A stretch of DNA of 64,000 bases from Escherichia phage vB_EcoM_G2540-3, in sequence record MK327944.1. One strand, written 5' to 3'. Below, piece after piece: positions 1-64,000 of the stretch. The position numbers and the translations under genes were made by a program. Within the stretch, counting starts at the first letter, position 1, and every line of letters starts with the position of its first letter. The notes below the pieces were generated by a model. The model did not search any database. It had not been told where the DNA came from and worked only from the letters and a program-made list of their open reading frames with translations.

Positions 1-1320
1 GGAGTAGTAGCTCTTTATCCAGGCGAGTTGGGCGATAAAATCGAAATCGAAATCGTATCTAAAGCTGACTACGCAAAAGGAGCTTCTGCATTACTCCCAA
101 TTTATCCAGGTGGCGGAACACGCGCATCTACTGCCAAAGCAGTGTTTGGATATGGACCACAAACTGATTCGCAATACGCTATTATAGTTCGTCGTAATGA
201 TGCTATTGTTCAAAGCGTTGTTCTTTCAACAAAGCGTGGTGAAAAAGATATTTACGATAGTAACATCTACATTGATGACTTTTTCGCAAAAGGCGGTTCA
301 GAATATATTTTCGCAACTGCACAAAACTGGCCAGAAGGATTCTCTGGAATTTTAACTCTGTCTGGTGGATTATCATCAAATGCTGAAGTAACAGCAGGAG
401 ATTTGATGGAAGCTTGGGACTTCTTTGCTGACCGTGAATCTGTTGACGTTCAGTTGTTTATTGCGGGTTCTTGTGCCGGTGAATCTTTAGAAACAGCATC
501 TACTGTCCAAAAACACGTCGTTTCAATTGGGGATGCTCGCCAGGATTGCTTAGTATTGTGCTCACCACCGCGCGAAACTATAGTTGGAATTCCTGTAACT
601 CGCGCTGTTGATAACTTAGTCAATTGGAGAACCGCAACAGGTTCATACACTGATAATAACTTTAATATCAGTTCAACCTACGCAGCAATTGATGGTAACT
701 ACAAATATCAGTATGACAAATATAATGATGTCAATCGCTGGGTTCCATTAGCAGCTGATATTGCCGGTTTATGTGCAAGAACCGATAACGTTTCTCAGAC
801 TTGGATGTCTCCAGCTGGTTATAATCGCGGCCAGATTCTTAACGTTATTAAACTTGCTATTGAAACTCGCCAAGCTCAGCGCGACCGTTTATATCAAGAA
901 GCTATCAACCCAGTAACTGGTACAGGTGGTGATGGTTACGTATTATATGGTGATAAAACAGCTACTTCTGTTCCTTCTCCATTTGATCGTATTAACGTTC
1001 GTCGTCTGTTTAATATGTTGAAAACGAATATCGGACGTAGTTCAAAATATCGTTTGTTCGAATTAAACAACGCGTTTACTCGTTCATCATTCCGCACAGA
1101 AACTGCCCAATACTTACAGGGAATTAAAGCTCTCGGTGGAATTTATGAATATCGTGTAGTTTGCGATACAACAAATAACACTCCGTCAGTAATTGATAGA
1201 AATGAGTTTGTTGCAACATTCTACATCCAACCGGCGCGCAGTATAAATTATATTACTTTGAATTTCGTCGCAACTGCTACTGGTGCAGACTTCGATGAGT
1301 TAACTGGTCTTGCAGGTTAA
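1..1320 (+). CDS. 18: tail sheath protein gp18, C-terminal part (5' end upstream of window)
   Basis: Frame 1 is open from base 1 to the stop at 1318-1320; product reads as myovirus tail sheath; gene 19 follows. Confidence 0.9.
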   Translation, partial: GVVALYPGELGDKIEIEIVSKADYAKGASALLPIYPGGGTRASTAKAVFGYGPQTDSQYAIIVRRNDAIVQSVVLSTKRGEKDIYDSNIYIDDFFAKGGSEYIFATAQNWPEGFSGILTLSGGLSSNAEVTAGDLMEAWDFFADRESVDVQLFIAGSCAGESLETASTVQKHVVSIGDARQDCLVLCSPPRETIVGIPVTRAVDNLVNWRTATGSYTDNNFNISSTYAAIDGNYKYQYDKYNDVNRWVPLAADIAGLCARTDNVSQTWMSPAGYNRGQILNVIKLAIETRQAQRDRLYQEAINPVTGTGGDGYVLYGDKTATSVPSPFDRINVRRLFNMLKTNIGRSSKYRLFELNNAFTRSSFRTETAQYLQGIKALGGIYEYRVVCDTTNNTPSVIDRNEFVATFYIQPARSINYITLNFVATATGADFDELTGLAG

Positions 1321-1977
1321 TTGATTATGGGGCTTCGGCCCCTATTCTCGAGGAAACAAGTGATTATTTCTAAGTTTGTTAAAGTGAAAATTGTACCATC
1401 AAATTTTAAACATTATCAATCAAAGGGTTATAAATTAACACCTCTTGGAGCGGTTAAACATGGATTTAGGTATTATGAAATTGATGTTAAAGTTGAAGAC
1501 ATTAAAGGTAGTACCGCGTATGTAAAATGTCGTTGCGATAAATGTGGAATTGAATATAACCAACGCATTGGAAGAAACACTGATATTTGTCGTGATTGCT
1601 GTCATAAAGATAAAATGCGCAATAATTCATATGGTTCCGCGAATAAAGGAAAAACAGTAGAATGTATGCATGGCGTAAATCATCCAAGATGGAACCCAAA
1701 TAAATCTGAAATGCGTGAATATATTTCATTGGTATATAAAGAAACTCGTAAGCATAAGAAAATTTGGTCAAAATGGCCAAATGCTGATAAAATAGGAGTG
1801 TGTGGTACAAAAGGTGCTTACCAACTTGATCATAAGGTATCTATCAAATACGGTTTTGATAATTTAATTCCTGCTAAAATAATTGGCGGTATTAATAATT
1901 TAGAAATAATCACTTGGGAATCTAACCGAGAAAAATCAAAAAGAAATAGTGTAGATCTTTGGGATTTACTAGAATGA
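1321..1977 (+). CDS. HNH-type endonuclease-like protein with N-terminal Cys-rich zinc-ribbon-like segment
   Basis: C-terminal CGTKGAYQLDHKVSIKYG...NNLEIITWESNREKSK fits the HNH (His-Me finger) pattern; upstream CRCDKCG...CRDCCH cluster; start codon uncertain (TTG 1321 or ATG 1327, inside hairpin). Confidence 0.6.
   Translation: MIMGLRPLFSRKQVIISKFVKVKIVPSNFKHYQSKGYKLTPLGAVKHGFRYYEIDVKVEDIKGSTAYVKCRCDKCGIEYNQRIGRNTDICRDCCHKDKMRNNSYGSANKGKTVECMHGVNHPRWNPNKSEMREYISLVYKETRKHKKIWSKWPNADKIGVCGTKGAYQLDHKVSIKYGFDNLIPAKIIGGINNLEIITWESNREKSKRNSVDLWDLLE
1329..1342 (+). terminator. GGGGCUUCGGCCCC hairpin (UUCG tetraloop) just 3' of gene 18
   Basis: Perfect 5-bp GC stem with UUCG loop; no clean U-run, so may be a stability or attenuation hairpin rather than a strong terminator; overlaps first codons of the HNH ORF. 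Confidence 0.35.
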
Positions 1978-1984
1978 TTCTAAA

Positions 1985-2002
1985 GGCCTGTTTCGGCAGG
2001 CC
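1985..2002 (+). terminator. hairpin GGCCUG-loop-CAGGCC after the HNH ORF
   Basis: Inverted repeat ggcctg/caggcc directly after stop at 1977. Confidence 0.4.
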
Positions 2003-2062
2003 ATATAAATACACTATATCCTTAATTCTTTAATTCTATATGCCCTAGGTTAAACATAGGGA

Positions 2063-2070
2063 TATAAATA
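2063..2070 (+). promoter_or_regulatory. T4-type late promoter TATAAATA upstream of gene 19
   Basis: Exact TATAAATA 15 nt before the gene 19 ATG; a second copy at 2004-2011. Confidence 0.6.
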
Positions 2071-2084
2071 CTACAGAGGCTAAT

Positions 2085-2576
2085 ATGTTTGTAGATGATG
2101 TAACACGAGCGTTTGAATCTGGTGATTTTGCTCGACCTAACTTATTCCAAGTAGAAATTTCTTATCTTGGACAAAATTTTACGTTTCAATGTAAAGCCAC
2201 TGCTTTACCAGCTGGTATTGTAGAAAAAATTCCAGTCGGATTTATGAACCGTAAAATTAACGTAGCAGGCGATCGTACATTCGATGACTGGACTATTACA
2301 GTAATGAATGATGAGGCGCATGATGCACGCCAGAAGTTTGTTGACTGGCAAAGCATTGCTGCTGGGCAAGGAAACGAAATTACTGGTGGAAAACCAGCAG
2401 AGTATAAAAAGAGTGCTATTGTACGCCAATATGCTCGTGACGCTAAAACTGTAACAAAAGAAGTCGAAATTAAAGGCCTGTGGCCTACTAACGTGGGTGA
2501 ACTTCAGTTAGATTGGGATTCAAACAATGAAATCCAAACCTTTGAAGTAACTCTCGCTCTCGATTATTGGGAATAA
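2085..2576 (+). CDS. 19: tail tube protein gp19
   Basis: 163 aa; MFVDDVTRAFESGDFARPNLFQVEISYLGQNF... matches T4 gp19. Confidence 0.95.
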   Translation: MFVDDVTRAFESGDFARPNLFQVEISYLGQNFTFQCKATALPAGIVEKIPVGFMNRKINVAGDRTFDDWTITVMNDEAHDARQKFVDWQSIAAGQGNEITGGKPAEYKKSAIVRQYARDAKTVTKEVEIKGLWPTNVGELQLDWDSNNEIQTFEVTLALDYWE

Positions 2577-2608
2577 AATGAATGGGGAGAAATCCCCATC
2601 CTGCTTAA

Positions 2609-4233
<1,625 letters not shown>

Positions 4234-4234
<1 letters not shown>

Positions 4235-4476
4235 TGGAAGGTTTAATTGAAGCTATTAAATCAAACGACCTCGTAGCCGCTCGTAAATTATTTGCTGAAG
4301 CCATGGCTGCAAGAACGATTGATTTAATTAAAGAAGAAAAAATCGCTATCGCTCGTAATTTCTTAATCGAAGGTGAAGAACCTGAAGACGAGAATGATGA
4401 CGAAGATGGTGATGATAAAGACGACAAAAAAGACAAAGACTCTGACGAAGATGACGAAGACGAGGATGATGAATAA
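4234..4476 (+). CDS. 67: prohead core protein gp67 (acidic C-terminal tail)
   Basis: 80 aa, D/E-rich C-terminus; ATGA overlap with gene 20 stop; position 20-67-68-21. Confidence 0.85.
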
Positions 4477-4901
4477 TGCTTCTGATCCCTGAAACTCATG
4501 AATTAGTTCTCGAGAATGTCGAAGCACTTATTCCTGAAGCACAGGGTCGCTTTGACGAATTGTCTTCTGCTTTAAATAAAGACGATATAAATACAATTGT
4601 CGAGAATATGCTTGATGATGAAACTGATTTAGCAGTTGCATTAGCTTCTATTAATGAAAATATGCCGTTAAATGAATTCATTGTTAAGCACGTTTCAGCT
4701 CGTGGTGAAATTACACGTACTAAAGATCGCAAAACACGCGAACGTAATGCATTTCAAACCACTGGGCTGTCTAAAGCAAAACGTAGACAAATTGCTCGCA
4801 AAGCTACCAAAACGAAGATTGCCAATCCAGCAGGTCAATCTCGTGCTCAGCGTAAGCGTAAAAAAGCTCTTAAACGCCGTAAAGCATTAGGATTAAGCTA
4901 A
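4476..4901 (+). CDS. 68: prohead core protein gp68
   Basis: 141 aa; start overlaps gp67 stop and stop overlaps gp21 start; conserved position. Confidence 0.85.
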
Positions 4902-5539
4902 TGAATGAACCCCAATTACTAATTGAAACTTGGGGTCAACCTGGCGAAATTATTGATGGTGTGCCAATGCTCGAATCCCACGATGGAAAAGACTTAGGTT
5001 TAAAACCTGGTTTATACATCGAAGGAATATTCATGCAAGCGGAAGTCGTCAATAGAAATAAACGTCTTTATCCAAAACGCATATTAGAAAAAGCGGTAAA
5101 AGACTATATTAATGAGCAAGTTTTAACTAAACAAGCTCTCGGAGAATTAAATCATCCTCCACGCGCTAATGTTGACCCAATGCAAGCTGCTATCATTATA
5201 GAAGATATGTGGTGGAAAGGAAATGACGTATACGGACGAGCTCGTGTTATTGAAGGCGACCACGGTCCTGGAGATAAATTAGCAGCTAATATTCGTGCCG
5301 GATGGATTCCAGGAGTTTCTTCTCGTGGATTAGGTTCATTGACTGACACAAATAAAGGTTATCGTATCGTAAACGAAGGATTCAAATTAACTGTAGGTGT
5401 TGATGCAGTATGGGGTCCAAGTGCTCCAGATGCATGGGTAACTCCTAAGGAAATTACCGAATCACAGACGGCGGAAGCCGATACAAGTGCCGATGACGCC
5501 TATATGGCTCTCGCAGAGGCCATGAAAAAAGCGTTATAA
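4901..5539 (+). CDS. 21: prohead core scaffold protease gp21
   Basis: 212 aa; [31 protein letters not shown]... matches T4 gp21. Confidence 0.95.
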   Translation: MNEPQLLIETWGQPGEIIDGVPMLESHDGKDLGLKPGLYIEGIFMQAEVVNRNKRLYPKRILEKAVKDYINEQVLTKQALGELNHPPRANVDPMQAAIIIEDMWWKGNDVYGRARVIEGDHGPGDKLAANIRAGWIPGVSSRGLGSLTDTNKGYRIVNEGFKLTVGVDAVWGPSAPDAWVTPKEITESQTAEADTSADDAYMALAEAMKKAL

Positions 5540-5542
5540 ATA
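5535..5542 (+). promoter_or_regulatory. late promoter TATAAATA upstream of gene 22
   Basis: Exact TATAAATA spanning the gene 21 stop, 28 nt before the gene 22 ATG. Confidence 0.55.
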
Positions 5543-5569
5543 TTATTATCTAAACAACAGGACTACAAA

Positions 5570-6379
5570 ATGCTTAAAGAACAACTGATTGCTGAAGCGC
5601 AAAAAATTGATGCTTCCGTTGCTCTTGATAGTATTTTCGAATCAGTTAATATTTCTCCGGAAGCAAAAGAAACTTTCGGCACTGTATTCGAAGCTACCGT
5701 CAAGCAGCACGCCGTTAAATTAGCTGAATCTCATATCGCTAAAATTGCTGAAAAAGCAGAAGAAGAAGTAGAAAAAAATAAAGAAGAAGCCGAAGAAAAA
5801 GCTGAGAAGAAAATCGCTGAGCAAGCTTCTAAATTCATCGACCATCTTGCGAAAGAATGGCTCGCTGAAAATAAATTAGCAGTTGATAAAGGCATCAAAG
5901 CCGAATTGTTTGAATCCATGCTTGGTGGATTAAAAGAGCTCTTTGTTGAACACAACGTTGTTGTTCCAGAAGAATCAGTTGATGTTGTGGCTGAAATGGA
6001 AGAAGAGCTGCAAGAACATAAAGAAGAATCAGCTCGTCTGTTCGAAGAACTCAATATGCGCGACGCATATATCAATTATGTGCAGCGTGAAGTGGCATTG
6101 AGCGAAAGTACTAAAGATCTGACTGAGTCTCAAAAAGAAAAAGTCTCTGCTCTGGTCGAAGGTATGGATTATTCAGATGAATTCTCAAATAAATTGAGTG
6201 CCATCGTAGAAATGGTGAAGAAGTCTAATAAAGATGAAAGCACTATTACTGAGGGTATAAATACTCCTGATACTGAAGCAGCCGGACTGAATTTCGTCAC
6301 TGAAGCTGTAGAAGATAAAGCTGCACCTGGTGCAGAAGATATTGTAAGTGTATATGCGAAAGTCGCATCTCGTTTCTAA
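5570..6379 (+). CDS. 22: major prohead scaffolding core protein gp22
   Basis: 269 aa, highly charged Glu/Lys-rich helical protein; position between 21 and 23. Confidence 0.95.
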   Translation: MLKEQLIAEAQKIDASVALDSIFESVNISPEAKETFGTVFEATVKQHAVKLAESHIAKIAEKAEEEVEKNKEEAEEKAEKKIAEQASKFIDHLAKEWLAENKLAVDKGIKAELFESMLGGLKELFVEHNVVVPEESVDVVAEMEEELQEHKEESARLFEELNMRDAYINYVQREVALSESTKDLTESQKEKVSALVEGMDYSDEFSNKLSAIVEMVKKSNKDESTITEGINTPDTEAAGLNFVTEAVEDKAAPGAEDIVSVYAKVASRF

Positions 6380-6397
6380 TTTTAAAGGTTAACACAA

Positions 6398-7963
6398 ATG
6401 ACTATCAAAACTAAAGCTGAACTTTTGAACAAATGGAAGCCATTACTGGAAGGTGAAGGTTTACCGGAAATTGCTAATAGCAAACAAGCGATTATCGCTA
6501 AAATCTTTGAAAACCAGGAAAAAGATTTCCAGACAGCTCCAGAGTACAAAGACGAAAAAATTGCTCAGGCATTCGGTTCTTTCTTAACAGAAGCTGAAAT
6601 CGGTGGTGACCACGGTTACAACGCTACTAACATCGCTGCAGGTCAGACTTCTGGCGCAGTAACTCAGATTGGCCCAGCTGTTATGGGTATGGTACGTCGT
6701 GCTATTCCTAACCTGATTGCTTTCGATATTTGCGGTGTTCAGCCGATGAACAGCCCAACTGGTCAGGTATTCGCACTGCGCGCAGTATATGGTAAAGACC
6801 CAATCGCTTCCGGTGCTAAAGAAGCATTCCACCCAATGTATGGTCCAGATGCAATGTTCTCTGGTCAGGGTGCTGCTAAGAAATTCACAGCTCTGGCTGC
6901 TAGCACACAAACCACAGAAGGTGATATCTATACTCACTTCTTCCAGGACACTGGTACTGTGTATCTGCAGGCTTCTGCTGTAGTAACAATCGATGCTGGC
7001 GCAACTGATGCAGCTAAATTAGATGCTGAAATTAAGAAACAAATGGAAGCTGGTGCACTGGTAGAAATCGCTGAAGGTATGGCTACTTCTATCGCTGAAC
7101 TTCAGGAAAGTTTCAACGGTTCCACCGATAACCCATGGAATGAAATGGGCTTCCGTATCGATAAACAAGTTATCGAAGCTAAATCTCGTCAGCTGAAAGC
7201 TGCTTACTCTATCGAATTAGCACAAGACCTCCGCGCTGTTCACGGTATGGATGCTGATGCTGAACTGTCTGGTATTCTGGCTACCGAAATCATGCTGGAA
7301 ATCAACCGTGAAGTTGTTGATTGGATTAACTACTCAGCTCAGGTTGGTAAATCTGGTATGACCCTGACTCCGGGTTCTAAAGCTGGTGTATTTGACTTCC
7401 AGGATCCGATTGATATTCGTGGTGCTCGCTGGGCGGGTGAATCCTTTAAAGCTCTGTTGTTCCAGATTGACAAAGAAGCAGTTGAAATTGCTCGTCAGAC
7501 CGGTCGTGGTGAAGGTAACTTCATCATCGCTTCCCGTAACGTAGTTAACGTTCTGGCTTCAGTTGATACTGGCATTTCTTATGCTGCACAGGGTCTGGCT
7601 ACCGGCTTTAACACTGATACTACCAAGTCAGTATTTGCTGGTGTTCTGGGTGGTAAATACCGTGTATATATCGACCAGTATGCTAAACAGGATTATTTCA
7701 CTGTAGGTTATAAAGGTCCGAACGAAATGGATGCTGGTATTTACTATGCTCCATATGTAGCTCTGACTCCGCTGCGTGGTTCCGATCCGAAGAACTTCCA
7801 ACCAGTAATGGGATTCAAAACTCGTTACGGTATCGGTATCAACCCATTTGCAGAATCCGCTGCTCAGGCTCCGGCTTCTCGCATCCAGAGCGGTATGCCT
7901 TCTATTCTGAATAGCCTTGGTAAAAACGCTTACTTCCGCCGTGTATATGTTAAAGGTATCTAA
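6398..7963 (+). CDS. 23: major capsid protein gp23
   Basis: 521 aa; MTIKTKAELLNKWKPLLEGEGLPEIANSKQAIIAKIFENQEKDFQTAPEYKDEKIAQAFGSFLTEAEIGGDHGYNATNIAAG... matches T4 gp23. Confidence 0.98.
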   Translation: MTIKTKAELLNKWKPLLEGEGLPEIANSKQAIIAKIFENQEKDFQTAPEYKDEKIAQAFGSFLTEAEIGGDHGYNATNIAAGQTSGAVTQIGPAVMGMVRRAIPNLIAFDICGVQPMNSPTGQVFALRAVYGKDPIASGAKEAFHPMYGPDAMFSGQGAAKKFTALAASTQTTEGDIYTHFFQDTGTVYLQASAVVTIDAGATDAAKLDAEIKKQMEAGALVEIAEGMATSIAELQESFNGSTDNPWNEMGFRIDKQVIEAKSRQLKAAYSIELAQDLRAVHGMDADAELSGILATEIMLEINREVVDWINYSAQVGKSGMTLTPGSKAGVFDFQDPIDIRGARWAGESFKALLFQIDKEAVEIARQTGRGEGNFIIASRNVVNVLASVDTGISYAAQGLATGFNTDTTKSVFAGVLGGKYRVYIDQYAKQDYFTVGYKGPNEMDAGIYYAPYVALTPLRGSDPKNFQPVMGFKTRYGIGINPFAESAAQAPASRIQSGMPSILNSLGKNAYFRRVYVKGI

Positions 7964-7978
7964 TCTTTGACGATTTAA

Positions 7979-7994
7979 GGGACCTTCGGGTCCC
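7979..7994 (+). terminator. rho-independent terminator after gene 23 (GGGACCUUCGGGUCCC + U-rich tract)
   Basis: GC stem with UUCG loop followed by tttagttgttttt. Confidence 0.6.
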
Positions 7995-8011
7995 TTTAGT
8001 TGTTTTTATGG

Positions 8012-8019
8012 TATAAATA
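8012..8019 (+). promoter_or_regulatory. late promoter TATAAATA upstream of gene 24
   Basis: Exact TATAAATA 27 nt before the ATG. Confidence 0.55.
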
Positions 8020-8046
8020 AATCATATAAACCAAAAGGAAAGCGCA

Positions 8047-9330
8047 ATGGCTAAAATCAACGAACTTCTGCGCGAATCAACCACAACGAATAGCAACTCA
8101 ATCGGTCGCCCAAATCTCGTTGCTTTGACTCGCGCTACCACTAAATTAATATATTCTGACATTGTAGCAACGCAAAGAACTAATCAACCTGTTGCTGCTT
8201 TTTATGGTATCAAATACCTTAATCCAGATAACGAATTTACTTTTAAAACTGGTGCTACTTACGCTGGCGAAGCTGGGTACGTAGACAGAGAACAAATCAC
8301 AGAATTAACAGAAGAGTCTAAATTAACTCTCAATAAAGGCGATTTATTCAAATATAATAATATCGTTTATAAAGTATTAGAAGATACACCATTTGCTACT
8401 ATTGAAGAAAGCGATTTAGAATTAGCTCTTCAGATTGCAATTGTTCTTTTAAAGGTTCGTCTATTTTCTGACGCAGCGTCAACGAGCAAATTTGAAAGCT
8501 CTGATAGCGAAATTGCGGATGCTAGATTCCAGATTAATAAATGGCAAACTGCAGTTAAATCTCGTAAACTTAAAACTGGCATCACAGTTGAATTGGCACA
8601 AGATTTAGAAGCAAATGGATTCGATGCTCCTAATTTCTTGGAAGATTTGCTTGCAACTGAAATGGCAGATGAAATTAATAAAGATATTCTACAGTCTTTG
8701 ATTACAGTATCAAAACGCTATAAAGTTACAGGAATTACTGATACCGGATTCATTGATTTGAGTTATGCATCTGCACCTGAAGCTGGTCGTTCATTATACC
8801 GAATGGTGTGTGAAATGGTTTCACATATCCAGAAAGAATCAACTTACACAGCAACGTTCTGTGTTGCTTCAGCTCGTGCCGCCGCGATTCTTGCTGCATC
8901 AGGTTGGTTAAAACATAAACCAGAAGATGACAAATATCTTTCACAAAATGCCTACGGGTTCTTAGCTAATGGTTTACCGCTTTATTGTGATACTAACAGC
9001 CCATTAGATTATGTAATCGTTGGTGTGGTAGAAAATATTGGCGAAAAAGAAATTGTTGGATCAATTTTCTATGCTCCGTATACAGAAGGTCTTGACTTAG
9101 ATGACCCTGAACATGTAGGTGCATTTAAAGTTGTAGTTGATCCAGAAAGTTTGCAGCCATCTATCGGTTTATTAGTTAGATATGCTTTATCTGCAAATCC
9201 TTACACTGTAGCAAAAGATGAAAAAGAAGCAAGAATAATTGATGGTGGAGACATGGATAAAATGGCGGGTCGTTCAGATTTGTCTGTTTTATTAGGTGTT
9301 AAGCTACCAAAAATTATCGTTGATGAATAA
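8047..9330 (+). CDS. 24: capsid vertex protein gp24
   Basis: 427 aa; gp23-like fold implied by position and size. Confidence 0.95.
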   Translation: MAKINELLRESTTTNSNSIGRPNLVALTRATTKLIYSDIVATQRTNQPVAAFYGIKYLNPDNEFTFKTGATYAGEAGYVDREQITELTEESKLTLNKGDLFKYNNIVYKVLEDTPFATIEESDLELALQIAIVLLKVRLFSDAASTSKFESSDSEIADARFQINKWQTAVKSRKLKTGITVELAQDLEANGFDAPNFLEDLLATEMADEINKDILQSLITVSKRYKVTGITDTGFIDLSYASAPEAGRSLYRMVCEMVSHIQKESTYTATFCVASARAAAILAASGWLKHKPEDDKYLSQNAYGFLANGLPLYCDTNSPLDYVIVGVVENIGEKEIVGSIFYAPYTEGLDLDDPEHVGAFKVVVDPESLQPSIGLLVRYALSANPYTVAKDEKEARIIDGGDMDKMAGRSDLSVLLGVKLPKIIVDE

Positions 9331-9336
9331 AACAAA

Positions 9337-9352
9337 GGGACCTTTCGGTCCC
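9337..9352. terminator. bidirectional terminator hairpin between gene 24 (+) and rnlB (-)
   Basis: GGGACCUUUCGGUCCC flanked by A-run upstream and T-run downstream. Confidence 0.6.
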
Positions 9353-9359
9353 TTTTTAT

Positions 9360-10364
9360 TTAACTTACCAATTCAATCCAAGCCGGACGAAGTACATCTT
9401 GTACCATTTTAACTAATTCCTTTTTAACCAAAGAAGGATTATCTGCTTGAGTTAGAGTAATACCTTCACGAGAAGTTTCTTCCAAAATATCTTGAACAGT
9501 TAGTCCCATCACCTTTCCAAAATCCTTTGGACCAATTTCGCCAATTTTAGAAATAACGTTATTTACTCGGTTCAGTGTAACGTAACAAGCTAAAATTCCC
9601 ACCAATTTGTTATCAGCTTCTGACAGTTCAACTTTAGCTTTAATAGGTTTATCAGACTTTTTCTTTTCGCTAAATTTAGAGTTCTTGCATTTAATCGCTA
9701 CGCGATTGCCATTAGGCATCCAAGAAGGATAACAAGGTTTCAATACATATCCTTCAGCAGTAAATACTTCGCCTTTTGCTTCGGCATTCCAGACGCATTT
9801 ATTTGCATCAACTAATCCAGCATGGTCTACTGTAAAATTATAATCTTGGACGACAGAATCTAAATCATTTGGCAATTTAATAAGCTCTTCAAATTTACCG
9901 CGACCCAAAAGTGGAGCCATTTTAAATTTAAATGTATTACAGAATGATTCCATCATATAATCATCGACATAAGTCACATCACCACTTTCGGTAGTAACAA
10001 TAATGTCAAATACATAAAAATCTTTATCACCATAATCGACATTCTTCTGAATGCCAGGTCCAGCGAATTCGCCAAAGACTTGATAAAATACAACTGCCGA
10101 AGTTTCCATAATATCTTGTACTGCTTTAATGGAATCAGCGTAATTCTTTAGAATAATTTCATACCCAAAGAAATCTTCAGCAGGAAGAATCGGTCCAGTA
10201 CGTTTAGCACAAGTTGCTTTATCACGCTCAATAATCAATGAAAAGTTTGTACCGTGAATCTTTTCACGAGCTACCCATTCGCCACCAGTCAATCCTAAAC
10301 TGTAAAGTTTTTCAATGAATTTAGAATTGTAATGATTTTCAAGACTGCTATACTTTTTAAACAT
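9360..10364 (-). CDS. rnlB: RNA ligase 2 (Rnl2)
   Basis: 334 aa; [43 protein letters not shown]... with ligase lysine motif KIHG. Confidence 0.95.
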
Positions 10365-10373
10365 AATTAATCC

Positions 10374-10652
10374 TCAGAATGTAATTTCTAACCAATCACC
10401 ATCACGCTGATCACTATTGACTTTAAAGCTAAATCCTTCTTTTCTCAGCCAATTACCAATTTCTTCAGTAATCAATTTATCACGAGCAGTACAATAATAA
10501 CTAAAATATGTTTTACCTTGTTCAGCTGCTTTATTAGCAAGTTCCGAAAAATCTTTAATAAAACACTCTAGCTTAAACTGTTTGCTTTTAAGTGCTTTTT
10601 CGCGTAATTGATTAGCAAAAGATTCATTTTCATAAAGATCATACTGTTCCAT
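10374..10652 (-). CDS. hypothetical protein (24.2-like)
   Basis: 92-aa ORF in conserved position between rnlB and hoc. Confidence 0.55.
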   Translation of the reverse strand: MEQYDLYENESFANQLREKALKSKQFKLECFIKDFSELANKAAEQGKTYFSYYCTARDKLITEEIGNWLRKEGFSFKVNSDQRDGDWLEITF

Positions 10653-10854
10653 TTTTCACCTTTTTATTAATATGTCTTTTTCTATAGACAACTTTTTCTC
10701 GAGTCTCAAATTTATTCTTAGCAGTCATAGCTCGAGCCCATAATACAGCCACTTCTTTCGCCTGTAAGTTCAATTCACGAGCAATTTCAATGAATGACTT
10801 TCCAGACTCATGGAGTGTAAACACCACAACCTCAGTTCTCATAATCAATCTCAT
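10639..10854 (-). CDS. hypothetical small basic protein, possible HTH (24.3-like)
   Basis: 71-aa ORF overlapping the downstream gene start; conserved position. Confidence 0.5.
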   Translation of the reverse strand: MRLIMRTEVVVFTLHESGKSFIEIARELNLQAKEVAVLWARAMTAKNKFETREKVVYRKRHINKKVKNGTV

Positions 10855-10923
10855 GTTATCGAGTTGATGCCATTATATACATCGTTTTCTGATTGTGTTT
10901 TGTGTGCTTTCAAAATGAAGAAA

Positions 10924-10937
10924 GGGGCCGAAGCCCC
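10924..10937 (-). terminator. terminator hairpin after hoc (GGGGCUUCGGCCCC on - strand)
   Basis: GC stem with UUCG loop immediately 3' of hoc stop, U-rich tail on - strand. Confidence 0.55.
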
Positions 10938-10942
10938 TGAGA

Positions 10943-12361
10943 TTATGGATAGGTATAAATGATACCAGTTTCTAAAGCAGTTTTATGAATGATGTATCCA
11001 TTGCGCGATTCTTGAACATCAACTTCTGGATAGTCTTTCATCATCTTCTGAAGAGTGTAACGATGCAGGTAGTATTTACTATCTGGATCTTCAGTTTTCC
11101 AATCTTTACCTTCTTCAGTCATTTTTTGGATTTCATCCATAACCCACCAACCGCACCAGATATAAGCTGAGCTACGATGTGGAAGAGGATGAACATAAGG
11201 TAATTCACCTTCTGGTTCCGGAGCAACTTTATCAGTCACTTGAACTTGACCTGTGGCTTTAACTGTTTTACTATCATAGTCAGTTGCTGTAACGACAGCA
11301 GTAACTTCAATAGTTTGACTTCCAATAGATGAGGTATCAACAGTATATACGTTAGTTGACCCTTCCACAGGAGAAGAATCTTTCTTCCATGAGTAAGTAA
11401 TTTGTGCTGCTTCAGGTGCGCCATTAACATTAGCAGTAAATGTAGCCGAAGCATCTTGCTGAACATTAATAGAAGGAGGAGTCAATGTAACCTGTGGATT
11501 CATTGTCTTCTTATTAACTGTCAATGATACTTCATTGGAAGTAACTTCCTTTTCATTATAATTTTCTGCAGTTACTTGGGCTACGCATTTAATTCTTTTT
11601 ACTCCACTTGTAGTTGGAGTATAGTTAAATGTAGAGTTAGTTTCTCCACCAACTTGTGAATCATCTACATACCACTGATACGTAGCAGACGCTCCGTCAG
11701 GTTGAGAAGCTAATGCAGCAGTAAATTGAACCGGGGTTCCAATTACTCCAGCAGCAGGACTAGCAGGAGTTACTGCCAAGGTAGTTGTCTGTGTCTTTTT
11801 ATTAACTGTCAATGATACTTCATTGGAAGTAACGCTCAGTGCATCATAATCTGTCGCAGTTACTTGAGCTACACACTTAATTTTTTTAACTCCGCTTGTA
11901 GTAGGAGTATAATTGAATGTAGCAGAAGTTGCTTCGCTCACAGGAGAACCGTCAACGTACCATTGATACGTAGCAGATGCGCCCGATGGCTGTGAAGCTA
12001 AGGCAGCAGTAAATTCAACGGCTGTTCCGATTACTCCTTCTGGAGGACTATTAGGAGTTACAGCTAAAGTAGTTGTCTGTGTTTTATTTTGAACTGTAAT
12101 AGTTGTACTAATTTCAGCTGTTTCAGCTTCAGAATCAGGAATAGTATTTGTTGCAACTACCTTAATAGTCTTTTGACCAGCAGGTCCTTTTAATACATAA
12201 TCAAAAGTTGCTGCTGATCCTTCTTGGGGAGCATTATCTACGCTCCAAGCATAGGTAATAGTTCCACCTCCAGTTTCACCACTGGGTGTAGCAGTAAACT
12301 GCTTGGTTTCATCAATAACCCCTGTTGGTGTTTTAGGAGTTATATCAACTGTAAAAGCCAT
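10943..12361 (-). CDS. hoc: highly immunogenic outer capsid protein Hoc with an extra Ig-like module
   Basis: 472 aa; N-terminus MAFTVDITPKTPTGVIDETKQFTATPSG... and C-terminal capsid-binding region PEPEGELPYVHPLPHRSSAYIWCGWWVMDEIQK as in T4 Hoc; internal 96-aa module duplicated. Confidence 0.9.
   Translation of the reverse strand: MAFTVDITPKTPTGVIDETKQFTATPSGETGGGTITYAWSVDNAPQEGSAATFDYVLKGPAGQKTIKVVATNTIPDSEAETAEISTTITVQNKTQTTTLAVTPNSPPEGVIGTAVEFTAALASQPSGASATYQWYVDGSPVSEATSATFNYTPTTSGVKKIKCVAQVTATDYDALSVTSNEVSLTVNKKTQTTTLAVTPASPAAGVIGTPVQFTAALASQPDGASATYQWYVDDSQVGGETNSTFNYTPTTSGVKRIKCVAQVTAENYNEKEVTSNEVSLTVNKKTMNPQVTLTPPSINVQQDASATFTANVNGAPEAAQITYSWKKDSSPVEGSTNVYTVDTSSIGSQTIEVTAVVTATDYDSKTVKATGQVQVTDKVAPEPEGELPYVHPLPHRSSAYIWCGWWVMDEIQKMTEEGKDWKTEDPDSKYYLHRYTLQKMMKDYPEVDVQESRNGYIIHKTALETGIIYTYP
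11505..12080 (-). repeat. in-frame tandem duplication (2 x 288 bp) of an Ig-like module inside hoc
   Basis: Units 11505-11792 and 11793-12080 both begin gtctt(c/t)ttattaactgtcaatgatacttcattggaagtaac; protein copies KTQTTTLAVTP...SNEVSLTVNKK. Confidence 0.75.
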
Positions 12362-12370
12362 AAGTTATCC

Positions 12371-13051
12371 TTATTTTAATGTTACGAAAGAAGAATTGCG
12401 TGTTTCACGAATTAGAACTGATCCGTCACGATTAATGTAGTAAATTAAGCTAAATAAGGTTTGGTGTGCCGACGCGTGTTCAAAACTAGTTGGGTGAGAT
12501 TTCCAATCCGGAGTTTCAGCAATCCACTGGTAAATCCACCAAGGAACCGTGCAAAATCCTGGATTTTTTCCAATCAACTGAAGATTCGGGCTAAAGTTTT
12601 CTGGAAGAGTGAATACAGACGGCTTTTCAGATTCAATAATCTCAGCTACAGCCTGTTCGAATTTTTCTTCAACAAAAGGAGTATCTTCAATCAAAACATC
12701 GATATTTTCAGGAATTTTATCCGTTTCTACTACTTCAATTTTAATGTCAGATTTAACCGGAGAATCAATCAGAAGTGCTGCTTCTGGATTGACTTCTTCA
12801 TCGTCATATTTTAACCCCTCTGCGGCATCAGCAGCATTTATTAAGTCTTTAATAGATAACCCATCAGTCTCTGGCATAGGTTCACTAGCGAGCTTCTGGA
12901 GGGCTTCTTCAATATCAATAACGATATTATCAAAAGATTTATTCTTTTTGACCTTTATACCAAACTGTTCAGCATATTCAGCTAATTTAGCCTTAGCTTC
13001 TTTATTATCATCAAGAGCCTTCAGCTCTGCAATATAATCTTTATCTATCAT
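12371..13051 (-). CDS. inh: Inh, inhibitor of prohead protease gp21
   Basis: 226 aa; position directly downstream of hoc. Confidence 0.8.
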   Translation of the reverse strand: MIDKDYIAELKALDDNKEAKAKLAEYAEQFGIKVKKNKSFDNIVIDIEEALQKLASEPMPETDGLSIKDLINAADAAEGLKYDDEEVNPEAALLIDSPVKSDIKIEVVETDKIPENIDVLIEDTPFVEEKFEQAVAEIIESEKPSVFTLPENFSPNLQLIGKNPGFCTVPWWIYQWIAETPDWKSHPTSFEHASAHQTLFSLIYYINRDGSVLIRETRNSSFVTLK

Positions 13052-13073
13052 AATATTTCCTCAGTATAAATAT

Positions 13074-13081
13074 AGATATAT
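13074..13081 (+). promoter_or_regulatory. TATAAATA late-promoter-like motif upstream of the GIY-YIG gene
   Basis: Exact TATAAATA 20 nt before ATG 13101. Confidence 0.4.
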
Positions 13082-13100
13082 TTATTACTCGGAAAATAGT

Positions 13101-13718
13101 ATGTACCACTTTGTATATGAAACAACAAATCTAATAAATGGTAAAAAGTATATAGGAAAACACTCTACTGATGACTTGAATGATGGTTACCTTGGTTCCG
13201 GTAAGGCAATTCAGCAGGCTATAAAGAAATATGGTGAAAACAATTTCTCTAGAACAATACTAAAAGAGTTTAAAACTTCCGAAGAAGCGTACATGTATGA
13301 AGAAGAAATTATAACTCCTGAAATAATAAAAAGCAAAAATTATTATAATATGAAACCTGGCGGAATTGGTGGAATTGTTATGACTACAGAGGTTATAGCA
13401 AAGATGAAAGAATCTTCCGCTAAGAGATTTGAAAACTCACCGGGCACGGTATTAGGTACAACTTGTTACACTAATGGAACTAAAAATATTTTTATTAAGC
13501 CTGGAGAACTTGTTCCAGAAGGATTTGTAAAAGGGATGGTTCATCCTAATAGAAAGTCCAGAAAAGGATGTAAAGTCAAACCGACTACCACAGGAACTTT
13601 TTGGGTCAATAATGGTGCAATAAATAAATTAATACAACCAGACGGTATTATTCCCGACGGATTTATTAAAGGTCGTCTCATGAAAAGAGATTCTAAAGGC
13701 AAATTTAGTAAGGCATAA
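13101..13718 (+). CDS. segE: GIY-YIG homing endonuclease (SegE-like)
   Basis: 205 aa; N-terminal YHFVYETTNLINGKKYIGKHS... GIY-YIG motif; sits between inh and uvsW. Confidence 0.8.
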   Translation: MYHFVYETTNLINGKKYIGKHSTDDLNDGYLGSGKAIQQAIKKYGENNFSRTILKEFKTSEEAYMYEEEIITPEIIKSKNYYNMKPGGIGGIVMTTEVIAKMKESSAKRFENSPGTVLGTTCYTNGTKNIFIKPGELVPEGFVKGMVHPNRKSRKGCKVKPTTTGTFWVNNGAINKLIQPDGIIPDGFIKGRLMKRDSKGKFSKA

Positions 13719-13720
13719 TT

Positions 13721-15229
13721 ATGGATATTAAAGTACATTTTCACGACTTCAGTCATGTACGCATCGATTGTGAAGAGAGCACGTTCCACGAATTAAGAGA
13801 TTTCTTTTCGTTTGAGGCCGATGGATATAGATTTAACCCTCGCTTCAGATATGGCAACTGGGATGGACGAATCCGTCTTTTAGATTATAATCGTCTTCTT
13901 CCGTTTGGCTTAGTCGGGCAAATTAAAAAGTTCTGTGATAACTTTGGCTATAAAGCCTGGATTGACCCGCAAATTAACGAAAAAGAAGAATTATCAAGAA
14001 AAGATTTTGATGAATGGCTTTCTAAATTAGAAATCTATTCAGGAAATAAAAGAATTGAACCGCACTGGTATCAAAAAGATGCAGTGTTCGAAGGATTAGT
14101 TAATCGTCGTAGAATTCTTAATCTTCCAACATCCGCAGGTAAATCTTTAATTCAAGCTTTGCTTGCACGTTATTATTTGGAAAATTATGAAGGTAAAATT
14201 CTTATCATTGTTCCAACAACTGCTCTGACAACTCAGATGGCTGATGACTTCGTCGACTATCGTTTATTCAGTCATGCAATGATAAAGAAAATTGGTGGCG
14301 GAGCATCAAAAGATGATAAATATAAAAATGATGCACCAGTCGTTGTTGGTACATGGCAAACTGTAGTTAAACAACCGAAAGAATGGTTCTCACAGTTTGG
14401 AATGATGATGAATGATGAATGTCATCTTGCTACAGGAAAAAGTATTTCATCTATCATATCAGGTTTAAATAACTGCATGTTCAAATTCGGTTTGTCTGGT
14501 TCATTACGTGATGGCAAAGCCAATATCATGCAGTATGTTGGAATGTTTGGTGAAATATTTAAGCCAGTAACGACTTCTAAATTAATGGAAGATGGACAAG
14601 TAACTGAGCTAAAAATTAATAGTATTTTTCTTCGCTATCCAGATGAGTTCACTACTAAATTAAAGGGAAAAACTTATCAAGAAGAAATAAAAATTATTAC
14701 TGGGCTCAGTAAAAGAAATAAATGGATCGCTAAATTAGCTATTAAGCTTGCGCAAAAAGATGAAAACGCTTTTGTCATGTTTAAACATGTATCACATGGT
14801 AAAGCTATTTTCGATTTAATTAAAAACGAATACGATAAAGTTTATTACGTATCAGGGGAAGTTGATACAGAAACCCGCAATATAATGAAAACCTTAGCTG
14901 AAAACGGTAAAGGAATAATTATAGTAGCTAGTTATGGTGTATTTTCTACTGGTATTTCAGTTAAAAATCTGCATCACGTTGTTTTAGCACACGGTGTTAA
15001 ATCAAAAATCATTGTATTACAAACAATCGGTCGTGTATTACGTAAGCATGGTTCTAAAACAATCGCAACAGTCTGGGACCTCATAGATGACGCGGGTGTA
15101 GTTTCTAAATCAAAAACATCTTCTAAAAAATACTCGCATTTAAACTATCTTTTAAAACATGGACTTGATCGTATTCAGCGTTATGCTGATGAAAAGTTTA
15201 ATTATGTGATGAAAGAGGTTAAACTTTGA
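13721..15229 (+). CDS. uvsW: UvsW DNA/RNA helicase (SF2)
   Basis: 502 aa; Walker A LPTSAGKS, DEAH-box-like MMNDECH, C-terminal helicase motifs. Confidence 0.95.
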   Translation: MDIKVHFHDFSHVRIDCEESTFHELRDFFSFEADGYRFNPRFRYGNWDGRIRLLDYNRLLPFGLVGQIKKFCDNFGYKAWIDPQINEKEELSRKDFDEWLSKLEIYSGNKRIEPHWYQKDAVFEGLVNRRRILNLPTSAGKSLIQALLARYYLENYEGKILIIVPTTALTTQMADDFVDYRLFSHAMIKKIGGGASKDDKYKNDAPVVVGTWQTVVKQPKEWFSQFGMMMNDECHLATGKSISSIISGLNNCMFKFGLSGSLRDGKANIMQYVGMFGEIFKPVTTSKLMEDGQVTELKINSIFLRYPDEFTTKLKGKTYQEEIKIITGLSKRNKWIAKLAIKLAQKDENAFVMFKHVSHGKAIFDLIKNEYDKVYYVSGEVDTETRNIMKTLAENGKGIIIVASYGVFSTGISVKNLHHVVLAHGVKSKIIVLQTIGRVLRKHGSKTIATVWDLIDDAGVVSKSKTSSKKYSHLNYLLKHGLDRIQRYADEKFNYVMKEVKL

Positions 15230-15918
15230 ATTATAAATTAATATATGATAATTTAATTAATAGAGCCCAAAATCGGGCTCGCCTTAATGGATACACTGAA
15301 ACACATCATATAATTCCTAGATGTATGGGTGGTACAAATGATAAGTGTAATTTAGTAGAACTAACGGCTGAAGAACATTTTATAGCCCATAAACTTTTAG
15401 CTAAAATTCATCCAAACCATTACGGTATAATTAAAGCTGTTATATGTATGGGGATGAATTCAAATACTCATGAAAGACACGTTAATAAATCTTACGCATG
15501 GGAACGTCGTAAAATGGCAGAACTTCAATCCGGCGAAGGTAATCCATTTTACGGAAAACACCATACGGAAGAACATAAACAATATATGTCAAAACTCATG
15601 AAAAGTCGTCCAATTACATGGGGAAATAAAATTAGTAAAACTAAAAGAATGAACCCAACGAAATGGACTGAAGAAGCTAAAAGATTACATTCAATCAATC
15701 AATCGGGTAAAAATAACGGCATGTATGGAAGGAAACATTCCGCTAAATCTATTCAGAAAATTAAAGATAACATGCCAGATAATTCAGGAGCTAATAACCC
15801 AGCTGCTAAACCTATAGAAGTAAATGGTGTTAAGTATAAATGTATGAAAGATGCTTCTAAAGCTACTGGATTATCAATGTACAAACTAAGAATACTTAGA
15901 AAAACAGTTAATTTATAA
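15226..15918 (+). CDS. HNH homing endonuclease-like protein (MobE paralog) inserted between uvsW and uvsW.1
   Basis: 230 aa; MNYKLIYDNLINRAQ...ETHHIIPRCMGGTNDKCNLVELTAEEHFIAH parallels the mobE-like ORF at 42097-42831; NUMOD3-like GKHHTEEHK repeats; TTG start overlapping uvsW stop. Confidence 0.8.
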   Translation: MNYKLIYDNLINRAQNRARLNGYTETHHIIPRCMGGTNDKCNLVELTAEEHFIAHKLLAKIHPNHYGIIKAVICMGMNSNTHERHVNKSYAWERRKMAELQSGEGNPFYGKHHTEEHKQYMSKLMKSRPITWGNKISKTKRMNPTKWTEEAKRLHSINQSGKNNGMYGRKHSAKSIQKIKDNMPDNSGANNPAAKPIEVNGVKYKCMKDASKATGLSMYKLRILRKTVNL

Positions 15919-15930
15919 GGGCTTCGGCCC
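15919..15930 (+). terminator. hairpin GGGCUUCGGCCC after the HNH gene
   Basis: GC stem with UUCG loop followed by ttt. Confidence 0.45.
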
Positions 15931-15943
15931 TTTGGAGAAAAAG

Positions 15944-16174
15944 ATGTTACTAAAATTTAAACAATTTCTTTATGAAGCTTCTATTGATGAATTTATGGGT
16001 AAAATTGCCTCTTGTCAAACATTAGAAGGTTTAGAAGAACTTGAAGCTTATTATAAGAAAAGAGTCAAAGAAACTGAATTAAAAGATACTGATGACATCT
16101 CTGTGAGAGATGCTTTGGCAGGAAAAAGAGCTGAATTAGAAGATTCAGACGATGAAGTAGAAGAAAGCTTTTAA
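15944..16174 (+). CDS. uvsW.1: UvsW.1
   Basis: 76 aa from ATG 15944: MLLKFKQFLYEASIDEFMGKIASCQTLEGLEELEAYYKKRVKETELKD... Confidence 0.85.
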   Translation: MLLKFKQFLYEASIDEFMGKIASCQTLEGLEELEAYYKKRVKETELKDTDDISVRDALAGKRAELEDSDDEVEESF

Positions 16175-16229
16175 ATTAAAAAAGGCCCAACCAAAAAGGA
16201 AGGGCCAAAACTATAGACTAAAGGTCACA

Positions 16230-16397
16230 CTATAGCAAAAGTTGTGTTTCATTTAATTGTTCTTCCGAACTTTCTGAAACTGGTAGTTCTTTAATGTAAT
16301 TATAGCAAGGCCCAGGATGTACAGGACCTTTGTCTGTTTCAACAACCAATGCAGAATCAATTGGAGTTTTACAGACAACACAAATCTTATCTGACAT
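16230..16397 (-). CDS. small CxxC protein (uvsY.-2-like), below the 60-aa track cutoff
   Basis: 55 codons, MSDKICVVCKTPIDSALVVETDKGPVHPGPCYNY...; AGGAGA Shine-Dalgarno 6 nt upstream; late-promoter motif at 16413-16420. Confidence 0.5.
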   Translation of the reverse strand: MSDKICVVCKTPIDSALVVETDKGPVHPGPCYNYIKELPVSESSEEQLNETQLLL

Positions 16398-16520
16398 GAT
16401 TGTCTCCTCTGAATTATATATCTATTTATAACCCCATCTTAAAACGCATTTCTTGTACACGCTTTAAACATGCTTCCATTTTTGCTAAAAGTCTAAATAC
16501 TTCTTTATAATTTGTCATAT

Positions 16521-16748
16521 TTACCCCATATCTCTCATATGCATATTAATGCCCATATCTTTAGAATAAAAATATTCATCAAGATATCCGGCAAATTTTC
16601 CTTTAATATAAAGGACATCTTCACCACACGGGTGGTCGGCCAGGATACGAATATCCTGACGCTTGAGATTATACTTTTTCATTAAGAATTGAATTTCCGT
16701 TTCAAATTCTTCTTCATAATTAAAAGCATCATCAATGCTATATCTCAC
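16521..16748 (-). CDS. hypothetical protein (uvsY.-1-like)
   Basis: 75-aa ORF immediately downstream of uvsY, stop/start overlap. Confidence 0.65.
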   Translation of the reverse strand: MRYSIDDAFNYEEEFETEIQFLMKKYNLKRQDIRILADHPCGEDVLYIKGKFAGYLDEYFYSKDMGINMHMRDMG

Positions 16749-17161
16749 TATTTTCCAGCCTCAAATGCCCGCATGTCTTGAATATGCTTAATAGCAAATC
16801 CGCGTGATTTAATAGCATCAAGAGCTCCGCTACAGAAATCTAATAAAATCCCCCAATACTGTAACGAGGTATCAACCTTTAAAACATCCTTATCAGCTGA
16901 TAGAACTGTCTTCATTTCTGATTTCTCGTAACGATCCATACTAAATTCATCACCATCTCCTCGTCCCGAGTAGTAGTCTAATTTAGCTTTAAGAGCAACT
17001 TTTTTCTGTGCTTCAATTCTAAGCATTTCCTTTTTAATACTTGAATGCTTATTAAGCCATTTACTATATAACATCACATTATTAGCTGCTTCATATTGTA
17101 ATTTAGTCGAATCTATAAACACATCTTTCTTCAATTCTTCTTGAAGATCTTCTAATTTCAT
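16748..17161 (-). CDS. uvsY: UvsY recombination mediator
   Basis: 137 aa; conserved position upstream of gene 25 on the - strand. Confidence 0.9.
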   Translation of the reverse strand: MKLEDLQEELKKDVFIDSTKLQYEAANNVMLYSKWLNKHSSIKKEMLRIEAQKKVALKAKLDYYSGRGDGDEFSMDRYEKSEMKTVLSADKDVLKVDTSLQYWGILLDFCSGALDAIKSRGFAIKHIQDMRAFEAGK

Positions 17162-17201
17162 ACTGTTCTCTATTCAATTGTTATTGGATGGACTTAGATT
17201 C

Positions 17202-17230
17202 ATTATACCACGTTTATACGTGAAGCATTA
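17202..17230 (-). promoter_or_regulatory. MotA-dependent middle promoter upstream of uvsY
   Basis: On - strand: TAATGCTTCA (MotA box) - 13 nt - TATAAT, about 40 nt upstream of the uvsY ATG. Confidence 0.5.
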
Positions 17231-17626
17231 TACTCTATTACTGGAAGCCAGTTGCAGTTTTATCTGCTCAATATCATCAGGGTTATCAATGACCGAAAAG
17301 CGTATTTCTACTATCAGAGTATAATCATCATAAACCGGTATTACATTAACTGCTAATTTATCAATACGTGGCTCATAGTTTCTTACTGCGCTTTCGATGT
17401 TACGCTCAACCGTATCAGCAGTAAGAGGAGTCATATTTTCAAAAAGCTGATCTGATAAATCACATCCAAATTCAGGGTCAAACGGTCTTGAACCTTTTCT
17501 GGTTGTAATAATTCCTAAAAGGCTATTTTTAATTGACCTTAATCCAAGAGATCTGGAAACGTCTTTGTCCCAGTCCATTTTCATTTCTGGGTCGATGTCA
17601 GAATAAAGCTTATTAATATTTGCCAT
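17228..17626 (-). CDS. 25: baseplate wedge protein gp25
   Basis: 132 aa; conserved position and size. Confidence 0.9.
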   Translation of the reverse strand: MANINKLYSDIDPEMKMDWDKDVSRSLGLRSIKNSLLGIITTRKGSRPFDPEFGCDLSDQLFENMTPLTADTVERNIESAVRNYEPRIDKLAVNVIPVYDDYTLIVEIRFSVIDNPDDIEQIKLQLASSNRV

Positions 17627-18252
17627 TATAGTAACTCAAAGAATTCTTTGAGTCCTCTTATTACATGAGCGTGAGTTTTTCCACACTCTGGACACTTAAT
17701 TGGAACAGCCAAATAAACAGTAGGCTTTAAAAGCATATCTTTTATAGCTACAATATCTGACTCTGTGATGATAGAGTATAAATCTTCCAGTTCTTTTTCA
17801 TTTAAGTCTTCAACTGGAATGCTTTCCCCGTTAGCATGAATCGTTTCTATGCATGATACTATCATGTGGGCTATATTTTTATCATCAAAAATTTTAGGGT
17901 ATCGGAATTTAATTTTAATGTCACCTAGTGTATACCAGAGGTCTTCTGGTGCATCTATTTGTGTATGTAATAGATTTATATGGGTTGGTATTTCAGTTCC
18001 ACAGGTGCACTTCCAGGAGTTTTCGTGATTAACTTCTCCAAGAGAATGCGCCCATAAATGAATCAGTAATAGTTCTGATTCTTGGCGGTTTAAATCTTTT
18101 GCATTTGTACAGTCTTTGATTAGCTTTTTAACAATCTCTTCTACTGAACCATTCTTTTTAGCAGTAATAAGTTCTAGATATTCTTTAAGCGTGAATGCGC
18201 GACAATTGATTATTTTAGAACCAACTCTCACATCAAATTTGTATTCATACAT
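17626..18252 (-). CDS. 26: baseplate hub protein gp26
   Basis: 208 aa; start overlaps gp25 region; divergent from gene 51. Confidence 0.85.
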
Positions 18253-18274
18253 ATTTTAGCTCCTTTATTTATCA

Positions 18275-18286
18275 TATTTATAAATA
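18275..18286. promoter_or_regulatory. bidirectional late promoter pair between genes 26 (-) and 51 (+)
   Basis: tatttataaata reads TATAAATA on both strands (18279-18286 on +, 18275-18282 on -). Confidence 0.6.
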
Positions 18287-18303
18287 GAATAAAAGGAGCA
18301 TCT

Positions 18304-19056
18304 ATGGCAAACATTATTCGTTGTAAATTACCAGATGGTGTTCATCGTTTTAAACCATTTACGGTAGAAGATTATCGAGATTTTTTGTTAGTTCGAAACG
18401 ATATAGAGCATCGGTCACCACAAGAACAAAAAGAAATAATTACTGATTTAATTGATGATTATTTTGGAGACTATCCGAAGACTTGGCAACCATTTATATT
18501 TTTGCAGGTATTTGTAGGGTCAATAGGTAAAACTAAAGTACCAGTCACATTTGTATGTCCAAAATGTAAAAAAGAAAAGACAGTTCCATTTGAAATATAT
18601 CAAAAAGAATTAAAGGAACCTATTTTTGATGTAGCTAATGTTAAAATTAAATTAAAGTTTCCTTCTGAGTTTTATGAAAATAAAGCAAAGATGATTACTG
18701 AAAATATTCATTCTGTTCAAGTAGATGAAATGTGGTATGATTGGAAGGAAATTAGTGAATCGAGTCAAATAGAACTTGTTGACGCCATCGAGATAGAAAC
18801 ATTAGAAAAAATTCTCGATGCAATGAATCCTATTAATTTAACATTGCACATGTCGTGTTGTGATAAGTACATTAAAAAATACACTGATATAGTAGATGTG
18901 TTTAAGCTATTAGTTAATCCAGATGAGATATTTACTTTTTATCAAATTAATCACACGCTTGTAAAAAGTAATTATAGCTTAAATTCAATAATGAAAATGA
19001 TTCCTGCCGAGCGCGGATTCGTATTAAAACTGATTGAGAAGGATAAACATCAATGA
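18304..19056 (+). CDS. 51: baseplate hub assembly protein gp51
   Basis: 250 aa; conserved position. Confidence 0.9.
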
Positions 19057-20225
19057 GTATGTTACAACGTCCTGGATATCCAAATCTCAGCGTTAAATTA
19101 TTTGAGAGTTATGACGCTTGGAGTAATAATAGATTTGTTGAATTAGCTGCTACTATTACCACATTAACTATGCGTGACTCTCTTTATGGTCGAAATGAAG
19201 GAATGCTGCAGTTTTATGATTCTAAAAATATCCACACAAAAATGGATGGAAATGAAATAATTCAAATTTCTGTAGCTAATGCAAACGATATTAATAATGT
19301 TAAAACACGAATTTATGGATGCAAGCATTTTTCCGTGTCAGTAGATTCAAAAGGCGATAACATCATTGCTATTGAATTGGGAACTATTCATTCTATAGAA
19401 AATCTTAAATTTGGTAGACCATTTTTCCCTGATGCAGGTGAATCTATAAAAGAAATGCTTGGTGTCATTTATCAAGACCGCACATTATTAACTCCAGCAA
19501 TAAATGCTATAAATGCTTATGTTCCTGATATTCCATGGACTAGCACATTTGAAAACTATTTGTCATATGTAAGAGAAGTTGCTCTAGCGGTAGGAAGCGA
19601 TAAGTTCGTATTTGTATGGCAAGACATCATGGGAGTTAACATGATGGACTATGATATGATGATAAATCAAGAACCATATCCAATGATTGTAGGTGAGCCA
19701 ACTTTAATAGGTCAATTCGTCCAAGAATTGAAATATCCATTAGCATATGATTTTGTTTGGTTGACTAAATCAAACCCGCATAAACGTGATCCAATGAAAA
19801 ATGCTACTATCTATGCTCATTCATTTTTAGATTCTTCACTGCCAATGATTACTACAGGAAAGGGTGAAAACTCTATTGTGGTGTCAAGGTCAGGTGCTTA
19901 TTCTGAAATGACTTATAGGAATGGATATGAAGAAGCTATTCGTCTTCAAACTATGGCACAATATGACGGCTATGCTAAATGTTCTACTGTCGGTAATTTT
20001 AACTTGACTCCTGGTGTTAAAATTATTTTTAATGATAGTAAAAACCAATTTAAAACAGAATTTTACGTTGATGAAGTTATCCATGAATTATCCAATAATA
20101 ATTCAGTAACTCATCTATATATGTTCACTAATGCAACGAAACTGGAAACAATAGACCCAGTTAAGGTTAAAAATGAATTTAAATCTGATACTACCACTGA
20201 AGAAAGTAGTTCTTCCAATAAGTAA
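19053..20225 (+). CDS. 27: baseplate hub protein gp27
   Basis: 390 aa; ATGA overlap with gene 51. Confidence 0.9.
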
Positions 20226-20706
20226 TAAAGAAGTTTCTATTCCTAAAATGGGTCTTAAACATTATAACATTTTAAAGGATGTTAAAGGTCCTGATGAAAA
20301 TTTAAAACTTCTTATTGATTCTATTTGTCCGAATTTATCACCGGCAGAAGTTGATTTCGTTTCTATTCATTTATTGGAATTTAATGGAAAGATTAAATCT
20401 CGTAAAGAAATAGATGGTTATACTTATGACATTAATGATGTTTATGTGTGCCAAAGATTAGAATTTCAATACCAAGGAAATACATTTTATTTTAGACCTC
20501 CTGGAAAATTTGAACAATTTTTAACGGTGAGCGATATGTTATCCAAATGCTTGCTTAAGGTCAATGATGAAGTTAAAGAAATTAATTTTCTTGAGATGCC
20601 AGCATTCGTTTTAAAATGGGCAAATGATATTTTTACAACTTTAGCAATTCCTGGCCCTAATGGTCCAATAACCGGAATTGGCAATATTATTGGATTATTT
20701 GAATGA
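20173..20706 (+). CDS. 28: baseplate hub distal subunit gp28
   Basis: 177 aa; overlaps 3' end of gene 27 in another frame. Confidence 0.8.
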
Positions 20707-22475
20707 AAAAGCCACAAGAAATGCAAACGATGCGTAGAAAAGTTATTTCAGATAATAAACCAACACAGGAAGCGGCTAAATCCGCTTCTAACACTTTATC
20801 TGGACTTAACGATATATCTACGAAATTGGATGATGCTCAAGCTGCTTCTGAATTAATTGCTCAAACTGTTGAAGAAAAATCGAATGAAATAATTGGAGCA
20901 ATTGACAATGTAGAAAGCGCAGTGAGTGATACTACTGCTGGTTCTGAGTTAATTGCTGAAACTGTCGAAATTGGCAATAATATTAATAAAGAAATCGGTG
21001 AATCGCTCGGAAGTAAATTAGATAAATTAACGAGTTTACTCGAGCAAAAAATCCAGACAGCCGGAATTCAACAAACAGGAACTAGTTTAGCTACGGTTGA
21101 AAGCGCTATTCCTGTTAAAGTTGTTGAGGACGATACAGCTGAATCCGTGGGTCCTTTATTACCAGCTCCTGAAGCAGTTAATAATGATCCTGATGCTGAT
21201 TTTTTCCCTACCCCTCAGCCAGTTGAACCTAAACAAGAATCGCCAGAAGAAAAACAGAAAAAAGAAGCATTTAACTTAAAATTATCTCAAGCTTTAGATA
21301 AATTAACAAAGACTGTTGATTTTGGATTTAAGAAATCTATTTCAATTAGTGATAAAATATCAAGCATGTTATTTAAGTATACCGTTAGTGCTGCTATTGA
21401 AGCTGCTAAAATGACTGCAATGATATTGGCTGTTGTTGTTGGAATAGATCTGTTGATGGTTCACTTCAAATATTGGTCAGATAAATTTTCGCAGGCATGG
21501 GATTTGTTTAGTACAAACTTTACCAAATTCTCTAGCGAAACCGGAACGTGGGGTCCTTTATTACAGAGCATCTTTGATTCTATTGATAAAATTAAACAAC
21601 TTTGGGAAGCGGGAGATTGGGGTGGATTGACAGCAGCTATTGTTGAAGGACTCGGAAGTGTTCTTTTTAATTTAGGTGAACTTATTCAATTAGGTATGGC
21701 TAAATTATCTGCTGCAATTCTTCGAGTCATTCCTGGTATGAAGGATACTGCTGATGAAGTAGAAGGAAGAGCATTAGAAAATTTCCAAAATTCTACTGGA
21801 GCATCTCTCAATAAAGAAGACCAGGAAAAAGTTGCAAATTATCAAGATAAACGAATGAATGGAGACCTTGGTCCGATAGCAAAAGGATTAGATAAAATTG
21901 CTAATTGGAAAACTCGTGCATCTAATTGGATTCGTGGAGTTGATAATAAAGAAGCACTAACTACTGACGAAGAGCGTGCGGCAGAAGAAGAAAAATTAAA
22001 GCAACTTTCACCTGAAGAAAGAAAAAATGCTTTAATGAAGGCTAATGAAGCCCGTGCCGCAATGATTCGCTTTGAAAAATATGCTGATTCAGCTGATATG
22101 AGTAAAGACTCAACGGTTAAATCAGTTGAAGCTGCCTATGAAGACCTTAAAAAACGGATGGATGACCCGGATTTAAATAATTCACCGGCAGTTAAAAAAG
22201 AACTTGCTGCTAGATTTTCTAAAATTGATGCTACTTATCAAGAGCTCAAGAAAAATCAGCCTAATGCCAAACCTGAAACTTCTGCTAAATCACCAGAAGC
22301 GAAACAAGTCCAGGTGATTGAAAAGAACAAAGCACAGCAAGCTCCTGTTCAACAAGCATCTCCTTCAATCAATAATACTAATAATGTTATTAAGAAAAAT
22401 ACTGTCGTTCATAATATGACACCCGTAACGAGCACGACTGCTCCTGGTGTATTTGATGCGACTGGAGTTAATTAA
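20703..22475 (+). CDS. 29: baseplate hub / tail length determinant gp29
   Basis: 590 aa, Ala/Glu-rich helical protein; conserved position. Confidence 0.9.
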   Translation: MKKPQEMQTMRRKVISDNKPTQEAAKSASNTLSGLNDISTKLDDAQAASELIAQTVEEKSNEIIGAIDNVESAVSDTTAGSELIAETVEIGNNINKEIGESLGSKLDKLTSLLEQKIQTAGIQQTGTSLATVESAIPVKVVEDDTAESVGPLLPAPEAVNNDPDADFFPTPQPVEPKQESPEEKQKKEAFNLKLSQALDKLTKTVDFGFKKSISISDKISSMLFKYTVSAAIEAAKMTAMILAVVVGIDLLMVHFKYWSDKFSQAWDLFSTNFTKFSSETGTWGPLLQSIFDSIDKIKQLWEAGDWGGLTAAIVEGLGSVLFNLGELIQLGMAKLSAAILRVIPGMKDTADEVEGRALENFQNSTGASLNKEDQEKVANYQDKRMNGDLGPIAKGLDKIANWKTRASNWIRGVDNKEALTTDEERAAEEEKLKQLSPEERKNALMKANEARAAMIRFEKYADSADMSKDSTVKSVEAAYEDLKKRMDDPDLNNSPAVKKELAARFSKIDATYQELKKNQPNAKPETSAKSPEAKQVQVIEKNKAQQAPVQQASPSINNTNNVIKKNTVVHNMTPVTSTTAPGVFDATGVN

Positions 22476-22483
22476 GGAATAAT

Positions 22484-23578
22484 ATGGCAATTGTTAAAGA
22501 AATAACTGCTGATTTAATTAAAAAGTCTGGTGAGAAAATTTCAGCCGGACAGAGTACTAAATCAGAAGTAGGAACTAAAACATACACTGCCCAGTTTCCA
22601 ACTGGGCGTGCTAGTGGTAATGACACTACAGGGGACTTCCAGGTAACAGATCTATATAAGAATGGATTATTATTTACTGCATACAATATGTCATCTAGGG
22701 ATTCTGGAAGTCTTAGATCGATGAGATCTAACTACTCTTCTTCATCTTCGAGTATTTTACGTACAGCTAGAAACACTATTAGTAGTACAGTATCAAAACT
22801 ATCAAATGGATTAATATCAAATAATAATTCAGGAACAATAAGTAAAGCTCTTGTCGCAAACATTCTTTTACCGAGATCTAAATCTGATGTTGACACATCA
22901 TCACATAGATTTAATGATGTTCAAGAAAGCCTTATCAGTAGAGGCGGAGGTACTGCTACTGGTGTGCTAAGTAATGTTGCTTCAACCGCAGTATTTGGGG
23001 CACTGGAAAGTATAACACAAGGTATAATGGCTGATAATAATGAACAGATTTATACGACAGCCAGAAGTATGTATGGTGGTGCTGAAAATAGAACTAAAGT
23101 GTTTACATGGGATTTGACTCCACGTTCAACAGAAGATTTAATGGCTATTATTAATATCTATCAATATTTTAACTATTTTTCTTATGGTGAAACAGGTAAA
23201 TCTCAATACGCTGCTGAAATAAAGGGGTATTTAGATGATTGGTATCGTTCTACGTTAATTGAACCTTTATCTCCGGAAGACGCAGCTAAAAATAAAACAC
23301 TATTTGAGAAAATGACAGCAAGTTTAACGAACGTTCTAGTAGTTTCAAACCCGACAGTTTGGATGGTGAAAAACTTTGGCGCAACATCTAAGTTTGATGG
23401 AAAAACGGAAATATTTGGTCCATGCCAAATACAGAGCATTAGATTTGATAAAACCCCTAATGGTAACTTTAACGGATTAGCTATTGCTCCAAACCTCCCT
23501 AGTACATTTACTCTCGAGATTACTATGAGAGAAATTATCACGTTAAACCGTGCTTCTTTATATGCGGGGACTTTTTAA
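22484..23578 (+). CDS. 48: baseplate tail tube cap gp48
   Basis: 364 aa; conserved position. Confidence 0.9.
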   Translation: MAIVKEITADLIKKSGEKISAGQSTKSEVGTKTYTAQFPTGRASGNDTTGDFQVTDLYKNGLLFTAYNMSSRDSGSLRSMRSNYSSSSSSILRTARNTISSTVSKLSNGLISNNNSGTISKALVANILLPRSKSDVDTSSHRFNDVQESLISRGGGTATGVLSNVASTAVFGALESITQGIMADNNEQIYTTARSMYGGAENRTKVFTWDLTPRSTEDLMAIINIYQYFNYFSYGETGKSQYAAEIKGYLDDWYRSTLIEPLSPEDAAKNKTLFEKMTASLTNVLVVSNPTVWMVKNFGATSKFDGKTEIFGPCQIQSIRFDKTPNGNFNGLAIAPNLPSTFTLEITMREIITLNRASLYAGTF

Positions 23579-24543
23579 TGTATTCTTTAGAGGAATTTAA
23601 TAATCAAGCAATAAACGCAGATTTCCAACGTAATAATATGTTTAGCTGCGTTTTTGCAACAACTCCATCAACTAAAAGCTCTTCGTTGATAAGTTCAATT
23701 AGCAACTTTTCTTATAATAACTTGGGCCTAAATTCAAATTGGTTAGGATTAACTCAAGGTGATATTAATCAGGGAATTACCACGCTAATTACCGCTGGCA
23801 CACAAAAACTAATAAGAAAATCAGGAGTCAGTAAATATCTTATTGGTGCCATGAGTCAACGTACTGTCCAGAGTTTATTAGGCTCATTTACAGTCGGTAC
23901 ATATTTAATCGATTTCTTTAATATGGCGTATAATTCATCTGGATTGATGATATATTCTGTAAAAATGCCAGAGAATAGATTATCCTATGAAACTGACTGG
24001 AACTATAATTCTCCTAATATTCGTATAACTGGGAGAGAATTAGACCCTTTGGTTATTTCATTTAGAATGGATTCAGAAGCTTGTAACTATCGTGCAATGC
24101 AAGACTGGGTTAACTCCGTTCAAGACCCAGTAACTGGACTACGTGCTTTGCCGCAAGATGTCGAGGCAGATATTCAGGTTAATCTTCATTCTCGTAATGG
24201 ATTGCCTCATACTGCGGTGATGTTCACCGGATGCATTCCAATATCAGTGAGCGCTCCTGAGTTATCGTATGATGGAGATAACCAAATAACTACATTTGAT
24301 GTTACTTTTGCGTATAGAGTGATGCAGGCTGGAGCAGTTGATAGGCAAGCTGCGCTTGAATGGCTTGAATCTGCTGCTATAAATGGTATTCAAAGCGTTC
24401 TCGGAAATAGTGGAGGTGTTACTGGACTATCTAATTCGCTTTCACGACTCAGTAGATTAGGTGGAACTGCAGGAAGCATTTCAAACATTAATACTATGAC
24501 AGGAATTGTCAATTCGCAAAGTAAAATATTAGGAGCAATATAA
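23578..24543 (+). CDS. 54: baseplate tail tube initiator gp54
   Basis: 321 aa; overlapping stop/start with gene 48. Confidence 0.9.
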   Translation: MYSLEEFNNQAINADFQRNNMFSCVFATTPSTKSSSLISSISNFSYNNLGLNSNWLGLTQGDINQGITTLITAGTQKLIRKSGVSKYLIGAMSQRTVQSLLGSFTVGTYLIDFFNMAYNSSGLMIYSVKMPENRLSYETDWNYNSPNIRITGRELDPLVISFRMDSEACNYRAMQDWVNSVQDPVTGLRALPQDVEADIQVNLHSRNGLPHTAVMFTGCIPISVSAPELSYDGDNQITTFDVTFAYRVMQAGAVDRQAALEWLESAAINGIQSVLGNSGGVTGLSNSLSRLSRLGGTAGSISNINTMTGIVNSQSKILGAI

Positions 24544-24547
24544 CAAT

Positions 24548-24565
24548 GGGGACCGAAAGGTCCCC
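24548..24565. terminator. bidirectional terminator between gene 54 (+) and the alt-downstream ORFs (-)
   Basis: GGGGACCGAAAGGUCCCC followed by atatttttattt. Confidence 0.6.
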
Positions 24566-24571
24566 ATATTT

Positions 24572-24862
24572 TTATTTACGGAATGAAATGAAAGCAGCAA
24601 CTGAAGCAACTAAACTGTCTTCAATATAAACTTCAATTTTTACCGGAGCTTCTGACTCAAATTTACCTGTTACTACACCCTGAAAAATACTTTCAGTCTG
24701 TTCTGGCTTTGAAAAATTTTCAGAAGGAAAAATTCCAAACTTTTTATCTGTTCCGAAAATTTTGATAAATTCATCATAAACTGCTTCATTAAAAGCATTA
24801 TCAGCAGGAATAACGCCTTCAACTACAAGTTCTTGACCTAAAAAGCGTAAAGAAGATTTCAT
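24572..24862 (-). CDS. hypothetical protein (alt.-3-like)
   Basis: 96-aa ORF with GAGGA Shine-Dalgarno and the 54-bp early promoter cassette directly upstream. Confidence 0.6.
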   Translation of the reverse strand: MKSSLRFLGQELVVEGVIPADNAFNEAVYDEFIKIFGTDKKFGIFPSENFSKPEQTESIFQGVVTGKFESEAPVKIEVYIEDSLVASVAAFISFRK

Positions 24863-24869
24863 TTTGTGT

Positions 24870-24923
24870 TCCTCATGTTATGTCAGTAAGACTACTATAA
24901 CACAACACGAGGGACTTGTAAAC
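24870..24923 (-). promoter_or_regulatory. early promoter and leader cassette, copy A
   Basis: - strand: GTTTACAAGTCCCTCGTGTTGTGTTATAGTAGTCTTACTGACATAACATGAGGA (TTTACA -35, TATAGT -10, GAGGA SD); identical to 38159-38212. Confidence 0.55.
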
Positions 24924-25280
24924 TACATTTTGAACTTTTTAGTACGCGTAATAGGCATGCGTCGATTTTATACTGTTTCATTGTTTGAAGAGCAGTATCA
25001 AAAACAGCATTAATGACACCAATTGGATTTCCACCCAAGTTTTTAAGCTTAACTAATGATAGTTTCTCATTAACACCTATCATTACGATATGCATCATTT
25101 TATCGCCCGGCTTAACGTTTTATTCGTATCACCGCCAGAGGTGTATGTACAAAATCTAAATCCAGGAAGCACGCTTTCTTCGCCGGCTTGAATAGCAAAA
25201 ATTTGTGGTATTTTATGCTTAGGATTTAAGTTAACAACCGGCGCCGAAGCGCCGTCAAATAATTCTGTAATAAGTTCCAT
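24895..25280 (-). pseudogene. partial paralog of the alt 5' region (~ first 125 codons) split over two frames
   Basis: MELITELFDGASAPVVNLNPKHKIPQIF...FCTYTSGGDTN and MMHIV...QYKIDACLLRVLKS parallel alt residues 1-130; 1-nt difference versus alt at gataaaatgatg shifts the frame. Confidence 0.5.
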
Positions 25281-25283
25281 GAT

Positions 25284-27393
25284 TTATCCTTGAACGAACT
25301 TGTAAGGCATGTTTGCAATATCTATGCAAGACGCAATAATTCCAAGAGATGATTCTACTTTCTGTTTAACATTTGATGAAACAAATGATGCAAAGTCAAC
25401 TCTATCTTCTATATCACCTGTCATTGTAACCAATTCACCAGTTTCCATTAAACGGTCACCGTCATAGATTACCGATTCGGTGAGTTCTTCTGTGGTCATA
25501 ACTTCAGCTTGAATAAGCTTGTTGTTAGTTCTAACTGTTCCATCGTTGTAAGATGCATCGGTTATTTTATTAACTTTGACCATTAATCCACGTGGCAAAA
25601 TGACTTCCATTTCATTTGAAGGCGCTAAACTTCCACCGGGTAAAACAACATTGACCTTATCAGCCCCAGTAATAACCCGCTAAACTTCCACCGGGTAAAA
25701 CAACATTGACCTTATCAGCCCCAGTAATAACCCATCCAATTCCAACTAAATTATCGCTAGAATTTACTAGTCCTTCATCAGTTTTATCAATAGAAACACT
25801 TAGACGCTTTTCGTCTGGTAAAACACCTATAGATGAATCAGTCATCCAAGTACCAAAAATATTTGGATATAATGATGTTGACACAAAGTTTCTAAAATAA
25901 AAAACTCGATTTTTTACCATTGCTTCATATATTGAAGGTAACATTCGTTGTGAACGATACAAAGTAATACCTTTTGGTAATCGTTCACCATTTTTAAAGG
26001 CTGAATCTAAATTATCAATGGCTTGTTCTATTTCAGGTGCTGTTAAAATACTTGTACGCTCATCTGGATTATATAATCCCAAAAGAGCATTATTTATGTC
26101 TACATATCCTGAACCTACATATTCACGAATTCCGCGTTTTTGCGCTGGTGTGTATTTAGATGAATCTTTATTTTCGACTATAGGATGTAATGACCATCCA
26201 GCGGTAAGAGCATATCCACGTAATTCTCTTCGAATAATCTTTGTTTTTATTGCATTCCAAGAATTTTGCACTAACTCATTATTCGCAGCGTCTTGATTTA
26301 AATGCGAATGTCTGTTAATATTTCTTTCAAACCAGGCACCTTTATATTTTTCTAAAGTATCATCGACGATAGAAGCAATAGTTTCTAAAGTTTTTATTGA
26401 AGTAATAGATTCTTTTCGTAATTTTTCTAAAGCTTTATTTTTTATTTCTGCATTAATAATGGATTCTTTATCTTCAGGAATTATAGAAGCTTCTCTGAAT
26501 GCCATCCCAGCTGTAACACTGCTAAGAGCATTCTCTAGTGCAAATCCTGAAGTAGAAATTACCGTTAATTCATTAGAATCAGAAATTAAAGGCGCGTCCG
26601 CTGGTTTATTTAATTCTGCCGCTGAAGCCTCAAATTTTTGAAACATCGGTGTTTCAAATCTAGAAGATTCCAATGACTGACTTTGTGCAATTGCTCTACG
26701 GGAAATTTTAACTTTAACGATTACAGCTTGGTCAGAACGTTTATCATTTTCTTGTGCAATAGATGCTGCAATTGCCTCATTTTTAGTTACTTGAGCTCCA
26801 GTATCTTTATTGATATAAACATCACCGACCTTCGATTCAACTTTAGTAAAGAGCTCGGTACTAATTTCCGGAACCCCTGGAATGTCTTCTAGTGATACAT
26901 TTTTGCGATGTATAAGAATATATGCATACTTTTTATCATAATCCCAGAGTTCCTTAAGAAGGACGTATCTGCCACCTGAACGACTACGGATAAGTCTATC
27001 AGCAATAACTTGAATTTGTCGAGCTTGGCCAGCAGTTTTAGACTTAAGAATACGAAGCATACAAGCATCAATTTTATACTGACGCATTGTTTGCATTGCA
27101 ACAGTAAAAACCGAATTGATATAATTAATTGGGCTTGGACCAAGACCTTTCAATTTAGCAATTGAACCTTTAGCGGTTAATGTAAAAGGAACAATATGCA
27201 TCATTTTATCGCCCATCTTTAAATCACGATTAGTATCACCTCCAGATGTATAGGTACATAAACGAAAGCCTGGTTGTTCAATTGCGTCATCAACATGAAC
27301 TGAAAAAATTTGCGGTATTTTCTTCTTTGGATTTAAGTTTGTAATCGGAAGAGTAGTATCTTCGTCAAATAATTCTGTAATTAGTTCCATCAT
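25284..27393 (-). pseudogene. alt: alt (capsid-packaged ADP-ribosyltransferase), frame broken by a 55-bp tandem duplication
   Basis: 577-aa ORF 25660-27393 with R...STS motif, then 108-aa ORF 25284-25610 in another frame; deleting one repeat copy restores a 684-aa frame. Confidence 0.8.
25624..25733 (-). repeat. perfect 55-bp direct tandem duplication inside alt
   Basis: gctaaacttccaccgggtaaaacaacattgaccttatcagccccagtaataaccc at 25624-25678 and again at 25679-25733, 100 percent identical. Confidence 0.95.
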
Positions 27394-27412
27394 ATCCTCT
27401 CTAGTGTTTATT

Positions 27413-27420
27413 CTATTTAT
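27413..27420 (-). promoter_or_regulatory. late promoter TATAAATA upstream of alt (- strand)
   Basis: tatttata on + strand reads TATAAATA on -, about 20 nt before the alt ATG. Confidence 0.5.
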
Positions 27421-27442
27421 AAAATTAAAGGCCCGAAGGCCT

Positions 27443-27631
27443 TTAGTAATCTAGTGGTAAGAGAGTACGATATATTTCAAACTTTGGTCCTTTTTCATAG
27501 GCATCAAATGTTTCTGTGAATTTATTATAAGCGTATGCATCTACAAATTCGAGAATGACTTGTGATACAGAAGTAGAAACATCTCCACCTTCTTTTTGAG
27601 CAATGACAATTGTTTCTAAGTAAGCTTTCAT
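27443..27631 (-). CDS. hypothetical protein
   Basis: 62-aa ORF; ATGA overlap with gene 30 stop. Confidence 0.5.
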   Translation of the reverse strand: MKAYLETIVIAQKEGGDVSTSVSQVILEFVDAYAYNKFTETFDAYEKGPKFEIYRTLLPLDY

Positions 27632-29091
27632 AGACCAGTTACCTCATGAAAATCACCAAATACATCTTCGAACGTATTAGCTTTAGTTTTATCTTCGCGT
27701 AAACGAATCGCAATCGGAAGAAATAATTTAACGTAATCAGTGCGGCCATCAGATTTTAACCAACCGTTGCATTCGCACTCTAGAATTTTTCCAATATAAT
27801 AATTTTGGTTTTCCATAATGCGAGTACGGTCAAGTTCATGCGATTTTACACCGGCTTTATCTTTTAAGCCTGAACCAGCATTTACCTTAATTTTTCCACA
27901 CTCTGACTCAAGAATAAATCCACCTGCTTTAGTAGGGTCTTTACGGTGAGGATAAATTCCTACAATTTTTAAATCAACATCAATTACTTCTTTAAATTTA
28001 TAGAGATTTTTTGAACGAGCATTTTCCCATAATCCATCGATATTTTTGAGAATAATACCTTCAAGACCTTGGTCAATATACTTTTTATAAATTACCTTAG
28101 CTTCATCTAGGTTATTTACTACCTGGTTTTCAATTAAAATTACTTTATCATAGCCTGATGTCATTTGTTCTAGTTTAGAAAAACGTACATCATATTTCAA
28201 ACGAAATGCAGGAAGACCGTATATTTCTACCAACGGAACATAATCCCAGACCTGAAACTTCATGCATTGAGCTTCTTTTTCAGAAATGGTTCCCTTTAAA
28301 GATTTATTGGCGATGCCATTAGATGCAGTACGTGATTCAGCTACTTCTGTGAAGTCTTTAACTTTACTGTTTTCAGGATGAGCATCAAAAAGAAAATCTA
28401 GGCCTTCTGGCTCCTTTTTAACTTGCTCATGGTATACCAATTCGCCATCAATTAACACGCCTTCTGGATGAATCTGGCGGGCTTCAGCGGTCATTTTGAT
28501 TAATTCTTCCTTAAGAAGATCTAATCCTAGATATTCATTACCGGCTCGTGATAAAAGACGAACATCATCTAATTCATCACCTCTGACTTCGGCAAAGCAC
28601 CGAGCCCCATCAGCTTTTAACTGGGCAAAGGCTGGAAATTTGATATTCTTATTAATGCCTTTTTCATCATAAGAACTTGCAAGCATTTGAGGTTGTTCAG
28701 GAATTAAACCTGGCCAAACTTTGTTTGCAATAGATACTGAAGCACCACATTCAAGGTCTCGCATCATCACTCGACGCAAAACTTCAACATCATCTTTTTT
28801 ACCATCGGTGATATATCCAGATAATTCCTCAATTGCCGCATTTCCGGTCAATTTCCGAGTAGCTAACGTGAATTCAATGAAGTCAAGCATATCGGTAAGA
28901 GTCAACATTCCAAAACTCTGGGTAGCAATACCAGGTTTAGGCCATTTCTTAATATAATACTGCAACCCACGAGAATAAGTCAGACGATATACTCGTTTAA
29001 GCAATTCATTATCTTTATTCTTTTCAAGAATTGCTTGCTTCTGCTTAGTTGAACCAATAGATGCTATTTCGTTCAGAATTTTAAGAATCAT
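27628..29091 (-). CDS. 30: ATP-dependent DNA ligase gp30
   Basis: 487 aa; MILKILNEIASIGSTKQKQAILEKNKDNELLKRVYRLTY... with active-site KADGAR. Confidence 0.95.
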   Translation of the reverse strand: MILKILNEIASIGSTKQKQAILEKNKDNELLKRVYRLTYSRGLQYYIKKWPKPGIATQSFGMLTLTDMLDFIEFTLATRKLTGNAAIEELSGYITDGKKDDVEVLRRVMMRDLECGASVSIANKVWPGLIPEQPQMLASSYDEKGINKNIKFPAFAQLKADGARCFAEVRGDELDDVRLLSRAGNEYLGLDLLKEELIKMTAEARQIHPEGVLIDGELVYHEQVKKEPEGLDFLFDAHPENSKVKDFTEVAESRTASNGIANKSLKGTISEKEAQCMKFQVWDYVPLVEIYGLPAFRLKYDVRFSKLEQMTSGYDKVILIENQVVNNLDEAKVIYKKYIDQGLEGIILKNIDGLWENARSKNLYKFKEVIDVDLKIVGIYPHRKDPTKAGGFILESECGKIKVNAGSGLKDKAGVKSHELDRTRIMENQNYYIGKILECECNGWLKSDGRTDYVKLFLPIAIRLREDKTKANTFEDVFGDFHEVTGL

Positions 29092-29357
29092 TATTTATCC
29101 TTCAGAGTTTGATTTACAGTTCTATTATAAATCAATTCATCATTAAGCTCAGGCAAAGACTTATGATATGTAGTTCTAACTTTATTTCCTTGCATCCAGT
29201 GCTTGACGTAAATGAAACCTTGCTCTACACATTTTTTAAAAATTCGTTCGTCTTTTTGAGCTCGGAATTCTGGATTGCATCTAAAAAATTGATTTACGTG
29301 ACCGTAATCACGTGTAGTATTACCTTCATTTTCATAAATAGTGTGAACAACAAACAT
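29091..29357 (-). CDS. hypothetical protein (30.1-like)
   Basis: 88-aa ORF in tight early operon array. Confidence 0.55.
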   Translation of the reverse strand: MFVVHTIYENEGNTTRDYGHVNQFFRCNPEFRAQKDERIFKKCVEQGFIYVKHWMQGNKVRTTYHKSLPELNDELIYNRTVNQTLKDK

Positions 29358-30196
29358 TAGAATGCTCCTTGGAAAATATTATCACCACAAGTAGGTCTAT
29401 TATACAAATACTCTATACCGCCGGGTTTAATATAGTTCCATGTCTGAAACGGATGCGTCTGATATGGATGATATAGATGATTATAAGGATTAAATCCAGG
29501 AGTTCTCCAGGTAGTGTTCCAAGGAAAAGAATCGTTTTTAATCATCTTTTCAATTACATCTTTTATAGCTTTTTCACTATCAAAACTTTCTTTATTTTCC
29601 TTTGGTGAAAAAAGCTTATTCTCTACATCGTTCCATGTATAAACTCGCTGAGCAGTTTTTGGAATACTGTCACGTTCCCCTCGAGCCATCCAATAAACAG
29701 GAACACTTAATATTTCACTCGCGTGGTCGCAGTGGTGAGCGAGATCGTCAATATAACAAATTACGTTATATTTCTCTTTTGCCTTTTTGAACAACTCTTC
29801 TTTTGAAGAATCATGACCACACATCAGTACTTCTGAGAAGGCACCAGGAAAAAGAGCATTCAAATTAAATTGACGATTCAGCAGAGCGTCAATAGAATCA
29901 CCCAGTGCTGTAACAGCTACAAAATTATAATCTTCTTTTAATTTGTTAATTACACACAGGGCATCTTTATATGGCGACAAGTAACGAATAAAATCTGAAC
30001 GATTGTATTTTTCAATTAGCTTAACGCCAAGTTCTTCATCACAATTAAAAAGTTTACCAGGAGAAATAAATTTCTCATCTTGGATCATTTTTAAAATATG
30101 TTCTAACGGAAGATTATATTTCTGAGCAAAATAAGGAAGGCCTGATTGCCAGCTTAAACATACTCCATCAATATCAGTTAAAATAGTAGGCTTCAT
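29357..30196 (-). CDS. HAD-superfamily hydrolase-like protein (30.2-like)
   Basis: 279 aa; N-terminal DIDGV resembles HAD motif I. Confidence 0.6.
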   Translation of the reverse strand: MKPTILTDIDGVCLSWQSGLPYFAQKYNLPLEHILKMIQDEKFISPGKLFNCDEELGVKLIEKYNRSDFIRYLSPYKDALCVINKLKEDYNFVAVTALGDSIDALLNRQFNLNALFPGAFSEVLMCGHDSSKEELFKKAKEKYNVICYIDDLAHHCDHASEILSVPVYWMARGERDSIPKTAQRVYTWNDVENKLFSPKENKESFDSEKAIKDVIEKMIKNDSFPWNTTWRTPGFNPYNHLYHPYQTHPFQTWNYIKPGGIEYLYNRPTCGDNIFQGAF

Positions 30197-30657
30197 AGAG
30201 AGTCTCTTAATAGGTTTAACACATCAATAAATTCAGCTTCGGTTAGTATTGTATCATCTTTTGTTAGACCACTAGCCATGCTGTGCTTCAAAACTTTTCC
30301 TTTCGAGGCTAGTAATGCATCACGAAAGCCCTTGTTTTGAATCGCTGCTTCAAAATATGCATTTGTGTATAATTCTTTCCACGCCGGGGAGTATCTTGAA
30401 AACGGAACTCCGAGCCAGAAGAGGGTCCCACGGTCCTGAGCTCTTGCATAAGACCTTCCAGCTTGCTGTGCGGCAAGCCCGGATAACCCAAATATACGAC
30501 GTTGTTGTTCAACATTTTTCACCTTACACCCTTGGAGGAATCCTTCGAGACCTCCAAATTGAATACCATCCATGACGAAAGGCCATTGGGCGAAATTACT
30601 TAATGCACATGATGGCCACCTAAAATTGCTTCTAATCTCTAACTCAGACATTTTCAA
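30193..30657 (-). CDS. NADAR (YbiA-like) domain protein (30.3-like)
   Basis: 154 aa; LSNFAQWPFVMDGIQFGGLEGFLQGCK parallels the YbiA/NADAR core SNFA.WP..vDG...E..fQ..K. Confidence 0.65.
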   Translation of the reverse strand: MKMSELEIRSNFRWPSCALSNFAQWPFVMDGIQFGGLEGFLQGCKVKNVEQQRRIFGLSGLAAQQAGRSYARAQDRGTLFWLGVPFSRYSPAWKELYTNAYFEAAIQNKGFRDALLASKGKVLKHSMASGLTKDDTILTEAEFIDVLNLLRDSL

Positions 30658-30850
30658 TGCTTATAATTTCAACATCAGCCCAATGACCATAGCAAGGAAG
30701 ACGAAATTCAACTGGCCAGTTAGGGTCCTTTTCTAATATAATAGACTCAACTCGTGGTTCTTCACGTTCATCAGTATATGGATTTTTATCTGTTACTTTA
30801 TATGTGACCTTAATGTACTGAATTCCAAAAATCTTATTAATTATATTCAT
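30644..30850 (-). CDS. hypothetical protein
   Basis: 68-aa ORF in overlapping early array. Confidence 0.45.
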   Translation of the reverse strand: MNIINKIFGIQYIKVTYKVTDKNPYTDEREEPRVESIILEKDPNWPVEFRLPCYGHWADVEIISIENV

Positions 30851-31044
30851 ACTAATTCCTTTAATCCGTAGATAGGAGATAATTCATCACCCATACGAAG
30901 GTCTTCATTTCCATCTACCCAGGAAACAATATAAGCCTCTTTTATTTGAATACCACTCCATTTAAATGGAGGTAGAACCTTAGAAATTAATCCAGGTATA
31001 CCAACTCCCTTTAATTCAACAGTTTGACCTAAAAAGAATTTCAT
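30847..31044 (-). CDS. hypothetical protein
   Basis: 65-aa ORF in overlapping early array. Confidence 0.45.
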   Translation of the reverse strand: MKFFLGQTVELKGVGIPGLISKVLPPFKWSGIQIKEAYIVSWVDGNEDLRMGDELSPIYGLKELV

Positions 31045-31331
31045 TAGAACCTCATCTGAAAACCGTGCGATTTAACATTACCGCCGCCAATATCAGAAAT
31101 GTTAATTTCACGCGCAATTGAAGGGTCAATGTCAATTTCGCGATTGAGTTTAGTGATAGCTAAAGTATCACGCCCATTTACAGTACGGAACTCTAGAGGA
31201 CAAACCACATTAACGTAGTTTTTAATCGATTCACTGGTAGGTTGCAAATGAGCAGGAAGGTCTTTAGGCGCCTTAGAAAAAACCACTTCACAGAAGTTTT
31301 TACGAGTATCAAAATAAGTAGTCATAAACAT
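31044..31331 (-). CDS. hypothetical protein
   Basis: 95-aa ORF; ATGA-type overlap with downstream gene. Confidence 0.5.
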   Translation of the reverse strand: MFMTTYFDTRKNFCEVVFSKAPKDLPAHLQPTSESIKNYVNVVCPLEFRTVNGRDTLAITKLNREIDIDPSIAREINISDIGGGNVKSHGFQMRF

Positions 31332-31372
31332 AGTATTTTCCTCAGCAAGGGGCCGAAGCCCCTCATTTTATT

Positions 31373-31750
31373 TTAAATATCAAATTCGTTAAGAACTACA
31401 TCAAAGATTGCTTCAAGATGCTCAGGTTTAGCTCTATTACTCAGAATATGACGAATCCAAGTTTTAACCAGAAGCTTGCGATTAACGCCATTCCAGCAAG
31501 GATGAGTCCCTAAATCGCGTTGACGAAAATCATCATCCAAAGCAATTTTGAAGTTGGAACCTTCCATTGTGATTGAAACCGTGATGCCATTTTCAAATCG
31601 CATATAAACGTAGTTAGGAGTCATATACTGTTCAATTTCGCATACTGATCCATTTTGATGTTTCCAAAGGCAGATAGTATCAATAGAACCTGCAATACCA
31701 TTAGAAACATATTTACGTTCAAAGTTGATGTAGTTCATTTTATTCTCCAA
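31373..31750 (-). CDS. hypothetical protein
   Basis: 125-aa ORF followed by GGGGCUUCGGCCCC hairpin at 31349-31362. Confidence 0.5.
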   Translation of the reverse strand: MENKMNYINFERKYVSNGIAGSIDTICLWKHQNGSVCEIEQYMTPNYVYMRFENGITVSITMEGSNFKIALDDDFRQRDLGTHPCWNGVNRKLLVKTWIRHILSNRAKPEHLEAIFDVVLNEFDI

Positions 31751-31805
31751 GATGTTTAATTGCGGTACAGGTATATAATATCATATCCTGTACCAAAGTA
31801 AACAA

Positions 31806-32138
31806 TTATTTTACTACTTTCCAATGCTGCATGTCAAGTTTACCAACTTTTTTCATCTTCTCAATTAAGCGTTCGGCACGTTGGCGAGCTGTAACATAAT
31901 ACCATTCACCTAATTCATTTTGTTCAATTTTTCCAACGATTACTGTATTCAATTCATAAATCCAACCAGTAAAGAAATTATGAACTTGAATTGTAAAGGT
32001 GAAATCTGTTCCCATACCTTCTGTTGTTTCTACTTCAATAATATCACCTTCAACTGCCATTAAAAACCACATAGTTTCATCATATTTACCATTGAAGCAT
32101 TTAGTTTTAACCGCAGCGTTCAGATTAATCGTTTTCAT
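31806..32138 (-). CDS. hypothetical protein
   Basis: 110-aa ORF. Confidence 0.5.
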   Translation of the reverse strand: MKTINLNAAVKTKCFNGKYDETMWFLMAVEGDIIEVETTEGMGTDFTFTIQVHNFFTGWIYELNTVIVGKIEQNELGEWYYVTARQRAERLIEKMKKVGKLDMQHWKVVK

Positions 32139-32248
32139 TTTATTCTCCTTTGTTTGTGTAAGATAATACTATCACAAAGGAACCATACTGTAAACAACTT
32201 TGTGCAATCTTTGGAAAATAAAAAAGGACTCCCGAAGGAGTCCTTAAC

Positions 32249-32425
32249 TTATGCTTTCTGCTTACCAAAACGAGAAGCATCATCTCGAAGAACCGCACGT
32301 GCTCGGCGCATGATCTTCTCAACAGTTTGATTGATACGAGAGTTCGACCCACGCTTGTAACCAGCGCGTTTAGAATCACCAACTTTCTTTTCAACTGCTT
32401 TCTTTGCTTTAGCTTGTTTTGCCAT
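32249..32425 (-). CDS. small basic Lys/Arg-rich protein
   Basis: 58 aa from ATG 32425 (MAKQAKAKKAVEKK...); terminator hairpin 32226-32243 downstream. Confidence 0.5.
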   Translation of the reverse strand: MAKQAKAKKAVEKKVGDSKRAGYKRGSNSRINQTVEKIMRRARAVLRDDASRFGKQKA

Positions 32426-32670
32426 TATAAATTCTCTTTTAAATGAAAATGCAGGACTTATTGGCATTGCCTGCGCAAGCCCTCAAGGGGAACATAGGTT
32501 TTTGGATATTTAACGACCAGGATAACCATAAACCCGTCATCATTCACATTCAAGAGGTACACCATAAAACTGCCGGGGTCTTAAAACTATAATGATTCGC
32601 AAATCATTAATCAGACAGTTCGATGGCTCCTCGATTTTAGCTCACACTAAGGCAGTGACTCTCCAATAAA

Positions 32671-32919
32671 TTACTTCAGTGTTACCACAAAGTGACGAAC
32701 TGCTTTTCGTGCAGCAGAAGCCAAAGGCTTAGCATATTTAAGTTCATCTTTTTCCTGAAGCTCAGCAGCTAATGCAGTTTGAGCAGGATTTAGATGTTTG
32801 AAATAACGCAGGATTTCAAGAGCTTCGGCTTCAACATCAATAGATGCGCCATAGTTTTCGTGACCATTATTCCATGCGTTTCGTTGCAGTTCAAGAGCGT
32901 GTTGTAATTGTTTAATCAT
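32671..32919 (-). CDS. rIII: RIII lysis inhibition accessory protein
   Basis: 82 aa; MIKQLQHALELQRNAWNNGHENYGASIDVEAEALEILRYF... Confidence 0.9.
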   Translation of the reverse strand: MIKQLQHALELQRNAWNNGHENYGASIDVEAEALEILRYFKHLNPAQTALAAELQEKDELKYAKPLASAARKAVRHFVVTLK

Positions 32920-33066
32920 TTAAAAATTCTCGTTAGAGATTAAAACTCGGTAGTCACGTTCTTCTGAATTTCATCTTCTTTCGACAGATCTCTCAGTTGT
33001 AGACTACCACGTAGAATTGTTCGGTTAACTTATTATTCCGACACCCAATTCATATTATTATTTATA

Positions 33067-33402
33067 TCACTTATAAAGACATGGAATAGCTTTATAGTGG
33101 CAAGTGACGAATTTTTGTTTAATTTCTTTTGGCTGCTTAAGACCCAGAGCTACAAAAGGATGCGGAACGTTTCGAATTTGACCAACTGGAAGAGAAGTCA
33201 AATCACCAACTTCACAAAAACCTTCAGGAACATCATGACCGACAGAGTGAATTACACACAGTTCAGGAACTTCACCTTGAACACGTTTACCGATAATAAG
33301 TCCTGATTCTGTAACTTCTTCATCACCGGCTTGTGCAGGTTCAGAAACTAAAATAACATATTCACCTACAGCACGAATTGGTAGCTGTTGTACTTCAGAC
33401 AT
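33067..33402 (-). CDS. 31: gp31 co-chaperonin (GroES-like, capsid folding)
   Basis: 111 aa; [40 protein letters not shown]... Confidence 0.95.
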
Positions 33403-33458
33403 CGTTTTTCCTTTTTGTTAACAGATGAATTAATAATAACAAATAATTCTTAAAGCAT

Positions 33459-33767
33459 TTATTTACCAATAAATTGAAGCAAATGCTCAACTTTCATACC
33501 ATTAACGGAAATCAATTTGTCAATAGAAAAACCTCGCCATGCACCAAGCTCAACATCAAATACTGGAATCATGTCAGTAGATTCTTTCCGAGTAGATTCA
33601 GTCAATTTGCCAGTTTGCATGGTTGGCATAAAGTCTGCATCACGAGTACCTTTCATAGTACGAATAGTACCGTCAGACTTTTCAAAAACTACGTTTGAAA
33701 TACCCATGGACAATTTAGTTTTTAAAATTTCGCGAATTGCTACTTTCTGCTCAGTTGTCAGTTTCAT
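33459..33767 (-). CDS. hypothetical protein (31.1-like)
   Basis: 102-aa ORF. Confidence 0.55.
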   Translation of the reverse strand: MKLTTEQKVAIREILKTKLSMGISNVVFEKSDGTIRTMKGTRDADFMPTMQTGKLTESTRKESTDMIPVFDVELGAWRGFSIDKLISVNGMKVEHLLQFIGK

Positions 33768-34004
33768 TTATTTACCTATCACAGTTTTAATATGAGTTGT
33801 TCCACGTTCTTTAAGGGTGGAAAGTAATTTTTGGCATTTTTCTAAATCAGATTTCCAACTATATGGTCTATCAATACTAGTCCAATCAGTTTTATAATAC
33901 TGTTTCCATTTAGAGAAAAAATATTTCTTATACTCTACAGCAAATGAGATGTTCTCATTAGAATAAGAACTAATTGCTGTGAGCTTTACCAAACGAAATT
34001 TCAT
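33768..34004 (-). CDS. hypothetical protein (31.2-like)
   Basis: 78-aa ORF. Confidence 0.5.
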   Translation of the reverse strand: MKFRLVKLTAISSYSNENISFAVEYKKYFFSKWKQYYKTDWTSIDRPYSWKSDLEKCQKLLSTLKERGTTHIKTVIGK

Positions 34005-34585
34005 TATTCACCACAGAATTCGTTGATATTTTCCCAGTTTAACTTATTCAAGTTTTTCTTAGGAACATTAAACACTTCAATACCTGCATTTCGCAGAATA
34101 TCATCCCAACCAGGTTTATTTTTATCGTATGTTTCACAATAAACCAGCTTTTTAATTCCAGATTGAGCTATTGCTTTTGCACAATCTGGGCAAGGAGAAA
34201 GTGTTACATACATAGTAGCACCTTCAATAGAAGAACCATTTCGTGCAGCAAACAAAATTGCATTTAGTTCAGCATGAATTTCATTTTTAGATGACCATTC
34301 CGAGTGAGCACTACGATGTTCTTTCGCCAAGACAAAACGATCAGTTGAACCAAATGATACGCATTCAGGCTTATGGCCTTGAATGATAGTATGTTTAGGC
34401 TTATTCAACAACCATCCTTGCTCAGCAGCATAATCACAACAGTTCACACCTCCTGCGGGTGAACCATTATACCCAGTAGAAATAATACGTCCATTCTTTT
34501 CAATTACTGCTCCTACCTTCCAGGAGCAACATTTTGATTCCTGCGATACTAAATATGCAATTTGAAGTACTGTACTCGCTTTCAT
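34004..34585 (-). CDS. cd: dCMP deaminase
   Basis: 193 aa; zinc-binding HAELNAI ... PCPDCAK cytidine/deoxycytidylate deaminase motifs. Confidence 0.95.
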   Translation of the reverse strand: MKASTVLQIAYLVSQESKCCSWKVGAVIEKNGRIISTGYNGSPAGGVNCCDYAAEQGWLLNKPKHTIIQGHKPECVSFGSTDRFVLAKEHRSAHSEWSSKNEIHAELNAILFAARNGSSIEGATMYVTLSPCPDCAKAIAQSGIKKLVYCETYDKNKPGWDDILRNAGIEVFNVPKKNLNKLNWENINEFCGE

Positions 34586-34920
34586 TTCATAATCACCAGA
34601 TAAGCAGATTTAGTAGTTTCAACACGATAAATTTCGTGACGAAGTTTAGTTATACTTTTAATAACAGAACTAATTATATTCTGCCCATCTTTAAAGCGGT
34701 TTTTCTTATCAATAAAAACTGCGCCAGTCATCTTTTTGTGAAGCTCAACTGGATACTTCGTCACAATAATAGCATCATACACAGAAGGATGAATACTATT
34801 CACCAGAGTATCATTCATTAAAGTTATTCTAATGAACTTTGCTGTTTCAGAGTCAAGCGCTCTATGATCACCAGTATCATTTTCAAGACAATTATCAATT
34901 ATATCAGTTAAATTCATCAT
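34582..34920 (-). CDS. hypothetical protein (cd.1-like)
   Basis: 112-aa ORF; ATGA overlap with cd. Confidence 0.55.
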   Translation of the reverse strand: MMNLTDIIDNCLENDTGDHRALDSETAKFIRITLMNDTLVNSIHPSVYDAIIVTKYPVELHKKMTGAVFIDKKNRFKDGQNIISSVIKSITKLRHEIYRVETTKSAYLVIMK

Positions 34921-35156
34921 AGTACGCCATACACCCTTTGTGCTTCAACTAATCCATCAAAATCCAATTTGAGATGTGTTATTTGATCACCATCACCTGG
35001 ATTCACAATTACTAATACTGAACGAGGAGTTTCGGTAATAACACGAACCGATGTTTCAGGAAATCGTTCAGAAACCTTATTTACTAATTCCTGTGCAAAT
35101 AGTTTAACTTTTTCTTGGAATTCTTTAACAGTAATTGGTTTTTCACTTAGCAGCAT
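34917..35156 (-). CDS. hypothetical protein (cd.2-like)
   Basis: 79-aa ORF. Confidence 0.5.
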   Translation of the reverse strand: MLLSEKPITVKEFQEKVKLFAQELVNKVSERFPETSVRVITETPRSVLVIVNPGDGDQITHLKLDFDGLVEAQRVYGVL

Positions 35157-35217
35157 TTTGTTTTCCTCATTTGTTTGGTAGAGCTATAATATCACAACTC
35201 TACCGTAAAGTAAACTA

Positions 35218-35493
35218 TTAAATCGCTTTGAATTCCGCAGTTTGAGATTCAAAGCGAATGTCGCCTTTGATAACTAACTCAGCATCAAGACCGAATACAA
35301 CAATGATATGCGCGGAACCTGGATACAGCGTAATGGCAACAGAATCCACCTGGTCTGGAAGCAAAGTGTTCAATACATGAGTCACTTGAGCGTGGATTCG
35401 AAGCTCAGCTGCATTATCAAGTTTTTCAAACATATTATTAGCTATAATTTGGCTAAACACTACTTCTACGATTTTAGAGTAAGTCGGAAACAT
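35218..35493 (-). CDS. hypothetical protein
   Basis: 91-aa ORF. Confidence 0.5.
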   Translation of the reverse strand: MFPTYSKIVEVVFSQIIANNMFEKLDNAAELRIHAQVTHVLNTLLPDQVDSVAITLYPGSAHIIVVFGLDAELVIKGDIRFESQTAEFKAI

Positions 35494-35557
35494 ATTTACC
35501 TCACATAATTTTCTTCAAGCCAATTAATAATATCCCAAGTTTCATGGTGCAAAGCCA

Positions 35558-36783
<1,226 letters not shown>

Positions 36784-36786
36784 TTA

Positions 36787-37017
36787 TTATTTCTCAACCA
36801 ATGATTGAATATAATCATGCAGGTCTTTAGATGCTTTACCCCACTTATTTTGGTATTCATTTTTAAGATTAGCCCGAGATTGAGCTAATAAAACATCATT
36901 AGTTGGAGGTAAAGATTCTAATCGCTGAATCTGGCGTCCATAAATCATTGCAGCCATCTCGGATTCATAAATCAATCCTTTGAGATGTTCAAATTGATGC
37001 CATGAAATCATTTGCAT
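36787..37017 (-). CDS. hypothetical protein
   Basis: 76-aa ORF. Confidence 0.45.
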   Translation of the reverse strand: MQMISWHQFEHLKGLIYESEMAAMIYGRQIQRLESLPPTNDVLLAQSRANLKNEYQNKWGKASKDLHDYIQSLVEK

Positions 37018-37307
37018 TTATCCTCTTTTAACTCTTGACGATAATAACATATCATAGTTTTCTGATCATGTACATATCGTTTTACATCATTAAGCCAAAT
37101 GCGAAATTCCTGGGAATCTTCAAATGGCATACCGACCCAAGCTTTACCATCAATAACTTTAACTTGCCAGGATAGTTTAGCTTCATCGTATGACTTTATT
37201 TGTACTGGCCAATTAGGATGAACTGTTTCTTTCTTTACTTCTAGAGGCTTTGTCGAACAACCAACTAGAAGACCAATAGATAATATTACTGCTGATAGTC
37301 TAATCAT
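37008..37307 (-). CDS. outer-membrane spanin lipoprotein (o-spanin, pseT.2-like)
   Basis: 99 aa; signal peptide with lipobox LLVGC (MIRLSAVILSIGLLVGCSTKP); adjacent to i-spanin. Confidence 0.7.
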   Translation of the reverse strand: MIRLSAVILSIGLLVGCSTKPLEVKKETVHPNWPVQIKSYDEAKLSWQVKVIDGKAWVGMPFEDSQEFRIWLNDVKRYVHDQKTMICYYRQELKEDKCK

Positions 37308-37657
37308 TTAGAAAGGTCCTGGATGTCTTCTGCGAACTTGTTGAAGGAGTTGTTGATTTGTTTTTCAACCAATCCTGGCTTATGAGCCACCACATCCGCC
37401 TTCTTTGCGTCTTTGCGCAGTTTTTCATTTTCACGCTCAATAGCAGCAATTGCCTCACGATTTTTATTATTCATCGCATCAATATAATTATACTGAATTC
37501 GCAAATTATTTAATGCTAAAGCGTTTTCATTGGCCGTTTTTGTAATTTCTACAACAGACGTTTCTAATCTTTCAATTTTATTTTTTAAAATTAAAGAAGT
37601 TCCGCCCAATGCAATTACAATTAATAACAAGCCTGCTGTCGTATTACTTAATTGCAT
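37304..37657 (-). CDS. inner-membrane spanin (i-spanin, pseT.3-like)
   Basis: 117 aa; N-terminal TMD LLLIVIALGGTSLIL then coiled-coil-like region; overlaps o-spanin start. Confidence 0.7.
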   Translation of the reverse strand: MQLSNTTAGLLLIVIALGGTSLILKNKIERLETSVVEITKTANENALALNNLRIQYNYIDAMNNKNREAIAAIERENEKLRKDAKKADVVAHKPGLVEKQINNSFNKFAEDIQDLSK

Positions 37658-38154
37658 AAAGTTTTAATAACCTCTATAATATCGTCTTGAGAAAGACCGT
37701 TAATTAAAATATGATGTTCAGCCGGAGATTTAGAAATTTTAAAGCATGCCTCAACATCTTCTGCCATATCCGATGCGCTACGATTTGGATTACTAATCCC
37801 AAGGCGGTGTTTTCCCGTCAAAGGATTAACGATGATATAGCATTTACAACTATTGATATGAACATTAGGCTGAGTCTGATTAATGAACACTTCACAATCA
37901 TACTTAGCGAGTTGATTTTCTAAAAAGACTTTCATCTCTTCAACCGCATCAGGAAGCATATCACGGGCTTGCTCAAGACGACGATTTCGATATTCTTTAA
38001 TGGTCGTTTTCCGCTTGACTTGCTTAGCTAAATCTTTCTTAAGATCGGTGATATATCCAACTCGACGATTTCCTTTGAATACAGAAATCCCATCTGTAGT
38101 ATCACCGTATGCTTCAACGACCATTTCAGTAGTAATAAGTTGTAAATCCATCAT
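37648..38154 (-). CDS. alc: Alc, inhibitor of host transcription on C-containing DNA
   Basis: 167-168 aa (two adjacent ATG); MMDLQLITTEMVVEAYGD...; promoter cassette copy B directly upstream. Confidence 0.85.
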   Translation of the reverse strand: MMDLQLITTEMVVEAYGDTTDGISVFKGNRRVGYITDLKKDLAKQVKRKTTIKEYRNRRLEQARDMLPDAVEEMKVFLENQLAKYDCEVFINQTQPNVHINSCKCYIIVNPLTGKHRLGISNPNRSASDMAEDVEACFKISKSPAEHHILINGLSQDDIIEVIKTLCN

Positions 38155-38158
38155 AAAG

Positions 38159-38212
38159 TCCTCATGTTATGTCAGTAAGACTACTATAACACAACACGAG
38201 GGACTTGTAAAC
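38159..38212 (-). promoter_or_regulatory. early promoter and leader cassette, copy B (upstream of alc)
   Basis: 54 bp identical to 24870-24923; -35 TTTACA, 17-nt spacer, -10 TATAGT, GAGGA SD 4 nt before ATG. Confidence 0.55.
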
Positions 38213-38215
38213 AGC

Positions 38216-39803
<1,588 letters not shown>

Positions 39804-39830
39804 AATAAAATGGGCCTTGCGGCCCACTCC

Positions 39831-40333
39831 TTAAAAGTATTTTTTAAAACTCATCATAACTTTATCATCAACATCATTATCAATCTGTGCAACAAGGTAA
39901 GATGACAGTTCTACTTCTTGTGGCGCGGATTGAACATTATCAGAATTAAGATATTCACGAATCCAAGGATATGGATGTTTAACCGGAGCATCGGTAATTG
40001 GGCATGGAAGACCGCACTGTTTCATACGAGATACAGTTAAGTAATCAATAAAGCTCCACATGCTATTTGTATTTAATCCAGGAACATCACCATCTTTAAA
40101 TAAATGAACTGCCCAATCTTTTTCTTGGCGGTTAACTTCCATGAAAATATCAACTGCTTCTTGTTCACACTCTTGAGCAATTTTAACCCATTCATCGCCA
40201 TCAGTGCCAAGTTGAAGTTGACGAATAATATATTGAGTGCCTTTAAGGTGAAGCTGCTCATCACGTGCAATGAACTTCATAATCTTGGCATTACCTTCCA
40301 TGATTTCCATATTCTTGTGGAAGTTAAAGGTAC
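39831..40333 (-). CDS. nrdB: ribonucleotide reductase small subunit NrdB, exon 2
   Basis: MEGNAKIMKFIARDEQLHLKGTQ... continues the exon 1 product; 3' splice site inferred after ...GAACAUAACG. Confidence 0.7.
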
Positions 40334-41424
40334 CGTTATGTTCGATTGAGCTCGCTAATTCTCAACCCGTTCTCTTATGAACTGCTACATATTACTATGC
40401 AGACCAGACTATATCACAATCCCAGAGGGATTCTCCCCATTTCGAGTCGCTTGACCCTACGTCCGAAGACTAGTCGTTGAACCTTGCTTTGCAATTGTCG
40501 CCGTGCCATCGTTTATATGTTGATGGTGATAAATCTTTCTTATCACAATATGGACAATTCAATTGAATTCTATTTGGATTTAATTTACATCTGTCATTAT
40601 GTTTTAGATAAAATCCAGGACCTTTACCAATGTGACCGCAGAAATCACATGTGATTTCTTTTTGTGCAGGATGGGTCCCGTTCTTAACCATTTCTAATGT
40701 TTTTGCTGATGTTCTTTTCTTATGGTCTTCTGACAAGAAATGATGTGAACTGTCATTTACCCGTTTTGATTGAGTTTCTGACTGCATTTTACCACCGCAA
40801 AATACATGAGTACCTTCTTTTATAGCTGCAATATTGCGTTCTTTAACTTTTGCAATATGCTCAGCTTGTTGAAAATTATGTATACCTAATGCAACTCTAT
40901 TTAAATTAGATTTACGCTGTATTTCACCGTCTAAAAGATGAAATGTACCATTTTCTATCTTAGATTTAATAGAGGCAATATTTTTAGCTCGTACTTCAGG
41001 GATATTAAAAATCTGGATTTCTCTAGATTTTGCGGCTTTAGAAGCTAATTCAGAAATTTCTTCAGGAGAATATTTCATTCTAAGCTTTATAGCATGACAA
41101 GCCTGGTAATCTTTTTGAGCTAAATGTATATCATAATGTTCCTGTATAGAAAGGCACATCAAATTATCTAAATCATTATTTTCACGGTTACCGTCTTTAT
41201 GATGGATTTCGTATGTTCTTCCATCGGAATCTTTAGGTATAGGTCCGTTAGCATCTATCCAAATTTTTCTATAGTTCAATTGTGCATCCTCTTAAAAGTA
41301 TAATCATATTTATATTATACTAATTAAAGGTGCAAGCAAAACCTTGGCTGCTAGTTTTCCTATAAAGGACTTTCCAGCAATTAAAGGAGTTTTCGATAAA
41401 CGTTACCGTTTAAAGGCGCATTTT
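40334..41424 (-). mobile_element. group I intron in nrdB carrying I-TevIII (about 1091 nt)
   Basis: Exon 1 frame stops at TAA right after ...YVSFA; 3' region shares core elements with the td intron; boundaries inferred by joining to give ...YVSFAC/TFNFHKNMEIMEGNAKI. Confidence 0.65.
40470..41279 (-). CDS. I-TevIII: intron-encoded HNH homing endonuclease I-TevIII, full length
   Basis: 269 aa; YEIHHKDGNRENNDLDNLMCLSIQEHYDIH HNH motif plus C-terminal Cys zinc-finger region; apparent TTG start. Confidence 0.8.
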   Translation of the reverse strand: MNYRKIWIDANGPIPKDSDGRTYEIHHKDGNRENNDLDNLMCLSIQEHYDIHLAQKDYQACHAIKLRMKYSPEEISELASKAAKSREIQIFNIPEVRAKNIASIKSKIENGTFHLLDGEIQRKSNLNRVALGIHNFQQAEHIAKVKERNIAAIKEGTHVFCGGKMQSETQSKRVNDSSHHFLSEDHKKRTSAKTLEMVKNGTHPAQKEITCDFCGHIGKGPGFYLKHNDRCKLNPNRIQLNCPYCDKKDLSPSTYKRWHGDNCKARFND

Positions 41425-42100
41425 ACGCAAAAGATACATAAAAACGAATAGCTTCTAAGGCATTAATAACGTGTAAACAGAGGTAAAGAGACTTCATTAA
41501 AGCACGTTTAGCTTCGGCTTCTTGTTTAATAGCTCGGTTTAAACGAAAGTCGGCATCAGGAGATTCTTTAGCTAGTTCTACAAATTCTTTAGCATTTTCC
41601 CATTCACGGGTTTTAACCAAGACATCATCATAATAACGTCCAATGGACTCAGCGCGTTTCATAATATCTTCATCTAATACAATCTCATCAAATACCTTTG
41701 ATGGGTCAGTATAAAGATTTCGCATGATATGAGTATATGAACGGCTGTGAATAGTTTCACTAAAAGTCCATGTAGCAACCCATGTATCAAGACTTGGGTC
41801 TGAAATTAATGACATAAGTACTGCAGACGGTGCACGACCCTGAATGCTATCCAAAAGTGATTGATACTTCAGGTTATTAGTAAAAATATCTTGCTGATAC
41901 TGAGGAAGCTTGTTAAATTGTGCAGCATCCATCATTAAGTTTACTTCTTCAGGACGCCAGAAAAATGACAACTGCTTTTCGGTTAAATCTTCAAAAACTT
42001 TATGACGTTGAATATCATAACGCGCAATACCAAGACCTGAACCAAAAAACATAGGTTCTTTTAAAACATCAACTGGATTTGTATTAAAAACTGTGCTCAT
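41425..42100 (-). CDS. nrdB: ribonucleotide reductase small subunit NrdB, exon 1
   Basis: MSTVFNTNPVDVLKEPMFFGSGLGIARYD...RFYVSFA; ATG overlaps the mobE-like stop (ATGA). Confidence 0.8.
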
Positions 42101-42831
42101 AAATTTTTCCTCTTTAAAATTCTGCCGTGTTTCCAACCTGGCGGTATAATATCATCTTTACCTATAAGCGTGCATTCACTTCCATTATTAATCCATTTCT
42201 TACCGCGGATTCCTTTATAATCTCTTGGTTTTATTTTGTCAAACTTTGCATCAAGTTGATATGACCATCTAAATCCATAAGCATATTGAAATTTACCCTC
42301 GGCACAATATTTGATATTTGACCCGTTTCCATTAACTGACCGGGACGCTGCCGCAATAGAGTGAAAGGTTTCTATGAAATCCCCATCTAATGAGAATTTA
42401 TGTATTTCTACAGATGGGCACGCATATCTATTCACGTTAGATACATGCTGTTTAGTTTCGTTTTTATGATGCTTGCCTAGCATCCCTTTAGGATGAGGAT
42501 TATTTTTCCAATATTTCTTAAAGAACTCAGAATTAGCTTTAGCAAATAATTTTCTGTGTAAGCTGTACAATCTGTTATTAATTCTATTGCCAGCTTTATC
42601 TGTTGCCATTAACGTTAACGCAGAGGCAAGACCAAAATGGCCTTCATTTATCTTACATAGTAATAGATGAGCTATAAAATGTTCTCTGGCTGTTAATTCA
42701 ACTAAATTTTCCTTATCATCAGAACCTCCCATACATTTAGGGATTATATGATGTGTCTCTTTATATTCTAGTAAAGATTCCCGAGCCTGAGCTCGGGAAA
42801 TTAGGTCGTTATAGATTTTTTGATAATTCAT
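42097..42831 (-). CDS. mobE: HNH homing endonuclease (MobE-like) wedged between nrdA and nrdB
   Basis: 244 aa; ETHHIIPKCMGGSDDKENLVELTAREHFIAH; start overlaps nrdA stop (TAATG), stop overlaps nrdB start (ATGA). Confidence 0.8.
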   Translation of the reverse strand: MNYQKIYNDLISRAQARESLLEYKETHHIIPKCMGGSDDKENLVELTAREHFIAHLLLCKINEGHFGLASALTLMATDKAGNRINNRLYSLHRKLFAKANSEFFKKYWKNNPHPKGMLGKHHKNETKQHVSNVNRYACPSVEIHKFSLDGDFIETFHSIAAASRSVNGNGSNIKYCAEGKFQYAYGFRWSYQLDAKFDKIKPRDYKGIRGKKWINNGSECTLIGKDDIIPPGWKHGRILKRKNL

Positions 42832-45095
42832 TACAATTTACACGCTGCGCAATCATCGGCTTTTGGAGTTTCTATTTCATAATCATCAGTACCAGAACCA
42901 TCGCGGGTATTATGATAATAGAAATTTTTAATGCCATAATACCATCCGTATAGCATGTCATCAATCATTATTGACATTGGAACCTTTCCTTTTGGAAAAA
43001 TCTGTGGGTCATAATATGTATTCGCTGAAGCTGATTGACACACCCATTTCAGCATAATAGCTACCTGCGTAAGATAAGGTTTATTACCTTTCTTAGCTAA
43101 TTTCCACGTATAATCATATAGGTCTATGTTATGCTCAATATTGGGCACGACTTGATTAAAGGAACCCTCTTTTGATTCTTTAACAGAGACTGGTCCACGT
43201 GGAGGCTCGATACCGTTTGTACTGTTAGAAACTTGGGAAGATGACTCACATGGCATAAGTGCTGATAATGTGCTATTACGGATGCCAAAGAGCTTAAGGT
43301 CTTCCCGCAGCGCCGACCAGTCACAAACGTATTTTGGAGCTGCGATTTGGTCAATCTTTTTATTGTACCAGTCGATAGGTAATTCGCCTCGAGACCAACG
43401 AGTGTCTGAATAATATTCGCAAGGTCCTTTTTCTTTGGCGAGCTTAATGGATGCTTTAATGAGTCCATACTGTAATCTCTCAAATAGTTCATGTGTTAAA
43501 TCGTTAGCATCTTCATAAGAAGCAAAGTTACTTGCCAGCCAAGCTGCATAGTTAGTAACACCTACACCAAGGTTTCGACGCTTTTTAGCTTTTTCTGCTT
43601 CAGGAACTGGATATCCTTGGTAATCCAAAAGATTATCAAGAGCACGAACTTGAACTTCTGCTAATTCATTAATTTTATCTTGGTCTTGCCAATCGAAGTT
43701 ATCCAGCACAAATGCAGATAACGTGCACAATCCAATTTCAGCATCAGGACTATTCACATCATTTGTTGGAATAGCAATTTCACAGCACAAGTTACTCTGA
43801 CGAATAGGTGCCTTTTCACGAATAAACGGAGTATAGTTATTCGTATTATCAATGAACTGTACATAAATTCTTGCTGTTCCTGAACGTTCAGTCATGAGCA
43901 ATTCAAATAGTTCACGGGCTTTAATACGCTTTTTACGAATATTAGGGTCTTTTTCTGCTGCTTCGTATAATTCACGGAAACGGTCTTGGTCTTTAAAATA
44001 AGAATAATAAAGCTCTCCACCCATTTCATGTGGACTAAACAAAGTAATGTAATCGTTCTTTCCAAAACGTTCCATCATCAAATCATTCAGCTGGACACCA
44101 TAATCCATATGACGGATACGGTTTTCTTCTACGCCTTTGTTATTTTTCAAAACGAGAAGATTTTCAACTTCCAAATGCCAAATAGGATAATAAGCAGTAG
44201 CAGCGCCGCCACGAATTCCGCCCTGTGAACATGATTTAACAGCAGTCTGAAAATGTTTCCAAAAAGGAATAACACCAGTATGACGCACTTCACCTGTGCC
44301 AATCTTAGAACCTTCGGCACGAATCATACCAACGTTAATGCCGATTCCAGCTCGCTTGGAGATATATTCAACAATTGAAGCAGAAGCTTTGTTGATAGAC
44401 TTCAGCGAATCACCTGCCTCAATAACAACGCATGAACTAAACTGTCGAGTTGGAGTACGACATCCAGCCATAATAGGAGTTGGCAGTGAAATCTGTCGAG
44501 TAGATACTGCTTCATAAAAACGAATAACATGTTTTAATCTGTCAACAGGTTCATCTTGATGCAATGCCATTCCAATAGTCATAAATGCAAACTGCGGAGT
44601 TTCATAAATTTGACCAGTGGTTTTATCTTTAACGAGATATTTTTCTTTTAATTGCATCGCTCCGGAATAAGTAAATTCCATATCCCGCTCGTGCTTAATT
44701 TTTGATTCTAAAAATGTAATTTCTTCTGCAGAATATTTTGACAACAATTCAGGGTCGTATTTACCTTCATTTACACAGTAAGAAATATGGTCAATAAATG
44801 AACGTGGTTCATATTGTCCATAAACATGCTTACGAAGAGCAAACATTAAACAGCGTGCAGCTACATATTGATAATCAGGCTCTTCAACCGAAATAGAATT
44901 CGCAGCAGCCTTAATTACAATGGTTTGAATGTCATCAGTGGTCATTCCATCACGGAGATATGATTTAATATTTTCATATAATTCATAAGGATCTACAGAT
45001 GTTCCTTCAGCTGCCCAAGATAAAACTTTAATAATTTTTTGCGGGTCAAAGCTTTGAGAAACACCACTACTTTTGATAACATTAATTAATTGCAT
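42831..45095 (-). CDS. nrdA: ribonucleotide reductase large subunit NrdA
   Basis: 754 aa; class Ia RNR alpha with ATP-cone N-terminus. Confidence 0.95.
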   Translation of the reverse strand: MQLINVIKSSGVSQSFDPQKIIKVLSWAAEGTSVDPYELYENIKSYLRDGMTTDDIQTIVIKAAANSISVEEPDYQYVAARCLMFALRKHVYGQYEPRSFIDHISYCVNEGKYDPELLSKYSAEEITFLESKIKHERDMEFTYSGAMQLKEKYLVKDKTTGQIYETPQFAFMTIGMALHQDEPVDRLKHVIRFYEAVSTRQISLPTPIMAGCRTPTRQFSSCVVIEAGDSLKSINKASASIVEYISKRAGIGINVGMIRAEGSKIGTGEVRHTGVIPFWKHFQTAVKSCSQGGIRGGAATAYYPIWHLEVENLLVLKNNKGVEENRIRHMDYGVQLNDLMMERFGKNDYITLFSPHEMGGELYYSYFKDQDRFRELYEAAEKDPNIRKKRIKARELFELLMTERSGTARIYVQFIDNTNNYTPFIREKAPIRQSNLCCEIAIPTNDVNSPDAEIGLCTLSAFVLDNFDWQDQDKINELAEVQVRALDNLLDYQGYPVPEAEKAKKRRNLGVGVTNYAAWLASNFASYEDANDLTHELFERLQYGLIKASIKLAKEKGPCEYYSDTRWSRGELPIDWYNKKIDQIAAPKYVCDWSALREDLKLFGIRNSTLSALMPCESSSQVSNSTNGIEPPRGPVSVKESKEGSFNQVVPNIEHNIDLYDYTWKLAKKGNKPYLTQVAIMLKWVCQSASANTYYDPQIFPKGKVPMSIMIDDMLYGWYYGIKNFYYHNTRDGSGTDDYEIETPKADDCAACKL

Positions 45096-45411
45096 AAGTC
45101 CTCAACTTGAAAATCGTCTTTAAACAATCGGTTAACTATATGAGCTATTATATCACCATGACACGGCTTTGGTTTACATGTGCATCCTAGCCTCATTCCA
45201 CGTAAAGGCTCTAAATGTGCTTTAGTTATTTCTCCGGATTTAATTCGACGTATAAAATCTTTTTTGAATAATTCAATGGCAGCCTCCCGGCTGCCAGCAT
45301 CTTTACCGACGTAATTTCCCAAAATGTACCACGGTGAATATTAACATCAAAGTCGGATTTATATTTATTCACTACCTGGCATAGACGGCCCGCGCGGTGA
45401 TAATTCGTCAT
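45086..45411 (-). pseudogene. DUF4326-like gene split by a single-base frameshift in a G-run
   Basis: Frame A from ATG 45411 gives ...FDVNIHRGTFW; frame B continues GNYVGKDAGSREAAIELF...LGCTCKPKPCHGDII; one extra G in ttttggg would fuse them into 108 aa. Confidence 0.45.
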
Positions 45412-45640
45412 ATTGTTTTTCCGTTAAAACAGTAATATCATAGTAACAATCTGAAGAAGTTTTAACTGTAGAAATTTTATTATCAAAATACTCACGAGTC
45501 ATTTTATGAGTATAATATTTTTTGCCATAAATGATAATAGGCTGATTTGGTCCTGGAACTTCTAATTCACTTGGGTTAGGAAGTGTAAAAAGAACTACAC
45601 CAGAAGTATCTTTAAATCGTAAAATCATATATCCTCGCAA
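45365..45640 (-). CDS. hypothetical protein
   Basis: 91-aa ORF between td exon 2 and the DUF4326-like gene. Confidence 0.45.
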
Positions 45641-45651
45641 TTAAATTAAAA

Positions 45652-45963
45652 TTATACCGCCATTTTTCCTTTCAAGACACCGTGGGACTGATAATCTTTG
45701 AGAACGAAATCTTTAGGCCTGAGTTTAAGAACATATTCCAATTGTTCTTTAGTAGAAAGATAACGGAATTTATAAGGCAATCCGCCTATTACCAGTTCAC
45801 AAAGCTCTTTAGGTTCACGACGCAAAATTTCTTTGCACTGTTCTACATGATTCATATAGATATGAGTATTACCACCAGAAAATATCAAATCTCCTGGAGT
45901 AAGATTACACATCTTAGCTACAATATGAACTAACGCAGCATATGATGCAATATTAAACGGTAG
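45652..45963 (-). CDS. td: thymidylate synthase, exon 2
   Basis: LPFNIASYAALVHIVAKMCNL... is the C-terminal part of ThyA; intron ends ...CUGAACAUAAUG immediately before CUACCG. Confidence 0.9.
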   Translation of the reverse strand, partial: LPFNIASYAALVHIVAKMCNLTPGDLIFSGGNTHIYMNHVEQCKEILRREPKELCELVIGGLPYKFRYLSTKEQLEYVLKLRPKDFVLKDYQSHGVLKGKMAV

Positions 45964-46979
45964 CATTATGTTCAGATAAGGTCGTTAATCTTACCCCGGA
46001 ATTATATCCAGCTGCATGTCACCATGCAGAGCAGACTATATCTCCAACTTGTTAAAGCAAGTTGTCTATCGTTTCGAGTCACTTGACCCTACTCCCAAAA
46101 GGGATAGTCGTTAGGCATTTATGTAGAACCAATTCCATTTATCAGATTTTACACGATAAGTAACTAATCCAGACGAAATTTTAAAATGTCTAGCTGCATC
46201 TGCTGCACAATCAAAAATAACCCCATCACATGAAATCTTTTTAATATTACTAGGCTTTTTACCTTTCATCTTTTCTGATATTTTAGATTTAGTTATGTCT
46301 GAATGCTTATGATTAAAGAATGAATTATTTTCACCTGAACGATTTCTGCATTTACTACAAGTATAAGCAGAAGTTTGTATGCGAACACCGCACTTACAAA
46401 ACTTATGGGTTTCTGGATTCCAACGCCCGTTTTTACTTCCGGGTTTACTGTAAAGAGCTTTCCGACCATCAGGTCCAAGTTTAAGCATCTTAGCTTTAAC
46501 AGTTTCAGAACGTTTCTTAATAATTTCTTCTTTTAATGGATGCGTAGAACATGTATCACCAAACGTTGCATCAGCAATATTGTATCCATTAATTTTAGAA
46601 TTAAGCTCTTTAATCCAAAAATTTTCTCGTTCAATAATCAAATCTTTCTCATATGGAATTTCTTCCAAAATAGAACATTCAAACACATTACCATGTTTGT
46701 TAAAAGACCTCTGAAGTTTTATAGAAGAATGGCATCCTTTTTCTAAATCTTTAAAATGCCTCTTCCATCTCTTTTCAAAATCTTTAGCACTTCCTACATA
46801 TACTTTATTGTTTAAAGTATTTTTAATCTGATAAATTCCGCTTTTCATAAATACCTCTTTAAATATAGAAGTATTTATTAAAGGGCAGTCCTACAATTTA
46901 GCACGGGATTGTCTACTAGAGAGGTTCCCCGTTTAGATAGATTACAAGTATAAGTCACCTTATACTCAGGCCTCAATTA
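45964..46979 (-). mobile_element. td group I intron (1016 nt) carrying I-TevI
   Basis: 5' end UAAUUGAGGCCUGAGUAUAAGGUGACUUAUACUUGUAAUCUAUCUAAACGGGGAACC on - strand right after exon 1 ...GGT; 3' end ...GGGGUAAGAUUAACGACCUUAUCUGAACAUAAUG. Confidence 0.9.
46111..46848 (-). CDS. I-TevI: intron-encoded GIY-YIG homing endonuclease I-TevI
   Basis: 245 aa; MKSGIYQIKNTLNNKVYVGSAKDFEKRWKRHFKDL... GIY-YIG domain, C-terminal zinc finger and DNA-binding region. Confidence 0.9.
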   Translation of the reverse strand: MKSGIYQIKNTLNNKVYVGSAKDFEKRWKRHFKDLEKGCHSSIKLQRSFNKHGNVFECSILEEIPYEKDLIIERENFWIKELNSKINGYNIADATFGDTCSTHPLKEEIIKKRSETVKAKMLKLGPDGRKALYSKPGSKNGRWNPETHKFCKCGVRIQTSAYTCSKCRNRSGENNSFFNHKHSDITKSKISEKMKGKKPSNIKKISCDGVIFDCAADAARHFKISSGLVTYRVKSDKWNWFYINA

Positions 46980-47528
46980 ACCCAAGAAAACATCTACTGA
47001 TCGTTGATACCACTGAAGGTCAAGATAACCATTACGCACATTAAACTGATAGAACATATGACAGGGCGGTAATGCCATCTGCTTGAGTTCAGCTGGATTC
47101 CATGCCGACACAATTTGACGTCTATCATTGGGAAATGTTTTAATACGATTAACAACTTCTACAATTTGATCTACACCACCAAAATCACGCCACTGTTTTC
47201 CGTAAATTGGACCAAGTTCACCGCTATGATAACCTAAGTCTTTGGCCTGGTTTTCGTAGTTTTCATCCCAAATTGTTTTTCCTGCAATTAAAGATCCATG
47301 AGTACGTTGACGTAAATCATTTACGTTAGTACTTCCTGATAAGAACCACAATAACTCAGAAATACACGCATTCCAGGCGAGCTTCTTGGTTGTTACTGCA
47401 GGAAAACCTTTAGTTAAATCCCAGCGCAATTTAGTACCGAACAAAGCAATTGTTCCTGTGCCTGTTCGGTCATCAGTTTCATAGCCATTTTCAAAAATGT
47501 CTTTAATTAAATCTTGGTATTGTTTCAT
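46980..47528 (-). CDS. td: thymidylate synthase, exon 1
   Basis: 183 codons MKQYQDLIKDIFENGYETDDRTGTGTIALFG...RSVDVFLG. Confidence 0.9.
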
Positions 47529-47572
47529 TTAGTACCTTATATAAATTATAATACATTTTATGAAGCTAATAA

Positions 47573-47932
47573 TCAATACGGTTTAGCATCAAATTTTCTT
47601 TCAATTTCAGGCGTGAAATATAATTCTTTACCGCGTTTGGAAAAGCGACCAATAATATGATAATTATTCTCATCAAACGTAATATTGCCAATATCCATAG
47701 CTTTCAACCAAATATCGATATTTCTGTCAAGCTTTATATCAAAATTCCAATACGGAGAACTATTACCGAAAATACTACAAGCGGATTCAGTGAAACAGCT
47801 GCTATAAATCTTGTCTTTAGGAACTACTAATTGATAGACGCCTTTAATAAACTGAGGACCCTGCCATTTTGGTTGTTTCGCGTCTTTTTCTAATAGAATA
47901 GGGTAATAATTAAAATTCATATTTTCCGCCAC
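47573..47932 (-). CDS. hypothetical protein between frd and td
   Basis: 119-aa ORF; no motif recognised. Confidence 0.5.
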   Translation of the reverse strand: MAENMNFNYYPILLEKDAKQPKWQGPQFIKGVYQLVVPKDKIYSSCFTESACSIFGNSSPYWNFDIKLDRNIDIWLKAMDIGNITFDENNYHIIGRFSKRGKELYFTPEIERKFDAKPY

Positions 47933-47940
47933 GCGTTATT

Positions 47941-48528
<588 letters not shown>

Positions 48529-48771
48529 TCAAAACCCCCTTTCAATAAACCATTCAGTGGCTTTATTAGCATCAAAGAATAATTCTTCATATGTCTTTTC
48601 TTTGTTTTCAAAGACTGTCACACAAACACGTTGACATTCTCCACAGTATTCTTCTGACATGCTCAAAGCGTCAGAAAACATTTCATTAAATTCATTTAAA
48701 TCAGGATTATGCAATGCGTTAAAAATTGCATAATCGAATTCATCATTCATAAATTCAAATACAAAAATCAT
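48529..48771 (-). CDS. hypothetical protein (frd.1-like)
   Basis: 80-aa ORF. Confidence 0.5.
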   Translation of the reverse strand: MIFVFEFMNDEFDYAIFNALHNPDLNEFNEMFSDALSMSEEYCGECQRVCVTVFENKEKTYEELFFDANKATEWFIERGF

Positions 48772-48779
48772 ATTATCTC

Positions 48780-49115
48780 CTAATATAAAGGATCGGGAAT
48801 ATATCCACTGGCTTTAATCATTTTAATTAACGTTAACATTCCTTTATTAACTGCTTGTGAGATTTCATTAAAAACTTCATCACTAAAAAGTTCTAACACG
48901 CCCTTCTGAACTTTTAATTTACAACCAACAATTTCGTCATCGCCTATAGTAAATTCGTTTCCGCCAATTCCACCGAAAAACTTAATTACGCCAGTTAACT
49001 GTCTTCCACGAGAATATGGGTCGTGTGATAAAGTAATATGAGTCACCCCAGGTACAGTTTTAAATTGGCAGCGAATGTTTACTTGTGAAATTCCAGTTAC
49101 GTGAATGTCAGACAT
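48780..49115 (-). CDS. hypothetical protein (frd.2-like)
   Basis: 111-aa ORF. Confidence 0.5.
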   Translation of the reverse strand: MSDIHVTGISQVNIRCQFKTVPGVTHITLSHDPYSRGRQLTGVIKFFGGIGGNEFTIGDDEIVGCKLKVQKGVLELFSDEVFNEISQAVNKGMLTLIKMIKASGYIPDPLY

Positions 49116-49125
49116 AATATTTTCC

Positions 49126-49368
49126 TCAGACAGACTTTTTCACAATTTTCCAATCAGCTTTAAACTGTTCAACGTCAGAGTGGTAAATCCAGAATCCTGC
49201 GCTTTCTCCATCTTCATAAAGAGGGCATCCATCGCATTCATCTTCCCATCCCATATCACGTAAAAGTTGTTCAGCTTTTTCAACAAGTTCAGAATCTTTA
49301 CCGATGATATTAAAATACCATTTACCTCTAGCTTCTGAATCTTTAATGCTCTGACGTTGTAATCTCAT
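49126..49368 (-). CDS. hypothetical protein (frd.3-like)
   Basis: 80-aa ORF. Confidence 0.5.
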   Translation of the reverse strand: MRLQRQSIKDSEARGKWYFNIIGKDSELVEKAEQLLRDMGWEDECDGCPLYEDGESAGFWIYHSDVEQFKADWKIVKKSV

Positions 49369-49422
49369 TTTATTCTCCTTAGTTGATAGGGTAATAGTAT
49401 CACACTACTACCCTTCTGTAAA

Positions 49423-49803
49423 CTACTTTTTGAAAGTTTTTCGCAAAAGTTCAATGATTTCATCTACATTGTTTTCGTCAACAATGCAGTGAATTTTTGT
49501 TACGCCAGAAATCTTGTCTTCGACTTCATCTTCTTCAGAAGTCGGTTCTTTATACTCACGAAAACAATGAAATTCGTCTTCACAAATTTCTAAAAGTCTA
49601 TCTTTGAGGTAAAAATGTTTTCCATTTGCGCATTCAATGTGTTTTACTGCTTTATATCCATTAGCGACGGAAACTTCTTTAACTTCAAACCATCCGCCAT
49701 TATCTCGAATAGCTTTAACTATTGATGAATTAGAACGTGGGCTATAATTAATAAATGTATCAATAAGTCTTGGAACAAGTTCATACTTTCTACCAGTATA
49801 CAT
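49423..49803 (-). CDS. hypothetical protein
   Basis: 126-aa ORF. Confidence 0.5.
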   Translation of the reverse strand: MYTGRKYELVPRLIDTFINYSPRSNSSIVKAIRDNGGWFEVKEVSVANGYKAVKHIECANGKHFYLKDRLLEICEDEFHCFREYKEPTSEEDEVEDKISGVTKIHCIVDENNVDEIIELLRKTFKK

Positions 49804-49846
49804 AATGTTTCCTCATTTTGATAGGGACTTGATAGCCCCTTGATAA

Positions 49847-50137
49847 TTATTGTTCAATCAGTCCCATATAAAATTCTGCGTCTTCAGAATCCATGCCATC
49901 ACAATATTCATTAGCCATAAAGCGGGTGAGGTCTTCAAGAGGACCTTCAATAACGATTTGAATACTCCAAAACTTAGAATCTTGTACGCTTGTGATACTA
50001 AGTTCAGGATAACGATTACGAATAATTTCTTCAATATATTCAAAATCAACGATGTCAATATCAACTTTAGCCATATTATTTTCCTCTTTAATCATCAGCA
50101 GTATTGCCGATAGTTGTATAGTACCATGGAATGACAA
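49847..50137 (-). CDS. hypothetical protein
   Basis: 96-aa ORF downstream of gene 32. Confidence 0.5.
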
Positions 50138-50177
50138 GGATGTAAACCGTTTTGTGAAAAAATTTTTGAAATAAAAA

Positions 50178-50196
50178 GGGGACCTCTAGGGTCCCC
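50178..50196 (-). terminator. terminator hairpin after gene 32 (- strand)
   Basis: ggggacctctagggtcccc inverted repeat with A-run on + side (U-run on - strand). Confidence 0.55.
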
Positions 50197-50218
50197 AATT
50201 AATTAGTAATATAATCTA

Positions 50219-51127
50219 TTAAAGGTCATTCAAAAGGTCATCCAGGTCTGTGTCATCAGCACTAGATGAACTGCCAGAGCTTGAGCTCATAAAATCATCT
50301 TCAGTTTTTGTTTTGAAGTCATCAACATTGAATGCATCCAAATCATCAGCAACTTTATCGGCTTTCTTAGCGGCAGTTGCTGCGGCACCACCCATAGCAG
50401 CAGTTCCCATAACTTGACTGAACTTAGTGCTCAGTTCTTCAAACGATTTGAATTTATCTTTAGAAGTCATTTCAGAAAGGTCAACCATTTGTTCGAACAG
50501 TTCTTTCTGGAAAGATTCATCATCAATGTTTGGAATCGCAGATTGATTCAGGAATTTAGATTCATCGTAGTTACTAAAACCAGAAACTTGTTTAACTTTC
50601 AGTACAAAGTTAGCACCTTCCCACGGACAAGTTACATCAACCGGAGTTTCACCCATTTCAACATCAACTGCAATCATTGCATTGATTTTATCCCAGATTT
50701 TCTTACCAAAACGGTATTTAAATACTTTACCTTCATTTTCTGGAGCAGCTGGGTCTTTTACTACAAGAATGTTAGCCCAGTAAGAAGTTTTGCGTTTAAC
50801 AAGACCGTACTCTTTATTGTCAGTGTTATACAAATCATTTTTACTGATGTACTGACATACTGGACAAGAATCGTAATCACCGTGGGTAGATGAACAGTTT
50901 TCAATATACCATTTACCATTTTTCTTGAAACCGTGATTTACAAGAATTGCGAATGGTGCTTGTTCATCATTTTTAGACGGAAGAAAACGAATTACTGCTT
51001 GACCGTTACCCGCATTGTCGAGTTTCAGTTTCCACTCGCCTTTATCTTCAGAAGAAAAACCACCTTTATTTCCAGCCAGTTTAGCCATTTGTGCAGCGAG
51101 TTCAGCAGTAGATTTACGTTTAAACAT
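50219..51127 (-). CDS. 32: single-stranded DNA-binding protein gp32
   Basis: 302 aa; [17 protein letters not shown]...; Ser/Asp-rich acidic C-terminus; late-promoter motif upstream at about 51214. Confidence 0.95.
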
Positions 51128-51227
51128 TTTTATTTCCTTTTTTAATTTAATTAACAGTTGGTGCTATGACGATGTATGACCTCATAGCTGGTCAGTGAGA
51201 TAATTATAATCTATTTATAATAAGCAA

Positions 51228-51881
51228 TTAATACTTGCAAGATTTCACAGTTTCAATGAAAACACTTTTAGCTTTCTGTGAATCAATATTTAAAATTTTT
51301 CTATAAGCTTTTAACTTTATAGAATAATTATTCCAGACTAAATTATCAGTCTGTTCATCATGTTTATCAATTATATTTAAAAACGAATCAAGCAAGATAA
51401 ACGTCTCAAACGAAATTATATTCGATTGAAGTAGTTTAAAAATATAACTTGATTGAACTTTTGGATTATACTCAAAGATTTCTTTAAAAGCAGAAACTTC
51501 AACTTTTTTACTAAAATAATAAATGTTGCGAATATCTTCTTCAAACTTAAATTTAATTTGCTTTAAGCGTCCGATATATTCACGATAAAACACAAGTGCA
51601 TCAGCGTCAGAGATGTCACCAATCCAAGCATCCTGGTTAGCAACAAGATTGCTTATAAAGATTAAAGCAAGTTCCTTTAATTTATATTTTTCTGATAACT
51701 TCTGGAAAAAATACTTATCCCTTCGCTTTTGATAAGCGGCATCAGACACCCGCATGCACCAATTATACTTAATTACATCATACTTTCCATTCATATGTTG
51801 TTTTATCATTAAGTATAATTTATAAACTGATTTACCATCAATGTATCTTTCACCACCAGCAGGCATGCGGAGTTTAATCAT
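51228..51881 (-). CDS. 59: gp59 helicase loader
   Basis: 217 aa; conserved position between 33 and 32. Confidence 0.9.
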   Translation of the reverse strand: MIKLRMPAGGERYIDGKSVYKLYLMIKQHMNGKYDVIKYNWCMRVSDAAYQKRRDKYFFQKLSEKYKLKELALIFISNLVANQDAWIGDISDADALVFYREYIGRLKQIKFKFEEDIRNIYYFSKKVEVSAFKEIFEYNPKVQSSYIFKLLQSNIISFETFILLDSFLNIIDKHDEQTDNLVWNNYSIKLKAYRKILNIDSQKAKSVFIETVKSCKY

Positions 51882-52225
51882 AGTAGAAAATCTAATGTAT
51901 TAGTTTTTTCACAACGAACAACAGAAGGACGTAAAAGATTTTCGTCAATAGCTTCTGACTGAATTTTTTCAATTATACCCGAAGGAATAAATTTAGCAAA
52001 TTGAGTTTCAGGAATAGAATTTTCTTCCAAGAATGCTGTTGTAGCTTCAAGATAACTCATTCCAAATTCTTCTACCATTTTTTCAATAATAAATCCATTT
52101 TCTTGGCGGTCAAGAAGTTTTGCTATTTCATCCTTTTCTTTCTTAATTGAAAGTTCTTTTTCTGAAAGACCGGTCTCATCGACCGGACGAATATCATTTA
52201 GAGAAAACTGTGTCATAAAGTTCAA
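51878..52225 (-). CDS. 33: gp33 late transcription co-activator
   Basis: 115 aa; ATGA overlap with gene 59. Confidence 0.85.
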   Translation of the reverse strand: MNFMTQFSLNDIRPVDETGLSEKELSIKKEKDEIAKLLDRQENGFIIEKMVEEFGMSYLEATTAFLEENSIPETQFAKFIPSGIIEKIQSEAIDENLLRPSVVRCEKTNTLDFLL

Positions 52226-52463
52226 CTACCTCTTCAGTTTCAGCTTCAAACACATCACGGTTATCTTTATGATACAAAGCTAATAGACGATTAAACATCT
52301 TACCATCAACGCCAAGTTCATCTTTAGCACGAATTCGAATATCTTTAATCAATTCATTATAACCGGAAATTTTCAGTTTATGGTCAGATGCTTCTTTGAT
52401 AAATTTAGCCAAGTCTTCGCCATGGATAGCTTCATCAAATTCGACCATTTCTTTTTTAGCCAT
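52194..52463 (-). CDS. dsbA: DsbA double-stranded DNA-binding protein
   Basis: 89 aa; between rnh and 33. Confidence 0.8.
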   Translation of the reverse strand: MAKKEMVEFDEAIHGEDLAKFIKEASDHKLKISGYNELIKDIRIRAKDELGVDGKMFNRLLALYHKDNRDVFEAETEEVVELYDTVFSK

Positions 52464-52471
52464 TATTCACC

Positions 52472-53389
52472 TCAAAATTCATTAATGCTATTAGTTAATT
52501 TAGAAAGACCCGCTTTTACAAAATATGAATAAATTTTGCCACGCGGTGGTAATTTATATGAATTATAGTAATTCACAATGTTTGAAGCAATATTATCAGG
52601 AATATAATCAAAATCAATTAGAACTAAATTTTCTTTGTATCGATTGTATTCAGATTCGGTGAGAAGCACCTTAGCTTGCTCACGGTCATTAGCAATAGCT
52701 TCAACAATAGAGGTTTTCATTGAAGGAGTTCGTTCACCTTCAACTCTAGTAAACCAAAAGTCAGATCGTACTTTAACTGAAGCAACGTTATCCTTTTTGT
52801 CGCCTTTAAGGATTTTAGTCATGCAATCAATTTCAGCAGAACCGCTTTTAATTTTAACCCATTTCTTATGCATCGGTGACCATTGCTTAACATTTGGATA
52901 TTTGTGAAGTTGAGTAAAGTCACCATCCGACGAAATGATTAAAATCTTATGTCCTTCTAAAGAGAATTTTTTAACAAGAACAGCAATGTGGTCATCCGCT
53001 TCATACTTATCAATATCCATAACAATGTATGGCATATAAGCTTTTAATTCATCTATAACTTTATGACTGGATTCAAAATAACCTTCCCAGTCCCAAGTAG
53101 ATTCTTCTCGTGCTTTTCCACGGTTTTTCTTGTAATAATACGCGAAATCACGACGCCAATATCCAGATTTCGCGTTATCAATACACAGTACAATTTTAGT
53201 GTATCCAAGCGTTTTTGCTTTTTTGACATTAAACTTAATTGAGTTCAATATCAAATGACGAACCATCGATAAATTAATTTTTTCTTTATCTGGGAAGTTT
53301 ACCAGAGCAGTTGAAAGAGCAATTTGACTAAAGTCAATAAAGCAAATTCCTTCTTTGTAATCTTCATCCAGCATCATTTCTAAATCCAT
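52472..53389 (-). CDS. rnh: RNase H (5'-3' exonuclease / flap endonuclease)
   Basis: 305 aa from MDLEMMLDEDYKEGICFIDFSQIALSTA...; track ORF has a 5-codon upstream extension. Confidence 0.9.
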   Translation of the reverse strand: MDLEMMLDEDYKEGICFIDFSQIALSTALVNFPDKEKINLSMVRHLILNSIKFNVKKAKTLGYTKIVLCIDNAKSGYWRRDFAYYYKKNRGKAREESTWDWEGYFESSHKVIDELKAYMPYIVMDIDKYEADDHIAVLVKKFSLEGHKILIISSDGDFTQLHKYPNVKQWSPMHKKWVKIKSGSAEIDCMTKILKGDKKDNVASVKVRSDFWFTRVEGERTPSMKTSIVEAIANDREQAKVLLTESEYNRYKENLVLIDFDYIPDNIASNIVNYYNSYKLPPRGKIYSYFVKAGLSKLTNSINEF

Positions 53390-53449
53390 ATGAACCTCGT
53401 TCAATTAGTGAGATTTCTATTATATACTATCTAAATCTTAAAGTAAACA

Positions 53450-53457
53450 GGTATAAA
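53450..53457 (+). promoter_or_regulatory. late promoter TATAAATA upstream of gene 34
   Basis: Exact TATAAATA 37 nt before the ATG. Confidence 0.6.
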
Positions 53458-53493
53458 TACTTATTATTGAAAACACAATAGGAGCCCGGGAGA

Positions 53494-56400
53494 ATGGCCG
53501 AGATTAAAAGAAAGTTCAGAGCAGAAGATGGTCTGGACGCAGGTGGCGATAAAATAATCAACGTAGCTTTAGCTGACCGTACCGTAGGAACTGACGGTGT
53601 TAACGTTGATTACTTAATTCAAGAAAACACAGTTCAGCAATATGATCCAACTCGTGGATATTTAAAAGATTTTGTAATCATTTATAATAATCGTTTTTGG
53701 GCAGCAACGGATAATATTCCAAAACCTGCTGGAAATTTTAATAGAATTCGTTGGAAAGCATTACGTACTGATGCCGTATATACAACCGTATCATCTGGAC
53801 CATATCAATTAAAATCCGGAGAAGCAATTTCAGTAGATACATCAGTTGGCAATGACATTGAGTTTACTTTACCACCTTCTCCGCTTGATGGAGAAACCGT
53901 AATAATTCAAGATATCGGTGGAAAACCTGGCATAAATCAGGTTAAAATAAATTCTTCAAATCAGAGTATTGTCAATTTTAGAGGTGAACAGGTACGTTCA
54001 GTTTTAATGACTCATCCAAAGTCACAGATGATATTCATTTTTAATAATCGTTTGTGGCAAATGTATGTTGCTGATTATAGCAGAGAAGCTGCGATTGTTA
54101 CTCCATCGACTGCGTATCAAGCACAATCTAATGATTTTATCGTACGTAGATTTACTTCTGCTGCACCAATTAATGTTAAACTTCCGAGATTTGCTAATCA
54201 TGGCGATATTATTAATTTCGTTGATTTAGATAAACTGAATCCACTTTATCATACAATTGTTACTACATACGATGAAACGACTTCAGTACAAGAAGTTGGA
54301 ACTCATTCCATTGAAGGCCGTACATCGATTGACGGTTTCTTGATGTTTGACGATAATGAGAAATTGTGGAGATTGTTTGACGGGGATAGTAAAGCACGTT
54401 TACGCATTATAACAACTAATTCAAATATTCGTCCAAATGAAGAAGTCATGGTATTTGGCGCGAATAATGGAACAACCCAAACAATTGAACTTCAGCTTCC
54501 GACTGATATTTCTGTTGGTGATACTGTTAAAATTTCCATGAATTACATGAGAAAAGGACAAACAGTTAAAATCAAAGCTGCTGGTGAAGATAAAATTGCT
54601 TCTTCAGTTCAATTGCTGCAATTCCCAAAACGTTCAGAATATCCGCCTGAAGCTGAATGGGTAACAGTTCAAGAATTAGTTTTTAATGGTGAAACTAATT
54701 ATGTACCAGTTTTGCAACTTGCTTATATAGAAGATTCTGATGGAAAATACTGGGTTGTACAGCAAAACGTTCCAACAGTTGAAAGAGTCGATTCTTTAAA
54801 TAATTCTACTAGAGCAAGATTAGGCGTAATTGCTTTAGCTACACAAGCTCAAGCAAATGCTGATTTAGAAAATTCTCCACAAAAAGAATTAGCAATTACT
54901 CCAGAAACGTTAGCTAATCGTACTGCTACTGAAACTCGCAGAGGTATTGCAAGAATAGCAACTACTGCTCAAGTAAATCAGAACACCACATTCTCTTTTG
55001 CAGATGACCTTATCATCACTCCTAAAAAGCTGAATGAAAGAACTGCTACAGAAACTCGTAGAGGTGTTGCTGAAATTGCTACGCAGCAGGAAACTAATAC
55101 AGGTATCGATGATACTACAATCATCACTCCTAAAAAGCTTCAAGCTCGTCAAGGTTCTGAAACATTATCGGGTATTGTAACTTTTGTATCTACTGCAGGA
55201 GCTACTCCAGCTTCTAGTCGTGAATTAAATGGTACAAATGTTTATAATAAAAACACTAATAATTTAGTTGTTTCACCTAAAGCTTTGGATCAGTATAAAG
55301 CTACTCCAACGCAACAAGGCGCAGTAATTTTAGCAGTTGAAAGTGAAGTAATTGCTGGACAAAGCCAAGAAGGATGGGCAAATGCGGTTGTAACACCAGA
55401 AACGTTACATAAAAAGACATCAACTGATGGAAGAATTGGTTTAATTGAAATTGCTACGCAAAGCGAAGTTAATACAGGAACTGATTATACTCGCGCAGTC
55501 ACTCCTAAAACTTTAAATGACCGTAGAGCAACTGAAAGTTTAAGTGGTATAGCTGAAATTGCTACGCAAGTTGAATTCGACGCAGGCGTCGACGATACTC
55601 GTATCTCTACACCATTAAAAATTAAAACCAGATTTAATAGTACTGATCGTACTTCTGTTGTTGCTCTATCTGGATTAGTTGAATCAGGAACTCTCTGGGA
55701 CCATTATACCCTTAATATTCTTGAAGCAAATGAGACACAGCGTGGTACACTTCGTGTAGCTACACAAGTTGAAGCTGCTGCAGGAACATTGGATAATGTT
55801 CTAATAACTCCTAAAAAGCTTTTAGGTACTAAATCTACTGAAGCACAGGAAGGCGTTATTAAAGTTGCAACTCGGTCTGAAACTGTAGCTGGAACGTCAG
55901 CAAATACTGCTGTATCTCCAAAAAATTTAAAATGGATTGTGCAGAGTGAACCTACTTGGGCAGCGACTACTGCGATAAGAGGTTTTGTTAAAACTTCGTC
56001 TGGTTCAATTACATTCGTTGGTAATGATACAGCTGGTTCAACACAGCCATTAGAATCATATGAGAAAAATGGTTATGCAGTATCACCATATGAATTAAAT
56101 CGCGTATTAGCAAATTATTTGCCATTAAAAGCAAAAGCCGTAGATAGTAATTTATTAGATGGTCTAGATTCGCTCCAGTTCATTCGTAGGGACATTGCAC
56201 AAACAGTTAATGGTTCACTAACCTTAACCCAACAAACGAATCTGAGTGCCCCTCTTGTATCATCTAGTACTGCTACATTCGGTGGATCAGTTTCAGCAAA
56301 TAGTACATTAACTATTTCTAATACTGGAACGGCAACTCGTCTGATTTTTGAGAAAGGACCTCAAACTGGAACAAACCCGGCTCAAACGATGACAGTCAGA

Positions 56401-57363
56401 GTGTGGGGAAATCAATTTAGCGGGGAATCAGACACAACACGTTCTACCGTATTTGAAGTTAGTGATGAAACGTCTAGTCATTTTTATTCTCAGCGTAATA
56501 AAGCTGGAAATATAACATTTAATATCAACGGTACAGTAACACCGATAAATGTTAATGCTTCAGGAACATTGAATGCAAATGGTGTAGCAACATTTGGTAA
56601 TTCAGTCACTGCAACTGGTGAAATTATTTCTCGAAGCGCAAATGCTTTCCGTGCTATTAACGGAAATTATGGTTTCATTGTTCGCAATGATGGATCAGTA
56701 ACGAATTTTATGCTTACTGCATCGGGTGATCAGACTGGTGGATTTAATGGATTACGTCCAGTATCAATTAATAATCAATCTGGTCAGGTTACAATTGGTG
56801 AAAGCTTAATCATTGCAAAAGGTGCTACTATAAGTTCAGGCGGTTTAACTGTTAACTCGAGAATTCGTTCTCAAGGTACTAAAACTTCTGATTTATACAC
56901 TCGCGCACCAACATCTGATACAGTAGGATTCTGGTCAATTGATATTAATGATTCAGCCACTTATAATCAATTCCCTGGTTATTTTAAAATGGTTGAAAAA
57001 ACTAATGAAGTGACTGGTCTTCCATATTTAGAACGTGGCGAAGAAGTTAAATCTCCTGGTACATTGACTCAGTTTGGTAACACACTTGATTCACTTTACC
57101 AAGATTGGATTACTTATCCAACGACCCCAGAAGCACGTACCACTCGCTGGACACGTACATGGCAGAAAACCAAAAACTCTTGGTCAAGTTTTGTTCAGGT
57201 ATTTGACGGAGGTAACCCTCCTCAACCTTCAGATATAGGAGCGATCCCATCTGATAATGGAATAATAGGTAATCTTACTATTCGCGATTTCTTGCGAATT
57301 GGTAATGTTCGCATTATTCCTGACCCAGTGAATAAAACTGTTAAATTTGAGTGGATTGAATAA
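53494..57363 (+). CDS. 34: long tail fibre proximal subunit gp34
   Basis: 1289 aa; repetitive fibre sequence. Confidence 0.95.
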   Translation: MAEIKRKFRAEDGLDAGGDKIINVALADRTVGTDGVNVDYLIQENTVQQYDPTRGYLKDFVIIYNNRFWAATDNIPKPAGNFNRIRWKALRTDAVYTTVSSGPYQLKSGEAISVDTSVGNDIEFTLPPSPLDGETVIIQDIGGKPGINQVKINSSNQSIVNFRGEQVRSVLMTHPKSQMIFIFNNRLWQMYVADYSREAAIVTPSTAYQAQSNDFIVRRFTSAAPINVKLPRFANHGDIINFVDLDKLNPLYHTIVTTYDETTSVQEVGTHSIEGRTSIDGFLMFDDNEKLWRLFDGDSKARLRIITTNSNIRPNEEVMVFGANNGTTQTIELQLPTDISVGDTVKISMNYMRKGQTVKIKAAGEDKIASSVQLLQFPKRSEYPPEAEWVTVQELVFNGETNYVPVLQLAYIEDSDGKYWVVQQNVPTVERVDSLNNSTRARLGVIALATQAQANADLENSPQKELAITPETLANRTATETRRGIARIATTAQVNQNTTFSFADDLIITPKKLNERTATETRRGVAEIATQQETNTGIDDTTIITPKKLQARQGSETLSGIVTFVSTAGATPASSRELNGTNVYNKNTNNLVVSPKALDQYKATPTQQGAVILAVESEVIAGQSQEGWANAVVTPETLHKKTSTDGRIGLIEIATQSEVNTGTDYTRAVTPKTLNDRRATESLSGIAEIATQVEFDAGVDDTRISTPLKIKTRFNSTDRTSVVALSGLVESGTLWDHYTLNILEANETQRGTLRVATQVEAAAGTLDNVLITPKKLLGTKSTEAQEGVIKVATRSETVAGTSANTAVSPKNLKWIVQSEPTWAATTAIRGFVKTSSGSITFVGNDTAGSTQPLESYEKNGYAVSPYELNRVLANYLPLKAKAVDSNLLDGLDSLQFIRRDIAQTVNGSLTLTQQTNLSAPLVSSSTATFGGSVSANSTLTISNTGTATRLIFEKGPQTGTNPAQTMTVRVWGNQFSGESDTTRSTVFEVSDETSSHFYSQRNKAGNITFNINGTVTPINVNASGTLNANGVATFGNSVTATGEIISRSANAFRAINGNYGFIVRNDGSVTNFMLTASGDQTGGFNGLRPVSINNQSGQVTIGESLIIAKGATISSGGLTVNSRIRSQGTKTSDLYTRAPTSDTVGFWSIDINDSATYNQFPGYFKMVEKTNEVTGLPYLERGEEVKSPGTLTQFGNTLDSLYQDWITYPTTPEARTTRWTRTWQKTKNSWSSFVQVFDGGNPPQPSDIGAIPSDNGIIGNLTIRDFLRIGNVRIIPDPVNKTVKFEWIE

Positions 57364-57371
57364 GAGGTATT

Positions 57372-58487
57372 ATGGAAAAATTTATGGCAGAGTTTGGACA
57401 AGGATATGTCCAAACGCCATTTTTATCGGAAAGCAATTCAGTAAGATATAAAATAAGCATAGCGGGTTCTTGCCCGCTTTCTACTGCGGGGCCATATGTT
57501 AAATTTCAGGATAATCCCGTTGGAAATCAAACATTTAGTGCAGGTCTTCATTTAAGAGTTTTTGACCCTTCTACGGGAGCATTAGTTGATAGCAAGTCAT
57601 ATGCTTTTTCTGCTTCAAACAATACAACATCTGCCGCTTTTGTTAGTTTCATGAATTCTTTGTCAAACAATAGACTTGTTGCTATATTAACTAGCGGAAA
57701 GGTTAATTTTCCTCCTGAAGTGGTATCTTGGTTAAGGGGAGCAGGAACTTCAGTTTTTCCATCAGATTCAGTATTGTCAAGATTTGACGTATCATATGCT
57801 GCTTTTTATACTTCTTCTAAAAGAGCTATTGCATTAGAGCATGTTAAACTAAGTAATAGAAAAAGCACAGATGATTATCAAACTATTTTAGATGTTGTAT
57901 TTGATAGTTTAGAAGACGTCGGAGCGACAGGATTTCCAAAAAGAACTTATGAAAGTGTCGAGCAATTCATGTCAGCAGTTGGTGGAACTAATAACGAAAT
58001 TGCGCGATTGCCAACTTCAGCTGCTATAAGTAAACTTTCTGACTATAATTTAATTCCTGGTGATGTTCTTTATCTTAAAGCACAGTTATATGCTGATGCT
58101 GATTTACTTGATCTTGGAACTACAAACATATCCATTCGTTTTTATGATGCATCAAATGGATATATTTCCTCGACCCAAGCTGAGTTTACTGGGCAAGCTG
58201 GGTCTTGGGAATTAAAAGAAGACTATGTAGTTGTTCCAGAAAACGCCGTAGGATTTACGATATATGCACAAAGAACTGCTCAAGCAGGTCAAGGCGGCAT
58301 GAGAAATTTAAGTTTTTCTGAAGTATCAAGAAATGGCGGCATTTCAAAACCTGCCGAATTTGGCGTCAACGGTATTCGCGTTAATTATGTCTGTGAATCG
58401 GCTTCACCTCCAGATATAATGGTACTTCCTACACAAGCCTCTTCTAAAACTGGCAAAGTGTTTGGACAGGAATTTAGAGAAGTTTAA
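57372..58487 (+). CDS. 35: long tail fibre hinge connector gp35
   Basis: 371 aa; immediately downstream of 34. Confidence 0.9.
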   Translation: MEKFMAEFGQGYVQTPFLSESNSVRYKISIAGSCPLSTAGPYVKFQDNPVGNQTFSAGLHLRVFDPSTGALVDSKSYAFSASNNTTSAAFVSFMNSLSNNRLVAILTSGKVNFPPEVVSWLRGAGTSVFPSDSVLSRFDVSYAAFYTSSKRAIALEHVKLSNRKSTDDYQTILDVVFDSLEDVGATGFPKRTYESVEQFMSAVGGTNNEIARLPTSAAISKLSDYNLIPGDVLYLKAQLYADADLLDLGTTNISIRFYDASNGYISSTQAEFTGQAGSWELKEDYVVVPENAVGFTIYAQRTAQAGQGGMRNLSFSEVSRNGGISKPAEFGVNGIRVNYVCESASPPDIMVLPTQASSKTGKVFGQEFREV

Positions 58488-58492
58488 ACTGA

Positions 58493-58510
58493 GGGAGCCT
58501 TCGGGTTCCC
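58493..58510 (+). terminator. terminator after gene 35
   Basis: GGGAGCCUUCGGGUUCCC followed by tttttcttt. Confidence 0.6.
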
Positions 58511-58518
58511 TTTTTCTT

Positions 58519-58526
58519 TATAAATA
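58519..58526 (+). promoter_or_regulatory. late promoter TATAAATA upstream of gene 36
   Basis: Exact TATAAATA 24 nt before the ATG. Confidence 0.6.
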
Positions 58527-58549
58527 ATATTAAAATAAAGGGGCATATA

Positions 58550-59200
58550 ATGGCTGATTTAAAAGTAGGTTCAACTGTAGGTGGATCTGTCATTTGGCAT
58601 CAAGGAAATTTTCCATTGAATTCAGCCGGTGACGATGTACTCTACAAATCATTTAAAATATATTCAGAATATAATAAACCGCAGGCAGCTGATAACGATT
58701 TCGTTTCTAAAGCTAATGGTGGTACTTACACCGGTCCAATTACTATTAATTACGGGGTAAATAGTTATCTTCAATTAAGTAATAATGAAACCCCCATCCG
58801 AATTCGTTCTGGTGGCGGCACTGGTAATACTCTTGTAGTTGGTGGCTCTTCTGGCGGTATTAGTTTTAGACCAGCAGGTAGTGAAATCACTACTGGACAA
58901 ATTACTATTACGCCAGAAGGTTTGACAACATTTACCAAAGCTGTAACGGCTCCATCTGTAACTGTTACATCTACTCCTTCCGCAGCATCTGATGTTACTC
59001 GCAAAGATTATGTTGATGGAGCAATAAATACTGTTACAGCAAATGCAAACTCTAGGGTATTACGCTCTGGAGACACTATGACAGGAAATTTAACTGCGCC
59101 AAACCTTTTTTCACAGAATCCTGCATCTCAACCTTCACACGTTCCACGATTTGACCAAATCGTAATTAAGGATTCTGTTCAAGATTTCGGCTATTATTAA
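58550..59200 (+). CDS. 36: long tail fibre distal connector gp36
   Basis: 216 aa; conserved position. Confidence 0.9.
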
Positions 59201-59208
59201 GAGGACTT

Positions 59209-62157
59209 ATGGCTACTTTAAAACAAATACAATTTAAAAGAAGCAAAACTGCAGGTCAACGTCCTGCTGCTTCAGTATTAGCCGAAGGTGAATTGGCTAT
59301 AAACTTAAAAGATAAAACAATTTTCACAAAAGATGACTCAGGCAGTGTTATAGAATTAGGTTTAAAATATGGAGGAACAATTGATGGTTCTTTAACTGTT
59401 AATGGAAATATAATTGGAAATTTAACAGGTAACGCTGCAACTGCAACGAAATTAAAAACAGCACGAAAAATTAATGGTATATCCTTTGATGGGTCAAAAG
59501 ATATCACGCTAACTCCATCTGACATAAATGTCAATAGCACAACGTTTATAAAAAATAATGGCGAATTACCTGTTGATGCTAATTTAGATACGTATGGGCC
59601 TGTTGAAGAATATCTTGGAGTTTGGTCGAAAGCAACTTCAACCAACGCTCAACCAGCAAATAAATTTCCAGAAGAAAATGCTGTAGGTGTGCTAGAAGTA
59701 TTTGTGGCCGGTCAATTTGCTGGTACTCAGAGATATACAACTAGATACGGAAATGTTTATATTCGTTCCTTGACTGCTACATGGAACGGAGTAAACGGTC
59801 CGTGGAGTGCGTGGCGAAATATTCAATCTGGTACTCGTCCACTGTCAACAACGATTGATCTTAATGATCTAGGAGGCGCTGAACACCTTGGTTTGTGGCG
59901 AAATAGTTCAAATTCCATTGCTACCTTTGACAGAAATTTCCCAGAAGAAGGATCGTCCGCTCAAGGACTTTTAGAAGTATATGAAGGTGGAAACTATTCT
60001 CGCACACAGAGATATACGACCAGATTTGGTGTTGTTTATACTCGTTGTCTTGCTGCTGCGTGGGATGCTTCTGCGCCTAAATGGGGACCTTGGCAACAAG
60101 TCGGTAATGTCACACCGGCGACTTTCTATGACGGAGATCTGAATGATTTTAAAACTCCTGGGTTATATAATATTTTAGGCACTGATGCCGTTATTAACTG
60201 TCCTACCGGTGAAGGTTTGCCGACTGTTATTGTTGGTTTGCTGGAAGTTAAACAGCGTGCTTCTGGCGGTGCTATTTTCCAAAAATTTACTACTGCCGGA
60301 ACGGGTGCAACTACTCGCGATCGTATTTTTGAGCGTGCATATACTGGTGGTGTGTGGGGTGCATGGAACGAAGTATATACATCTTACTCTCTGCCAATTA
60401 CTTTAGGTATGGGTGGTATTAAAACTCAATTAGCGGAGCTAGATTGGCAAACATTTGATTTTGTTCCTGGTAGTATGTTTAGCGTTCCTTTGAACAAAAT
60501 AAAGAACATGCCAGCTAATATGAATTGGGGCACGATTGACGGAAACTTAATTATGTTTTCTGTTGGTCCTAGCGAGCACACCAGCACAGGACGTACTGTT
60601 CAGGTTTGGCGTGGAACTGTATCCCAGACAAACTATCGTTATTTTGTCGTTCGTGTGTTCGGTAATTCTGGAAATAGAACTTGCACAGTTCGCCGTGTTG
60701 TTCTTGAAGATGGATCACATACTTGGACTGCTCAACAAAACTTTAGGGGATTGTTGAATATCACTGCTGCTGTTAATCTTGGTGCTAATCAGAAAATTTC
60801 ACTTGCTCCAGGAGCATATATTCAAGCCCCTGCTAGCGGTTCTGGTTCTAATACTTACGCGAATCAGAATACTACCATTGCACCATTATATCAGGCCATT
60901 GACGATTCAAATAAAAACCAGTTTGCGCCAATTGTTAAACAGAAAAACACTGTAACAAATATTACTATGGCTTCTGGTATGGATATTGCTAGTTCAGAAT
61001 ATCGTATCGTTGCTCAGGGTGATTTATCCGCTACTGGAACTACAGCCACTAAATTAGCTACATGGCGTTTCTTGCCGTCTGGCCGATTCATGTCACAAAG
61101 CCGAGTTTATGCTGGCGCAGCATTCTTGAACACTGATGGTAACATTGCTGGTTCAATCTGGAAGAAATACAACGATGCAACCAATTTAGATGCTGCCTTG
61201 AATACTCGCCTAGGTAAAGGCGGTGATACGATGACAGGTCGGTTAACAATCAATGCACCTAATGATTCTATCGTATTATCAACAACTGCTAGTAATTCTT
61301 TGCATATTCGCGGTGACATAGACGGGACTGGTAACTGGTATATTGGCAAGGGTGGTGCTGATAATTCGCTAGCATTTTATAGCTATGCTACTCAGGCGGC
61401 AGTACATATCACAAACAATGGTGAGATTTCGCTAAATCCACAAAATATCGCAATGGTTAACGTTAACCGCGATCGTGTACACATTAACGGTTCTGGATGG
61501 ATTGCTAGACAACCGGGTGATTGGGGCAACCAATGGCGAGTAGAAGCTCCATTATTCGTCGATCATGGTTATGTTTCACAGGATTGTTATTATCCAATTA
61601 TTAAAGGAAGAAGTGTAATCACCAATCAAGGGTTTGTAACTGCCGTCGATCTTGGTATTCGTCGTGTCCCTAACAATTGGGGGCAAGCAATTATTCGTGT
61701 TGGATCTGCAGAGGCATCGCCAGCGGCTGAACACCCTAACGCGGTATTTGAATTTCATTACGACGGTACTTTCTATTCTCCTGGTAATGGTAACTTTAAC
61801 GATGTGTATATTCGTTCCGATGGTCGTCTTAAGATTAATAAAAAAGAGCTAGAAAACGGAGCACTTGAAAAAGTATGTCGACTGAAAGTTTATATTTACG
61901 ATAAAGTTAAGTCTATTAAAGACCGTAGTGTTATTAAACGTGAAGTTGGTATTATTGCTCAGGACCTTGAAAAGGAATTACCGGAAGCTGTATCTAAAGT
62001 TGAAGTTGATGGATCTGATGTTCTGACAATTTCTAACTCTACAGTGAATGCTCTTTTAATTAAGGCTATTCAGGAAATGAGTGAAGAAATTAAAGAATTG
62101 AAAACGCCTCTCTTTACTAAAATTGCTCGCAAAATTAGTAAATATTTTAAATTCTAA
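59209..62157 (+). CDS. 37: long tail fibre distal subunit gp37 with C-terminal intramolecular-chaperone-like domain
   Basis: 982 aa; last 113 aa begin [20 protein letters not shown], resembling S74-type autoproteolytic chaperone domains. Confidence 0.9.
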
Positions 62158-62163
62158 CAACAA

Positions 62164-62178
62164 GGGGGAAATGCCCCC
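62164..62178 (+). terminator. hairpin after gene 37
   Basis: ggggg-aaatg-ccccc followed by tttgg. Confidence 0.4.
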
Positions 62179-62193
62179 TTTGGAGTATAAATT

Positions 62194-62973
62194 ATGGCAG
62201 TAGTTGGAGTTCCTGGCTGGATTGGAAGTTCAGCCGTAAATGAAACGGGTCAGCGCTGGATGAGTCAAGCAGCTGGTCAATTAAGATTGGGTGTTCCTTG
62301 CTGGATGAGTCAATTTGCAGGTCGCTCAAGAGAAATTATTCATACACTTGGAGCAGACCATAACTTCAATGGTCAATGGTTCCGAGATAGATGTTTTGAG
62401 GCAGGTAGTACACCTATAGTGTTTAATATCACTGGAGATTTAGTATCATATTCTAAAGATGTTCCTTTATTCTTCATGTACGGAGATACACCGAATGAAT
62501 ATGTTCAGTTGAATATACACGGCGTAACGATGTATGGACGTGGCGGTAATGGCGGTAGCAATAGTCCTGGTTCAGCTGGAGGTCATTGTATTCAAAACGA
62601 TATTGGTGGGAGACTAAGAATTAATAATGGCGGAGCTATTGCTGGAGGCGGCGGCGGCGGCGGCGGCGGCAACAGGGGTAGACTATCCTTTGACGGCGGA
62701 GGCGGTCGTCCATTTGGCGCTGGTGGGTCTTCCTCTCATATGAGTGCTGGTGCAACCAGCGGCACTATTTACGCTCCGGGTGCAGGATCTGTCGGTGAGG
62801 GGTCTCTTAGTGCATATACAGGCGGGAATGGCGGTGAAGTTGGCTCCGCAGGAGGTAGATGTAATACTCACGGTACCGGTACAGAATATGACGGCGGTGC
62901 TGCTGGTTATGCCGTCATAGGGTCTACACCGACATGGCAAAATGTTGGAGCAATATATGGTCCAAGAGTATAA
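62194..62973 (+). CDS. 38: T2-type receptor-recognising adhesin gp38 (glycine-rich motifs)
   Basis: 259 aa with several poly-Gly blocks ([49 protein letters not shown]) separated by variable segments. Confidence 0.85.
62647..62670 (+). repeat. (GGC)8 trinucleotide run encoding poly-Gly in gp38
   Basis: ggcggcggcggcggcggcggcggc, preceded by gga, gives nine consecutive Gly. Confidence 0.95.
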
Positions 62974-63003
62974 TTTGAATAAATATCCTTAAAAGGAGGG
63001 TCT

Positions 63004-63660
63004 ATGGCAGCACCTAGAATATCATTTTCGCCCTCTGATATTCTGTTTGGTGTTCTAGATCGCTTGTTCAAAGATAACGCTACCGGGAAGGTTCTTGCTT
63101 CCCGAGTAGCTGTCGTAATTCTTTTATTTATGATGGCGATTGTTTGGTATAGGGGAGATAGTTTCTTTGAGTACTATAAGCAATCAAAGTATGAAACATA
63201 CAGTGAAATTATTGAAAAGGAAAGAAATGCACGCTTTGAATCTGTCGCCCTGGAACAACTCCAGATAGTTCATATATCATCTGAGGCAGACTTTAGTGCG
63301 GTGTATTCTTTCCGCCCTAAAAACTTAAACTATTTTGTTGATATTATAGCATATGAAGGAAAATTACCTTCAACAATAAGTGAAAAATCACTTGGAGGAT
63401 ATCCTGTTGATAAAACTATGGATGAATATACAGTTCATTTAAATGGACGTCATTATTATTCCGACTCAAAATTTGCTTTTTTACCAACTAAAAAGCCTAC
63501 TCCCGAAATAAACTACATGTACAGTTGTCCATATTTTAATTTGGATAATATCTATGCTGGAACGATAACCATGTACTGGTATAGAAATGATCATATAAGT
63601 AATGACCGCCTTGAATCAATATGTGCTCAGGCGGCCAGAATATTAGGAAGGGCTAAATAA
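63004..63660 (+). CDS. t: holin T
   Basis: 218 aa; single N-terminal TMD VAVVILLFMMAIVWY and large periplasmic domain. Confidence 0.95.
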   Translation: MAAPRISFSPSDILFGVLDRLFKDNATGKVLASRVAVVILLFMMAIVWYRGDSFFEYYKQSKYETYSEIIEKERNARFESVALEQLQIVHISSEADFSAVYSFRPKNLNYFVDIIAYEGKLPSTISEKSLGGYPVDKTMDEYTVHLNGRHYYSDSKFAFLPTKKPTPEINYMYSCPYFNLDNIYAGTITMYWYRNDHISNDRLESICAQAARILGRAK

Positions 63661-63933
63661 TTATTTGTTCGTATACATTTCTAGATATCGATATACACCC
63701 TCAAAACCCTCGTTGAATTCATCGATGAGGGTTTTCTTATCTTCTTGAGTTAATTCAGAAACAATTTTACGAAATGAATTCTGATTTAACTTTCTACCTT
63801 CATGCGTTACTCCAATCTCATTAAGAAATGCAATAAAATTAGCACGATTCTCAACAATATCTTCTCTGGAAAATTTAATCAAAATAGATGCAACAGTAAT
63901 AATTTCACGAACTGTATCAATGTTTTTATTCAT
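63661..63933 (-). CDS. asiA: anti-sigma70 factor AsiA
   Basis: 90 aa; MNKNIDTVREIITVASILIKFSREDIVENRANFIAFLNEIGVTHEGRKL... Confidence 0.95.
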   Translation of the reverse strand: MNKNIDTVREIITVASILIKFSREDIVENRANFIAFLNEIGVTHEGRKLNQNSFRKIVSELTQEDKKTLIDEFNEGFEGVYRYLEMYTNK

Positions 63934-63961
63934 TAACTATACCACTCAATTAGTTGACTTT

Positions 63962-63994
63962 GTTATAATATCATCAGACGCTTGATTTGTAAAC
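63962..63994 (-). promoter_or_regulatory. early promoter upstream of asiA
   Basis: - strand GTTTAC - 18 nt - TATTAT, about 30 nt upstream of the asiA ATG; same GTTTACAA -35 architecture as the duplicated cassette. Confidence 0.5.
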
Positions 63995-64000
63995 TGGTCT

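Follow-up and report, generated by a model that had tools for sequence, protein, structure and literature searches.

The hoc gene of Escherichia phage vB_EcoM_G2540-3 encodes a protein 96 aa longer than T4 Hoc, which raises the question of what the additional segment is and how it came to be there. In the window, i.e. the whole stretch of 64,000 nucleotides that was analysed (record MK327944.1), hoc occupies positions 10943-12361 on the minus strand, and the ORF listing gives it as an intact frame of 472 codons plus stop (the stop at 10943-10945), in line with the 472 aa given by an earlier inspection made from the letters alone (the sequence-only reading). It matches T4 Hoc (PDB 5vf3_Z) at 9.3e-218 and, as in T4, is flanked by the homologues of 24.3 and inh. 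The wider gene order in the window, rnlB-like, 24.2-like, 24.3-like, hoc, inh-like and GIY-YIG endonuclease, is that of T4 too, and this is the same gene at the same locus, rnlB-24.2-24.3-hoc-inh-segE (NC_000866 T4p181; PDB 5vf3, 8t1x and others). At the position of T4 gene 24.3 the window holds an ORF of 71 aa (10639-10854, minus strand) against 56 aa (171 nt) in T4, and just past inh, at the position of T4 segE, there is a 205-aa GIY-YIG homing-endonuclease ORF (13101-13718, plus strand); one may speculate that such an enzyme, encoded two genes away from hoc, could favour gene conversion in its neighbourhood during co-infection. The sequence-only reading had given T4 Hoc as a protein of 376 aa with a single copy of the module in question, and this is correct (5vf3_Z; hoc of NC_000866, 1131 nt). 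When the two proteins were aligned, residues 1-103 paired with T4 residues 1-103 and residues 189-472 paired with T4 residues 93-376 free of gaps, which left exactly one 96-aa module unpartnered; there is one D2 module in T4 and there are two here.

At the DNA level the gene carries a tandem repeat. Tandem Repeats Finder reported 11504-12097 as the only array (period 288, 2.1 copies, 79% matches, score 743), and a repeat search of the window placed the copies at 11504-11791 and 11792-12079 with 79% identity. The 288-bp units had previously been read at 11505-11792 and 11793-12080; the repeat and its 288-bp periodicity were thus recovered, while the coordinates were off by one base and did not agree in phase with the peptide start quoted alongside them, being shifted by 5-6 nt (K93 begins at 12085), an offset which is immaterial since the phase of a tandem repeat is arbitrary. 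The period of 288 nt equals 96 codons and one structural domain, and the reading frame is kept. A match of 288 nt at 79% identity, in frame and with the period of one domain, is far above chance. Set in phase with the protein, the two copies are module D2a (residues 93-188; 11798-12085, minus strand) and module D2b (residues 189-284; 11510-11797, minus strand), which share 226 of 288 nucleotides and 76 of 96 residues, close to the 80 percent or so estimated earlier by eye.

For the extraction of modules a D2 HMM was built from D2 modules, some proteins having variant 'KTQTTT' starts. It scored D2a and D2b at 183-192 bits, whereas the flanking domains D1 and D3 gave weak matches of 31-34 bits. 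D2a, recovered by the repeat searches, is the copy without a counterpart in the T4 alignment; it scores 182.7 bits, shows 80.6% DNA identity to T4 D2 and groups with the first of the two modules of other phages, hence a 'first-position' type. D2b is the T4-like copy of 'second-position' type, with 191.6 bits and 91.0% DNA identity to T4 D2, and groups with the single D2 of T4. On either side of the pair are D1 (residues 1-92; 12086-12361, minus strand), which aligned with T4 residues 1-92 and scored 31.5 bits, and D3 (residues 285-380; 11222-11509, minus strand), which aligned with T4 residues 189-284 and has Pfam matches to Ig_3 and I-set over residues 289-374. Pfam matches to PKD, Ig_2, Ig_3 and I-set are found along residues ~100-375 of the protein. 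The capsid-binding domain at the C-terminal end, D4 (residues 381-472; 10946-11221, minus strand), is almost identical to its T4 homologue at residues ~281-376, with 96% DNA identity and one non-synonymous codon difference, and D1, D2b, D3 and the C-terminal domain together range over 86-96% DNA identity to T4.

A fold prediction was in agreement with this partition. The AlphaFold2 model of the 472-aa protein, made from an alignment of 34 sequences (mean pLDDT 83, pTM 0.51), contains four all-beta domains with strands at residues 4-91, 99-187, 194-283 and 290-376, and these blocks are mostly above 90 pLDDT (about 90 in D1 and at least 89 in D2a). The borders of the repeat units (residues 93, 189 and 285) fall in short linkers between the predicted beta-sandwiches. 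The top Foldseek matches in PDB were four-Ig ectodomain fragments, namely Sidekick Ig1-4, Dscam Ig1-4 and ICAM-5 D1-D4, with E of ~1e-13. The C-terminal 92 residues were badly modelled with the shallow alignment (pLDDT <50), and the inter-domain geometry of the model is unreliable; the assignment of D4 therefore rests on its sequence identity to T4 and not on the model. With four beta-sandwiches modelled confidently and the fifth domain assigned in this way, the five-domain arrangement for which a fold prediction had been suggested is supported: 472-aa Hoc consists of four Ig-like domains, D1, D2a, D2b and D3, followed by the conserved C-terminal domain. In T4 the contacts of the C-terminal domain with gp23* have been solved, and one monomer is bound per gp23* hexamer (PMC10385173). 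Since the binding domain is near-identical to that of T4, we infer from the published T4 structure that in the mature capsid of this phage every gp23* hexamer would carry one Hoc monomer at its centre.

An extra module might be an artefact of assembly or sequencing, or a duplication acquired recently in the laboratory, as tandem repeats are a classic source of mis-assembly and the hoc annotation is fragmented across the repeat in some records (UFV05-11). We consider this explanation, in either form, so improbable as to be effectively refuted. The two copies differ at 62 of 288 positions, so that reads map to each copy unambiguously, and the same architecture is common to many independent records. 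Megablast of hoc against 50,697 phage records matched 678 of them. The nearest GenBank record is Escherichia phage vB_EcoM_G2133, with 99.5% identity over all 1419 nt, and the same 1419-nt span was matched in NBG2, VEc20, BF15, phage 132, SP1, PP01 and many more. The 472-aa Hocs of these Tequatrovirus phages (vB_EcoM_G2133, NBG2, VEc20, BF15, PP01 and others) are alike in length and in two-module architecture at 95-99.5% DNA identity, and differ from the present one by point differences only; the D2a/D2b junction of this phage is identical in NBG2, VEc20 and 215Ecol030PP. With an 80-nt probe covered to at least 80%, the junction was found in 49 phage records or more; the count is a minimum, since megablast with this probe missed several known 1419-nt genes, such as those of SP1, ESh28 and ECO07P4. 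In a sample, not a census, of 60 records taken in even steps down the megablast ranking, a one-piece hoc of ~1419 nt was present in 19 and the 1131-nt gene of T4 size in about 30. The two-module Hoc is thus a common and already deposited allele class, carried by roughly a third of sequenced T4-like coliphages, and is not peculiar to this phage. The claim of the sequence-only reading that the duplication is an established one and no assembly artefact is therefore borne out.

Some of the deposited records deserve mention on their own account. The 472-aa Hocs go under varying product names ('PKD domain protein', 'capsid and scaffold protein', 'Hoc-like head decoration'). In vB_EcoM-UFV05, 06, 09, 10 and 11 (H34-H38) the hoc region is annotated in two to four fragments ('capsid and scaffold protein' twice, 'hypothetical protein' twice), which suggests frameshift errors or real pseudogenisation inside a repeat-containing gene. 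The 32-kb record MG010123.1, 'Staphylococcus phage SAJK-IND', contains a T4-like hoc D2a/D2b junction at 95% identity (19498-19574) and is probably mislabelled or contaminated. Many Hoc clusters (P0022, P0026 and others) are assigned to assemblies of Escherichia coli or of Shigella sonnei, one of them under the name 'endonuclease'; such entries have the appearance of phage DNA inside bacterial assemblies together with misannotation.

The two-module form is one member of a series. The best 120 protein clusters from a collection of 5.8 billion proteins comprised 79 of 376 aa, 29 of 472 aa and 7-9 of ~568 aa, and being the top-scoring matches they give class frequencies skewed to the long forms. 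The classes of 376, 472 and 568 aa hold one, two and three D2-type modules, and by the D2 HMM they have three, four and five Ig-like segments, respectively. The longest Hocs, of 568-570 aa (P0001-P0008, e.g. Escherichia phages UGKSEcP1 and UGKSEcP2 and metagenomic relatives), share D1, D3, the C-terminal domain and the 96-aa module family with the present protein, and differ from it by a third D2-type module, their three modules being 73-84% identical mutually; Hocs of the UGKSEcP1/UGKSEcP2 type complete the 376/472/568 aa series. A further cluster, P0045 (567 aa, 24 member sequences), has a first D2 of T4 type while its second and third modules and D3 are strongly divergent, with 53% identity to the query overall, and looks like a chimera between lineages.

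The divergence of the two copies in this phage was assessed by the Nei-Gojobori method, which gave a dS of 0.748 and a dN of 0.143 (ratio 0.19); at these values both copies are constrained and their split is old. D2a and D2b are both under purifying selection. Their differences lie mostly in predicted loops (15 of the 20 amino-acid differences), and over 135 distinct modules the column entropy is 0.61 in loops versus 0.27 in strands. Module typing over 122 proteins, 31 two-copy clusters among them, showed that the first of two modules is on average 88% identical to other first modules across phages and 79.5% to second modules, while identity between the copies inside one protein ranges from 56 to 85% with a median of 79%. 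None of the sampled two-copy Hocs among these typed proteins had copies more than 85% identical, i.e. no fresh duplication was found. A recent duplication specific to this phage was rejected on these grounds, as a first-position module resembles its counterparts in other phages more closely than it does the module next to it; the same conservation of positional types, and the want of any two-copy Hoc with copies above 85% identity, also speaks against the artefact considered above.

From this evidence we conclude that the two-module (472-aa) hoc allele very probably goes back to an old in-frame duplication of one domain, with both copies constrained and with the D2 region forming a cassette array across Tequatrovirus. 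D2a and D2b would have arisen when one Ig domain, no more and no less, was duplicated long ago in tandem and in frame; both are kept by purifying selection, and their differences are concentrated in surface loops as predicted by the model. Over the genus as a whole this region behaves as a cassette array of one, two or three copies in which module types tend to keep their position. The module ends are the best-conserved DNA of the array. A stretch of 35 nt at the 3' end of D2a (11799-11833, minus strand) is identical to its partner at the 3' end of D2b (11511-11545, minus strand), and an exact-run comparison of D2a with D2b gave it as the longest exact run between the copies (module offset 252); this 35-nt sequence precedes both the D2a/D2b and the D2b/D3 junction and probably serves as substrate for unequal homologous recombination. 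With such near-identical ends, recombination of this kind in co-infection would easily add a third module to two, or remove one of two, and, as far as the sequences allow us to judge, copy number probably changes in this way. For a single module to give rise to the first array, a rare illegitimate event would be required. Patches within the modules would be shuffled between phages as well.

Such shuffling bears on an alternative origin, in which a single rare illegitimate recombination between co-infecting phages placed two long-diverged single-module D2 alleles, A and B, head to tail, so that the 21% divergence between the modules predates the array. We regard this origin as possible but on the whole doubtful. 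Both types do occur as the only D2 of 376-aa Hocs, 20 of these single-copy modules being nearer to the first-position type and 62 nearer to the second, as the joining of alleles would have it. D2a and D2b also differ by 28 synonymous codons, about twice the 10-15 per domain that separate this phage from T4 in D1, D3 and D4 (D2b versus T4 D2 gives 14). On the other side, the junction of module end to module start in single-copy genes ('...NKKT' junctions) offers micro-homology only for a joining event, whereas a two-copy array can readily lose a module through its identical 35-nt ends, and single-copy modules that are mosaics of A and B are equally expected if they derive from arrays. Either origin leads to the same present-day gene with the same function. 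With respect to the polarity of gain versus loss, an old duplication with later losses and an old allelic dimorphism joined once into an array fit about equally well.

Mosaic single-copy modules are indeed common. There are three variable patches in D2, and the single-copy modules fall into BBA (20), BBB (14), ABB (7), BAA (6), AAA (6), ABA (5) and other patterns, so that every A/B patch combination is represented; judged by these patches, the single-module Hocs, that of T4 included, are mosaics of both module types. At informative DNA sites the single D2 of T4 resembles D2b for ~225 nt, changing over to D2a in the TATDYDALS patch (L022:1688-2818 compared with window positions 11510-12085). 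Derivation of T4 D2 from one unequal crossover in an A-B array was considered and is unsupported, as it predicts an A-type head and a B-type tail while T4 has a B-type head and an A-type tail (BBA). This arrangement, together with the occurrence of all patch combinations, requires repeated exchange. Since both types occur as the sole D2 elsewhere and recombination has shuffled them, the 21% divergence provides no simple date for the duplication in this phage.

Under the preferred reading of an old one-domain duplication within a cassette array, it is of interest that a parallel series exists in a second lineage. IMG/VR loci of this lineage have Hoc lengths of 279-282, 367-377 and 471-472 aa (L005:1501-2919, L006, L007, L011, L015). 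L005 corresponds to phage IME341, and among the records it matches are JS10, Bp7, WG01 and MX01; we take this group (L005-L012) to be Dhakavirus-like. Its series of 282/377/472 aa runs parallel to that of Tequatrovirus, and the extra module is again a tandem copy of the neighbouring Ig module. In L005 and L006 the extra copy is of the D3-type module (modules 3 and 4 being 57% and 76% identical, respectively), and L007 (377 aa) has exactly one D3-type module fewer. In the IME341 group, then, a D3-type module has been duplicated in place of D2, which makes that duplication an independent event, and gain and loss of Hoc modules recurrent rather than a one-off.

Variation of domain number in Hoc is already in the literature, and the present allele is already known. 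Among Hoc homologues the C-terminal domain is conserved, while the number of Ig-like domains in the string that carries it differs and reaches 10 in Serratia phage Muldoon (PMC10385173), and the Hoc-like protein of Klebsiella phage PMBT63 has one extra Ig-like domain relative to T4 (2026 paper, PMC13435897). These proteins, and RB49 Hoc with its crystal structure of three Ig domains, resemble the one described here in having a variable Ig string on a conserved capsid-binding domain. They differ in that their identity to T4 Hoc is 22-46% according to the papers and in that no close copy of a neighbour is found among their extra domains, whereas the extra domain here is a 79%-identical tandem copy. 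Our literature search returned these general statements on domain number and the one Klebsiella example, and no explicit description of a D2 tandem module series in Tequatrovirus. What is mildly new is the population picture only, namely that modules, one to three in number, form a positional array and are shuffled into mosaics, and that a second lineage has a parallel series; this will not surprise a specialist.

What the additional module does for the phage is a matter of extrapolation from T4. The sequence-only reading had proposed that a longer Hoc fibre would project further from the capsid and could change adherence to mucus or cell surfaces. The T4 Hoc fibre is ~180 Å long (PMC10385173), and dividing this length among its four domains, we estimate that a fibre with four Ig domains would be longer by about one Ig domain, roughly 45 Å. 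In the BAM model, Ig-like domains displayed on the capsid act as mucus adhesins, binding mucin glycans and raising retention in mucus; this is known of the Hoc proteins of T4 and phiPNJ-6, and Hoc has been linked to the binding of mucin and fucose (PMC13248984). By analogy, the extra module may present one more variable loop surface through which glycans or cells could be bound weakly, and an effect of the longer fibre on adhesion is plausible. It could be argued instead that the module is a functionally neutral length polymorphism, a spacer that is tolerated since Hoc is non-essential and that leaves adherence and fitness unaffected; under laboratory conditions the phage can do without Hoc (PMC10385173; PMC10580926), and forms with one, two and three modules coexist in otherwise similar phages with similar hosts. 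Neutrality appears unlikely to us: a useless segment left to drift would hardly be expected to show a dN/dS of 0.19 between the copies or to keep its frame open in dozens of lineages, variation is concentrated in the loops while the framework is conserved, and module number varies in a parallel series in the second lineage. The constraint on both copies indicates that the extra module is not junk.

A broader proposal, which we put forward tentatively and consider less probable than not, is that two regions, D2 in Tequatrovirus and independently D3 in the IME341 group, are actively maintained cassette arrays, variable in copy number and shuffled by recombination, with one to three position-specific Ig modules in which the loops diversify on a conserved framework. 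A maintained Hoc cassette array of this kind was not found described as such in our literature search. If the proposal is true, the arrays would provide a standing polymorphism in fibre length and surface specificity, under diversifying or frequency-dependent selection by mucosal glycans or antibodies. For this phage the finding carries little weight, the gene being a known and widely deposited allele of a non-essential decoration protein. For the group as a whole it may be noted that T4, the reference for Hoc structure, phage display, vaccine scaffolds and the mucus-adherence model, has the shorter form, while a large minority of its natural relatives would, to judge from their genes, bear a fibre one or two Ig domains longer. 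The natural series of 376, 472 and 568 aa is a ready-made set for relating fibre length and module content to adherence, aggregation and immunogenicity, and the number of Hoc modules is relevant to the choice of therapeutic T4-like phages or display scaffolds.

Length changes other than those of whole modules were seen as well. Small in-frame deletions within Ig domains are present in P0033 (468 aa, 4 aa missing from D3) and P0115 (371 aa, 5 aa missing from D1), from which it follows that Hoc tolerates other changes of length too.

Follow-up and report, generated by a model that had tools for sequence, protein, structure and literature searches.

The open reading frame (ORF) at the junction of uvsW and uvsW.1 in Escherichia phage vB_EcoM_G2540-3 is, judged by its sequence, a gene for a free-standing homing endonuclease of the T4 Mob (HNH) type, a relative of MobE with predicted nuclease activity. 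The product is probably an active homing endonuclease that is transcribed late and translated weakly; its activity, the position of its target, its coupled translation and the function of a hairpin within the ORF are elements that we infer. Public records mostly label the gene 'homing endonuclease', and it is already annotated in phage T6. We found no experiments on this protein in the searchable literature. The features of the region are listed in Table 1; the window analyzed comprises 64,000 nt of record MK327944.1. The source phage is T6-like.

Table 1. Features of the uvsW region and the mobE-like paralog (positions in the window)
Feature	Position	Strand	Basis or remark
T4-type late promoter motif TATAAATA, 5' of segE	13065-13072	+	exact match
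segE, GIY-YIG homing endonuclease gene	13101-13718	+	Pfam SegE_GIY-YIG, E 3e-9; same place in T4 annotation
uvsW helicase gene, 502 aa	13721-15229	+	ends MKEVKL*, not T4-type MKTVNL*
Sub-patch A	15094-15136	+	24/43 nt differ from T4; UvsW loop VKPKSANTKKKYV to VVSKSKTSSKKYS
Sub-patch B	15142-15229	+	17/88 nt differ from T4; contains replacement uvsW tail
Shine-Dalgarno-like GAGG	15215-15218	+	7 nt 5' of TTG; inside replacement uvsW tail
Endonuclease ORF, 230 aa	15226-15918	+	TTG start; TTGA overlap with uvsW stop
GC-rich hairpin GAGCCC-AAAATC-GGGCTC	15263-15280	+	~35-37 nt past start codon
HNH core, aa 23-55, YTETHHIIPRCMGGTNDKCNLVELTAEEHFIAH	15292-15390	+	alignment and predicted strand-strand-helix
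NUMOD3 repeat 1, GEGNPFYGKHHTEEHKQYMSKLMK	15532-15603	+	Pfam
NUMOD3 repeat 2, GKNNGMYGRKHSAKSIQKIKDNM	15706-15774	+	Pfam
Putative C-terminal I-TevI-like DNA-binding (helix-turn-helix) module	15805-15897	+	PDB 1i3j, Foldseek
Native uvsW tail AAAACAGTTAATTTATAA, right insert boundary	15901-15918	+	identical to T4-type uvsW last five codons and stop (KTVNL*)
Native GGGCTTCGGCCC hairpin, then GGAG and uvsW.1 ATG	15919-15930	+	as in T4
uvsW.1, 76 aa	15944-16174	+	Pfam UvsW-1, E 1.7e-30
Bidirectional terminator hairpin GGCCC...GGGCC after uvsW.1	16184-16206	.	sequence
mobE-like paralog, 244 aa, between nrdA and nrdB	42097-42831	-	BLASTP, Pfam

Protein family and domain organization

The ORF had been predicted to encode an HNH paralog of MobE with NUMOD3 repeats. 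BLASTP alignment with the mobE-like protein of the same genome gave 47% identity over 134 aa (E 9e-34), and both proteins matched PHROG 655 'homing endonuclease' (E 4e-60 and 6e-57). In an alignment of 44 sequences, H28, N42, H51 and H55 were invariant and H27 was at least 90% conserved, and these positions align with the same residues in the mobE-like protein. The pairwise identity, the common family and the invariant HNH residues supported the paralogy. The Pfam HNH profile (PF01844) scored 16.2 bits, below its gathering cut-off of 21.4, while PHROG 12434 'HNH endonuclease' matched with E 7e-10. The AlphaFold model (pLDDT 88.8) predicted a strand-strand-helix at aa 25-28, 43-46 and 48-61. 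The NUMOD3 repeats were recovered as two matches to PF07460 (E 7.6e-14; 51.8 bits vs a cut-off of 20.4). The putative C-terminal module matched PDB 1i3j with E 0.006 (Foldseek probability 1.0, TM 0.53 on the target), with Pfam I-TevI_DNA-bd (PF20987) scoring 14.7 bits, below its cut-off of 27. From N- to C-terminus, the product would consist of a beta-beta-alpha-metal nuclease domain, a linker holding two NUMOD3 elements and an I-TevI-like helix-turn-helix. The two HNH genes were also expected to provide dispersed homology for recombination. This was not borne out: they are 68% identical in nucleotide sequence over the first 195 nt, and their longest exact match is 15 nt.

T4 MobE, a free-standing HNH homing endonuclease encoded between nrdA and nrdB (Wilson and Edgell 2009, PMC2790892), has a homologous N-terminal HNH domain and falls in the same PHROG family. 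In both cases the start codon overlaps with the stop codon of a DNA-metabolism gene upstream; the two genes also have in common no apparent promoter of their own, a patchy occurrence among T-evens and a GC-rich hairpin ~30 nt into the ORF. In contrast to MobE, with its target in nrdB, the gene described here is inserted at uvsW/uvsW.1 and presumably has a different target. Its product carries two NUMOD3 elements and a putative I-TevI-like helix-turn-helix instead of NUMOD1, it starts with TTG rather than ATG, its hairpin lacks a poly(U) tract, and its ORF ends within a preserved tail of the host gene. MobE has been studied by experiment, whereas the uvsW-site endonuclease is known here from sequence.

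The C-terminal 60 residues (a NUMOD3-like element and the putative helix-turn-helix) match the DNA-binding domain of I-TevI from T4 td (1I3J), although I-TevI is an intron-encoded GIY-YIG enzyme and the uvsW-site enzyme is free-standing and HNH. This match is in keeping with a 'beads on a string' modular architecture (PMC2988022). Sequence similarity did not suffice for a direct match to I-HmuI or to other HNH nicking endonucleases of phages (1U3E; GVE2 HNH, 5H0O), which are encoded in introns or associated with terminase; nicking by the uvsW-site protein is putative. T4 SegE, encoded between inh and uvsW, is the product of the neighboring gene here and has the same homing landmark, with uvsW reviewed as its target (PMC2988022), but it belongs to an unrelated nuclease family and lies at the opposite end of uvsW. 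In this phage uvsW has an endonuclease gene on either side.

Start codon and selection on the ORF

The TTG at 15226-15228 and the uvsW stop codon TGA at 15227-15229 have two bases in common (context cTTTGAatt). Orthologs begin in the same xTGA overlap with ATG (PSE-D1, Rgz1), GTG (PM2) or TTG (UPEC01, DK-13), so that three of the five lineages carrying the uvsW-site endonuclease use non-ATG starts. The N-terminus, MNY..IY, aligns residue for residue with MobE. This alignment, together with ATG or GTG at the identical position in other genera, supports TTG 15226 as the true start, in agreement with the original prediction. The next in-frame start is an ATG at codon 34, and a product initiated there would lose the HNH His-His. 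Several submitters have annotated versions of 197 or 195 aa; where public records shorten the protein to 197 aa, the catalytic His-His is therefore lost. Of the 48 T6-type records, 38 were 100% identical at the uvsW/endonuclease junction, and in EC121, the sole single-mismatch record examined, the change at 15246 falls outside the TTG and is synonymous (TAT to TAC). Comparison of alleles yielded 20 synonymous vs 5 non-synonymous differences (dN/dS ~0.06), showing at the sequence level that the ORF is under strong purifying selection. The copy in BF15 is frameshifted.

Anatomy of the insertion

In T4, uvsW.1 directly follows uvsW, as anticipated, and the site is empty, with a spacer of 25 nt and no endonuclease gene. 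The gene had been placed between uvsW and uvsW.1; the junction is the same, but the insert, 689 nt in length, lies inside the last five codons of ancestral uvsW. A replacement tail (KEVKL; GAG GTT AAA CTT TGA) brings both the GAGG and the TTG. The former T4-type last five codons and stop of uvsW now form the C-terminus of the endonuclease. Beyond the insert, the hairpin stretch and the uvsW.1 start are the same as in T4, leaving the uvsW.1 translation start region untouched. The sequence design of the cassette thus spares both neighbors: it supplies uvsW with a new tail and stop, is read out through the recipient's tail and leaves the uvsW.1 start as it was.

A divergent tract in uvsW is linked to the endonuclease gene

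A patch of ~135 nt at the 3' end of uvsW (15094-15229) diverges from T4 and is linked to the endonuclease gene in 48/48 positive records. Identity to T4 is ~98% up to 15083, drops to 33/60 and then 53/60 over two successive 60-nt windows, and is 99-100% directly right of the insert. Sub-patch A is carried by all 48 positive records and by four endonuclease-less mosaics (LH2 and OES_C-1/2/3), and is a candidate for either a target site that has been recoded or a tract imported from the donor. Sub-patch B was seen only along with the endonuclease gene; 5' of codon 498 its changes are all synonymous except for one, L/I at the GL/ID position. T6 itself has I at this position. A similar left-only tract of ~140 nt was present in Jiaodavirus, and past -140 nt the endonuclease-positive phages were at least as distant from one another as from T4. 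At the level of sequence, the linked foreign flank is a co-conversion-like tract in Tequatrovirus and Jiaodavirus. In a search for its donor, no phage record had the VVSKSKTSS loop apart from the 48 carriers and the four mosaics, and the next best matches were ordinary T4-type sequences at 81%. No endonuclease clusters with 70%-90% identity were found.

The idea that sub-patch A serves universally as target or immunity site was rejected. In Jiaodavirus and Gaprivervirus, genomes with the endonuclease have the T4-type sequence at this place, and a variant occurs in one Jiaodavirus without the endonuclease. The former result precludes assignment of a cleavage site and, since there is no consistent association across genera, we retain the immunity idea for T6-type phages only. 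In these, sub-patch A might be the enzyme's own cleavage site, rewritten in a UvsW loop otherwise conserved in more than five genera. Carriers would then be immune, LH2 and OES_C-1/2/3 would be 'vaccinated' and the cassette would be a self-insulating mobile unit. We regard this as a speculative and rather doubtful proposal. If it is true, the four mosaics show resistance spreading independently of the nuclease, and sub-patch A, the replacement uvsW tail, the recipient-tail read-out and a family-wide 5' hairpin make up a compact self-insulating unit. The direct repeats of the uvsW tail would guide homing and permit clean excision.

Distribution among phages

Among 50,697 phage records we detected 74 full-length orthologs at E <= 1e-40; 59 of 60, among the matches listed, adjoin uvsW. 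Orthologs at the uvsW junction represent six or more named genera (Tequatrovirus, Jiaodavirus, Gaprivervirus, Gualtarvirus, Bragavirus and a Citrobacter phage), in each of which their occurrence is patchy. At the level of Tequatrovirus, 48 records were positive (T6 and 47 others, ~10%) compared to ~432 with an empty site. Thus, T4 and ~90% of its close relatives lack the gene, and its HNH residues are conserved; the junction survey and the alignment uphold the original prediction, which was to be abandoned if T4 and all relatives carried the gene or if the HNH residues were missing. A scan of IMG/VR with UvsW.1 gave 14 loci, so the survey draws mainly on the GenBank phage collection. Comparison of Gaprivervirus with and without the gene was discarded: the 'empty' records VR5 and FB are Dhakavirus, at ~76% identity, and hence uninformative on a Gaprivervirus patch. 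The records show a sporadic, locus-specific distribution, which could stem from ordinary T-even recombination without active homing.

Transcription, translation and the internal hairpin

The late motif upstream of segE was the only exact one found on the + strand of 13065-16174. Near-consensus late promoters (TATAAAT) at 15232 and 15835 were rejected because they are not conserved in orthologs and chance alone would produce such motifs in AT-rich DNA. The exact motif is the likely source of a late segE-uvsW-endonuclease-uvsW.1 transcript, and the operon likely ends at the hairpin after uvsW.1, the conservation of which has been described (PMC1524935). Weak, coupled translation from the TTGA overlap is plausible by analogy with the nrdA/mobE overlap (discussed in PMC2988022) and in view of the non-ATG starts in three of the five lineages. 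In the window, the mobE-like gene has a 9-bp 5' hairpin, and its ATG shares one base with the end of the nrdA ORF.

The hairpin at 15263-15280 is the most stable 30-nt fold of the whole endonuclease ORF. A hairpin likewise ranks as the top local fold of the ORF in 5/5 uvsW-site lineages and in the mobE-like paralog. It occupies the position of the published internal terminator of T4 mobE, a proven weak terminator in the gene of a proven nicking homing enzyme (PMC2790892). No U-tract follows the hairpin described here, so it may not terminate transcription. Like its T4 mobE counterpart, it probably damps expression further. The folding profile of 78 metagenomic Mob-like genes rose no more than modestly at nt 34-63, with a second peak at nt 82-111; we claim the hairpin solely for the uvsW-site lineages and mobE.

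Proposed mechanism and alternative explanations

We propose that late transcription of the endonuclease gene, which lacks its own promoter, would start from TATAAATA at 13065 and take in segE and uvsW as well. Low-level re-initiation at the TTG in the TTGA overlap, by ribosomes that have completed uvsW and with help from the GAGG, would then yield the protein. When a gene-less relative such as T4 infects the same cell, its empty uvsW/uvsW.1 region would be nicked or cut by the enzyme, and recombinational repair from the carrier genome would copy in the gene together with ~135 nt of the donor uvsW 3' end.

A formerly mobile gene, now inactive or domesticated and maintained by vertical inheritance and general recombination, would account for the single fixed site and the fixed flank haplotype in 48/48 records. 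The decayed copy in BF15 fits such an absence of current homing, as does the high mosaicism of T-even genomes in any case; endonuclease-less mosaics such as LH2 exemplify ordinary recombination inside the patch. However, dN/dS of ~0.06 extends across the whole ORF including the catalytic residues, the same gene recurs at this junction in six or more genera while being patchy in each, and the left-flank co-conversion-like tract appears in two of them. We thus consider this explanation unlikely. It is less probable still that the nuclease is kept mainly for the benefit of the phage, by excluding the markers of co-infecting relatives or by promoting recombination or amplification near uvsW, with homing being secondary. 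Strong purifying selection and the two endonuclease genes flanking uvsW would agree with such a role, as would the aid to immune evasion that a 2026 paper (PMC13096335) reports for T6 SegB through amplification of loci, but ~90% of Tequatroviruses do without the gene. A benefit to the phage is compatible with homing.

The remaining alternative is a catalytically dead remnant, in which the TTG is unused and either a 197-aa product lacking the HNH His-His is made from the ATG at codon 34 or none at all. TTG is a weak start, and the 197-aa and 195-aa annotations by several submitters follow this reading. Yet codons 1-33 show conservation with MobE and with every ortholog, including the invariant H28 and near-invariant H27, and their only substitution in EC121, the single-mismatch allele examined, is synonymous. 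Other genera have ATG or GTG at the identical position, and the GAGG is correctly spaced from the TTG. This makes a dead remnant highly improbable, and an active homing endonuclease is the explanation we favor.

Implications

The wider significance is modest, since the gene is already annotated and its class is well studied. The classic T-even catalog of homing endonuclease sites was built on T4, which lacks this gene; the uvsW site would be its sixteenth kind. In T6-type phages the 3' end of uvsW is a foreign tract, which is unsuitable for naive use in phylogeny. The locus offers a natural example of an endonuclease gene entering the end of an essential gene without harm: a substitute tail, a ribosome-binding site and a start codon come with the cassette, whose own C-terminus is encoded by the original tail of the host gene.

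Results

The window comes from a T6-like Tequatrovirus; over positions 14700-16400 it is 99.2% identical to phage T6. The original prediction of an HNH ORF with a TTG start overlapping the uvsW stop was confirmed as written: the TTG at 15226 overlaps the TGA at 15227-15229, with a GAGG 7 nt upstream. The next in-frame start is ATG codon 34; a product begun there would be without the His-His pair of its nuclease motif. Two unrelated homing endonuclease genes bracket uvsW, segE (GIY-YIG) upstream and the HNH gene at its 3' end. The target of SegE is uvsW (PMC2988022), and the co-conversion tracts of the two genes could overlap within this essential gene, which is 1.5 kb long.

Features at the uvsW locus
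Feature	Coordinates	Strand	Remarks
segE	13101-13718	+	
uvsW	13721-15229	+	
Sub-patch A	15094-15136		24/43 nt changed vs T4
Sub-patch B	15142-15229		17/88 nt changed; synonymous except tail and one L/I difference
Endonuclease ORF	15226-15918	+	between uvsW and uvsW.1 in gene order
uvsW.1	15944-16174	+	

The first 134 residues of the endonuclease are 47% identical (E 9e-34) to the product of the mobE-like gene at 42097-42831 (-), and PHROG 655 'homing endonuclease' matches the two proteins at E 4e-60 and 6e-57, respectively. In Pfam, two NUMOD3 repeats scored well over threshold, the HNH match reached 16.2 bits (below the 21.4-bit cut-off) and the match to the I-TevI DNA-binding domain was sub-threshold. 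The C-terminal 60 residues resemble the experimentally determined structure of the DNA-binding domain of I-TevI (E 0.006; Foldseek probability 1.0). An alignment of 44 homologues shows no variation at H28, N42, H51 and H55 and almost none at H27. In the AlphaFold model (pLDDT 88.8), predicted strands at 25-28 and 43-46 and a predicted helix at 48-61 make up the expected beta-beta-alpha core; structure searches using the elongated full-length model were noisy, and the HNH matches they gave were all weak. The design is that of a MobE-type HNH head, a NUMOD3 linker and an I-TevI-like helix-turn-helix tail; phage homing endonucleases have been described as modular in this way (PMC2988022). The proposal that the two HNH genes of the window provide homology for recombination found no support: their longest exact match is 15 nt, with 68% nucleotide identity over the first 195 nt.

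T4 has no gene at the junction; a 25-nt spacer containing the GGGCTTCGGCCC hairpin separates its uvsW stop from uvsW.1. In the T4 reference NC_000866 (locus L002, 3670-3700), an old sequencing error makes a single 587-aa ORF of uvsW and uvsW.1, which are two ORFs in newer T4 assemblies (OZ209023). At the Tequatrovirus level, the gene is present in 48 records (including some GenBank/RefSeq duplicates), with nucleotide identities of 96.7-99.7%, and ~432 have an empty site. Full-length orthologues were found in 74 of 50,697 phage records: the 48 T6-type, 14 at 60-80% identity and 12 below 60%. They are found in, among others, Jiaodavirus (PSE-D1, Klebsiella Roth phages), Gaprivervirus (UPEC01, DK-13, TH40), Gualtarvirus (Morganella Rgz1), Bragavirus (Proteus PM2), SP18 and a Citrobacter phage. 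All but one of the 60 orthologues listed adjoin uvsW; the gene is specific for the uvsW/uvsW.1 junction.

T6 already has an annotation for the gene, 'homing endonuclease', which is also used in ACG-C40 and other phages; in Yersinia phage PST it is called 'mobD'. Some submitters give a product from ATG codon 34 (197 aa) or of 195 aa (e.g. FL08, ESh36, BF15, JGI copy), and thus lose the catalytic His-His. The UPEC01 orthologue is annotated from an internal ATG as 'group I intron endonuclease', and a further one carries the label 'GIY-YIG'. The T4 homing endonucleases listed in 2010 include none at this site (PMC2988022), and our literature search found no paper characterizing the enzyme.

Allele differences comprise 20 synonymous and 5 non-synonymous changes (dN/dS ~0.06). 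Each of the five alleles examined is intact, with the TTG in place; the BF15 copy is frameshifted. Of the 48 T6-type records, 38 match the 46-nt junction at 100% identity, and in EC121, the only single-mismatch record examined, the change (at 15246) is synonymous and outside the TTG. We conclude that the ORF of the window is a genuine Mob-type HNH homing endonuclease gene, intact and probably active.

The 689-nt insert lies inside the last five uvsW codons rather than after uvsW. The T4-type end, ATG AAA ACA GTT AAT TTA TAA (MKTVNL, stop), is replaced in the window by ATG AAA GAG GTT AAA CTT TGA (MKEVKL, stop), and this replacement tail carries both the GAGG and the TTG. AAAACAGTTAATTTATAA recurs at 15901-15918 as the last five endonuclease codons plus stop (...LRKTVNL). 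Right of 15918 the T4 hairpin, GGAG and uvsW.1 ATG are unchanged. Other lineages have the same design, in which near-perfect direct repeats of the resident uvsW tail flank the gene on both sides. Among the orthologues, conservation of the protein stops at about GLSxYKLRxL; the residues beyond vary by host junction.

Junction tails in other lineages (each tail ends at its stop codon)
Phage	uvsW tail	Start	Endonuclease tail
UPEC01 / DK-13	IKQVEI	TTG	LIKQVEI
PM2	IKEVKL	GTG	MLKEVKL
PSE-D1 / Roth04	MKTVNL	ATG	QLRNL; ATGA overlaps both sides
Rgz1	IREIKL	ATG	KLLKG

PM2 has two insertions in one helicase gene: besides the HNH gene at the junction, an inserted 291-aa ORF with a NUMOD3-like GVNNGMYG motif splits uvsW into two 'DNA helicase' ORFs (PM2 locus L027, 63-938).

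Compared with T4, uvsW of the window is ~98% identical up to 15083, then drops to 33/60 (15084-15143) and 53/60 (15144-15203); directly right of the insert identity returns to 99-100%. The patch haplotype is common to 48/48 carriers. Sub-patch A recodes the uvsW loop VKPKSANTKKKYV to VVSKSKTSSKKYS; five or more other genera, endonuclease-positive ones included, conserve VKPKSANTKKKYV. Four phages lacking the endonuclease (LH2, OES_C-1/2/3) have sub-patch A and are T4-type from 15142 on. In Jiaodavirus, comparing the carriers Roth04 and PSE-D1 with endonuclease-less Roth79 gives differences over the same final ~140 nt of uvsW and complete identity to the right. One idea is that sub-patch A may be a recoded target, which would fit its extreme, non-synonymous divergence; the cross-genus comparison gave this idea no support.

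The only exact late-promoter motif upstream on the + strand is at 13065, before segE, and a conserved bidirectional terminator lies 3' of uvsW.1. The stop/start overlap mirrors that of nrdA/mobE, for which translational coupling was proposed (PMC2988022). In three of five lineages the start is not ATG, which would be in keeping with low expression. In the predicted RNA fold of 15196-15240, the GAGG region pairs with CUUU of the TTG start as part of an extended AU-rich stem (z -2.7 over 15196-15300). Such weak, AU-rich pairing could perhaps occlude the start region, which is what was reported for Aeh1 mobE. Of all 30-nt folds in the 32%-GC ORF, the most stable is a GC-rich hairpin at 15263-15280 (z -3.5). 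Hairpins of different sequence occupy the same place (ORF nt ~32-57) in PSE-D1, UPEC01, PM2, Rgz1 and the mobE-like paralogue, ranking top in each despite the variable encoded peptide. The T4 mobE hairpin, 27 nt past the AUG, is a demonstrated weak terminator (30-50% termination; PMC2790892); the hairpin at 15263-15280, however, lacks a U-tract. TATAAAT, matching 7/8 of the late-promoter consensus, occurs twice on the + strand of the ORF, at 15232-15238 just past the start and at 15835-15841, ~100 nt ahead of uvsW.1. Both are probably chance matches rather than late promoters, as orthologues do not conserve them.

Downstream, a ~97-nt stretch between uvsY.-1 and uvsY.-2 (16404-16523) has no counterpart in T4 and T6. 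It holds a 30-aa ORF (MTNYKEVFRLLAKMEACLKRVQEMRFKMGL) at 16428-16520 (-), its ATG 3 nt past the uvsY.-1 stop, and an exact late-promoter motif at 16423-16430 (-). This segment was found in 74 of 470 matching phage records.

Discussion

The junction anatomy is the main addition of this analysis, a neat and apparently undescribed arrangement. In the T6-type phages the left tail is foreign (KEVKL, as in PM2) and the right tail native. Going by the tail sequences, this would be the expected remnant of cross-lineage transfer, with the right joint within the tail repeat. The patch at uvsW follows the published pattern of MobE, SegF and SegG, in which the tract from a distant cleavage site to the gene is co-converted (PMC2790892; PMC2988022). 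Left of the patch, between -900 and -140, carriers differ from each other at 15-25 positions and from T4 at 10-20. Since carriers in this stretch resemble one another no more than they resemble T4, the gene and its patch act as a discrete cassette in mixed backgrounds.

Follow-up and report, generated by a model that had tools for sequence, protein, structure and literature searches.

A 54-bp early promoter repeat upstream of alc and alt.-3 in T4-like phages with a predicted hairpin covering its own Shine-Dalgarno sequence

Introduction

Two genes of Escherichia phage vB_EcoM_G2540-3, alc and alt.-3, are preceded by the same 54 bp in the window analysed here, a stretch of 64,000 nt from sequence record MK327944.1. 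The repeat spans promoter, leader and ribosome-binding site, which raises the question of what kind of element it is and how it came to stand at both loci. In T4, alc and alt.-3 are early genes with respect to both RNA and protein (PMC9697503, supplement), alt is a late gene, the RnlA protein is late and rnlA RNA is classed as early (PMC9697503). Our analysis suggests, with a probability that we put at roughly 0.6, that the 54-mer is one regulatory module, a strong early sigma-70 promoter in which the spacer can pair with the leader and Shine-Dalgarno sequence that follow it.

Results

The 54-mer TCCTCATGTTATGTCAGTAAGACTACTATAACACAACACGAGGGACTTGTAAAC matched the plus strand of the window exactly at 24870-24923 (copy A) and at 38159-38212 (copy B), in direct orientation and with a start-to-start distance of 13,289 bp. 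A preliminary description of this DNA had claimed two identical 54-mers in the same orientation, 13.3 kb apart, and exact comparison agreed at both pairs of coordinates. A search for near matches within the window, allowing up to 3 mismatches, gave no third copy. The 54-mer was matched in 0 of 100 dinucleotide shuffles, the chance expectation being none, so that chance similarity of the two copies was rejected. Since the flanks of copies A and B are unrelated on both sides, the repeat has sharp ends and homology stops at its edges.

The window belongs to a Tequatrovirus and is ~98% identical to T4 around both copies. With a 69-nt query, nearly all Tequatrovirus records (about 500) gave two hit positions each, and the presence of both copies in about 500 genomes also led us to reject an assembly artefact as the source of the repeat. 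Both copies are present in T4T, where copy B is identical to that of the window and copy A differs at one base. Because some 500 Tequatrovirus genomes and T4 carry both copies, the pair is a fixed feature of the genus, reference phage included, and not peculiar to this genome; nor is the repeat new, as it is already contained in the T4 reference sequence.

All genes around the two copies lie on the minus strand. Copy B (38159..38212) fills the gap between rnlA, whose stop codon ends at 38216, and alc (37648..38154), which encodes an inhibitor of host transcription and for which copy B provides early promoter, leader and Shine-Dalgarno sequence. Copy A (24870..24923) is the corresponding module before alt.-3 (24572..24862; 96 aa; named as in the T4 literature, PMC11618068), the gene that it drives. 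Its first bases overlap the end of the alt.-2 remnant, a pseudogene at 24895-25098 whose stop codon is the TAG of the copy A TATAGT.

Read on the minus strand, the module consists of GTTTACA, AGTCCCTCGTGTTGTGT, TATAGT, AGTCTTACTGACATAACAT and GAGGA. In both copies TTTACA, a 17-nt spacer, TATAGT and the TG of an extended -10 form a typical T4 early promoter. The -35 GTTTAC of copy B is located at 38207..38212 (TTTACA at 38211-38206) and its TATAGT, preceded by TGn, at 38183..38188; consensus placement puts the predicted transcription start near 38176, at the A of CTTAC. In copy A the -35 GTTTAC lies at 24918-24923, the TATAGT at 24894..24899 and the start predicted by the same rule near 24887. 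The GAGGA is followed after 7 nt by the ATG of alt.-3 (24862), and at alc by two ATGs, the first at 4 nt (38154) and the second at 7 nt (38151); the T4T annotation of alc is one codon shorter than the window ORF. Upstream of the -35, where an A/T-rich UP element would lie, copy A is A-rich (actaaaaagttcaaaatgta), while the corresponding sequence of copy B (cccagaaggatactaagct) is rnlA coding sequence and not clearly A/T-rich. The annotation of AF158101 used here lists no promoter features. The promoter scan and the gene context thus agree with the earlier claim of TTTACA, a 17-nt spacer, TATAGT, GAGGA and a downstream ATG at both sites, and the early-type -35, spacer and extended -10 of both copies match T4 early promoters; the 'about 25 nt of leader' given before is about right when counted from the predicted start to the ATG.

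The whole module is at the same time an imperfect inverted repeat, which the preliminary description had overlooked. In RNA of the minus strand, CCUCGUGUUGUGUU is predicted to pair with GACAUAACAUGAGG through 14 pairs, three of them G-U, with a 4-bp apical stem in addition, and in copy B the stem is lengthened by AAGUC pairing with GACUU. Minimum free energies of the hairpin were -27.7 kcal/mol for copy B and -23.3 kcal/mol for copy A, corresponding to z-scores of -3.9 and -4.0, and 0/200 shuffled sequences were equally stable. The 5' arm of copy A (CCUCGUGUUGUGUU) maps to 24899..24912 and its 3' arm (GACAUAACAUGAGG) to 24871..24884, the latter taking in the GAGG of the Shine-Dalgarno GAGGA (24870-24874). 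In copy B the 5' arm, the anti-Shine-Dalgarno sequence AAGUCC-C-UCGUGUUGUGUU, is the promoter spacer (38188..38206), and the 3' arm GACAUAACAUGAGGACUU (38156..38173), which includes the Shine-Dalgarno GAGGA at 38159-38163, extends 3 nt past the repeat. The spacer just 3' of the -35 is therefore the part that pairs with leader and Shine-Dalgarno sequence, and the -10 and the predicted start are situated near the tip, in copy B with the TATAGT in the apical part of the hairpin. The predicted +1, ~7 nt past the -10, coincides with the beginning of the 3' arm, and the 3' arm is the leader, ending in the Shine-Dalgarno sequence.

For RNAs that included the -35 or 100-250 nt of upstream sequence, the predicted probability of an unpaired Shine-Dalgarno sequence was 0.00, and for copy B RNA beginning at the predicted start it was 0.49. 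The leader alone did not form a stable structure in either copy, with -1.8 kcal/mol for copy B and -4.5 kcal/mol for copy A, the latter value reflecting a weak local pairing of the Shine-Dalgarno sequence that remains in the leader-only RNA. Searches of Rfam at gathering score gave no match anywhere in the window, nor did a search of 38100-38280 at E <= 1, so a known RNA family was rejected as the identity of the hairpin. An intrinsic terminator was rejected as well: the terminator scan detected no G+C-rich stem with U-run at either copy, and the stem is followed by no U-run in copy A and only by CUUUAU in copy B.

Conservation of the hairpin was assessed at rnlA-alc junctions taken from 11 phages of other genera. 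The design was found at this junction in Tequatro-, Gapriver-, Dhaka-, Karam-, Kanagawa-, Winkler- and Gelderlandvirus and in Klebsiella phage Lion_ER11. Gaprivervirus was represented by a Gaprivervirus-like IMG/VR contig (L008), and four further loci (L009-L012) were Dhakavirus-like as judged by their alc leaders. In the seven non-Tequatrovirus lineages with the hairpin the rnlA-alc gap measures 58-65 nt, and the layout is common to all: GTTTACA, an anti-Shine-Dalgarno arm immediately after it, an apical -10, and a 3' arm that ends on GGAG or GAGG. The arms themselves vary by genus (UCUCCAUUUGGUU/AACCAAAUGGAGA, UCCUCAUCAG/CUGAUGAGGA, AUCCCAUUUUGUU/AACAAAAUGGGGAU).

A covariance model built from four rnlA-alc sequences recovered both window copies with 25-26 bits and E values of about 0.002-0.003. 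A plain MAFFT alignment of the alc leaders placed the 3' arms out of register, and the covariance-model alignment was used instead. With one sequence per genus (n=8), 93% of its paired cells were canonical and 9/17 pairs showed both-sided changes, including 4/5 of the Shine-Dalgarno/anti-Shine-Dalgarno pairs; these pair counts are inflated, as the structural alignment is fitted to the model's own structure. Among 2000 column shuffles, none matched the paired percentage and one matched the count of both-sided pairs, and shifting the 3' partners by 1-3 columns gave 33-49% canonical cells (11 sequences).

The arrangement is absent from the rnlA-alc junctions of RB69, an Acinetobacter phage and an Aeromonas phage. 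As RB69 does without it, the alc hairpin is dispensable in at least one genus. The alc promoter of RB69 (L019 342-410; L026 342-403) has a short spacer hairpin and resembles the alt.-3 promoter of the same phage, the two having ATCAACAACAyGAGGA in common. In Yersinia phage P8 (L017 about 130-160) the first alc-like ORF likewise has its Shine-Dalgarno sequence covered by a small hairpin, GGUUCCAUCA/UGAUGAGGACC; this hairpin is located downstream of a terminator-like GC-rich stem and contains no internal promoter.

At alt.-3, the alc-type hairpin was confined to Tequatrovirus among the genera examined. At the alt.-3 promoters of RB69, Marfa, Melville, KaAlpha and Dhaka-like contigs the hairpin is short and confined to the spacer, e.g. 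CCACAaggaUGUGG, and the Shine-Dalgarno sequence is free; no alc-type hairpin was seen at alt.-3 in Kosakonia 305, where the predicted fold is ambiguous. Between the base after GTTTACA and the ATG, the two promoters are 89% identical in Tequatrovirus versus 47-84% in the other genera compared. Since the other genera examined lack an alc-type hairpin at alt.-3, the simplest reading is that copy A is derived from alc: the module would be ancestral at rnlA-alc, where eight genera have it, and a copy of it would have overwritten the original alt.-3 promoter in the Tequatrovirus ancestor. From the sequence comparison we infer this direction and a mechanism, which may have been ectopic recombination or gene conversion bounded by GTTTACA and CATGAGGA, both of which were already common to the two promoters.

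The earlier proposal of 'gene conversion or a portable expression cassette' fits the genus comparison at alt.-3, but the complete identity on which it was based does not hold in every genome. IMG/VR yielded 9 loci for a mid-interval protein, too few to compare the two copies genome by genome on a large scale. In the five genomes in which both copies were compared (the window, L013, T4, L014 and SV76), the copies are identical in the window and L013, while T4 shows one difference between them, L014 four and SV76 five, copy A being more variable than copy B. Substitutions in the main stem within the genus preserve pairing, as they convert C-G to U-G or G-U to A-U or fall on one of three redundant Cs, and one change in the apical stem breaks a pair yet turns TATAGT into TATAAT. 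These events, few in number and all transitions, are weakly suggestive of purifying selection on the fold.

The identity of the copies could instead be due to continuing gene conversion, and not to one old replacement followed by purifying selection. We regard this as possible, if rather doubtful. The identical copies in the window and L013 and the single difference in T4 would be expected from it, and exchange is also indicated by the identical 29-nt leaders of the L008 promoters and by the resemblance of the RB69 alc promoter to that of its alt.-3; the 4 differences in L014 and 5 in SV76, among only five genomes compared, speak against it. In L008 (2490-2549 and 19059-19119) it is the leader CCTTACACAAACATGAGGAGAACATTATG that the alc and alt.-3 promoters have in common, their spacers being different, which has the appearance of a further, incomplete exchange between the alc and alt.-3 loci. 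Together with the alt.-3-type alc promoter of RB69, this suggests that the alc and alt.-3 promoter loci have probably exchanged sequence repeatedly. The Mosigviruses ST0 and phiEC1 (L004 2483-2543; L005 2500-2561) have a sequence closely related to the copy A leader, TATAGTAGTCCTACTGAAACATGAGGAACACAAAATG, before a small hypothetical gene that in ST0 belongs to the denB-ndd region (phiEC1 is unannotated).

The two copies had further been regarded as a substrate for homologous recombination that would delete or invert the alt-to-alc block. Because the repeats are direct, inversion is ruled out, and crossing-over would lead to a 13.3-kb deletion (or circle) and a duplication. Such a deletion is possible, but it would take with it genes 30 (27628-29091) and 31 (33067-33402), which lie in the interval together with rIII, cd, pseT and alt. 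Since T4 cannot do without genes 30 and 31, the deletion products would not be viable. According to PMC2839356, which cites Singer et al. (1982), 54 bp is close to the minimum homology for T4 recombination.

A third module of the same design and of unrelated sequence, found by model R1, is located on the minus strand at 32138..32195, upstream of gene 30.8. It consists of GTTTACA, a spacer with the anti-Shine-Dalgarno sequence UUCCUUUGU, the -10 TAGTAT and the leader ACAAAGGAG, and UUCCUUUGU pairs with ACAAAGGAG. The predicted probability of an unpaired Shine-Dalgarno sequence was 0.04 in read-through RNA versus 0.65 in RNA from the predicted start.

Discussion

From consensus placement and modelled folds we infer a start site and a translational block that would operate as follows. 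RNA polymerase would start ~7 nt past the -10, close to the hairpin tip, and produce an mRNA with the 3' arm only, on which the ribosome-binding site would be open because the 5' arm is missing. Transcripts from upstream, running from rnlA into alc or from alt, alt.-1 and alt.-2 into alt.-3, would hold both arms, and in such read-through RNA a hairpin of 14-19 bp would enclose GAGGA and leave the downstream gene poorly translated. Synthesis of Alc and Alt.-3 would thereby be tied to the short period of early promoter activity and uncoupled from later read-through. This rationale of late read-through is weaker at alc than at alt.-3, because T4 rnlA RNA is early. A wider reading, which we hold tentatively and with slightly less than even confidence, is that of a Tevenvirinae 'promoter-in-hairpin' module, conserved and at times mobile, that allows translation only from RNA of its own early promoter, being present at alc in at least eight genera, copied to alt.-3, and independent in origin at 30.8.

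The module has much in common with the promoter-early stem-loops (PeSLs) of T4-like phages (Arbiol et al. 2010, PMC2839356; Comeau et al. 2014, PMC4122927). Both are short and intergenic, unite early sigma-70-type promoter, stem-loop, Shine-Dalgarno sequence and start codon, and are repeated in the genome. The module fits the T4/PST consensus TTTACW-N17-TAYWAT, and PeSLs have been implicated in swapping or deleting neighbouring DNA, with which the apparent replacement of the Tequatrovirus alt.-3 promoter and the signs of exchange in L008 and RB69 may be compared. However, the described PeSLs have their stem-loop directly 5' of the promoter, where it is interpreted as a terminator, whereas the stem of the module encloses -10 and start, pairs the spacer with the Shine-Dalgarno sequence and has no terminator-like site; moreover, there are only two copies of the module, 13.3 kb apart, which flank essential genes and are not in a hyperplastic region.

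The hairpin might accordingly be the terminating, attenuating or RNA-end-stabilising half of a PeSL-type cassette, with the burial of the Shine-Dalgarno sequence incidental. PeSLs have been described as just such cassettes, and their stem-loops terminate in reporter tests (PMC2839356; PMC4122927). Also in its favour, three early promoter candidates on the minus strand of the window, with the -35 at 49423, 35215 and 31803, each have an inverted repeat of 9-12 bp that is centred on the -10/start region with the Shine-Dalgarno sequence outside; these inverted repeats may be PeSL-like stems. We nevertheless consider a terminator-type function of the alc and alt.-3 hairpins unlikely, because a U-run is missing (none in copy A, only CUUUAU in copy B, and an empty terminator scan) and because the Shine-Dalgarno sequence is always the paired partner: in all eight genera the 3' arm ends on it and the pairs co-vary, neither of which a terminator needs.

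It is much less probable still that the inverted repeat acts in DNA, whether by forming a cruciform, by binding a protein or as a hotspot of recombination, although Arbiol et al. speculate that PeSL stems are targets of a DNA-binding recombination protein (PMC2839356). Owing to the three G-U pairs, the hairpin of the sense RNA (-24.4 kcal/mol) is 9 kcal/mol more stable than that of the antisense RNA (-15.4 kcal/mol), a modelled asymmetry that points to selection on RNA, and the changes within the genus are interconversions of G-U, A-U and G-C pairs. Convergence of two strong promoters of the same class on their consensus, for which the unusually long consensus regions of T4 early promoters (PMC2988021) might be invoked, is refuted by the match of 54/54 positions including spacer and leader, by the sharp homology boundaries and by the lack of any match in shuffled sequence, the other early promoter candidates in the window having only hexamers and short motifs in common with the 54-mer.

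The regulatory module that we favour, with a spacer complementary to its own leader and Shine-Dalgarno sequence, has a known counterpart in the T4 genes e, soc, 49 and I-TevI, in which a hairpin silences translation on long transcripts and an internal promoter gives rise to a translatable mRNA (PMC3014915). The likeness lies in a Shine-Dalgarno sequence within a predicted helix of the long RNA, supported here by covariation over eight genera; the predicted geometry, with an apical -10 and a predicted +1 at the start of the 3' arm, would fit an mRNA that lacks the 5' arm. In contrast, the internal promoter of e, soc, 49 and I-TevI is late (TATAAATA) and translation is delayed, whereas the -35 and -10 of the alc/alt.-3 module are of the early type and translation would be limited to the early period. 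Conserved promoter-containing elements that flank the internal-protein genes of T-even phages were reported by Repoila et al. (1994, cited in PMC2839356). In the description that PMC2839356 gives of them, on which this comparison is based, they resemble the module as T4 early-promoter repeats with AT-rich stem-loops and a part in gene replacement between related phages, and differ from it in their loci.

PeSL cassettes have been published as a concept, and so have hairpins over a ribosome-binding site. The conserved hairpin appears to be undescribed: neither the alc hairpin nor the identity of the alc and alt.-3 modules turned up in the searchable literature, the scope of which did not extend to the main T4 genome review (PMC150520). 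If the hairpin works in the way suggested, it would explain why promoter, leader and ribosome-binding site are frozen jointly, and would give T4 a simple means of restricting the synthesis of Alc, with its role in host shutoff, and of Alt.-3 to the initial minutes after infection, even though read-through from upstream genes goes on. It would also imply that a promoter spacer can be under selection at the level of RNA, and the design at 30.8, alc and alt.-3 would correspond, for the early phase, to the switches known from the late expression of e, soc, 49 and I-TevI. The replacement at alt.-3 would be a clean natural case in which one promoter module has supplanted another at a distance of 13 kb. 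For T4 engineering near alc or alt.-3, e.g. in connection with escape from CmdTAC defence, 54 identical bases shared by the two loci have to be taken into account, and insertions upstream may silence translation.

Additional observations

Inside alt, an exact 55-bp tandem duplication (window 25623-25732) shifts the frame and leaves a 577-aa ORF (25660-27393) and a 108-aa ORF (25284-25610). It was present in 0/211 matching phage records, the best hits spanning 226 nt of the 281-nt query. Either this isolate has genuinely acquired an inactivating mutation, or the duplication is an error of sequencing or assembly. The neighbouring alt.-1 and alt.-2 (window 24895-25280) are frame-shifted remnants of a second alt copy that is intact in many Tequatroviruses, and the repeats D9, D12 and D15 are due to this paralogy of alt with alt.-1/alt.-2. 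In SV76 the TAG that closes the second alt copy is joined directly to the copy A -35. Elsewhere in the window, positions 11504-12079 comprise two tandem units of 288 nt that are 79% identical and probably encode a repeated protein domain.

Follow-up and report, generated by a model that had tools for sequence, protein, structure and literature searches.

A perfect 55-bp tandem repeat in the alt gene of Escherichia phage vB_EcoM_G2540-3, probably an untrimmed assembler overlap

Does Escherichia phage vB_EcoM_G2540-3 carry a broken alt gene, or did the break enter its genome record during assembly? Alt is the injected NAD+:arginine ADP-ribosyltransferase of the T-even phages (T4 Alt, AAD42533.1), and in the record of this phage (MK327944.1) its gene is written as two open reading frames, split by a perfect tandem repeat of 55 bp. 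We analyzed the locus within a stretch of 64,000 nucleotides of that record, called the window below. An initial annotation of the same DNA had left a natural allele and an assembly artefact side by side as explanations. The length of the repeat (equal to k = 55), its unique junction, the lack of decay in the gene and borders with 1 nt of microhomology now favor the artefact and make a biological reading less likely. We put the probability at about three in four that the duplication is an untrimmed k = 55 assembler overlap and that the phage has a normal, intact Alt of 684 aa.

The alt locus and its reading frames

The window is a T4-like (Tequatrovirus) segment, in which searches with T4 proteins (tblastn) show the gene order of T4 from gene 18 through to asiA. 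The alt locus lies on the minus strand, with gp54 and the alt.-3/-2/-1 remnants on one side and alt.1 and the DNA ligase gene gp30 on the other; this conserved position and the high identity to T4 are those of a T4 Alt orthologue. T4 Alt itself matches the window in two frames, residues 1–570 with 98.8% identity and residues 553–682 with 98.5% identity. We also note that the alt.-2 and alt.-1 remnants (24895–25280) are 67 and 61 aa long and are 100% and 95% identical, respectively, to those of T4. The features of the divided gene are as follows.

25660–27393, minus strand: alt 5′ ORF, 577 aa; contains the N-terminal MMELITE... segment and positions 1–153 of the 196 of the ADP-ribosyltransferase (ART) domain, without the E-x-E motif
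25284–25610, minus strand: alt 3′ ORF, 108 aa; begins at the Met of E-M-E (MEVILPRG) and contains ART profile positions 161–195
25624–25678: 55-bp unit, copy 1, the downstream copy in the alt transcript; frame shifted, with TGA after GYYWG
25679–25733: 55-bp unit, copy 2, the upstream copy in the transcript; W554–A572 in the correct alt frame
26278–26280, minus strand: 3-bp in-frame insertion, giving an extra Asn (DAANNELV, as against DAANELV in T4 and e11/2 Alt)

The repeat is exactly as the initial annotation had described it. Direct string comparison finds 25624–25678 identical to 25679–25733, with no spacer between the copies, and Tandem Repeats Finder reports an array at 25623–25733 with a period of 55, 2.0 copies, 100% matches and no indels. 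The 55-mer is found at these two places only, and a chance origin is ruled out, as 0 matches are expected in shuffled sequence. The duplicated unit runs from the second base of the W554 codon to the second base of the A572 codon. The junction between the two copies reads ...AGTAATAACCC/GCTAAACTTCC... (also written ...CCCAGTAATAACCC/GCTAAACTTCCACC...), and the single-copy arrangement is ...TTTGAAGGC, then one 55-bp unit, then ATCCAATTCC....

The 577-aa frame starts at 27393, crosses the transcript-proximal copy and stops five codons into the second copy, so that its C-terminus is ...VVLPGGSLAGYYWG-stop (…PGGSLA-GYYWG-stop); the ORF list likewise bears out the claim that the remaining 108 codons lie in another frame. 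Deletion of one 55-mer leaves 2055 nt and, as had been predicted, a single 684-aa frame, which reads ...PGGSLAPSNEMEVILPRG.... This repaired protein is 99% identical to the Alt of phage e11/2, from which it differs at three positions; for T4 Alt the identity is about 98.5%, with 10 substitutions or indels over 682 aa and an additional Met upstream. At the nucleotide level the gene without the extra 55 bp is 99.3% identical to e11/2 alt. The 108 out-of-frame codons specify amino acids identical to those of e11/2 and neither half of the gene is decayed, on which ground we reject an old pseudogene. The extra Asn encoded at 26278–26280 is harmless. A 684-aa Alt is also present in a metagenome locus (L012).

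Could the C-terminal part still be made from the gene as written, by programmed frameshifting or by re-initiation? We reject both: no slippery heptamer was seen ahead of the TGA when the junction was read, no Shine-Dalgarno-like sequence was seen upstream of the ATG of the 108-aa ORF, and that internal ORF is without E576. Neither the exact 577-aa product nor the exact 108-aa product is on record.

Elsewhere in the window there are several other departures from T4. The 502-aa uvsW and an 80-aa uvsW.1-type ORF (PF11637), together at 13721–16174, are separated by a 230-aa ORF at 15226–15918, which contains NUMOD3 motifs and is 50% identical to the homing endonuclease MobE of T4; it resembles a free-standing endonuclease gene that has been inserted between the uvsW parts, annotated in the T4 GenBank record as one 587-aa UvsW. 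A 218-aa ORF (1321–1977) occupies a roughly 770-bp gap between genes 18 and 19, where the T4 gap is about 116 bp; it has no Pfam match, and its Cys-rich sequence and His/Asn motifs are reminiscent of an HNH-type homing endonuclease. The hoc gene (10946–12361) is longer than that of T4 and contains a 288-bp tandem repeat at 11504–12097 (about 2.1 copies, 79% identity), and T4 Hoc aligns in two overlapping registers; this is probably an extra Ig-like domain. The distal tail-fiber region (59209–63000) is unlike that of T4, with a match to the first 66 aa of gp37 only and no T4-type gp38, which points to an adhesin module like that of T2/T6. The window lacks SegG, cd.4 and nrdB.1, the mobE homologue is 62% identical to that of T4, and the td-intron I-TevI protein is 100% identical to its T4 counterpart.

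Catalytic residues on the two sides of the repeat

The R-S-EXE motif is the signature of the arginine-specific ARTs, among which the T-phage Alt and Mod enzymes are listed (PMC3102197). The repaired 684-aa protein matches the Pfam profile PF03496 (ADPrib_exo_Tox) with 120.3 bits (cut-off 23.4) over profile positions 1–195 of 196 and residues 376–616. In the gene as written, this match is divided between the 577-aa ORF (1–153) and the 108-aa ORF (161–195). The three elements of the motif lie as follows.

25954–25956, minus strand: codon of the catalytic Arg, R480 (LYR), aligned with VYR (R345) of CdtA
25873–25881, minus strand: STS motif, codons S505-T506-S507 (FVSTSL), assigned by motif pattern inside the Pfam envelope
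25605–25613, minus strand: E-x-E motif, codons E576-M577-E578, out of frame with the 5′ ORF as written

That these residues form an R-S-EXE triad had been proposed from the sequence, and for the Arg and the glutamates the proposal stands on alignment. The ...GITLYR(480) of Alt aligns with ...NLTVYR of CdtA, whose R345 (2wn4 numbering) is the catalytic Arg in strand β1, and SNEMEVILPRG aligns with AGEYEVLLNHG, such that EME corresponds to the catalytic E428-Y-E430 of CdtA. The phmmer alignment did not place Alt FVSTSL on CdtA FISTSI, and for the STS, which in these enzymes belongs to strand β2, the assignment is by motif pattern. The substitution E577A abolishes ADP-ribosylation by T4 Alt, and phage that carry it are viable (PMC11404850). 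GenBank numbers the two glutamates of T4 Alt E574 and E576, and counted from the upstream Met they are E575 and E577; we therefore infer that the E577 of that study is the second Glu of E-M-E, counted in the latter way.

As written, then, the E-x-E, whose place in these enzymes is the ARTT loop/strand β5, is not in the same polypeptide as the R and the S, and it joins them when one 55-mer is removed. The initial annotation had placed the duplication at the E-x-E. The motif is indeed lost from the frame, but the junction lies 3 codons upstream of E576-M577-E578, before the motif and not inside it. The expectation of a 577-aa product that keeps its N-terminus and lacks the catalytic glutamates agrees with the sequence, in which MMELITE..., LYR and STS are retained. 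The N-terminal MMELITE/LF is conserved in the repaired Alt, and the annotation of X15811 has 6 aa cleaved off there.

Origin of the 55-bp repeat

A 44-mer centered on the junction has no match in 50,697 phage records, a 36-mer has none in the viral or metagenome contig collections, and a 90-mer found nothing in the phage records. The 40 alt matches listed all span 2052–2058 bp, compared with 2110 bp in the query, so each of them holds a single copy. In all, more than 500 alt-bearing records and the contig collections contain no other instance of the duplication. Ten loci have an identical gp54; in all of them alt is intact (682–697 aa) and none has the 55-bp unit twice, the unit being present once in seven and diverged by more than five mismatches in three. 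The best-matching GenBank phages are 96–97% identical over 24 kb and the gp54-sharing contigs 96–98% identical over the region; the exact gp30 product is not on record. Thus the expectation that relatives would have one copy of the 55-mer held in every relative examined, and the intact Alt in all of them implies selection for Alt. Some relatives, phiC600P9 (L011) among them, have a second full-length alt paralogue, of 685 aa, in the place of alt.-2/alt.-1; the two full paralogues of L011 are 685 and 682 aa long.

A repeat of this kind would be left by a simple omission in genome assembly. T4-like genomes are circularly permuted and hence assemble as circles, which SPAdes and metaSPAdes write as a linear contig with the last k-mer repeated at both ends. 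With k = 55, a value in the default SPAdes series 21, 33, 55, this end overlap is 55 bases, and neighboring contigs of the assembly graph overlap by 55 bases too. Were such a contig rotated ("reopened") to the T4 start, or two contigs butt-joined, and the trimming of one overlap skipped, a perfect, spacer-less 55-bp tandem repeat would result at an arbitrary internal position; here the site would by chance lie in alt, with the catalytic E-x-E 3 codons further on. The 55-bp SPAdes overlap has been described for the T4-like phage 132 (PMC8483715) and for coliphages of about 170 kb (PMC12509680), and workflows for T4-like phages trim it before the genome is reopened at the T4 start (PMC8483715, PMC12509680). 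An equivalent overlap of 127 bp has also been reported (PMC5923482). In MK327944.1 the repeat has the length of an assembler k, its two perfect copies are adjacent, and it is absent from the independent assemblies of related genomes, all as an artefact of this type should appear. The best records are only 96–98% identical and no same-strain genome was found, so we infer the assembly history (the assembler and the rotation step), while the repeat, its length, its uniqueness and the intact remainder of the gene can be read directly.

General poor quality of the assembly finds little support. One further frameshift, in nrdA.1, was found among 93 T4 proteins tested; the other 91 homologues are either intact or variant in a natural way, and the defects are thus not general. 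The nrdA.1 gene (45086–45411, minus strand) has a 1-nt deletion in a run of C at 45317–45318 (CCCC in T4, CCC here), which divides it into two frames with ORFs of 61 and 78 aa; in the eight closest phage records listed the match spans 582 nt in every case, one more than the 581 nt of the query. Either the frameshift is real or the homopolymer was misread in sequencing, and the loss from the C run hints at incomplete polishing of the sequence.

T-even phages do undergo small tandem duplications, and a real, very recent and spontaneous 55-bp duplication, fixed for example by plaque purification, would likewise frameshift alt and give a null allele. Such an allele can survive, since alt is dispensable, as the recovery of viable T4 Alt E577A phage demonstrates (PMC11404850). 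This is also a point against an artefact: to survive, a real mutation needs to fall in a dispensable gene, as this junction does, and an artefact has no such need. The locus, moreover, has a history of real duplication, in alt.-1/alt.-2 of T4 and in the two full paralogues of L011, and the truncated ORF does end at position 153 of the 196 of PF03496. A duplication in the phage itself would, however, make the length of exactly 55 a coincidence with the assembler k. It would have arisen at borders that lack a short direct repeat: they share 1 nt (C), no more than chance, and therefore slippage between short direct repeats, which we considered as an origin, is not indicated. It would also be unique among the more than 500 alt-bearing records and contig collections, its downstream 108 codons are undecayed, and it would disable a protein that selection appears to have kept intact in every relative examined. 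We accordingly regard a real duplication as unlikely.

Were it real, the 577-aa Alt would retain the N-terminal head-targeting/processing segment, the Arg and the STS; E576/E578, the final strands of the ART fold and the C-terminal tail would be missing. It would be enzymatically dead; on injection, RNA polymerase α would escape ADP-ribosylation, as would the other Alt targets, and ModA and ModB would still act later. A wild T4-like phage would then package and inject a catalytically dead, truncated Alt, which would separate the structural role of this head protein from its enzymatic one; this reading is likewise unlikely.

Two perfect 55-bp copies are about the minimum homology for T4 recombination, and a real duplication might revert measurably by recombination between them, which would make the state of an injected host-takeover/anti-toxin enzyme reversible. 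Taken further, the repeat could be an on/off allele, lost precisely at appreciable frequency so that stocks are mixtures of alt-off and alt-on phage, in a crude form of phase variation. Only its structure speaks for this, in that precise excision within a perfect tandem repeat restores the wild-type frame. But the collections searched contain no second example, there is no sign that the off state is selected for, and every argument against a real duplication applies here too; we consider such an allele highly improbable. An untrimmed assembler overlap within an otherwise intact alt remains the explanation that we prefer.

Consequences for the record and comparison with known systems

If the repeat is an artefact, the record should be corrected by removal of one 55-mer, with alt then annotated as one gene of 684 aa. 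A search of reopened phage genomes for internal exact tandem repeats of 55, 77, 99 or 127 bp would then be a simple screen for this kind of curation error. A real repeat would amount to a null allele, specific to this strain, of a dispensable and well-studied gene, and to no new kind of biology; the phage would be a natural alt-minus T-even phage, which could be useful for study of the role of Alt in early transcription and in countering host toxins.

The gene agrees with that for T4 Alt (AAD42533.1) in gene order, the PF03496 domain, the LYR...STS...EME residues and the N-terminal MELITE segment. It differs in the 55 extra bp that shift the frame 3 codons before the E-x-E, in one extra Asn and in a nucleotide divergence of 1–2%. 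Among ARTs with solved structures the relevant comparison is with the clostridial binary-toxin enzymes (CdtA, iota Ia), arginine-specific R-S-EXE proteins in which LTVYR and E428-x-E430 align with the ITLYR and EME of Alt. The relationship is distant (E about 4e-5), and Alt differs in having an N-terminal extension of roughly 400 aa for head packaging and in its targets, which are RNA polymerase and further E. coli proteins and not actin.

Within T4 itself the closest parallel to the repeat is alt.-1/alt.-2, annotated as an old partial duplication of alt (its 5′ part). There, too, alt sequence was duplicated at this locus and the frame then disrupted, and the remnants are also in the window. 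That duplication, however, is old, with about 60% amino acid identity to alt, and is common to many phages, whereas the 55-bp repeat is perfect and unique.

The SPAdes end overlap is another likeness: it shares with the repeat a length of exactly 55, perfect identity, the lack of a spacer and an arbitrary position, and the genome is a T4-like one of the sort that is normally reopened to T4 coordinates. The published overlaps differ in lying at contig ends, where they are trimmed; the present one is internal and would require rotation or joining without trimming. Whether artefact or real, the finding is within known territory, that of T4 Alt and the R-S-EXE ARTs or that of assembler end overlaps.

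Follow-up and report, generated by a model that had tools for sequence, protein, structure and literature searches.

T4-type adfN (gene 30.3) of Escherichia phage vB_EcoM_G2540-3, predicted to encode a minimal NADAR enzyme that counters DarTG1

The gene 30 region of Escherichia phage vB_EcoM_G2540-3 (MK327944.1) contains a short minus-strand open reading frame in which the first-pass annotation, made from the sequence alone, had recognized a NADAR signature. We asked whether this frame is a genuine gene, whether its product belongs to the NADAR superfamily, and which substrate the product is likely to act upon. All coordinates refer to the window, i.e., the whole 64,000-nucleotide stretch of DNA that was analyzed. 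The window derives from a Tequatrovirus that shares approximately 98% identity with phages such as slur03 and fPS-90 across the region in question, and its genes are arranged as in T4: alt, alt.1, 30 (ligase), 30.1, 30.2, 30.3, 30.4, 30.5, 30.6, 30.7, and 30.8. The frame first reported, 30193..30657 (154 aa if the TTG at 30657 is taken as the start), is uninterrupted, but its start was placed two codons too far upstream of the ATG annotated for T4 gene 30.3 (459 nt, 152 aa), which is located at 30649..30651 in the window. Since the published residue numbering (E36 and K43) fits solely the ATG form, the 152-aa start was preferred, and the gene is called adfN here, after its T4 counterpart (Table 1).

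Three lines of evidence identify adfN as a genuine gene and dismiss a chance ORF. The encoded protein matches the Pfam family PF08010 (Phage_30_3) with 235 bits over model positions 1 to 138 of 138, where the gathering cut-off is 36 bits; homologues of 30.3 were found by tblastn in 1510 phage records; and the nine nucleotide differences from T4 30.3 are biased toward synonymous changes (seven synonymous, two nonsynonymous). The two substitutions, Q114L and I125M, are both away from the named catalytic residues, and the product is equal in length to T4 gp30.3 and identical to it at 150 of 152 positions. Phage LZ encodes an identical gp30.3 (100%), and a protein at least 99% identical is carried by 71 records (tblastn).

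Some further properties of the locus can be set beside these results. The G+C content of adfN is 42.9%, compared to 36.3% for the window, which places it at the 95th percentile among windows of equal length; this excess is compatible with the published proposal that adfN derives from a bacterial DarG1-like gene and is a weak indication when taken alone. A scan for promoters and terminators around adfN returned 18 candidates, compared to 15.5 in shuffled sequences, and thus no excess, and an Rfam scan of the whole 64-kb window returned no family at the gathering score (e.g., no group I intron). An internal ORF of T4, 30.3′ (75 aa in T4), lies within adfN in another frame, at 30309..30515 on the minus strand, and is shortened in the window by a TAG that arises from the same nucleotide change that yields Q114L in AdfN. 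Relative to T4, the 30.3′ frame has accumulated five amino acid changes plus this stop, compared to two changes in the adfN frame, which speaks against conservation of 30.3′ as a coding frame.

Membership in the NADAR superfamily, for which a profile search had been proposed as the check and a missing NADAR match named as grounds for rejection, was not apparent from the single protein, so that this ground, taken at its word, applies to a single-sequence Pfam scan. In Pfam, the protein matched PF08010 alone, with no match to PF08719 (NADAR) even at E ≤ 10; a phmmer search against the PDB recovered no NADAR structure and a single chance match (3rjz); NCBIfam yielded only a below-threshold match to TIGR02464 (12.2 bits against a cut-off of 73.7; E = 0.17); the PADLOC models gave zero matches; and the matched PHROGs, phrog_652 and phrog_1017, carry no functional annotation. 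The relationship emerged when 59 diverse homologues (35 to 86% identity) were aligned and analyzed as a family. PF08719 is matched individually by 24 of the 59 clade members (best E = 1.5e-7), and the profile built from all 59 finds Escherichia coli YbiA in the PDB (E = 0.0067), pairing LSNF...mEGFLqslK with FSNF...SEHYFQAQK of YbiA. Comparison of the family with YbiA and the Phytophthora NADAR by hhalign gave a probability of 96.5% over residues 1 to 152, with a YbiA sequence that exactly matches residues 1 to 160 of PDB 2b3w_A. The predicted fold has the NADAR alpha+beta character, with a helical core and two small flanking beta-hairpins. Thus, the missing single-sequence match is a limit of sensitivity and is no evidence against homology. 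Taken together, the PF08719 matches, the profile match to YbiA, and the hhalign result support placement of the product in the NADAR superfamily, through a link visible only at the level of family profile and fold. Within that superfamily, the product is assigned to the gp30.3/AdfN(T4) clade.

The signature peptide reported in the first-pass annotation, LSNFAQWPFVMDGIQFGGLEGFLQGCK, is present as residues 17 to 43 of the product, and the YbiA peptide set against it had been quoted correctly. Within the signature, L17, S18, N19, F20, E36, G37, F38, and Q40 are invariant among the 59 homologues. Absence of the catalytic residues on alignment had been named as grounds for rejecting the assignment; instead, the predicted catalytic residues Glu36 and Lys43 are present and pair with a Glu and a Lys of YbiA. 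In NADARs, this Glu coordinates the distal ribose (PMC11543638), and in T4 AdfN the E36A substitution abolishes de-ADP-ribosylation of DNA in vitro and weakens rescue, the K43A substitution impairs the protein, and E36A and K43A each rescue RB69 only in part (PMC11825919). The counterparts of Glu36 and Lys43 (E43 and K50 in PnNADAR, E88 and K95 in the C7 NADAR of E. coli) contact the distal ribose and phosphates of ADP-ribose, and K95 is essential in C7 NADAR (PMC11543638).

The third candidate position is less straightforward. According to three papers (PMC11125620 and PMC11543638 among them), His123 is what the phage clade has in place of the last-strand residue that is Glu in YbiA-type and Asp in DarG1-type proteins. 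The hhalign alignment puts His123 one residue past the YbiA Glu and pairs Lys122 with that Glu, and the register of His123 in the profile alignment is therefore uncertain by one. Because position 122 is variable and His123 is invariant across the family, His123 rather than residue 122 is the functional candidate. The D-x-x-W-G (DxxWG) motif of classical NADARs is missing from the gp30.3 family in the hhalign comparison. At the other end of the protein, the predicted C-terminal helix is intact. The RB69 allele has lost its last 15 residues to a frameshift, and the T4 protein cut at the RB69 position has lowered activity, i.e., the helix is needed for full activity (PMC11825919).

Table 1. Coordinates of adfN, its predicted functional elements, and the adjacent gene in the window
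Feature	Position	Strand	Details
adfN (T4 gene 30.3) CDS	30193..30651	-	152 aa plus TGA stop; predicted phage-clade NADAR DNA ADP-ribosylglycohydrolase
Overlap of 30.4 stop and adfN ATG, 8 nt	30644..30651	-	30.4 TGA at 30644..30646
ATGA overlap of adfN stop and 30.2 start	30193..30196	-	Read from the sequence
N-terminal NADAR signature, residues 17-43, LSNF...GLEGFLQGCK	30523..30603	-	Aligns to YbiA FSNFAAWPIKVDGKTWPTSEHYFQAQKF (family profile, hhalign)
Glu36 codon (GAA), predicted catalytic	30544..30546	-	Invariant in 59 homologues; aligns to the Glu of YbiA SEHYF
Lys43 codon (AAG), predicted catalytic, phosphate coordination	30523..30525	-	At least 90% conserved (59 homologues); aligns to the Lys of YbiA QAQKF
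His123 codon, last-strand residue	30283..30285	-	Invariant in 59 homologues; within predicted strand 120-123
C-terminal alpha-helix, predicted, residues 138-151	30199..30240	-	Intact; ORF ends at the same stop as in T4
Gene 30.2, 279-aa conserved protein	29357..30196	-	Four putative HAD-phosphatase motifs

The substrate question can be approached through the T4 protein, which is published as AdfN(T4) (Johannesman et al., Nat Commun 2025, PMC11825919; Cihlova et al., Toxins 2024, PMC11125620). As cited in these experimental papers, an earlier bioinformatic study had recognized gp30.3 as a NADAR clade. DarT1 ADP-ribosylates guanine in phage DNA and thereby halts replication, and its antitoxin DarG1, itself a NADAR, removes the mark (PMC11543638). 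Using recombination with RB69, Johannesman et al. traced the ability of T2 and T4 to resist DarTG1 to 30.3, for which they introduced the name adfN: its deletion leaves T4 and T2 unable to form plaques on DarTG1 hosts, its expression rescues RB69 on DarTG1, it is both necessary and sufficient for resistance of T-even phages to DarTG1 and not to DarTG2, and the purified protein strips ADP-ribose from DarT1-modified DNA (PMC11825919). In the experiments of Cihlova et al., T4 NADAR hydrolyzed guanosine-ADPr and not thymidine-ADPr (PMC11125620), and in later work cytidine-ADPr was not removed either. The Methods of that 2024 study give the T4 NADAR construct as "gp30.3; residues 1-208," compared to the 152 aa of T4 gp30.3, and this length is probably due to a tag or a misprint.

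In uninfected E. coli, AdfN(T4) gives no protection against DarT1, and its rescue of T5 and Bas25 is only weak (PMC11825919, PMC11125620). AdfN alone is therefore not sufficient in every setting. These limits, together with activity that persists even with the unmodified DNA of T4-GT7 (PMC11825919), are the reason that a T-even helper factor has been invoked.

Considering this work and the profile and structure comparisons, the feature is very probably T4-type adfN, encoding a minimal, single-domain NADAR that reverses guanine ADP-ribosylation of phage DNA by DarT1. The enzymatic activity and the DarTG1 phenotype are established for the 99%-identical T4 protein, and we infer the same behavior for the Q114L/I125M allele. 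In the proposed sequence of events, the phage would produce AdfN during infection; in a DarTG1 host, DarT1 would ADP-ribosylate guanine in the phage DNA and block replication; and AdfN would cleave the N-glycosidic bond between ADP-ribose and guanine, restoring the DNA and allowing the phage to replicate. Glu36 and Lys43 would hold the distal ribose and phosphates of ADP-ribose, with His123 in the last strand as a putative clade-specific third active-site residue. The anti-defence role through guanine de-ADP-ribosylation, as originally suggested, is thus borne out by the published T4 work and by the profile and structure tests. The suggestion had been framed as reversal of DarT-type modification, which stands for DarTG1, where DarT1 modifies guanine, and fails for DarTG2. 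Since AdfN neither counters DarTG2 nor removes thymidine-ADPr, the plaque assay on DarT2-DarG hosts that had been recommended is the wrong test and would be expected to come out negative.

Comparison with characterized NADARs delimits the clade further. The gene for AdfN(T4) is flanked by 30.2 and 30.4, as in the window phage, and its product shares Glu36, Lys43, His123, and the C-terminal helix with the window allele. The DarG1 antitoxins (BC4488 family; the G. lovleyi NADAR, PDB 8bat; and the E. coli C7 NADAR) carry Asp at the position of the phage-clade His, possess an N-terminal extension, are encoded beside darT1, and protect uninfected cells, whereas AdfN is limited to the 152-aa core, is encoded as an orphan without a darT neighbor, and leaves uninfected cells unprotected. 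The DarG1 family was accordingly rejected for the product, which has His in place of Asp, lacks the N-terminal extension, and is flanked by 30.2 and 30.4 with no adjacent ADP-ribosyltransferase gene; AdfN works like DarG1 yet falls outside the DarG1 family. The proteins AdfN(Bas32) and AdfN(Bas60) of T5-like and Vequintavirinae phages are, like AdfN(T4), guanine-specific orphan NADARs of phages that counter DarTG1, but they fall into different NADAR clades, go back to independent acquisitions, and work without T-even infection, also as antitoxins in uninfected cells.

YbiA (PDB 2b3w) and the Phytophthora nicotianae NADAR (PDB 8bau) are more remote, with approximately 20% identity to gp30.3. 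Both possess the last-strand Glu and the DxxWG motif, which are absent from gp30.3, and both remove C-ADPr, a mark that T4 NADAR leaves in place; YbiA is tied to riboflavin metabolism and swarming. The YbiA family (TIGR02464) was rejected for the product on its sub-threshold score, the variable position 122, and the lack of a WG motif.

Other readings of the locus were weighed against the assignment as a DarTG1-directed enzyme. The one that survives best, which we nevertheless consider very unlikely, is that the main targets are soluble ADP-ribose-derived immune signals or ADP-ribosylated RNA (e.g., tRNA), with DarTG1 being one facet. In vitro, T4 NADAR does take G-ADPr off RNA, although less actively than E. 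coli C7 NADAR (PMC11833690), and two distant gp30.3 homologues of unrelated phages lie within tRNA gene clusters, in Aeromonas phage avDM14-QBC (locus L004, 3001..3450) and Ralstonia phage RSP15 (locus L007, 2995..3513). Such siting may simply reflect hypervariable regions that gather accessory genes, however, and the sole in vivo phenotype reported is specific to DarTG1 and dependent on the catalytic residues (PMC11825919). Given the tRNA-cluster siting and the RNA activity in vitro, gp30.3 homologues may still have an RNA link. A further homologue, in Sinorhizobium phage phiM9 (locus L006, 3070..3429), is located near genes for a DinG-like helicase and endonuclease V.

Fainter still is the prospect of a housekeeping YbiA-type N-glycosidase that destroys reactive intermediates of the riboflavin pathway and has no role in defence: besides the low TIGR02464 score, the YbiA-defining last-strand Glu and DxxWG are not conserved, the invariant residue being His123 next to a varying position 122, and T4 and T2 genetics link the gene to DarTG1 (PMC11825919). 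That the window allele is an inactive remnant is hardly credible. RB69 shows that natural loss-of-function alleles occur (PMC11825919), and the nearby alt is broken in the same window, but adfN is a full-length ORF with its C-terminal helix and Glu36, Lys43, and His123 intact, its few differences from T4 are mostly synonymous, and its protein recurs unchanged in phage LZ and at least 99% identical in the 71 records noted above.

The gene downstream of adfN, 30.2, had been described as encoding a HAD-like hydrolase. The four-motif HAD pattern can be traced in its product, with D8-x-D10-G, T96, K132, and D150-D151 invariant in nine diverse homologues and the C-terminal tail variable among them, but significant database matches were lacking. 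The protein has no match in Pfam and nothing significant in the PDB (best 2jao, E = 1.4), the nine-sequence profile retrieved nothing relevant from the PDB, PHROGs gave a weak match to phrog_415 (E = 0.0036), and a single-sequence AlphaFold model had a pLDDT of 34.9. The HAD-like label is plausible from these motifs but unproven.

The distributions of the two genes are nearly equal, 30.2 being present in 1439 phage records compared to 1510 for 30.3. The two lie side by side in Berthold (an Acinetobacter phage) and PSTRCR_121 (a Providencia phage) and apart in Aeromonas phages avDM14-QBC and 31.2, Vibrio phage D480, phiM9, RSP15, and CC31. In the Aeromonas Biquartavirus phages, 30.3 lies in the tRNA cluster with 30.2 kept beside the ligase gene; in D480, phiM9, and RSP15, 30.3 has other neighbors; and in CC31, 30.2 is present without an adjacent 30.3. 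Across T4-like phages, 30.2 tends to remain beside the ligase gene. An obligate partnership of 30.2 with 30.3 was rejected, the pair being separated in several lineages. It is conceivable, but improbable, that 30.2, which lies downstream and is translationally coupled, encodes the T-even factor on which the full activity of AdfN(T4) depends (PMC11825919), an idea weakened by the retention of 30.2 near the ligase gene when 30.3 relocates in several lineages. As a helper of AdfN, the 30.2 product might act on the ADP-ribose once it is released or process the DNA end, or might stabilize or localize AdfN.

The phage had also been credited with ADP-ribosyltransferases of its own. An alt gene is indeed present at 25284..27393 (minus strand), and in T4 this gene encodes the 682-aa RNA polymerase ADP-ribosyltransferase, but a perfect tandem duplication of 55 bp, at 25623..25733, breaks up the window copy. 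The resulting frameshift leaves a 577-aa ORF that includes positions 1 to 153 of the 196 of Pfam ADPrib_exo_Tox and a separate 108-aa ORF with the remainder. The duplication is missing in all 12 of the best-matching phage records listed, in which the match spans 186 nt rather than 241, and represents either a loss-of-function mutation private to this phage or an artefact of assembly. The strongest G+C peak of the window (54%) is located elsewhere, at 62194..62973 on the plus strand, in an ORF of 259 aa that contains long runs of glycine and directly follows a 982-aa long-tail-fiber-like ORF (59209..62157). This 259-aa ORF presumably resembles the T2/T6-type gp38 adhesin and not the T4-type gp38 chaperone.

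The biochemistry of adfN was reported in 2024 and its biological role in 2025, and the present finding is a re-discovery; the inference originally drawn from the motif is correct and is not new. AdfN is a published case of a lytic phage that carries an orphan homologue of a bacterial antitoxin and uses it to reverse DNA ADP-ribosylation enzymatically. For annotation, vB_EcoM_G2540-3 should be predicted to be DarTG1 resistant, and adfN, or NADAR ADP-ribosylglycohydrolase, would be a better label than the "hypothetical protein" that nearly all of the phage records with a 30.3 homologue carry. For the wider biology of the family, the locus bears on the T-even factor that potentiates AdfN, on the effect of the His-for-Glu swap in the last strand, and on possible other substrates.

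Follow-up and report, generated by a model that had tools for sequence, protein, structure and literature searches.

In the window, by which we mean the whole stretch of 64,000 nucleotides of Escherichia phage vB_EcoM_G2540-3 (MK327944.1) that was analysed, the genes nrdA, mobE, nrdB, denA and rnlA follow each other in the same order as in phage RB3, and the coding sequence of nrdB is present in two pieces (Table 1). The upstream open reading frame (41423..42136, minus strand) opens at a TTG at 42136, the NrdB N-terminus MSTVFNTNP... being encoded from the ATG at 42100, and it continues to the C-terminal residues ...AIRFYVSFA, after which it is closed by a TAA at 41425-41423 that is composed of the last base of exon 1 and bases 1 and 2 of the intron. 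The downstream frame restarts at 40333 and reaches its stop at 39831 on the same strand. An insert of 1091 nt, with AAAATGCGCC as its first and GAACATAACG as its last bases, separates the two frames; this interruption after ...RFYVSFA at 40334-41424 of the minus strand had been proposed in the original prediction, and the coordinates could be confirmed. The mobE gene that precedes nrdB is an RB3-type allele (96.7% amino acid identity to RB3), and its stop codon overlaps the nrdB start in the sequence ATGA. Phage T4 has a shorter mobE followed by nrdB.1 at this position, and only the first ~105 amino acids of the window mobE product resemble T4 MobE (62% identity).

Table 1 Positions of the features of the nrdB locus and of the td intron in the window
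Feature	Position	Strand	Remarks
mobE, free-standing HNH endonuclease gene, 243 aa	42100..42831	-	between nrdA and nrdB; Pfam HNH and NUMOD1
nrdB exon 1	41425..42100	-	ATG at 42100; predicted spliced product aligns gap-free to intron-free NrdB
Group I intron, RB3-type, full length, 1091 nt	40334..41424	-	5' AAAAUGCGCC ... ACAUAACG 3'; terminal G at 40334
Ribozyme core, 5' half	41336..41428	-	P1, P2, P3 5' strand, P4, P5, P6/P6a 5' strands
P1	41425-41428 with 41416-41419	-	helix drawn on the window sequence
Hairpin P6b/P6c	41283..41334	-	CACCUUU pairs with the I-TevIII Shine-Dalgarno region
Operator-like sequence GCTTGCACCTTTAATTAGTA	41318..41337	-	matches the exon junction (homing site) GCGTGTACCTTTAACTTCCA at 14/20 positions
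T4 late-promoter consensus TATAAATA	41307..41314	-	exact match; consensus match only
Shine-Dalgarno AAGAGGA	41287..41293	-	7 nt 5' of the UUG start; same as in the RB3 annotation
I-TevIII ORF, 269 aa and stop, UUG start	40470..41279	-	aligned to both RB3 records
HNH catalytic domain, aa 4-48	41136..41270	-	Pfam HNH_3, 48.7 bits (cut-off 24.8)
Two zinc fingers CX2CX12-13HX3C, aa 211-231 and 242-263	40491..40649	-	regular-expression match
Ribozyme core, 3' half	40345..40492	-	P6a/P6 3' strands, J6/7, P7, P7.1, P7.2, P3 3' strand, P8, P9, P9.1, P9.2
nrdB exon 2	39831..40333	-	first bases GUACC; stop codon within
denA (endonuclease II)	39393..39806	-	directly downstream of nrdB; Pfam GIY-YIG, 29.4 bits
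td group I intron, 1016 nt	45964..46979	-	boundaries as known from T4
I-TevI ORF, full length, 245 aa, GIY-YIG	46111..46848	-	within the td intron

When position 41425 is joined in silico to 40333, a 1179-nt frame is obtained that reads ...YVSFAC/TFNFHKNMEIMEGNAKI across the junction and encodes a 392-aa NrdB with a full-length match to Pfam Ribonuc_red_sm (126.5 bits). This product is identical at 389/392 positions, with 0 gaps, to NrdB of the intron-free phage vB_EcoM_NBG2, where it is annotated as a single uninterrupted CDS of 392 aa. Likewise, a joined-exon query of 150 nt from each exon gives one ungapped alignment, with 98% identity, in intron-free T4-like phages such as vB_EcoM_NBG2 and ECML-134. 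The intron-free DNA is contiguous over the predicted junction (tcttttgcAtgtaccttt; the NBG2 DNA reads ...tcttttgcatgtaccttt... at this site), and the boundaries are therefore exact to a single base. Furthermore, the last exon base is T versus G for the last intron base, and the first intron base is A versus G for the first base of exon 2. Since the end bases differ at both boundaries, no other placement gives the intron-free sequence, and shifted splice sites were rejected because a move of one base at either boundary fails to yield it. The comparison with NBG2 thus bears out the splice sites that had been proposed from joining the exons. The ligated nrdB RNA is predicted to read UUUGCGU/GUACCUUU at the junction, with GCGU/GUACC at the boundary itself.

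Group I chemistry requires a U at the end of the 5' exon and a G at the end of the intron. At the nrdB locus, the end of exon 1, GCGU, pairs with intron GCGC in P1, with a U-1.G6 wobble, and the intron terminates in ...AACG; both the U-1.G6 pair and the terminal G are invariant in 7/7 alleles. A secondary structure from P1 to P9.2, including the P6b/P6c hairpin, was drawn by hand on the window sequence, and the pairs were counted on six distinct natural variants. With 89 proposed pairs in 17 helices, 99.8% of the 532 cells are standard pairs in these variants, as compared to 36-45% in a control in which the partners were slid by 1-3 columns. Compensatory double changes occur at nine pairs (three in P2, two in P9.2 and one each in P5, P6c, P7.2 and P9) and at none in any of the six shifted controls. 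Out of 500 shuffles, not one matched the observed pairing values. The helices P3, P4, P7 and P8, which are invariant or nearly so, are supported by conservation and by the Rfam alignment instead of by covariation. The strands of P7 are GACUA/UAGUC, and between P7 and P3' the extra hairpins of subgroup IA are found, P7.1 as GUC-UUCG-GAC and P7.2 as GGGUC-AAGC-GACUC, the compensatory change in the latter being from U-A to C-G. Against the background of the T4 introns, we take the subgroup to be IA2. The annotation of record AF158101 gives 'group 1A intron'.

A separate observation concerns position -2 of exon 1 (window 41426, minus strand), which is G (GCG-U) in 7/7 intron-containing alleles examined and which pairs with intron C7 in P1. 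The intron-free phage NBG2 has a synonymous A at this position (GCA-T). The G is consistent with co-conversion of the flanking exon during homing, or with selection for pairing in P1.

Use of Rfam at gathering thresholds on the whole 64-kb window gave 0 matches, the td and nrdB introns included. An E-value scan of the region did yield RF00028, with 33.9 bits (E = 1.4e-6) against a cut-off of 50 and for the 3' half only; the partial alignment covers the R element GGUUCAACGACUA, P7.1/P7.2, P3', P8, the S element GAUAUAGUC and P9. The ORF-less alleles of the same intron in phages vB_vPM_PD112 and DCP80 match the whole RF00028 model and score above the same cut-off of 50, with 68.6 and 74.1 bits, respectively. 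The two flanks of the PD112 allele share 98.9% and 99.0% of their bases with the window core, and the DCP80 core is ~90% identical. The nrdB intron remains below the threshold because the 785-nt ORF insert in the P6 extension breaks the model, and the gathering score of RF00028 is a detection threshold and no biological defining feature. Silence of Rfam as proof of absence was thus rejected after the E-value scan and the scan of ORF-less alleles. The Rfam scan had itself been suggested as a check on the group I core that was predicted in the insert: its default form returned nothing and, taken alone, would wrongly have seemed to speak against an intron, while the passing ORF-less alleles, the E-value match in the window and the covariation within P1-P9.2 bear the group I core out. 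Weak Rfam matches within the ORF, to rseX (E = 6.1) and ceN113 (E = 4.2), were set aside as chance.

The lack of a default Rfam match in the window, together with the two separate 'nrdB' fragments found in many automated annotations of related phages, could also be explained if the insert does not splice, in which case nrdB would be a pseudogene and the phage would use the ribonucleotide reductase of its host. We consider this extremely improbable, since all core helices are intact in a core that is ~99% identical to alleles passing RF00028, and since both exon frames are open and their joined product is 99% identical to uninterrupted NrdB, which is unexpected under decay. Moreover, the T4 version of the ribozyme is among the three self-splicing introns of T4 (PMC1865063). 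A group I intron of the IA2 type that splits nrdB is the reading that is supported.

The second group I intron in the window, that of td, has the boundaries ...TTGGGT/TAATTGAGGCC ... GAACATAATG/CTACCG. In agreement with the prediction that the two introns share their 3' end, two copies of the motif GAACATAAYG are present in the window, one at the nrdB intron's 3' end and the other at that of the td intron (45964..45973, minus strand). Both introns are built on one subgroup-type architecture, in which the endonuclease ORF loops out from the core, and they have similar R and S core elements and the same logic of a late promoter combined with a hairpin that sequesters the ribosome-binding site. 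They differ in the host gene and in the endonuclease, which is the GIY-YIG enzyme I-TevI in td instead of an HNH protein, and the identity between the two cores is only ~70% over ~100 nt.

Regarding the reading frame inside the nrdB intron, the 269-aa HNH ORF of the original prediction was recovered with a clear Pfam HNH_3 match (Table 1). Its last ~8 codons and stop codon overlap the P6a/P6 3' strands, J6/7 and the 5' strand of P7. The encoded protein is identical at 267/269 positions to I-TevIII in both RB3 records, with the same start, stop and place in the intron, and an alignment to the RB3 enzyme, proposed earlier as a search for inactivating lesions, revealed no frameshift, stop, truncation or loss of functional residues in the ORF. 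In RB3 I-TevIII, the HNH motif lies within the first 50 residues, the substitutions H26A, H27A, N39A and H48A abolish cleavage, and C211/C214 and C242/C245 in two zinc-binding fingers are needed for DNA binding (PMC1865063). All four catalytic residues (H26, H27, N39, H48) are kept in the window protein, and C211, C214, C242 and C245 are intact in fingers that lie within the DNA-binding and dimerisation domain. The comparison supports the view that I-TevIII of the window is full-length and orthologous to the RB3 enzyme, and the expectation of an RB3-like, intact allele probably holds, as judged from the defined catalytic and zinc residues. A PDB sequence search with I-TevIII gave no solved relative, the best match being a spurious one to glucosamine-6-phosphate deaminase (E-value 0.28). 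A Pfam match to FlgM at aa 74-114 (26.2 bits, cut-off 25) was also rejected as spurious, in view of its marginal score and the lysine- and serine-rich linker in which it falls.

The two amino acid differences from RB3 are of a different nature. Position 23 is Y in the window, S16, G2469 and SH_GT, which is the majority state elsewhere, and D in RB3, so that D23 of RB3 is the outlier. Position 177 is S in the window and G in all other copies; this S177 is private to the window and was not found in any of the 128 matching phage records, the best of which has 99.3% identity. It belongs neither to the HNH motif nor to the zinc fingers and is next to residue 178, which is itself variable (S to N in S16).

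The private G177S substitution, or poor expression from the UUG start, could mean that the intron still splices while its I-TevIII is dead or weakened, and that the element persists by vertical descent or by mobE-driven homing in trans, like the defective T4 intron. Such a course would suit the occurrence of S177 in no other copy examined and the intact RB3-type mobE (HNH and NUMOD1) immediately upstream, and T4 MobE is reported to act in trans to mobilise the non-functional nrdB intron (PMC2790892). However, the RB3 enzyme has protease-sensitive sites at 145-166 and 194 and a dimerisation region at 194-241 (PMC1865063), and residue 177 lies between these sites, outside the HNH domain, the fingers (211-263) and the dimerisation region; because of this location, inactivation by G177S is unlikely. 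The neighbouring position already varies in S16, the active RB3 enzyme is likewise annotated with a UUG start, and apart from G177S the ORF is the same as in widespread copies. An inactive or weakened I-TevIII is therefore regarded as very unlikely, even though we rate it above the loss of nrdB function, and an intact mobile element remains the preferred reading.

The region in front of the I-TevIII gene carries, as candidate motifs, all three of the regulatory features to be considered, namely a late promoter, a hairpin over the ribosome-binding site and an operator-like stretch. In T4, the intron ORFs have their own middle and late promoters, which were mapped within the introns; a stable hairpin sequesters the ribosome-binding site of I-TevI, of I-TevII and of I-TevIII on read-through transcripts, and an operator-like sequence that overlaps the promoter and resembles the homing site was proposed as a site of autorepression by I-TevIII (PMC2988022). 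The P6b/P6c hairpin of the window has a minimum free energy of -17.9 kcal/mol (z = -3.6), none of 200 shuffles being as stable, and all its pairs are conserved in 6/6 variants. The late-promoter consensus is positioned ~28 nt 5' of the I-TevIII start, in and just past the hairpin loop; in the window as a whole, this consensus was observed 18 times versus 9.3 expected. A scan of the region for sigma-70 promoters and terminators showed no enrichment over shuffles, which is irrelevant for T4 late promoters.

The intron DNA matches 128 phage records, 84 of them with a coverage of 80% of its length or more, at 98-99.8% identity. Among the matching records are RB3 (X59078, KM606994), RB5-RB10, phiD1, fPS-2, JK45 and Bp7, and the identity to RB3 and to many Tequatrovirus and Mosigvirus records is 99.6-99.8% over the full length, the values for RB3 itself being 99.6-99.7%. 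With an end-to-end match in RB3 and ~80 other phage records, chance is excluded; the full-length allele is already known, and at least 84 phage records carry it. A scan of IMG/VR with a 23-nt core motif returned one contig only. The nrdB intron of RB3 with its I-TevIII was reportedly described by Eddy and Gold in 1991, X59078 being the original record of that year. The enzyme was characterised by Robbins et al. 2007 (PMC1865063). In the RB3 genome (KM606994), the gene, the insertion site, the intron length of 1091 nt, the ORF position, the UUG start and the length of 269 aa are the same as in the window. The record describes nrdB as a two-piece join that spans 2270 nt, as it does here, with 'I-TevIII: homing endonuclease' inside, and mobE and denA are the upstream and downstream neighbours. 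The window, which is from a Tequatrovirus, is ~96.3% identical to the RB3 genome over 24 kb, and we are thus dealing with a different Tequatrovirus isolate that carries the same element, not with RB3 itself.

A more distant match was observed in the marine Pseudoalteromonas phage pYD6-A (NC_020849, Schitoviridae), in which a split 'ATPase' gene holds an intron. Positions 2507..2587 of this phage are 87.7% identical over 81 nt to window positions 40336..40416 (minus strand). The matching region is the 3' domain, with the P7 3' strand, P9, P9.1 and P9.2, and the remaining part of the intron has no detectable similarity. As far as the nucleotide alignment goes, the likeness is unexpectedly close for introns of unrelated phage families and hosts.

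Multiple alignment reveals four natural size classes at one insertion site: full-length introns of 1091-1093 nt (window, RB3, S16), the T4 intron of 598 nt, the SG1 intron of 420 nt, whose deletion is larger and not that of T4, and ORF-less introns of 304 nt (vB_vPM_PD112) and 309 nt (DCP80). The original prediction had named a shorter T4 intron with a truncated I-TevIII, and this agrees with the records: the T4 intron is without 493 nt, corresponding to about positions 210-702 of the window intron, so that the HNH domain is lost, and the remaining 97-aa ORF starts from an AUG in another frame and returns to that of I-TevIII for the zinc-finger C-terminus. T4 records match 56% of the query, and the gene is annotated as 'I-TevIII homing endonuclease (defective)'. 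The insertion site is the same as in the window, the ribozyme core is ~98% identical over the common parts, and the late-promoter and hairpin region is the same as well. The insertion site and the ribozyme core are also shared by the ORF-less introns of PD112 (Tequatrovirus) and DCP80 (Gaprivervirus) and by the partly deleted intron of SG1.

The way in which the endonuclease gene may have been lost can be considered from the sequences at the junctions. Two direct copies of the 7-nt sequence ACAATTG border the I-TevIII gene in the window (41277..41283 and 40492..40498, minus strand), and they correspond to intron positions 142-148, with the UUG start within, and 927-933. Exactly the 785 nt between the ACAATTG copies are missing from the PD112 and DCP80 introns. 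The T4 deletion junction has a 4-nt microhomology, CATA, within the imperfect repeats GAAGAACATA/GAAGACCATA. Such repeat and microhomology junctions suggest that the endonuclease gene may have been lost by a slippage type of deletion. The endonuclease gene might also be a discrete cassette that enters and leaves the P6 loop at ACAATTG, with the ORF-less introns as an old, independently circulating 'empty' lineage, which we find rather unlikely. A better fit than the cassette is a deletion mediated by the repeat, within the cycle of gain, decay and loss that is usual for homing endonucleases.

Taken together, we estimate a probability of about 95% that the insert is the RB3-type, mobile form of the group I intron in phage nrdB, and no feature of the sequence speaks against this reading. 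The proposed working would be as follows. The nrdB transcript would fold as a group I ribozyme of the IA2 type, from which the 785-nt I-TevIII segment loops out at the P6 extension, and self-splicing initiated by guanosine would join ...GCGU to GUACC..., giving an mRNA for the 392-aa NrdB. On the read-through pre-mRNA, the I-TevIII ribosome-binding site would be locked in the hairpin, while transcripts from the intron's own late promoter would be without the 5' arm of the hairpin and could be translated. The intron ORF is predicted to encode an endonuclease of the HNH type that has two zinc fingers at its C-terminus. RB3 I-TevIII works as a dimer and leaves 2-nt 3' overhangs, cutting 14/16 bp upstream, and the RB3 intron is mobile in an I-TevIII-dependent manner, with homing more than 40-fold over that of the T4 intron (PMC1865063). 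Around the insertion site, the 30 nt of exon 1 directly upstream are identical to those of T4 and RB3, and the first 30 nt of exon 2 have two synonymous differences. Repair templated by the intron-containing genome would then copy the intron into the recipient, and the phage's own allele would be spared from cleavage since its recognition site is interrupted by the intron. For vB_EcoM_G2540-3, we infer self-splicing and late expression, and likewise cleavage and homing, from published work on T4 and RB3 and from the near-identity of the element to those studied.

The importance of the finding is slight beyond correct annotation. A default Rfam/Infernal scan overlooks both group I introns of the window because each of them holds an endonuclease gene inside a loop. 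In many public T4-like genomes, the nrdB exons appear as two genes, each named 'ribonucleotide reductase beta subunit', and I-TevIII is called a 'hypothetical protein'; such annotation of the locus is erroneous in a systematic way. In the window, the correct annotation for nrdB is a single spliced gene, with the join 42100..41425, 40333..39831 on the minus strand, instead of two fragments, and the internal ORF should carry the name I-TevIII.
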